This document shows, piece after piece, positions 1 to 10,807 of a stretch of DNA of 10,807 bases. The position numbers were made by a program, and so were the translations under genes. This stretch comes from Parcubacteria group bacterium (GTDB lineage: Bacteria; Patescibacteriota; Minisyncoccia; Phycocordibacterales; JABMOB01). The stretch lies in NCBI GenBank assembly GCA_013204345.1, contig JABMOB010000032.1:1-10807 (forward strand), in the 5' to 3' direction. Numbering within the stretch: the stretch's first letter is position 1; each line of letters starts with the position of its first letter. The notes below the pieces were generated by a model. The model was not told where the DNA came from. It saw only the letters and a program-made list of their open reading frames with translations, and did no database searches.

Positions 1-294
1 GAGGACTTGAAACCTGATTGAGCCGAGCATAGCGAGCCAATCAGGGTACTGAAACTGTAAGTTTCAAGATTCCTCTACCCGGCACAAATTGAGCGAAGCG
101 ATATTTTGTGCCGGAACGAAAGTACGGGGGTACTTTCGTGGAGGACTTGAAACCTGATTGAGCCGAGCATAGCGAGCCAATCAGGGTACTGAAACTGTAA
201 GTTTCAAGATTCCTCTCCCCGGCACCACATAGCACAAAACCGCTCCGAGCGATTTTTGCTTTGGTGGCGGGAGAAAGTACGGGGGTACTTTCGT
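1..294 (+). repeat. Tandem 140-bp structured repeat, units 1-140 and 141-280 plus a partial third copy at 281-294. Each unit has a 77-bp constant part identical in both copies: a long imperfect stem (gaggacttgaaac ... gtttcaagattcctc) enclosing an 8-bp hairpin (cctgattg / caatcagg). This is followed by a variable ~40-55 bp hairpin (ccggcacaaa / tttgtgccgg in unit 1; a different, longer sequence that still starts ccggcac and ends ggtggcgg in unit 2). A constant perfect hairpin (gaaagtac-ggg-ggtactttc) closes the unit. Candidate tandem structured RNA; strand unknown.
   Basis: Direct reading: 1-77 is identical to 141-217. 118-140 is identical to 258-280. Stems are as listed. The unit starts a third time at 281 and ends in a T-run at 316-321. 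Confidence 0.6.
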
Positions 295-446
295 GGAGGA
301 CTTGAAAACCTTTGATAGTTTTTTGGAGCATATTTTATGAACAAAAAACAGAAAAGGTGACTAAATTCCCAAACACATACACACTGGATTATGATGTAAC
401 GCTGTCCTTAAATGCAATGAGATGTTAAAATGTCGGCAACTTAATC

Positions 447-1961
447 ATGGAAAATAATTTGATGATTTCAAATAGAAAATTTGTGCTCGAGACTGTTGTA
501 TTTGTCTGCGGAGCGGTAGTGATGATTTTTGAATTAGTTGGATCGCGCATCATTGCTCCTTATGTGGGTACCTCGATTTATGCATGGACCAGTTTAATAG
601 GAGTAATCCTTGCGAGTTTGAGTATTGGATACTATGTCGGCGGTTATTTGGCAGACAAGAAACCCAACATAAAACCAATGGCTTTAATCATTCTTTTTTC
701 CGCCGTAGCAATAGCTTTCTCAGCTTTTACAAAAGATATTTTTTCAGGGGTTATTTCGACTTTTCAGATAACCCTAGAGATGAAATCTATAATGATTTCA
801 TTGATACTCTTTGCGCCAGCTAGTTTTCTCTTAGGTATGGTTTCTCCATATGCGGTAAGACTTAGGATGAGCGACATAAATAAATCTGGAAGAATAGCAG
901 GCAATCTTTATGCTATATCAACAGCTGGTAGTATCTTCGGTACTTTTTTAGCTGGTTTTTATATCATTCCAAATTTTGGCTCAACCAATACACTAGTAAT
1001 TCTTTCTGTCGTTCTTTTATTCATGGCTGTTTTGCTGTTTTTGGGCACAAGAATAGAAAAATCTTTTAAGGTGGGAGTTTTTCTTTTAATTGTTTTCTTG
1101 GGATTAACTCAAATGGTTTCGATTATAAAACAAAAGATACTCGTGACTGATGTTGATACAGAGTATAACCGTATTTTGGTTTTTCACTCAACCGATCTTG
1201 CGACAAAAAAACCAATACTAGCTCTTGTAACTGACCCGTATGGTACTCAAGCAGCTATGTTCACTGATGGCACTAGTGACTTAGTTTTTGATTACACCAA
1301 ATTTTATCGATTATTTAGTTATTTCGTACCTAATCCCACTAATGTCCTTATGATTGGCGGTAGTGCTTACACGTACCCTCGTGATTTTATTAAGAATTAT
1401 CCAGACACAAAAATGGATGTGGTTGAAATTGATCCTGGCATGACAACTATTGCCCAAAAGTACTTCGGATTAAACGACGAAAAGAATCTTACTATTTATC
1501 ATCAAGATGCACGTATTTATTTAAACGAGAACAAAAAGAAATATGACGTCATTTTTGGTGACGCGTTTAATTCTGCATCAGCAATTCCTTTTCAACTAAC
1601 AACAAAAGAAGCTGTGATCAAAGAATACGACGCGCTCAATGACGACGGAGTAATTATGGTTAACATTATTTCAGCCATCAAAGGCGAGAAAGGAAAGTTT
1701 GCTAGGGCAGAGTACACCACATATAAAAAAATTTTTCCGCAAGTTTTTTTATTTGCGGTTCAAAATATAGATAACGGGAATGAAACTCAAAATATCATGC
1801 TTGTAGCTTTAAAGTCTGAAAAAGTTTCAAAATGGGAAAGTCCCAATAAAGAAATCAGCGGATTTCTGGCTCAAGTTTGGAAGAAGCCCATAGTCAACGA
1901 TATGCCAATACTAACAGATGATTTTGCTCCGGTGGAATACTATAAACGTGTTTCTTTATAA
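447..1961 (+). CDS. Fused polytopic membrane domain / spermidine synthase-like (polyamine aminopropyltransferase fold) protein, 504 aa
   Basis: About 7 N-terminal hydrophobic helices over residues 1-220. The C-terminal half carries the spermidine-synthase-type Rossmann core (VLMIGGSAYTYPRDF ... DVVEIDPGMTTIAQKYFGL ... YDVIFGDAFNS). This matches the widespread fused MFS/spermidine synthase architecture. The long ORF in this frame is the only credible one. Confidence 0.75.
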   Translation: MENNLMISNRKFVLETVVFVCGAVVMIFELVGSRIIAPYVGTSIYAWTSLIGVILASLSIGYYVGGYLADKKPNIKPMALIILFSAVAIAFSAFTKDIFSGVISTFQITLEMKSIMISLILFAPASFLLGMVSPYAVRLRMSDINKSGRIAGNLYAISTAGSIFGTFLAGFYIIPNFGSTNTLVILSVVLLFMAVLLFLGTRIEKSFKVGVFLLIVFLGLTQMVSIIKQKILVTDVDTEYNRILVFHSTDLATKKPILALVTDPYGTQAAMFTDGTSDLVFDYTKFYRLFSYFVPNPTNVLMIGGSAYTYPRDFIKNYPDTKMDVVEIDPGMTTIAQKYFGLNDEKNLTIYHQDARIYLNENKKKYDVIFGDAFNSASAIPFQLTTKEAVIKEYDALNDDGVIMVNIISAIKGEKGKFARAEYTTYKKIFPQVFLFAVQNIDNGNETQNIMLVALKSEKVSKWESPNKEISGFLAQVWKKPIVNDMPILTDDFAPVEYYKRVSL

Positions 1962-1996
1962 GGATTTTCGATGTATGTTTTTTGAACCTTTTTTAC

Positions 1997-2025
1997 TTGA
2001 CTTTTAATTGTAAGTGTGATAGTAT
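1997..2025 (+). promoter_or_regulatory. Sigma70-type promoter TTGACT-N17-TAGTAT with an extended -10 TG (2017-2018). It would drive the GC-rich SPFH island.
   Basis: -35 TTGACT at 1997-2002, a 17-nt spacer, -10 TAGTAT at 2020-2025, and TG at -15/-14. The predicted TSS near 2032 leaves a ~87-nt leader containing two hairpins. Confidence 0.45.
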
Positions 2026-2118
2026 TAATACCATAAAGGAACATGTAGTTCCTTGACAATAAACCAACAATTTCCCGCTTTAAAACGGGAATTAAACAAA
2101 CAGAAACGGAGCACAAAA

Positions 2119-3033
2119 ATGTATTGGTCTAAAAAATTTCTACTGGCAATAAGCCTACCCTGCATCGTGATCGCCACCGTACTTTTTACGATACTTCTTG
2201 CCTCTTTGGCGAAAGTATCAAACCCTGTTGGCACAGGGTCTGCTGTCGGACTGGTAGCTGGAATTATCTTTGTTGGGCTCTTACTGCCCTACTCCAGTAT
2301 CAGTGTTGACGCGTACAAAGCAAAGGTGACCAAAGACTACTTTACGGGCAAATTGTATGCCTACACTGACAAATTCAGTCTCAGGTGGCCTTGGGAAATT
2401 CAGCAGGGAGACGAGATAATTCTCGAAAGAGAGTTTGTCGTCTCCTCTGGAGATCCTACGGTTGAAGAAATGGGAACTGACGACCATCAAGCCGTTGACG
2501 GTCCGACAATGTCTATTGGGTGGGCTATCCCCACCCGAGTCGACAAAGAACGTGTTTTGACATTCATCCAAAATGACCCGAAAACATGGAAGGTCATTCT
2601 TCACGGAATGATCGGAAAACTGGTAGGTGACGTGATCGGCAACGAACAATCAGAAAATGTTTTAAAAAAGAGAAAGGAGATCAGCGACAAGATCACTCGG
2701 GCATTCGAAGGTGATAAGAGAAATTACTTTGAGGAAATATACGGACTCAAAGTCGGACCCATCGAAATTCGTAAAGCAACTCAAGACGCCACTTCGGCAC
2801 AAGGAAGAGCTGAGATAGCCAGAGCACAAAATCGCGCAGAGGCAATCAAAGAGCTCATCGATGGAGGAGTACCAGCAGAAGAAGCAGTGCGGGCAGTTCA
2901 GTTAATGTTTGGAGAAATCGCCCCCCTGATCCACGAAGGTCTACCTCCAAACCTGAGTGTGTATGCACCAGGAGCATCAGGATTCATGGCGGGATCGGTC
3001 GGACGAGTAAAATCGGGTAATCAGAGAACTTAA
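2119..3033 (+). CDS. SPFH/band-7 (stomatin/prohibitin/HflKC-like) membrane protein, ~304 aa. The start is placed at ATG 2119 (GGAG 7 nt upstream) rather than the track's TTG at 2053.
   Basis: An N-terminal TM anchor is followed by an SPFH-like core (LRWPWEIQQGDE ... VDGPTMSIGWAIPTRVDKERVLTF ... DPKTWKV). The characteristic C-terminal coiled-coil/Ala-Glu-rich segment is present (ATSAQGRAEIARAQNRAEAIKEL). GC content is ~50%, against ~35% in flanking genes. Confidence 0.6.
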   Translation: MYWSKKFLLAISLPCIVIATVLFTILLASLAKVSNPVGTGSAVGLVAGIIFVGLLLPYSSISVDAYKAKVTKDYFTGKLYAYTDKFSLRWPWEIQQGDEIILEREFVVSSGDPTVEEMGTDDHQAVDGPTMSIGWAIPTRVDKERVLTFIQNDPKTWKVILHGMIGKLVGDVIGNEQSENVLKKRKEISDKITRAFEGDKRNYFEEIYGLKVGPIEIRKATQDATSAQGRAEIARAQNRAEAIKELIDGGVPAEEAVRAVQLMFGEIAPLIHEGLPPNLSVYAPGASGFMAGSVGRVKSGNQRT

Positions 3034-3052
3034 GCAAAACAGGAGATATGGA

Positions 3053-3574
3053 ATGACGACAACACCCACATCGATAGCAGGAACATCCGCAGTGCCCACA
3101 CAGACCCACAGGTCTGTGAATATCGGCAAGGTGGCTGGATCATGGATCATCGGAGTTACGGTAATTGTGACATTGCTAATCATAATAGCAATGGCTATCG
3201 GAAGAGTCGGAGCGGCACCAGCTCCCACCGTCTCACAAGGAGAAGGAACGCAGGTGAACAATCCGAATCCGGGGATGATACCGTTCGGACAGTATGATCT
3301 TCCCCAAAAGGGAATCATCACAGTCAACCCCGGCGATCCGAGCACCTCACCGTGCAAGGAAAACGGATGGGGCGAGGTGAGGGGACACGCAGGGTTACGT
3401 GTAGAGTACACGTGGCGAGGAAGGGTGTGGATCAAAACGGAGAGGGGTAATGAACTCCTGTCTGGAGATCCTCATTCTTTCACGGAAACTCCGGCGGCGA
3501 ACGTTGTTTGGTTTATGTCACGGGAAGACGGATCTGTGGATGTGGAATATGAGTATGTTCCACTGAAGCGCTAA
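3053..3574 (+). CDS. Small membrane-anchored hypothetical protein (173 aa), co-transcribed with the SPFH gene. Possible SPFH partner (NfeD-like role); this is speculative.
   Basis: Good SD AGGAGA at 3041-3046, 6 nt before the ATG. The product has an N-terminal Thr/Ser-rich segment, one TM helix (WIIGVTVIVTLLIIIAMAIG) and a beta-rich C-terminus. It shares the GC-rich island composition. Confidence 0.55.
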   Translation: MTTTPTSIAGTSAVPTQTHRSVNIGKVAGSWIIGVTVIVTLLIIIAMAIGRVGAAPAPTVSQGEGTQVNNPNPGMIPFGQYDLPQKGIITVNPGDPSTSPCKENGWGEVRGHAGLRVEYTWRGRVWIKTERGNELLSGDPHSFTETPAANVVWFMSREDGSVDVEYEYVPLKR

Positions 3575-3593
3575 ATCCGGCAAAGCACAAGGG

Positions 3594-3630
3594 CGGAAGG
3601 AAACGCAAGTTTCCCTCCGTCCTTTTTTTT
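3594..3630 (+). terminator. Rho-independent terminator for the SPFH operon
   Basis: An 11-bp stem (cggaaggaaac / gtttccctccg, one mismatch) with a GCAA tetraloop, followed by tcc + T8 at 3623-3630. Confidence 0.7.
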
Positions 3631-3635
3631 ATAAA

Positions 3636-3672
3636 ACAAAACCGCTCTGATCTTGTCGAAGAGCGGTTTTGT
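3636..3672 (-). terminator. Rho-independent terminator for the minus-strand pilin operon (convergent with the + terminator)
   Basis: Stem aaaaccgctc / gagcggtttt around a 13-nt loop. On the minus strand it is followed by a U-rich tract (revcomp of 3623-3637). It lies immediately downstream of the stop of CDS 3687..3953. Confidence 0.55.
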
Positions 3673-3686
3673 AAACAGAGCCTGTT

Positions 3687-3953
3687 TTATATCCCCGAAT
3701 TTGGTGGTACCGGAATTCCAAATGTTCCAAGAACAAGATTTATTATCCCGTACACCGCAACCATAATAAACAAACCGATAACCCCATACATTATATTTTT
3801 TTTGCCTTTTTCTCTCCCCTCATCACTTCCAGTCTTTCCAATAAATTGGAAAATACCAAAGAAAAAATAAGCAAAAGCAATAGCAAACATCAATCCTATT
3901 ACAGGATTCAGAATAGCAGCATTTATTTTATACAATAGGGGCCAAATCGTCAT
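3687..3953 (-). CDS. VirB2/TrbC-like (CPR T4SS-type) pilin paralog 1, 88 aa. It lacks an N-terminal cleavable signal peptide.
   Basis: Two hydrophobic helices separated by a charged loop (GSDEGREKGKKNIMYGVIGLFIMVAVYGIINL). The core aligns with the five upstream paralogs. Confidence 0.6.
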   Translation of the reverse strand: MTIWPLLYKINAAILNPVIGLMFAIAFAYFFFGIFQFIGKTGSDEGREKGKKNIMYGVIGLFIMVAVYGIINLVLGTFGIPVPPNSGI

Positions 3954-3993
3954 TATTGAGTATAGTGGTCAAAGACTAACCAGACTTAATACC

Positions 3994-4356
3994 TTAAATA
4001 TTCGGAATTGTCACAGAACTACTAGTATTATCTGTAATACCAAATACTCCCTGAAGATAACTGATAATACCGTAAAGAGAACCTGTTACAAAAAGTGCAA
4101 CGACCCCCCAAAGCATTATTTGCTTACCTTCACCTTTCTTTTCTTCATCACCAGCTGAAAGAATAAACTTTGCAACACCGTAAAAGAAATACAAAAGCTC
4201 TAGACCAAAAGCTACAGGAATGAGAGTGCGGACGATACTAGCAACTCCTCCGGCTAAATCATTCAAACCCTGAAGATTTGAACTACCAGCAGCAAAAGCC
4301 AAAGCTGGTAATGCCATTACCCCAACACCCACTATAAATTTAACTGTTTTTTTCAT
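3994..4356 (-). CDS. VirB2/TrbC-like pilin paralog 2, 120 aa, with a Sec signal peptide (AFA|AG)
   Basis: Signal peptide, helix 1 (LIPVAFGLELLYFFYGVAKFIL), charged loop (SAGDEEKKGEGKQ), helix 2 (IMLWGVVALFVTGSLYGIISYL). Confidence 0.7.
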   Translation of the reverse strand: MKKTVKFIVGVGVMALPALAFAAGSSNLQGLNDLAGGVASIVRTLIPVAFGLELLYFFYGVAKFILSAGDEEKKGEGKQIMLWGVVALFVTGSLYGIISYLQGVFGITDNTSSSVTIPNI

Positions 4357-4490
4357 TTTTATTAAATAAAACTTAATAATTAATAATAGAACACATAATA
4401 AACGACCCTTTTAAATAAATACTAAACATTACAATAATAACACATATAAATCGGTCAAGAAAGTGAACTGTGGATAAGAAAGCTCGCCAC

Positions 4491-4646
4491 TTCTTTAAAA
4501 TGACCAGAATGCTTCAGTGATAAAGAAATTATACTCGTCTCGTTTACGAAATATTGAAAACTCGGCCTATTCTGGCCTCAAACATTCAATATTTCTACTC
4601 GACTCGATAATTTCCAATCACCTCCCGCAATGGTCATTTTAAAGAA
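4491..4646. repeat. Nested inverted-repeat element inside the 462-bp gap in the pilin array. Outer 15-bp IR ttctttaaaatgacc (4491-4505 / 4632-4646). Inner 11-bp perfect IR gaaatattgaa / ttcaatatttc (4549-4559 / 4586-4596). Central ggcc-tattct-ggcc.
   Basis: Read directly from the sequence. No ORF of 60 aa or more on either strand in 4357-4818. Confidence 0.5.
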
Positions 4647-4818
4647 AAGGTTCACTTCAGTGGAAAAAATCACCTGCGGACAGTTTTAAAAAGGTTATTC
4701 CTCGCTCTTGTGGAAAGACACATGGATACTTAGTGAGCCGGTTCTCATCCACCAACGAACAAGCTCACTCTAGCAAGAGAGTGGAATATTTCACTAACAT
4801 TCATTTAAACCCCTTGAT

Positions 4819-5172
4819 TTATGGGTTATAGACAGCTGGCGCTGGTGTAGTCTCCAAACCGAGCTCATACTGAATAAAATATATGACGCCCCACAAAGAT
4901 CCCATTACAAAAATAGAAATAACGCCCCACAACATAAGACTCTTGCCCTCCTTAATAGCATCCTCATCCCCTTCTCTAGATTTAAAGACAAATTTTGCGA
5001 CTCCGTAGAAAAAAACAATCAAAGCCAAACCAAAAACAACAGGAATAACAAGATTGATCAAAGTGAGAACGGCAACTAAAAGATCCTGAACATTAGAAAT
5101 GGCAAAAACCAAAACTGGTGTAAGGATGAGAGTAATTAGTGTTAAAAATTTATACATATTATTTAAAAACAT
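4819..5172 (-). CDS. VirB2/TrbC-like pilin paralog 3, 117 aa, signal peptide (VFA|IS)
   Basis: Conserved core LIPVVFGLALIVFFYGVAKFVFKSREGDEDAIKEGKSLMLWGVISIFVMGSLWGVIYFI. Confidence 0.7.
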   Translation of the reverse strand: MFLNNMYKFLTLITLILTPVLVFAISNVQDLLVAVLTLINLVIPVVFGLALIVFFYGVAKFVFKSREGDEDAIKEGKSLMLWGVISIFVMGSLWGVIYFIQYELGLETTPAPAVYNP

Positions 5173-5175
5173 TGA

Positions 5176-5616
5176 TTAAATACAAGGCACCGAACCTATT
5201 TGATCAGCTGGTATATCGGCACAATAAGGAGCACCACCACTAGTACCCGCCGTTGGTGCATTCTCCGGTAAAAGATGGAAAGCTCCAAAACCAAAACTAT
5301 TTGTAAAAAAAGCTAAAATACCCCATATAGAGATCATTACAAATAAAGAAATAACACCCCAAATCATCAAACTCTTCCCTTCTTTGACAGAATCCTCACT
5401 ACCCCCAGCTTTGATAAATTTGACCAACCCCCAAAAGAACGAAAGAATGGCGAGACCAACTAATACTGGAATAAGTAAATTTACAATGCCTATAATAATA
5501 CCCACAAAACCCTTGAAATTTGTTGGTTGAGCGACAGCAAATACGAAAAATGGAGTGAAAGCAAAAAATCCAAAAATAACAACTGGCAAAATTTTTCGTT
5601 TATGTTTGATATTCAT
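5176..5616 (-). CDS. VirB2/TrbC-like pilin paralog 4, 146 aa, signal peptide, C-terminal Cys pair (YCADIPADQIGSVPCI)
   Basis: Core LIPVLVGLAILSFFWGLVKFIKAGGSEDSVKEGKSLMIWGVISLFVMISIWGILAFF. Separated by 3 bp from paralog 3. Confidence 0.7.
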   Translation of the reverse strand: MNIKHKRKILPVVIFGFFAFTPFFVFAVAQPTNFKGFVGIIIGIVNLLIPVLVGLAILSFFWGLVKFIKAGGSEDSVKEGKSLMIWGVISLFVMISIWGILAFFTNSFGFGAFHLLPENAPTAGTSGGAPYCADIPADQIGSVPCI

Positions 5617-5618
5617 AT

Positions 5619-6119
5619 TTAGACTCTAATTTGACTAATCGTAGCCTCAATACCATTTGCAATTACCCATGCACCCAAAAGAACGGCTGTACCAACAACA
5701 GCCCACTTGAAAGTATCTTTAGCTTTTTTAATTTTGTCTTCACTATCACCTGCTGTAACAAAAAGAAAACCAGAATATATTATGAAGATCACGGCTATAA
5801 CCGAACCTAAAGGAAGAACAACATTATTGGCAAAATCTGTGATAAGCCCTGTAAAGGTACACGACCTTAGGGGGTTGGGGAAAGTGCCTGTCTGACAGTT
5901 ATCATTTGAATTTGGGATTGGATTCGTACCACCGGTTGGATTAGGGCTTGTGCCGCCAGTGGGGATTGGATTCGTACCACCGGTTGGATTAGGGCTTGTG
6001 CCGCCGGTATGGGAATTAGCATAAGATATCTGAACAAAAGTTGGTGCCACTATAACAGCAAAAATCAATAAAAATACCCCCGTAACACACAATGTTGGTA
6101 AAAATTTTTTTATAATCAT
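5619..6119 (-). CDS. VirB2/TrbC-like pilin paralog 5, 166 aa. Signal peptide, then a Pro/Thr-rich tandem-repeat linker (TGGTSPNPTGGTNPIP x2), then a Cys-X12-Cys loop, then the pilin core.
   Basis: Core VIAVIFIIYSGFLFVTAGDSEDKIKKAKDTFKWAVVGTAVLLGAWVIANGI. Separated by 2 bp from paralog 4. Confidence 0.65.
   Translation of the reverse strand: MIIKKFLPTLCVTGVFLLIFAVIVAPTFVQISYANSHTGGTSPNPTGGTNPIPTGGTSPNPTGGTNPIPNSNDNCQTGTFPNPLRSCTFTGLITDFANNVVLPLGSVIAVIFIIYSGFLFVTAGDSEDKIKKAKDTFKWAVVGTAVLLGAWVIANGIEATISQIRV
5914..6009. repeat. 48-bp direct tandem repeat x2 (one copy 5914-5961, the second 5962-6009, with 1-2 mismatches at the 3' end) encoding the Pro/Thr/Gly linker of pilin paralog 5
   Basis: gggattggattcgtaccaccggttggattagggcttgtgccgcc repeated back-to-back. 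Confidence 0.8.
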
Positions 6120-6134
6120 AAATTTTTTATTTAA

Positions 6135-6572
6135 TTATCTAATCAAATCTAAAATAGAACCGTCCGGTAAATTTGTTCCTGAAACATCTGGTCTCAAAAG
6201 TGCGTTGGTAAGAGTATACACGATAAGCCAACCAGCCAAAACAAAGAACAAGCCCCACAAAACTTTGGTAAATATATCTTTACCTTGTTTTATTTTACTT
6301 TCATCACCCGCAGAAGTTAGAAAAAGATATCCGGCATAAATAAAAGCGGCAGCTGAAAGAGGTATGGAAAGTTGGACTAAAAAGTTTATTATATTTCTAG
6401 CGAGGATAACCAGATCATCAAAACCACACTCTCGACTTACGCCATTTACACCAGCACAATCTGGAACAATGCCAGCAGAAACAAACAAAGGCGTCATGAA
6501 CAAACCGAGTATAAAAATCGGTAAAATGAAAGCGGAAATTTTTTTAAATATTAAATTCATGTTAATTGACAC
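6135..6572 (-). CDS. VirB2/TrbC-like pilin paralog 6, 145 aa. Signal peptide (VSA|GI), Cys-X11-Cys loop, pilin core. The start could instead be the internal ATG near 6560, which would remove the 11-bp overlap with the upstream gene.
   Basis: Core AAAFIYAGYLFLTSAGDESKIKQGKDIFTKVLWGLFFVLAGWLIVYTL. Confidence 0.65.
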   Translation of the reverse strand: MSINMNLIFKKISAFILPIFILGLFMTPLFVSAGIVPDCAGVNGVSRECGFDDLVILARNIINFLVQLSIPLSAAAFIYAGYLFLTSAGDESKIKQGKDIFTKVLWGLFFVLAGWLIVYTLTNALLRPDVSGTNLPDGSILDLIR

Positions 6573-7857
6573 TGCCTTTAAATAATAGATTTAATTCCGC
6601 ATTAATTTTATTTACTGACTCAGTAGATGTATTTCTTCCTCCAGTAATAGATTCTACCATTTCTTGGAAAAGCGCAGAAGTCTTATTTTTATCTGGATCC
6701 AACCATGCTCTTGACCTTATCGCTGAATCATAAAAAACAGAAAAATAAGCATCCGTTGGTTTGATAGAAAGTAAATCTCTTCTCACAGGAGGTAAAATTG
6801 TAAACGGAACTAGTGCGGCGATCGAGTCACTACTCGTAAGAAGAGAGGCTACTCTAAATGCTCCCGCAATATTTTTTGAAGTTTTTGCAATAGCAAGACC
6901 GTTCATTTTGCCAAAAGTTGTTAAAGGTCCTTTTGCCCGCGATTGAGGAAGAGGCGCAATATCAAAATTTAGATTTGGATTTTTGAGTTGAAGTGATCGA
7001 AGTTCTGAAGCGAAACCAAAATATGTCGCAGAATCACCAGCTAAAAAATAATCCTTTGAGGCAGGCAAAGCTCTATTCCAAGAATAAAAAGACTTGGCCG
7101 GGTTTGCAAAATCTGTATAAAAATTGAGTGCATTTACAGCAGGAGAATTTACAGAACCGGAAGATGTGACGAGAGTACTAGAAACACCCTGTTCGTTACG
7201 AACAGTTATTGAGCTCCCCGCCTGCATAATAAGTGTGCTGATAATTTCTTTGGCATTGGAAATATTTCTAAATTCACCAAAAGCAAGAGTTGTTTTCTTT
7301 ATATTCAAAGCCGTATCTTTTTCTGTAATTTTAGGCACAATGGAGAAAAACTCATCCCAGTGAGTTGGAACCTGACTCAAACTAGCGTTTGAAAAAATAT
7401 CTCTGTTCCAATACATAACAAGAGGGTCGATGGCAAATGGAAGAGCTAAAACCCCGGAAGAGGTCAGATACAGCTCACCTTCTGCTATAAAATTATTTTT
7501 AAAATCACGAAGAGAATAATTTTGGAATGGAATAGCAAATACCTTGTCCTGGTTTTTCAAAATAGAATCTTGTGGAAGAAAAAAGATGTCTGGACCCTGT
7601 CCGATAGCCAAAGCATTTACAAGCTCTTGATCAAAGGTAGCTATATTTTTCTCAACATAAGTGAGAATGATTGTCTTGTCTTGATCAAGGCCTATCTTTT
7701 GAGTAAAACCACTAAAATCTGTAGCAGGTATCGTACCCCAAAGAGTCACTCGACTTATGTCTTTTGAGGAACCATTTCCACCAACAGCAAAAATAGCCAC
7801 ACCGATAATTATAAACGCTGCAAATATACCTGTGAGAATAATCTGAAATTTTGTCAT
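6562..7857 (-). CDS. Membrane-anchored extracellular solute-binding protein family-1-like protein, 431 aa
   Basis: An N-terminal signal-anchor helix. Motifs match SBP family 1: VTLWGT ... ALAIGQGPDIFF ... ALPFAIDPLVMYWNRDIFSNASLSQVPTHWDEF ... DIAPLPQ ... NGLAIAKTSKNIAGAFRVASLLTS. Confidence 0.55.
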   Translation of the reverse strand: MTKFQIILTGIFAAFIIIGVAIFAVGGNGSSKDISRVTLWGTIPATDFSGFTQKIGLDQDKTIILTYVEKNIATFDQELVNALAIGQGPDIFFLPQDSILKNQDKVFAIPFQNYSLRDFKNNFIAEGELYLTSSGVLALPFAIDPLVMYWNRDIFSNASLSQVPTHWDEFFSIVPKITEKDTALNIKKTTLAFGEFRNISNAKEIISTLIMQAGSSITVRNEQGVSSTLVTSSGSVNSPAVNALNFYTDFANPAKSFYSWNRALPASKDYFLAGDSATYFGFASELRSLQLKNPNLNFDIAPLPQSRAKGPLTTFGKMNGLAIAKTSKNIAGAFRVASLLTSSDSIAALVPFTILPPVRRDLLSIKPTDAYFSVFYDSAIRSRAWLDPDKNKTSALFQEMVESITGGRNTSTESVNKINAELNLLFKGSVN

Positions 7858-7880
7858 GCTTATATTTAGTATACTATATT

Positions 7881-8408
7881 TTATATTTTCCTGAATATTG
7901 CACCGTAATGATGCGGACCAGCAGAAATATCTTTCTGATATGCAAAACCATTCTTCTCAAAAAGAGTTCTAGCTTGGTTGAACGGAAAAATATCGCCTTG
8001 TTGTGGACCAAGACCACCAAAAGAATCTGTCCAGTCTACAACAAGAACCATTCCTCCCGGCTTTAATATTCTTTTTACTTCACCGACAAATGCGTCACGT
8101 TCTTTTAGTTGAAATAGGATGTTAGAAATAATTCCAACATCTATAGAAAAATCACGAATATGGGTACCACCAAGTTTTTCTAGATCACCACAAACAACCT
8201 CTACATTATATAGACGCTCTCTCACAGCTTCGTTTTTTAACCTCGCCAAAAGCTCTTTTTGAATATCAATAGAATACACCCTACCTTTATCACCCACGGC
8301 TTTTGCTGCGGCTAGAGTATAAAAACCAGAGCCAGAACCTAGGTCCGCGACTTTCATCCCGGGGGTGAGCTCCAACTGCTCTACATTTTTTTTAGGATCA
8401 GCAAACAA
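7881..8408 (-). CDS. Class I SAM-dependent methyltransferase, 175 aa. The apparent start codon is TTG.
   Basis: Motif I VADLGSGSGFYT, motif post-I YSIDIQ, motif II/III region VVCGDLEKL ... LKPGGMVLVVDW. Confidence 0.7.
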   Translation of the reverse strand: MFADPKKNVEQLELTPGMKVADLGSGSGFYTLAAAKAVGDKGRVYSIDIQKELLARLKNEAVRERLYNVEVVCGDLEKLGGTHIRDFSIDVGIISNILFQLKERDAFVGEVKRILKPGGMVLVVDWTDSFGGLGPQQGDIFPFNQARTLFEKNGFAYQKDISAGPHHYGAIFRKI

Positions 8409-8735
8409 AATATAAGTTTTAACTGGTAACCTATATATTATATAACTTTTTACAATTATTGAACAGTAAACATATACACAATAAAAAACTAGAAAATTTT
8501 AAACCCTTTAATAGGAATGTCCTCCACTTGGGAGTTAAACTCCCAAGTAAATTATCGCTACACTCAGATATTGCAGGCGAGGGCGTGGGTAAAACTAGTG
8601 ACGAAATACAGACAAATAAACTTCAGTTTGAAATACAATTCAAGACGACCATGAGTATTGCGACCAAGCTGTATGAATAATACCGCGAGGAAGCAAACGG
8701 AATGGGCAACGAAGAAGTGTGCCCAAAATGAAGTT

Positions 8736-10807
8736 TTATAAGCAGATGAGGGACGCGATCTTGTCTCCCTCGCGTAACTTCATAATCCTAACCCCTTGAG
8801 TCTGTCTACCGAGAATAGGAATCTCTTTTATATCAACACGTATAACCTGACTTTTTTGAGAAATTGCCACCAATTCTTCTTCAGCTTCCGTCACAATCTC
8901 AACAGAAATAATATCTCCGGTCTTTGGCGTTACTTTCGCTGTTTTGATACCACTTCCACCTCGTTTTTGTATTTTATATTCGTCAATTTCAGTTCGCTTT
9001 CCATAACCATTGCTACTAATCACCAAAAGAGTTGGGTTTGTATATTCTTTCTTTATGATTCGTGCACCAATAATTTTATCACCCTTTCCAAGTTTTATTC
9101 CACGAACTCCAGAAGCCCCCCTTCCCATTTCTCTAATATCAGATTCTTTGAAACGAATTGACTGACCTTTGGAAGTCACCACAGAAATGCTGTCGCCTTT
9201 GTTTACAAACGAAGCAGAAATAAGATCATCATCGTCATGAAGCCCGATAGCGATGAGACCGCTCCTTCGCACCTCAAGAAAACTTTCTGATTTAACTTTT
9301 TTAGTAATACCATTTTTTGTCACCATAATGATTGATGATCCCGATCCTTTTGTCTCTTTTGGCATTGGCAAAACAGAAGTAACTTGCTCCCCTTCCGCAA
9401 GCGAAAGATAATTCATGATTGATTTACCTTTTGTGGCGCGTTTACCTTCCGGAAGATCATACATTTTTATCTGATAAGCCTTACCTTTATCAGTAAAGAA
9501 AAGGATGTCGCTATGAGTACTTGCCGTAAGAAGGGTCGTCACAAAATCTTCCTCTTTTGTATCTAAGTCAACCACACCTACACCTCCGCGTTTTTGTTTT
9601 TTAAATTCGTTTGGATTTGTTCGTTTGATATATCCACCAGCAGTCAAGACAAGGGCGTTTTCTTCGTCTGGCACGAGATCTTCCACAGAAATAATCTTGA
9701 CCCCACCTTTGATGACACGAGTGCGTCTTTCGTCACCATATTTTTCTCTGATTTCTTTGAGCTCATCTTTGATTATGGTGAGCATTCTTTTTGGACTTGC
9801 CAAAATTTCTTTGAGTTTAGTGATAAGTTCTTGGGTAGCTTTCAAATCATCTTCAATTTTCTTTCTTTCAAGACCGGCGAGTCTCTGAAGCTTCATCTCC
9901 AAAATTGCTGTTGCCTGTCTATCAGAAAATTTAAACTCCTTCATCAATGCCTTGTGAGCCTCCACAGTATCGCGAGCAGCGCGAATAAGTTTTATTATGC
10001 GATCAATATGATCCAGAGCTTTTTTCAAACCAAGTAAAATATGCTCCTTATCCAACGCCTTATTTAGATCGAACTCTGTTCTTCGCTTTACGACAATAAC
10101 TCTATGCTCAATAAAATCAGCAAGAATACTCTTTAAAGATAATGTTTGAGGCACACCCTTTACTAAAGCAACAAGGTTAAAGTGGAAAGTTTCTTCCAAT
10201 TGTGTGTGTTTGTATAGAGAGTTTAAAACCTTTTGAGGATGTCCCCCACCTTTCAAATCAATAACAATGCGGATATCTTTTGCCGATTCGTCACGTAGAC
10301 CTTTGATACCTTCAATTTTCTTTTCTCGATGAAGATCAGCAATCTTCATAATGAGATCTGCTTTGTTTACACGATATGGAATCGAACTTATGATAATCTG
10401 CGTTTGCCCAGCTTTACTTTCAACAATCTCAGCTACACCGCGCGTCACTACCCCACCTCGGCCAGTCGCATAAGCGTGATGAATATCTTTTTCATTAAAA
10501 ATAACCCCACCTGTAGGAAAATCTGGTCCTTTTATAAATTGCAAAAGCTCTTCGGTCGTCGCGTCTTTATTGTCAATAAGATAGCTTGTAGCATCTACCA
10601 CTTCACCCAGATGATGAGGAGGGATGTTCGTCGCCATACCAACAGCAATACCCGAAGCCCCATTCAAAAACAAAGCCGGCAACTTACCCGGCATAATCTC
10701 CGGCTCGTCCAAAGTATTATCATAATTCTTAACCATATCAACCGTCGCCTTATCAACATCAACCAAAATCTCATCAGAAATCTTCTCCATCTTCGCCTCA
10801 GTATACC
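8736..10807 (-). CDS. gyrA: DNA gyrase subunit A, C-terminal ~690 codons. The gene continues past the window end. The track ORF starts at an internal Met; homology places that Met roughly 120-130 residues into E. coli GyrA.
   Basis: LFLNGASGIAVGMATNIPPHHLGEV ... GPDFPTGG (the type IIA topoisomerase A-subunit breakage-reunion domain). A C-terminal beta-pinwheel repeat domain with a GyrA-box-like QKRGGVG favours gyrase over topo IV. Confidence 0.85.
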   Translation of the reverse strand, partial: YTEAKMEKISDEILVDVDKATVDMVKNYDNTLDEPEIMPGKLPALFLNGASGIAVGMATNIPPHHLGEVVDATSYLIDNKDATTEELLQFIKGPDFPTGGVIFNEKDIHHAYATGRGGVVTRGVAEIVESKAGQTQIIISSIPYRVNKADLIMKIADLHREKKIEGIKGLRDESAKDIRIVIDLKGGGHPQKVLNSLYKHTQLEETFHFNLVALVKGVPQTLSLKSILADFIEHRVIVVKRRTEFDLNKALDKEHILLGLKKALDHIDRIIKLIRAARDTVEAHKALMKEFKFSDRQATAILEMKLQRLAGLERKKIEDDLKATQELITKLKEILASPKRMLTIIKDELKEIREKYGDERRTRVIKGGVKIISVEDLVPDEENALVLTAGGYIKRTNPNEFKKQKRGGVGVVDLDTKEEDFVTTLLTASTHSDILFFTDKGKAYQIKMYDLPEGKRATKGKSIMNYLSLAEGEQVTSVLPMPKETKGSGSSIIMVTKNGITKKVKSESFLEVRRSGLIAIGLHDDDDLISASFVNKGDSISVVTSKGQSIRFKESDIREMGRGASGVRGIKLGKGDKIIGARIIKKEYTNPTLLVISSNGYGKRTEIDEYKIQKRGGSGIKTAKVTPKTGDIISVEIVTEAEEELVAISQKSQVIRVDIKEIPILGRQTQGVRIMKLREGDKIASLICL

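Follow-up and report, generated by a model that had tools for sequence, protein, structure and literature searches.

A tandem array of structured constant units and variable hairpins at the edge of a Parcubacteria contig

Few non-coding elements are known from the tiny, gene-dense genomes of CPR bacteria. A non-coding stretch of more than 300 bp that is GC-rich, near-perfectly repeated and folded into multiple helices is therefore unusual in them, especially when it is found in one lineage only. Such an array occupies the extreme end of a contig from a member of the Parcubacteria, a groundwater-type bacterium with tiny cells, just upstream of a spermidine-synthase-like gene. The window analyzed here (10,807 nt) is the entire contig, and the contig start falls inside the array. 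An earlier interpretation based on the DNA letters (the sequence-only reading) described a tandem, highly structured repeat and took it for a functional RNA. The question raised by this locus is whether the array is indeed a set of RNA modules or whether its palindromes have a different origin.

Window positions 1-308 contain one complete constant unit of 108 nt (118-225), an edge-cut copy (1-85) and a final 36-nt copy (273-308), with the variable hairpins V1 (32 nt) and V2 (47 nt) between the copies. The complete repeat runs from hairpin A through arm B5' and hairpin C to the linker, arm B3' and a terminal CCGGCAC. The features are as follows (a strand is given where one is assigned).

1-13: edge-cut arm B5' (GAGGACTTGAAAC), identical to 141-153
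13-45: hairpin C, copy 1, with a perfect 8-bp stem (CCTGATTG/CAATCAGG) and a 17-nt apex with GAGC-ATA-GCGA
46-60: linker GTACTGAAACTGTAA, whose TGAAAC is able to pair with GTTTCA of the next arm as an alternative 6-bp hairpin (minus-strand fold)
61-78: arm B3' (GTTTCAAG-AT-TCCTCTAC), which pairs with 1-13 (register 1) or 138-153 (register 2)
79-114: variable hairpin V1, with a perfect 10-bp stem (CCGGCACAAA/TTTGTGCCGG; -18.7 kcal/mol, z -6.2)
118-225: complete 108-nt constant repeat; its left 35 nt match 273-307 (100%) and its right 85 nt match 1-85 (84/85)
118-137: hairpin A, copy 1, perfect 8-bp GAAAGTAC-GGGG-GTACTTTC (two copies found vs 0.01 expected by chance)
138-153: arm B5' (GTGGAGGACTTGAAAC), which closes a helix with 61-78; helix 1 has 13/13 pairs in both units
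153-185: hairpin C, copy 2, an inverted repeat with a perfect 8-bp stem
201-218: arm B3', copy 2 (GTTTCAAGATTCCTCTCC), with the sole substitution of the constant part (A77 to C217)
219-271: variable hairpin V2, with the V1 outer stem carrying one G.G mismatch and the core AAAACCGCTCCGAGCGATTTTT (-27.0 kcal/mol, z -4.9)
273-292: hairpin A, copy 2, a perfect 8-bp hairpin
293-308: terminal arm B5' (GTGGAGGACTTGAAAA), whose last base is A instead of C; the 201-308 module closes here and the array ends
309-323, + strand: T-rich tract CCTTTGATAGTTTTTTGG, seen in the sequence directly 3' of the last long helix

The array is a genuine, highly structured tandem element. It contains two direct repeats, 1-85 with 141-225 (85 nt, 84/85 identical, lone mismatch at 77/217) and 118-152 with 273-307 (35 nt, 100%); TRF does not report it. 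Within the window, hairpin A and arm B5' are confined to the array (shuffles ~0), and the hairpin C stem is enclosed by GAGGACTTGAAAC and GTTTCAAG-AT-TCCTC. These direct repeats, together with the perfect hairpins and the folding z-scores (-8.1/-8.7), bear out the tandem, highly structured repeat of the sequence-only reading, and its perfect 8-bp hairpins are found at 118-137 and 273-292 (GAAAGTAC/GTACTTTC) and at 13-45 and 153-185 (CCTGATTG/CAATCAGG). Its dimensions require correction: the period, given as a fixed 140 bp, is 140 and then 155 bp; the constant part, given as 100 bp, is 108 nt (118-225); and in place of two complete units plus the start of a third, one complete 108-nt copy is visible, with copy 0 cut by the edge and the last copy limited to 36 nt. 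The GC content is 0.50 in the array vs 0.33-0.37 in the flanks. The array end (308) coincides with the closing of the last long helix, with the T-rich tract next. This tract (309-323) may be a weak + strand terminator, although it was not called in a simple terminator scan. Its T-run (316-321) lies 126 nt before the ATG at 447, in agreement with the placement given earlier. Positions 309-380 show no significant similarity to the next expected repeat part; the alignment score is below the shuffle mean, and a degenerate fourth copy after 308 was rejected for this reason.

Three assemblies break within the array: the window contig, a 29-kb JGI contig and a Logan contig from another run. The JGI contig has the same first base as the window and is identical over 1-340. 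The Logan contig has its first base at 278, where a 31-mer first becomes unique, and confirms the junction between the last repeat and unique sequence. The window itself starts within a 76-nt stretch common to both units, just before their sole difference at 77/217. Because all three assemblies break inside the array, any further units or partner gene would be off-contig; the suggestion that the array abuts the contig edge and may have more copies thus stands, with two further assemblies breaking there too. An assembly artefact at the contig end would account for the location of the element exactly at the contig start and for a first period (140) near common k-mer sizes. This explanation is extremely improbable: the V sequences differ between the two units, the independent JGI contig and the Logan junction agree with the window, and the break points are those expected of a true repeat.

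Both strands of the array fold to a similar extent, with z-scores against shuffles of -8.1 (+ strand) and -8.7 (- strand) for 1-330. In register 2 (61-153; -47.2 kcal/mol, z -8.8), a helix of 16 bp with a 2-nt bulge encloses V1 and hairpin A. In register 1 (1-77; -26.5 kcal/mol, z -3.9), the arms enclose hairpin C. G.U pairs show no strand-consistent bias, as T76.G140 favors the + strand and a U.G pair in V2 favors the - strand.

The variable hairpins had been described as differing completely in sequence. They share an outer 7-bp stem (CCGGCAC paired with GTGCCGG in V1 and GTGGCGG in V2), and 14/21 positions of the aligned 21-nt core are identical. Judged from this alignment, V1 and V2 are homologous rather than unrelated. 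V2 corresponds to V1 with complementary stem segments added on both arms (CACCA..AGCA / TGCT..TGGTG), and these extra segments are bordered by short direct repeats seen in the sequence (GCAC..GCAC and TTTG..TTTG). The V1 apex (TTGAGCGAAGCGATAT) resembles the hairpin C apex, and the V apices measure 3-16 nt. A V2 12-mer (ACAAAACCGCTC) is also present in a terminator at 3634-3677. Identity between units stops abruptly at 85|86 and 225|226; the V segments differ by indels and by about one third substitutions over 32-47 nt, vs 1 difference in 108 nt of the constant part. Covariation between the hairpins had been put forward as the hallmark of a functional RNA. This argument fails: none of 42 pairs changes on both sides and 1/42 changes on one side (two copies compared), V1 and V2 are homologous, and both strands fold. 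As the strands fold equally well, DNA-level palindromy explains the 'preserved structure' equally well.

Relatives of the array were sought in several collections. The Rfam search named earlier as a check gave no match to any family for the whole window at the gathering threshold; the Rfam 15 families without a match at threshold include CRISPR-DR, tracrRNA, HEARO, IS605-orfB, STAXI and self-cleaving ribozymes. At E<=10, positions 1-600 have four chance-level matches (13-14 bits), of which only MDR-NUDIX (13.4 bits, 54-114) overlaps the array, the others being at 337-558. ARAGORN predicts no tRNA or tmRNA. Exact and gapped DNA patterns of the constant part have 0 matches in 185,579 species genomes (two scans), and 5 matches in JGI metagenome contigs that were judged chance on inspection; in viral contigs they give either 0 matches or 19 false ones, which derive from a coding gene of a phage. 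V1 and V2, taken as protospacers, have 0 exact matches in viral contigs, and blastn of 1-330 finds no match in phage and plasmid collections. Six-frame array peptides, a query aimed at spurious ORFs of the kind called on similar arrays, have no match among 5.8 billion proteins, and a degenerate back-translation scan of viral contigs also gives none. A covariance model of the three-way-junction module recovers only its two source copies in 143 kb of related loci. No other module copy is present in ~11.7 kb of the same genome outside the array (the other 10.5 kb of the window and ~1.2 kb more; L038 1-11961). No V targets beyond chance were found in the window and 38 loci (<=3 mismatches/16 nt, <=5 mismatches/20 nt). 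The array is lineage-restricted, non-coding and GC-rich, with no relative found in the collections searched.

The design that the array may resemble most closely is that of the long-repeat omega-RNA-like arrays reported beside TnpB/Cas12f/type V-U genes, which have direct repeats of >60 bp and a sharp scaffold/variable boundary (Altae-Tran et al., PNAS 2023, PMC10691335). The array repeat (108 nt) likewise exceeds this length, both types are irregularly spaced, and here too the boundary between structured constant and variable parts is sharp, with the variable part on the 3' side (85|86 and 225|226). Register 1 also follows the order of an omega-RNA or Cas12 single-guide RNA: hairpin, anti-repeat-like arm, hairpin linker, repeat-like arm and variable tail. 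Unlike these systems, no TnpB/Cas12 gene is seen here (the contig ends in the array), the V segments are homologous and palindromic with flanks that pair, which is unexpected of guides, and no similarity of the array to known omega-RNAs, by sequence or by Rfam, could be established.

The best guess, with a probability of about 0.3, is that the locus is a transcribed array of RNA modules, each composed of a constant scaffold and a variable segment. The GC content (0.50 vs 0.33-0.37) is what structured RNA would be expected to show when the genome around it is AT-rich, and the architecture consists of nested, multiple helices (z -8.1 overall and -8.8 for the 61-153 module). The extreme contrast between constant and variable parts is better explained by a cassette-like arrangement or a selected scaffold than by drift after duplication. 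The end of the array at the closing of the last long helix (308), with a T-rich tract after it, is also consistent with a transcript, as is its non-coding character: with periods of 140 and 155 the reading frame is not maintained, and no match was found among 5.8 billion proteins. Its absence from six sampled orthologous loci marks it as accessory, like defence- or mobile-element-linked arrays, and the irregular arrays of >60-bp repeats beside TnpB/Cas12f-like genes provide a precedent (PMC10691335). Against this reading, no partner gene is seen in the 10.5 kb to the right, and V1 and V2 are mutually homologous and palindromic, with a V1 apex like that of hairpin C, and so are unlike foreign-derived guides. 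Viral contigs contain no exact V match, and blastn of 1-330 retrieves nothing from the phage and plasmid collections; there is no compensatory change and no strand-consistent G.U bias; both strands fold equally well; no relative was found anywhere searched for comparison; and no Rfam family matches, including CRISPR-DR, tracrRNA and IS605-orfB.

A possible mechanism for such RNA modules, in which transcription, strand, processing and protein partner are all inferred, would be as follows. The array would be transcribed as a single precursor, probably from the + strand and from a promoter left of the contig end, giving a string of modules with a constant scaffold and a variable segment, a design shared with CRISPR and TIGR arrays. 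Arm B3' of one unit would pair with B5' of the next to form the 16-bp helix with its 2-nt bulge, closing a three-way junction that holds hairpin V (variable) and hairpin A (constant), with hairpin C and 15 nt of single strand joining each junction to the next. In the alternative fold, the B5' and B3' arms belonging to one unit would pair around hairpin C to give a hairpin, scaffold and variable tail, as in omega-RNA or single-guide RNA. The long helix is a plausible cut site for a double-strand-specific RNase that would convert the precursor to units, and the variable hairpin would carry what differs between them, such as binding or targeting specificity. A more specific version, in which the array is a natural multiplex of single-guide/omega-RNA-like RNAs serving an RNA-binding effector encoded just left of the contig end, is quite unlikely; here cleavage of the 16-bp helix between units would free the self-paired variable segment. 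If correct, the array would belong to neither CRISPR nor TIGR but to a new type. More generally, an RNA array with an exchangeable hairpin would be a new format in the CRISPR / TIGR / omega-RNA family and would point to an unseen partner protein.

Almost as likely as the RNA-module array is a DNA-level palindromic repeat cluster, a selfish or structural element resembling REP/BIMEs or nested MITEs. Its hairpins would follow from the palindromic DNA, and RNA hairpins would be incidental or, at most, stabilize mRNA 3' ends. The sequence-only reading had excluded both CRISPR and REP/MITE elements; the exclusion of canonical CRISPR holds, based on the anatomy and the lack of a CRISPR-DR match, but that of REP/MITE is premature. 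Hairpins A, C and V are extragenic imperfect palindromes outside all convincing ORFs, and the array is a GC-rich tandem mosaic of different hairpins with fixed linkers, as in BIMEs. Nearly all of the helices are perfect Watson-Crick, both strands fold (z -8.1, -8.7), neither G.U strand bias nor covariation is present, V changes in length by complementary segments on both arms as in long palindromes, and the B arms resemble 16-bp terminal inverted repeats. The element is also missing from relatives, in keeping with the variable presence of REP/BIME/MITE elements. REP/BIME clusters and small palindromic MITEs (such as ERIC, Correia, BOX and bcr1) are dispersed, with tens to hundreds of copies. 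In contrast, the array was found at one locus, with no second module copy in the rest of the window or in a further ~1.2 kb and none in the 185,579 species genomes, the metagenome collection or the viral contigs. No target-site duplication is present at the flanks of either register, and 107/108 constant identity beside one strongly diverged, hypervariable module is atypical of REP clusters. If it is a palindromic repeat cluster, the array would be among the few such elements described in the CPR radiation, and an example of DNA palindromes mimicking 'structure-preserving' RNA evolution. A humbler origin would be a tandem duplication that took place recently at this site, in an intergenic segment rich in hairpins, one of them of the terminator type. 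The segment would function only in termination or insulation between an unseen upstream gene and the spermidine-synthase-like gene, and slippage or template switching during replication would later have rearranged the long V palindrome. Each V core is built like a bidirectional terminator, with an A-tract, a GC hairpin and a T-tract, ACAAAACCGCTC of V2 and the arm GAGCG..TTTT match the terminator at 3634-3677 (25/1000 shuffles), the direct repeats beside the V2 extras are of the kind that mediates slippage, and just two units are observed. This origin is nevertheless unlikely: V would require two symmetric indels and ~7 core and 3 flank substitutions vs 1 in the 108 nt next door, the V stems bury their own T-tracts and would be poor terminators (the terminator scan calls none), and the 50% GC content and elaborate nested helices are left unexplained.

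The remaining explanations assign the array to known types of regulatory or defence element. A cis-regulatory leader (riboswitch- or attenuator-like) of the fused MFS/spermidine-synthase gene would fit the shared orientation, the distance of about 140 nt and the alternative pairings, in which TGAAAC or CTTGAAAC can each pair with GTTTCAAG. This explanation is very unlikely. No trace of the array is seen upstream of six sampled orthologues (n=6; P0002, P0003, P0004, P0014; 80-86% amino-acid identity), where the covariance model finds nothing and where the position is taken by a tRNA-Leu-like gene, VapBC, an XRE-HTH gene or an unrelated short ORF; the array is thus not a conserved leader of the downstream gene, and the leader named earlier as a possibility is not supported as such. 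Moreover, the array is separated from the gene by the T-rich tract and by 138 nt of AT-rich spacer that includes a promoter-like site (366-395), no Rfam family matches, and identical tandem copies are unusual in leader design. A canonical CRISPR or TIGR array, or the antitoxin repeats of a type III toxin-antitoxin system (ToxI-like), is similarly improbable and is largely refuted by anatomy. As in CRISPR, constant repeats alternate with variable inserts, the complementary repeat termini let each insert be drawn as a loop, the end of the last repeat carries a mutation, the flank is AT-rich and the distribution is accessory. The 36-nt GAAAGTACGGGGGTACTTTCGTGGAGGACTTGAAAC is of CRISPR-like length, contains a hairpin and ends in ...TTGAAAC, and the array starts and ends with this stretch, the last copy being mutated at its final base. 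However, a 36-nt repeat would leave 'spacers' of 104 and 119 nt in which 71 of the first 72 nt are identical, while the 108-nt repeat is longer than those of CRISPR (about 23-50 nt) and has inserts of 32 and 47 nt that are related to one another; there is no CRISPR-DR family match. No cas gene is present in the 10.5 kb on the visible side, the left side lying beyond the contig end in all three assemblies. TIGR units are ~36 nt long, with 8-12-nt repeats, two 9-12-nt spacers and 2-3-nt box C/D motifs, and their arrays are of dual-repeat and stem-loop types (Faure et al., Science 2025, PMC12045711). TIGR systems are present in CPR bacteria (PMC12045711), and the array shares with them this type of host, tandem units with variable yet palindromic stems (as in the stem-loop type) and a truncated last repeat followed by a terminator-like tract. 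Unlike TIGR, it has 108 constant nt and no alternation of 8-12-nt repeats with 9-nt spacers, and its V apices of 3-16 nt have no room for two spacers. With the left flank off-contig, no Tas (Nop-domain) protein is found among those of the window. ToxI, CptI and TenpI repeats are 34-45 nt long and invariant and are followed by a toxin endoribonuclease gene. The array is similarly an accessory, tandem, near-identical structured repeat with a fractional last copy and a terminator-like tract, but each of its units, 140-155 nt long, includes a variable module, and the gene downstream encodes a housekeeping-type enzyme, the spermidine-synthase-like protein.

Several further identities were considered and rejected. 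A protein-coding repeat is not supported, as consecutive units fall in different frames of a 96-aa minus-strand ORF, which lacks homologues. For a hammerhead or other ribozyme, CUGAUUGA is off-consensus and no Rfam ribozyme is among the E<=10 matches on 1-600. For integron attC sites, TTGAAAC and GTTTCAA each miss the consensus (R'' RYYYAAC / R' GTTRRRY) at 3 positions, the spacing is 47 nt and an ORF is absent. Half-sites similar to those of parS are present but never adjacent. A retron ncRNA would be followed by an RT gene, which is absent here, and would need a longer msd-like hairpin.

The + strand neighbor of the array is a fused MFS/spermidine synthase (NF037959, 288 bits) with its ATG at 447, separated from the array by the AT-rich spacer of 138 nt. 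Complementarity between V and the start of this gene is limited to 8-9-nt matches, which is at chance level among 20 such pairs. The 10.5 kb right of the array is ordinary CPR chromosome in which no candidate partner gene is seen. Two GC-rich neighbor genes were considered as array partners and rejected; no link to the array was found. An SPFH-like neighbor protein has no homologue except itself. The products of the two GC-rich genes are predicted to be membrane proteins on the basis of their hydrophobic N-terminal segments.

The window spans a whole contig (10,807 bp) from the metagenome-assembled genome of a Parcubacteria member (CPR/Patescibacteria). The left edge of the contig carries an orphan, highly structured long-repeat array. 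A repeat search of the window returned two pairs of direct repeats, 1-85 with 141-225 (84 of 85 positions identical) and 118-152 with 273-307 (35 of 35), which together define a single complete constant unit of 108 nt at 118-225. Because the variable hairpins between the copies, V1 and V2, are 32 and 47 nt long, the periods are 140 and 155 bp; the tandem period of 140 bp given in the sequence-only reading is correct for the first and not for the second. The array was not called by Tandem Repeats Finder.

Features of the array (window coordinates)
1-85, constant unit, copy cut by the contig edge
86-117, variable hairpin V1 (32 nt)
118-225, constant unit, complete copy (108 nt)
226-272, variable hairpin V2 (47 nt)
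Ending at 308, constant unit, last copy, which stops after 36 nt
Constant unit, hairpin A: GAAAGTAC-GGGG-GTACTTTC
Constant unit, arm B5' (complementary to B3'): GTGGAGGACTTGAAAC
Constant unit, hairpin C: CCTGATTG...CAATCAGG
Constant unit, linker: 15 nt
Constant unit, arm B3': GTTTCAAG-AT-TCCTCTMC
Constant unit, last element: CCGGCAC

Neither hairpin A nor arm B5' recurs in the window outside the array. The GC content of the array is 50%, whereas that of its surroundings is 33-37%. A T-rich tract directly follows the array end, and the similarity of 309-380 to the next expected part of the repeat is not significant. A JGI contig of 29 kb from the same organism begins at the window's first base and is identical to the window over 1-340, and a Logan contig starts at window position 278, the first 31-mer with the distinguishing base 308; neither extends the array to the left. 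The window itself starts with the 76 nt common to both units, immediately before their sole difference at 77/217. A genuine repeat would break a de Bruijn graph at just these points, so the array is real. The earlier repeat observation was largely right in describing a highly structured long-repeat array, though its proposals of covariation and a leader are not supported.

Predicted folding energies for the whole array region are -138 kcal/mol (z -8.1) for the plus strand and -123.9 kcal/mol (z -8.7) for the minus strand. Two alternative pairing registers compete in the predicted folds. One, described previously, pairs B5' with B3' within a unit around hairpin C (-26.5 kcal/mol, z -3.9). In the other, a 16-bp helix with a 2-nt bulge joins B3' of each unit to B5' of the following unit and closes a three-way junction holding the variable hairpin and hairpin A (61-153: -47.2 kcal/mol, z -8.8; 201-308: -49.2 kcal/mol). 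The apparent start of a third unit is precisely the arm closing the last helix of this second register, and the array ends there.

V1 and V2 had been described as wholly different in sequence. They share an outer stem (CCGGCAC with GTGCCGG in V1 and GTGGCGG in V2) and 14 positions of an aligned 21-nt core, and V2 has extra complementary segments in both arms. Covariation in the variable hairpin was not borne out: when a 42-pair structure was placed on the two-unit alignment (93% of cells paired), 0 of 42 pairs had changed on both sides and one on a single side. On the plus strand T76.G140 is a wobble, and one V2 position is so on the minus strand only; the non-Watson-Crick positions indicate no consistent strand. 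As two-sided changes are absent, V1 and V2 are related and neither strand is favored, preservation of structure despite sequence change is not demonstrated, and DNA palindromy fits the data as well as RNA selection does. The striking feature, in place of covariation, is the contrast between a constant part with 1 change in 108 nt and an adjacent variable segment with indels and substitutions at about one third of positions, the boundary being sharp (85/86 and 225/226). The apex of V1 (ATTGAGCGAAGC) is similar to that of hairpin C (ATTGAGCCGAGC), and an exact 12-mer, ACAAAACCGCTC, is found in both the V2 core and a bidirectional terminator at 3634-3677 (equalled by 25 of 1000 shuffles).

An Rfam scan, suggested in the sequence-only reading, gave no match at the gathering threshold over the whole window; at E<=10, 1-600 gave four chance-level matches (13-14 bits), one overlapping the array. 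No tRNA or tmRNA was found. Exact and gapped constant-part patterns retrieved nothing related from 185,579 species genomes, the JGI metagenome collection (five chance matches) or viral contigs. V1 and V2 likewise had no related match in viral contigs, and nothing related came from blastn searches of the phage and plasmid collections or from a degenerate back-translation scan. When 143 kb of related loci were searched with a covariance model built on the junction module, only its two source copies were recovered. One chance match of the DNA pattern, in a high-GC soil contig (L001, 4451-4580), is unrelated by covariance model (9.7 bits); that contig bears a separate small cluster, made up of GGAGGACTTGAAAC / GTTTCAAGTCC palindromes and short direct repeats. 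A protein-coding repeat was rejected, as a 96-aa minus-strand ORF (41-331) shifts frame from unit to unit and a composite six-frame peptide query had no match among 5.8 billion proteins.

No array lies upstream of the sampled downstream-gene orthologues (80-86% identity; loci L007-L010 and L030-L037), where the neighbor is a tRNA-Leu-like gene (L007-L009), VapBC (L010), an XRE-HTH gene (L030-L036) or a short unrelated ORF (L037). These varied, array-free loci show that the element is accessory and is not a conserved leader of the spermidine-synthase-like gene. The neighborhood of this gene is highly variable among relatives; the tRNA-Leu-like gene, recognized by eye from sequence (L007, 9790-9880; L009, 100-190), occupies the array's position in relatives whose spermidine-synthase-like protein is 86% identical.

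The earlier exclusion of a CRISPR array was upheld by repeat and spacer length, spacer relatedness and the Rfam CRISPR-DR families. ToxI-type antitoxin repeats, which are short and invariant, precede a toxin gene, whereas the array units are longer and include a variable module. The core sites do not meet the attC consensus. TIGR arrays, found in CPR bacteria, have 8-12-nt repeats with 9-12-nt spacers, or stem-loops with two spacers in the loops (PMC12045711), and the array's build fits neither pattern. Long-repeat omega-RNA-like arrays beside TnpB/Cas12f genes (PMC10691335) match in repeat length and boundary, but the variable parts differ in not acting as independent guides.

Our tentative reading (probability about 0.3) is that the array may be a transcribed scaffold-plus-variable-segment RNA array with its partner off-contig. 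A DNA-level palindromic repeat cluster, of the REP/BIME or nested-MITE kind, is a possible but likewise doubtful alternative: the equal fit of DNA palindromy, the mosaic of palindromes and the accessory distribution match it, whereas the single locus and the constant/variable contrast do not. It is improbable that an intergenic segment bearing a terminator simply underwent a recent duplication, and the remaining explanations have small remainders.

Beyond the array, the contig is unremarkable CPR chromosome.

Other features of the contig
447-1961, downstream of the array, fused MFS/spermidine synthase
3687-6572, minus strand, six consecutive T4SS-pilin / TrbC-like small membrane protein paralogues
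Right of the array, solute-binding protein gene
Right of the array, methyltransferase gene
Right end of the contig, gyrA

Two plus-strand genes at 2053-3574 have 48% GC, matching the array, versus 33-37% for the contig, and the pair could be an orphan island of recent acquisition. One encodes a 304/326-aa membrane protein (weak Band_7/SPFH match; itself its sole homologue among 5.8 billion proteins) and the other a 173-aa protein with no family match. Two back-to-back terminators lie between convergent genes at 3592-3677; the second (3634-3677, ACAAAACCGCTCT...AGAGCGGTTTTGT) resembles the V2 core in its arms as well as in the 12-mer, with about 2.5% of shuffles as good. A perfect 48-bp tandem duplication (5914-6005; 1.9 copies, 100% identity) forms an in-frame 16-codon repeat in the minus-strand pilin-like gene at 5619-6119, and 460 nt lying between two of the pilin-like genes (4357-4818) contain no ORF >41 aa and no Rfam match. 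Within gyrA, window 10653-10807 has 65 mismatches in 155 positions (~58% identity) to the same stretch of the JGI contig (L038), whereas the contigs are near-identical elsewhere; these last ~155 nt are either a chimeric join or a contig end from a variant strain.

Follow-up and report, generated by a model that had tools for sequence, protein, structure and literature searches.

A six-gene array of small genes is essential in Southlakia epibionticum, and a monoderm T4SS-like system is predicted to use its products (SEML1_0014-0019) as pilin subunits (Wang et al., 2023; PMC10633639). In Quinonero-Coronel et al. (2025; PMC12102498), 441 VirB2-like arrays of 2-11 genes are reported from 383 Patescibacteria assemblies, detected with PF18895 and PF04956, with a mean within-array identity of 25% and a maximum of 54%. 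T4SS-pilin genes are also among the most expressed genes of unknown function in cultured Paceibacterales.

Here we describe an array in a 10,807-nt stretch of contig JABMOB010000032.1 (hereafter the window), from the metagenome-assembled genome of an ultra-small Parcubacteria group bacterium. Its six genes, sharing 19-45% pairwise identity, fit the description of Quinonero-Coronel et al. (2025). Since arrays of T4SS_pilin genes are already documented in Patescibacteria, the locus is a new example. It resembles the array of S. epibionticum ML1, which also consists of six tandem, same-strand, divergent PF18895 genes (103-185 aa), some of them matching TrbC/VirB2 as well. The Southlakia array lies inside a T4SS cluster, beside VirB6-like, PrgI and VirB4 genes, whereas that of the window belongs to a GyrA-methyltransferase-SBP block whose relatives have no T4SS gene within 10 kb. 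The hosts differ at class level, being Saccharimonadia for Southlakia and Paceibacteria for the window.

Family assignment and predicted fold

The array (3687-6572, minus strand) consists of six neighbouring small ORFs, all on one strand. A sequence-only reading of the window had reported these six ORFs, spacers of 2-40 bp save for one 462-bp gap, a shared helix-loop-helix core, signal peptides in five proteins and the Pfam family PF18895 (T4SS_pilin), and all of this was borne out. The measured spacers are 15, 2, 3, 462 and 40 bp, and the alignment shows a hydrophobic helix, a loop of the form G-[DS]-E-[DE]..K-x-[GA]-K and a second helix. A simple heuristic (n-region, h-region, AxA-like site) found signal-peptide-like N-termini in five of the six proteins, with sites VSA-G, SYA-N, VFA-V, VFA-I and AFA-A (the hyphen marking the cut), and none in the 88-aa protein. 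PF18895 is the best Pfam match for all six; four pass its curated cut-off of 26.6 bits and the other two fall just under it (E 3e-5 and 9e-5). Neither a holin nor any further annotated phage family was matched, and the Pfam scan gave none. The six small genes are almost certainly members of the Patescibacteria T4SS_pilin family, and they are ancient paralogs.

The link to TrbC/VirB2, also drawn in that reading, holds at the level of the family. None of the window proteins reaches the PF04956 cut-off of 27.9 bits in the Pfam scan, the 166-aa protein coming under it. Among the relatives of this paralog, 117 of 117 match PF18895 and 70 individually match PF04956 (best E 7e-10), profile evidence that supports placing the T4SS_pilin family in the VirB2/TrbC superfamily. 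The 88-aa and 166-aa proteins further match nearly the full NF045849 model (E ~5e-8); they score ~32 bits against a curated cut-off of 40 and are therefore not members of that equivalog.

Structure prediction, proposed earlier as a check, gave a confident result. In the AlphaFold2 model of the 166-aa class B protein, helices span residues 89-123 and 127-165 (pLDDT 92-95) after a disordered linker (36-88), and the core is confidently predicted to be a two-helix hairpin. Foldseek of this hairpin against the PDB found no significant match; T-pilus VirB2 ranks beside ATP synthase subunit c, both at E >1, and the modelled fold alone is not discriminating. The family profile aligned to Agrobacterium VirB2 with an hhalign probability of 0.14, and its search by sequence found no solved pilin.

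Decorations of the hairpin differ across the classes (Table 1). Class A has a cysteine pair (C39, C49) in an N-terminal extension, with at least two cysteines in 66 of 68 class members. Class B, identical over its whole length (100%) to NCBI HQ402_03495, runs from signal peptide through a P/T/G/N-rich linker and a cysteine pair (C75/C87) to the hairpin; the duplication in its linker (Tandem Repeats Finder: 100% matches, score 184) codes TGGTSPNPTGGTNPIP two times. Class C1 carries a C-terminal extension with cysteines C132 and C145 and shares 40-45% identity with C2 (45%) and C3, the latter being 40-41% identical to both. Class D is a bare two-helix hairpin, and members of this class measure 80-106 aa.

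Table 1. Features of the pilin locus in the window.
Feature	Position	Strand	Details
Convergent terminator	~3589-3632	+	hairpin, then run of eight U
Intrinsic-terminator-like hairpin closing pilin operon	3633..3672	-	fold energy; UUUUGUUUU just after
Pilin class D (last)	3687..3953	-	88 aa; no signal peptide; PF18895 35.7 bits, NF045849 32.5 bits
Pilin class C3 (penultimate)	3994..4356	-	120 aa; signal peptide; PF18895 24.4 bits, E 3.1e-5, below cut-off
Conserved regulatory region before penultimate pilin gene	4357..4531	-	conservation and motifs
Lineage-specific extra DNA in gap	4478..4818	-	comparison with closest relative
Pilin class C2	4819..5172	-	117 aa; signal peptide; PF18895 23.0 bits, E 8.7e-5, below cut-off
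Pilin class C1	5176..5616	-	146 aa; signal peptide; PF18895 30.8 bits
Pilin class B (second)	5619..6119	-	166 aa; signal peptide; PF18895 41.4 bits, TrbC 25.4 bits
48-bp tandem duplication	5914..6005	-	inside class B linker; perfect, 1.9 copies
Pilin class A (first)	6135..6572	-	145 aa; signal peptide; PF18895 29.8 bits
Membrane-anchored SBP-like gene, MBP/oligosaccharide type	6562..7857	-	431 aa; Pfam SBP_bac_8, SBP_bac_1
Class I SAM-dependent methyltransferase gene	7881..8408	-	175 aa; Pfam Methyltransf_31/11/25

Operon organization and internal regulatory region

The array is best explained as belonging to a chromosomal operon in a Parcubacteria/Paceibacteria genome, with the order methyltransferase, SBP-like gene, A, B, C1, C2, regulatory region, C3, D and terminator. 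The coordinates given in the sequence-only reading cover the six pilin genes; the unit itself goes further upstream, taking in the SBP-like gene and, probably, the methyltransferase gene as the first gene of the transcription unit. The ORF that it began at GTG 6572 exists, with ATG 6560 (141 aa) the more probable start of class A; this ATG stands one base past the stop codon of the SBP-like gene. Downstream, the unit is closed by a hairpin of -20.1 kcal/mol (z = -6.8), facing a convergent one of -23.7 kcal/mol (z = -5.6).

PDB profile matches of the SBP-like protein are carbohydrate SBPs (4r9f at 1.9e-16). Its AlphaFold2 model (pLDDT 91.6) has a helix at residues 3-26 followed by an SBP fold, for which Foldseek places oligosaccharide SBPs on top (E ~1e-22). 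The gene directly precedes the pilin genes in almost every one of 80 related loci and in three further loci picked via a pilin, and in nearly all loci it lies 0-25 nt from the first pilin gene. The methyltransferase gene, 23 bp upstream of it in the window, is its direct upstream neighbour in 65 related loci. Overall, more than 80 related loci of Paceibacteria type have the array after the SBP-like gene, as part of a conserved GyrA-methyltransferase-SBP-pilin block. The conserved order takes in plainly unrelated genes, so synteny alone is no proof of joint work between the pilins and either the SBP-like protein or the methyltransferase, and any such functional tie is putative.

Nearly all related arrays have a gap of 80-160 bp at the position of the 462-bp gap, which is an enlarged form of this conserved break. 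Class C3 is the first gene past the regulatory region, which contains a DnaA-box-like TTATCCACA (4469-4477), promoter-like hexamers next to it (TTGACC-16-TATTGT, 4458-4431) and, in an AT-rich leader, a GGTCGTTTA motif. The region is 94.9% identical to that of the closest relative, compared with 75-92% for coding genes (dS 0.33-0.69). In these gaps the exact TTATCCACA 9-mer has a density of 1.41 per kb, versus 0.011 per kb elsewhere; 12 of its 30 sites in ~900 kb fall in the gaps, all in gene orientation, and the one named above is the sole site in the window. Binding of DnaA at this site is putative.

About 275 nt of the gap are missing from the closest relative. Within the extra DNA, an inverted repeat with perfect arms of 16 nt gives a 156-nt hairpin (4491-4646) whose fold energy is -72.1 kcal/mol (z = -7.3); the right arm alone is common to the closest relative. 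Rfam gave no match for the gap DNA, and no copy of it was found among related loci. An origin as a decayed pilin gene was rejected. A metagenome scan for the hairpin termini, which also missed the source contig, found nothing.

Positional orthology and selection

Best matches of class A fall in the first position of 49 of 51 arrays, those of class B in the second (49/51), those of class C3 in the penultimate (35/51) and those of class D in the last (45/51). On these comparisons the paralogs are positional orthologs, with the first, second and last positions fixed and a middle class, C, that varies in copy number from 3 to 6 per array. All paralogs are under purifying selection (dN/dS 0.05-0.18). 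Class D is the most conserved member (95.5% amino acid identity to the relative; dN/dS 0.05) and C2 the fastest-evolving (75% to the ortholog of the closest relative; dN/dS 0.15); the middle paralogs diverge at 2-3 times the rate of flanking genes. Two options had been offered earlier, major and minor pilins with distinct roles or interchangeable variant subunits. Positional orthology combined with purifying selection makes the former the better fit, and distinct roles are preferred.

T4SS machinery

Pfam found no VirB4, VirB6 or VirB11 gene in the window, in agreement with the sequence-only reading. The flanks, where it had advised looking, gave the same picture in relatives: no member of the VirB4, VirB6 or VirD4 families was detected within 10 kb of the array in more than 80 related loci. 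Of the source contig, 16 of 29 kb were covered. That the machinery may be encoded elsewhere, as had been suggested, fits this 10-kb absence, the distances in the published Table S3, where many Paceibacteria VirB2 rows are flagged as far from virB4, and the listing of the host genome of one related locus (L033) as VirB4-positive. The window pilins may thus depend on a distant T4SS.

Proposed mechanism and alternatives

We favour, with a probability of roughly 0.55, a mechanism in which Sec-inserted hairpin subunits with distinct roles form a surface fibre through a T4SS-like machine encoded elsewhere. Five proteins would enter the membrane via Sec and lose their signal peptides, and the sixth (class D) would insert as an uncleaved hairpin. 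Each subunit would have two transmembrane helices, a short charged cytoplasmic loop and both termini outside the cell. External termini are supported by the conserved cysteine pairs in the extensions and by a natural fusion protein of 2170 aa encoded within another array (L026), which joins Ig, cadherin and PKD repeats to a class B pilin domain at its C-terminus. A VirB4/TrsD/VirB3-type machine from elsewhere in the genome would pull the subunits from the membrane and polymerise them into a mixed fibre for host-cell contact. Classes A and B may be display or minor subunits, because of their cysteine-paired and linker/adhesin-type N-terminal extensions; the copy-number-variable class C could form the bulk of the fibre, and class D, short, most conserved and without a signal peptide, its base, anchor or priming subunit. 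The paralogs would not be interchangeable, and the last two genes would be under their own conserved control region with its DnaA-box-like site.

A filament of T4SS_pilin proteins has never been demonstrated: none has been seen in any Patescibacterium, and the literature offers speculation only. This leaves room for a T4SS-independent membrane module, in which the SBP-like protein binds host-derived oligosaccharide, the hairpins build or arrange an uptake or signalling complex in the membrane, and no filament arises outside the cell. The tight coupling of the SBP-like gene to the first pilin gene, the confident oligosaccharide-type fold with its membrane anchor, and the lack of any ABC permease, ATPase or T4SS gene nearby would suit such a module. 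We nevertheless consider it unlikely. Neighbouring housekeeping genes are equally syntenic, and the SBP-pilin linkage may therefore be historical; S. epibionticum has the same family inside a T4SS cluster without an SBP; and the predicted cleavable signal peptides of five proteins, the cysteine pairs, the P/T-rich linkers and the giant adhesin fusion are extracellular-type decorations. That the genes encode ordinary small inner-membrane proteins (holin-like or stress-related), resembling pilins merely as generic hairpins, is very improbable. The fold search, which does not separate the hairpin from ATP synthase subunit c, and the want of a sequence-level match to solved pilins speak for it, but all six proteins match one curated family, 70 of 117 relatives match TrbC/VirB2 down to E 7e-10, a pilin-like protein of Mycoplasma ICE conjugal transfer is matched below threshold (NF045849), no holin or annotated phage family was matched, and the S. 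epibionticum members sit inside an essential T4SS cluster.

The array could also be a variation cassette of interchangeable major pilins, expressed alternately or diversifying fast so as to fit different hosts or escape recognition. Low identity between paralogs, the variable number of middle genes and their faster evolution are in its favour, as are the perfect 48-bp duplication, which indicates ongoing length change, and the analogy with Anaplasma and Bartonella VirB2 paralogs available in the literature. Against these, the first, second and last positions keep their order and identity across class-level divergence, every paralog is under purifying selection (dN/dS at most 0.18), and the genes make up one or two transcription units, all running the same way and free of invertible or silent-cassette features. 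Differences in architecture between the classes (signal peptide present or absent, extension at the N- or C-terminus) likewise speak for different jobs. We regard a variation cassette as improbable and retain the reading of a mixed fibre with distinct subunits.

Comparison with known systems

VirB2, TrbC and TraA (Agrobacterium T-pilus, RP4 and F) resemble the window proteins in being small, with a signal peptide, a two-helix hydrophobic hairpin and a short charged loop. Their connection through PF04956 is at the family level, the window proteins scoring below the cut-off; T-pilus VirB2 is among the top, non-significant Foldseek matches of the hairpin, and no profile similarity to the window family was detected for Agrobacterium VirB2. 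These pilins belong to diderm T4SSs, whereas the window host is presumably monoderm. Unlike them, the window genes are not encoded with a T4SS and comprise six paralogs with extensions rather than one major pilin.

Mbov_0395-family proteins (NF045849, from Mycoplasma ICEs) are likewise small and two-helical, and the Mycoplasma system is a monoderm MPF-FATA-type conjugation system. The NF045849 match is in line with the MPF-FATA ancestry reported for Patescibacteria VirB4, but the window locus has no ICE context. Anaplasma, Bartonella and Rickettsia, which are host-associated, also have several divergent tandem virB2-like genes, proposed to diversify surface interactions. In contrast, the window paralogs are positional orthologs across a bacterial class, are under purifying selection and differ in architecture by class; these features point to fixed roles, not antigenic variation.

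The main text of Quinonero-Coronel et al. (2025) mentions neither an SBP partner nor a gyrA-linked location, and no description of positional orthology or of an internal DnaA-box-like region was found in the parts consulted. Relative to it, what is new here is the conserved locus layout: an SBP-linked block, positional orthology and an internal regulatory region.

The six-gene array and its family

The six minus-strand genes placed by the sequence-only reading were recovered at exactly the positions proposed, separated from first to last by spacers of 15, 2, 3, 462 and 40 bp, and the six-gene pilin array is confirmed in coordinates, strand and architecture. The exception concerns the start of the first gene. 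Its proposed frame from GTG at 6572 holds, but ATG 6560, which lies 1 base past the stop codon of the upstream gene and agrees with the JGI gene call, is more likely the true start. Alignment bore out the common architecture (a hydrophobic helix, a G-[DS]-E-[DE]..K-x-[GA]-K loop and a second helix) at pairwise identities of 19–45% between the window paralogs, and hydropathy analysis found two core hydrophobic segments in all six. Five signal peptides had been proposed, and a simple heuristic likewise found Sec-type N-termini with AxA-like sites in five of the six proteins and none in the 88-aa protein. The 166-aa protein has a 100% identical counterpart, NCBI HQ402_03495, in a "Parcubacteria group bacterium" MAG.

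The Pfam family given in the sequence-only reading, PF18895 (T4SS_pilin), was named correctly and is the best Pfam match of all six proteins. Four score above its gathering cut-off of 26.6 bits (35.7, 30.8, 41.4 and 29.8 bits); the other two fall just under it at 24.4 bits (E 3e-5) and 23.0 bits (E 9e-5), and are 40–45% identical to a paralog above the cut-off. The family is very large: at E 1e-3 or better, 75,542 cluster representatives (clustered at 50% identity) matched it. Against TrbC/VirB2 (PF04956, curated cut-off 27.9 bits), also suggested as a check, the best window protein (166 aa) reached 25.4 bits (E 1.7e-5). A set of 117 proteins, made up of the 166-aa paralog, the relatives found for it in databases and the five remaining window paralogs, was searched singly; 70 matched PF04956 at E 1e-3 or better (best 7.1e-10) and all 117 matched PF18895. 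Below the equivalog cut-off of 40 bits, the NCBIfam model NF045849 (Mycoplasma ICE pilin-like conjugal transfer protein) matched the 88-aa (32.5 bits) and 166-aa (32.2 bits) proteins and none of the other four.

The expected hairpin topology was modelled confidently by AF2 for the 166-aa paralog, pilin B, as a two-helix hydrophobic core of ~70 residues (helices 89–123 and 127–165, pLDDT 92–95), preceded by the signal-peptide helix and a linker modelled as disordered. A PDB fold search with this model returned nothing significant; T-pilus VirB2 ranked third and fifth at E >1, beside ATP synthase subunit c. This search speaks neither for nor against VirB2 homology because the helical hairpin is a fold too simple to tell families apart. 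The T4SS_pilin family profile matched no solved pilin among PDB sequences, and hhalign detected no similarity between it and the PDB-verified Agrobacterium VirB2 (probability 0.14). The VirB2 superfamily link rests on the relatives' PF04956 matches, which together with the PF18895 assignment and the hairpin model support the interpretation of the proteins as VirB2/TrbC-like pilins. The linker of pilin B contains a perfect 48-bp tandem duplication that encodes TGGTSPNPTGGTNPIP twice and points to a recent length change in what would be an exposed stalk; the closest ortholog of this pilin is 162 aa.

Type IV pilins, defined by a class III signal peptide (G|F(T/S)LxE) and a single N-terminal hydrophobic helix ahead of a globular domain, were rejected because the window proteins have Sec-type N-termini with AxA-like sites and a two-helix hairpin core that lacks a globular domain. 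Phage holins were rejected as well: the Pfam scan of the window proteins returned no holin family, and the neighbors are housekeeping genes. A PHROGs search gave only two weak matches, both to families of unknown function, and no annotated phage family.

Features of the pilin locus and of related loci (L-numbers). Best match is the array position of the best match to each paralog in 51 arrays; identity (amino acid) and dN/dS compare the window with its closest relative, L086.
Feature	Position	Strand	Length	Best match	Identity	dN/dS
SPFH/Band-7 and membrane protein genes	2053-3574	+				
Paired terminator-like hairpins	3585-3675	both				
Pilin D (last)	3687-3953	-	88 aa	last, 45/51	95.5%	0.05
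Pilin C3 (penultimate)	3994-4356	-	120 aa	penultimate, 35/51	89.3%	0.18
TTATCCACA site	4469-4477	-				
Gap hairpin (within 4478-4818)	4491-4646		156 nt			
Pilin C2	4819-5172	-	117 aa		75.2%	0.15
Pilin C1	5176-5616	-	146 aa		84.4%	0.16
Pilin B (second)	5619-6119	-	166 aa	second, 49/51	85.0%	0.11
Tandem duplication, pilin B linker	5914-6005					
Pilin A (first)	6135-6572	-	145 aa	first, 49/51	87.3%	0.11
SBP-like gene	6562-7857	-	431 aa		93.5%	0.07
Methyltransferase gene	7881-8408	-	175 aa		94.9%	0.06
Pilin-domain ORF	L026:9747-16259	+	2170 aa			
Membrane protein, cluster c22	L021:14008-15087	-	~359 aa			
IS200-like Y1 transposase, cluster c13	L058:2358-3023	+				
Vault-domain ORF	L020:2288-5107	-	939 aa			

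Genomic context and T4SS machinery

The window starts at the end of its 29-kb source contig (JGI), and the 16 kb of that contig covered carries the housekeeping genes Pth, S1, Lactamase_B and GyrA beyond the window. Using the 431-aa SBP-like gene as a probe, we collected 80 related loci (45–57% identity) from Paceibacteria-type MAGs and called their pilin genes with a purpose-built pilin HMM. In nearly every locus the SBP-like gene is directly followed by 5–8 same-strand pilin genes. Gene-cluster analysis demonstrated a conserved block in the order S1, Lactamase_B, small protein, GyrA, methyltransferase, SBP and pilins, usually with a convergent small gene and an SPFH/Band-7 gene 3' of the array, as in the window. 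Conversely, three relatives picked by pilin rather than SBP have the same context.

Two back-to-back intrinsic-terminator-like hairpins, one per strand (-20.1 and -23.7 kcal/mol), part the convergent pilin and SPFH operons; the -20.1 kcal/mol one, a strong terminator-like structure, lies 3' of the last pilin gene. In the window, two genes run convergently towards the pilin operon, the SPFH/Band-7 gene and one for a 173-aa protein that spans the membrane once and matched no family. The G+C of this stretch is 0.48–0.53 versus 0.35–0.40 elsewhere in the window. The putative pair resembles SPFH-NfeD operons, and the convergent SPFH gene is kept downstream of most related arrays.

Consistent with the sequence-only reading, which had noted no T4SS ATPase or channel genes in the window, no VirB4, VirB6 or VirD4 family was detected there or in 16 kb of the source contig. 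Across more than 80 loci, none of the T4SS ATPase or channel families was found among the best 25 of 65 families in large ORFs within 10 kb of the arrays; three large ORFs near arrays have no Pfam match at E 1e-5 or better, and a very divergent T4SS component may lie near the arrays. In published tables, the complete genome carrying one of the related loci (L033) is VirB4-positive, and Paceibacteria pilin matches are flagged "VirB4 proximity: No", with VirB4, TrsD and VirB3 distant.

Several other features of the related loci were observed. In seven loci, including L021, the gene adjoining the array downstream encodes a membrane protein that has a GGCESGNG motif but matched no Pfam family; it could be a putative cell-wall hydrolase partner. 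IS200-like Y1 transposase genes occur within the conserved block of L058 and 14 other loci, often between GyrA and the SBP-like gene; mobile elements do enter this otherwise stable region. One ORF ~5–8 kb from a pilin array (L020) matches two domains of the eukaryotic major vault protein, MVP_shoulder (2.1e-22) and Vault_3 (6.4e-10), unexpected for a Patescibacteria MAG. Many block-bearing TPA_asm MAGs (L002-L081) bear the title "uncultured Candidatus Saccharibacteria bacterium", and L040 that of Nitrospira sp.; these records are probably mislabelled or mis-binned.

The SBP-like protein is predicted to have an N-terminal membrane helix (3–26) followed by a confident MBP-type fold (pLDDT 91.6). 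Its nearest matches are oligosaccharide-binding proteins, both by profile (4r9f, 1.9e-16) and by structure (E ~1e-22). A Foldseek match of the model to C. difficile PilW (7t31) was discounted, as we take that entry to be a probable MBP-fusion crystallisation construct. With more than 2,100 homologs at ~50% identity, the protein shows much stronger conservation than the pilins do. Its gene has no ABC permease or ATPase gene as a neighbor, and the main text of a study of Patescibacteria T4SSs (PMC12102498) does not mention an SBP-pilin association. GyrA and S1 are plainly unrelated yet equally syntenic; co-transcription of the SBP-like gene and the pilins is thus likely, and any functional link between them is putative.

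Paralog classes and selection

Positional orthology was assessed in the 51 arrays with at least five pilin genes, and the best matches of pilins A, B, C3 and D mostly hold the same position as in the window. The three middle-type paralogs are mutually 40–45% identical, and this type is present in 3 to 6 copies per array. At least two Cys are found in 66 of 68 class A members, and class D proteins are 80–106 aa long throughout. All compared genes of the operon are under purifying selection. These identities and dN/dS values, with the positional pattern, favor fixed, distinct roles for the paralogs rather than interchangeable variants.

In related locus L026, a very long ORF inside the pilin array encodes a signal peptide, Ig and He_PIG/Big_9/cadherin/PKD/fn3 repeats and a P/T-rich linker, and ends in a class B pilin domain; in the class B protein of the window, the linker in this place is shorter. 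This ORF appears to be a natural adhesin-pilin fusion, which argues that the mature pilin N-terminus lies outside the cell. Some database representatives (P0233-P0240) have 4–8 pilin domains per predicted polypeptide (e.g., 820 aa with 8 matched stretches), and are either true polypilin fusions or tandem-gene read-through from gene calling under another genetic code.

A conserved region within the array

A gap of 80–160 bp precedes the penultimate pilin gene in nearly all related arrays. Exact copies of TTATCCACA, which we take to be the DnaA-box consensus, occur at 1.41 per kb in these gaps versus 0.011 per kb elsewhere in the loci (~130-fold enrichment) and 0.054 per kb in other intergenic sequence. 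When at most one mismatch is allowed, 30 of 53 gaps contain the motif, and of the 30 exact sites in ~900 kb, 12 lie in these gaps, all in gene orientation. The sole exact site of the window is followed 3' by a promoter-like TTGACC-16-TATTGT and then by an AT-rich leader that carries the recurrent motif GGTCGTTTA. Identity to the closest relative is 94.9% over the 175 nt adjoining the pilin C3 start codon, as compared with 75–92% for coding genes (dS 0.33–0.69), indicating that this non-coding stretch is under constraint. The sequence pattern suggests that DnaA or another factor may control the last two pilin genes via the DnaA-box-like site; we found no literature on such control of these genes.

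The remaining ~275 nt of the window gap are absent from the closest relative. They include the left arm of a hairpin (z = -7.3) whose 16-nt terminal arms are perfect; the hairpin resembles an ancestral upstream region that was partly duplicated in inverted orientation. It belongs to no known RNA family, since Rfam at E up to 1 and a tRNA scan returned nothing in the whole window. A decayed pilin gene was rejected (blastx gave nothing credible in the gap), as was a repeated mobile element, of which 82 related loci hold no copy. A metagenome scan for the hairpin termini found none, but it missed the source contig as well and is a weak negative. An origin of replication was also rejected: the window has one exact DnaA box, and with up to two mismatches 50 were found versus 39 expected, not above chance.

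Proposed mechanism and alternatives

Most likely, the operon would supply six non-equivalent hairpin subunits, inserted by Sec with both termini outside the cell; a VirB4-type machine encoded elsewhere would extract these subunits and polymerise them into a mixed surface fiber for host contact. The last two genes would be under separate, possibly DnaA-linked, control. Of this picture, the analysis demonstrates family membership, fold, gene order, positional orthology, selection and the conservation of the non-coding region; export topology, polymerisation, the part played by each class, dependence on a T4SS, SBP involvement and binding by DnaA are inferred. That the proteins instead form an SBP-linked membrane module without a filament would suit the constant position of the SBP-like gene and the absence of ABC permease, ATPase and T4SS genes from its surroundings; set beside the Sec-type N-termini and the Cys pairs, linkers and adhesin fusion of extracellular character, it is an unlikely reading. 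Less probable still is a variation cassette, to which the low paralog identities and variable middle copy number could be credited; the fixed positions of the classes and the purifying selection weigh against it. Ordinary membrane proteins would also present two hydrophobic helices and resemble ATP synthase subunit c as closely as VirB2, and we regard this as very improbable beside the family matches.

The mixed-fiber reading can be extended, although the full combination is unlikely to hold. In Paceibacteria, VirB2-like pilins may have left the T4SS cluster for a separate, conserved methyltransferase-SBP-pilin operon. Their fiber would be stratified, its subunits in a fixed order: at the base one that lacks a signal peptide, then a shaft whose copy number varies, and distally the Cys-paired or adhesin-bearing ones. 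It would be coupled to a membrane-anchored oligosaccharide-binding protein sensing or holding host glycans. Through the conserved TTATCCACA site, DnaA, as the replication initiator, would set when the last two subunit genes are expressed. If all this were true, the locus would encode a cell-cycle-gated host-attachment organelle that may work without a canonical T4SS.

Comparison with known systems

Quinonero-Coronel et al., 2025 (PMC12102498) report VirB2-like pilins in 1,948 Patescibacteria assemblies and 441 arrays of 2–11 genes with a mean identity of 25% (maximum 54%). Tables of Wang et al. (PMC10633639) contain six PF18895 genes, SEML1_0014-0019 (103–185 aa). In cultured Paceibacterales, T4SS-pilin genes rank with the most strongly expressed unknown-function genes, and no secretion apparatus other than T4SS-like systems with pilin arrays has been shown to be required for a Patescibacterium to grow. 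A 2025 review describes these systems as unique among monoderms, with pilus formation only speculated. As the published arrays are of the same kind, we conclude that the window array is a new example of a documented kind.

The locus leaves the picture of essential T4SS-like systems unchanged and sharpens it for Paceibacteria, the largest class. There, the array would be a stable, ordered set of distinct subunit classes rather than a variation cassette, would lie away from virB4 and nearly always 3' of an oligosaccharide-type binding-protein gene, and would contain an internal control region that is strongly conserved and carries a DnaA-box-like site. The SBP-headed, gyrA-linked operon, the positional classes and this control region are of moderate added interest.

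TrbC/VirB2 conjugative pilins are encoded within a T4SS/Mpf gene cluster, whereas no such cluster was detected in the 16 kb of contig that hold the window array or within 10 kb of the related arrays. Conjugative pilins also undergo signal-peptide cleavage with further maturation and polymerise with phospholipid into a pilus; of these steps, the window proteins show predicted signal-peptide features. Patescibacteria VirB2-like arrays (PMC12102498, PMC10633639) are often within ~20 genes of virB4, unlike the window array, although such nearness, reported for 1,135 of the 1,948 assemblies, is not obligatory for membership. The window array shares with them a Patescibacteria host, as indicated by MAG protein identity and the Paceibacteria-type related loci, and its six consecutive, low-identity genes fit their organization of two to eleven pilin genes, either tandem or with one non-pilin gene in between.
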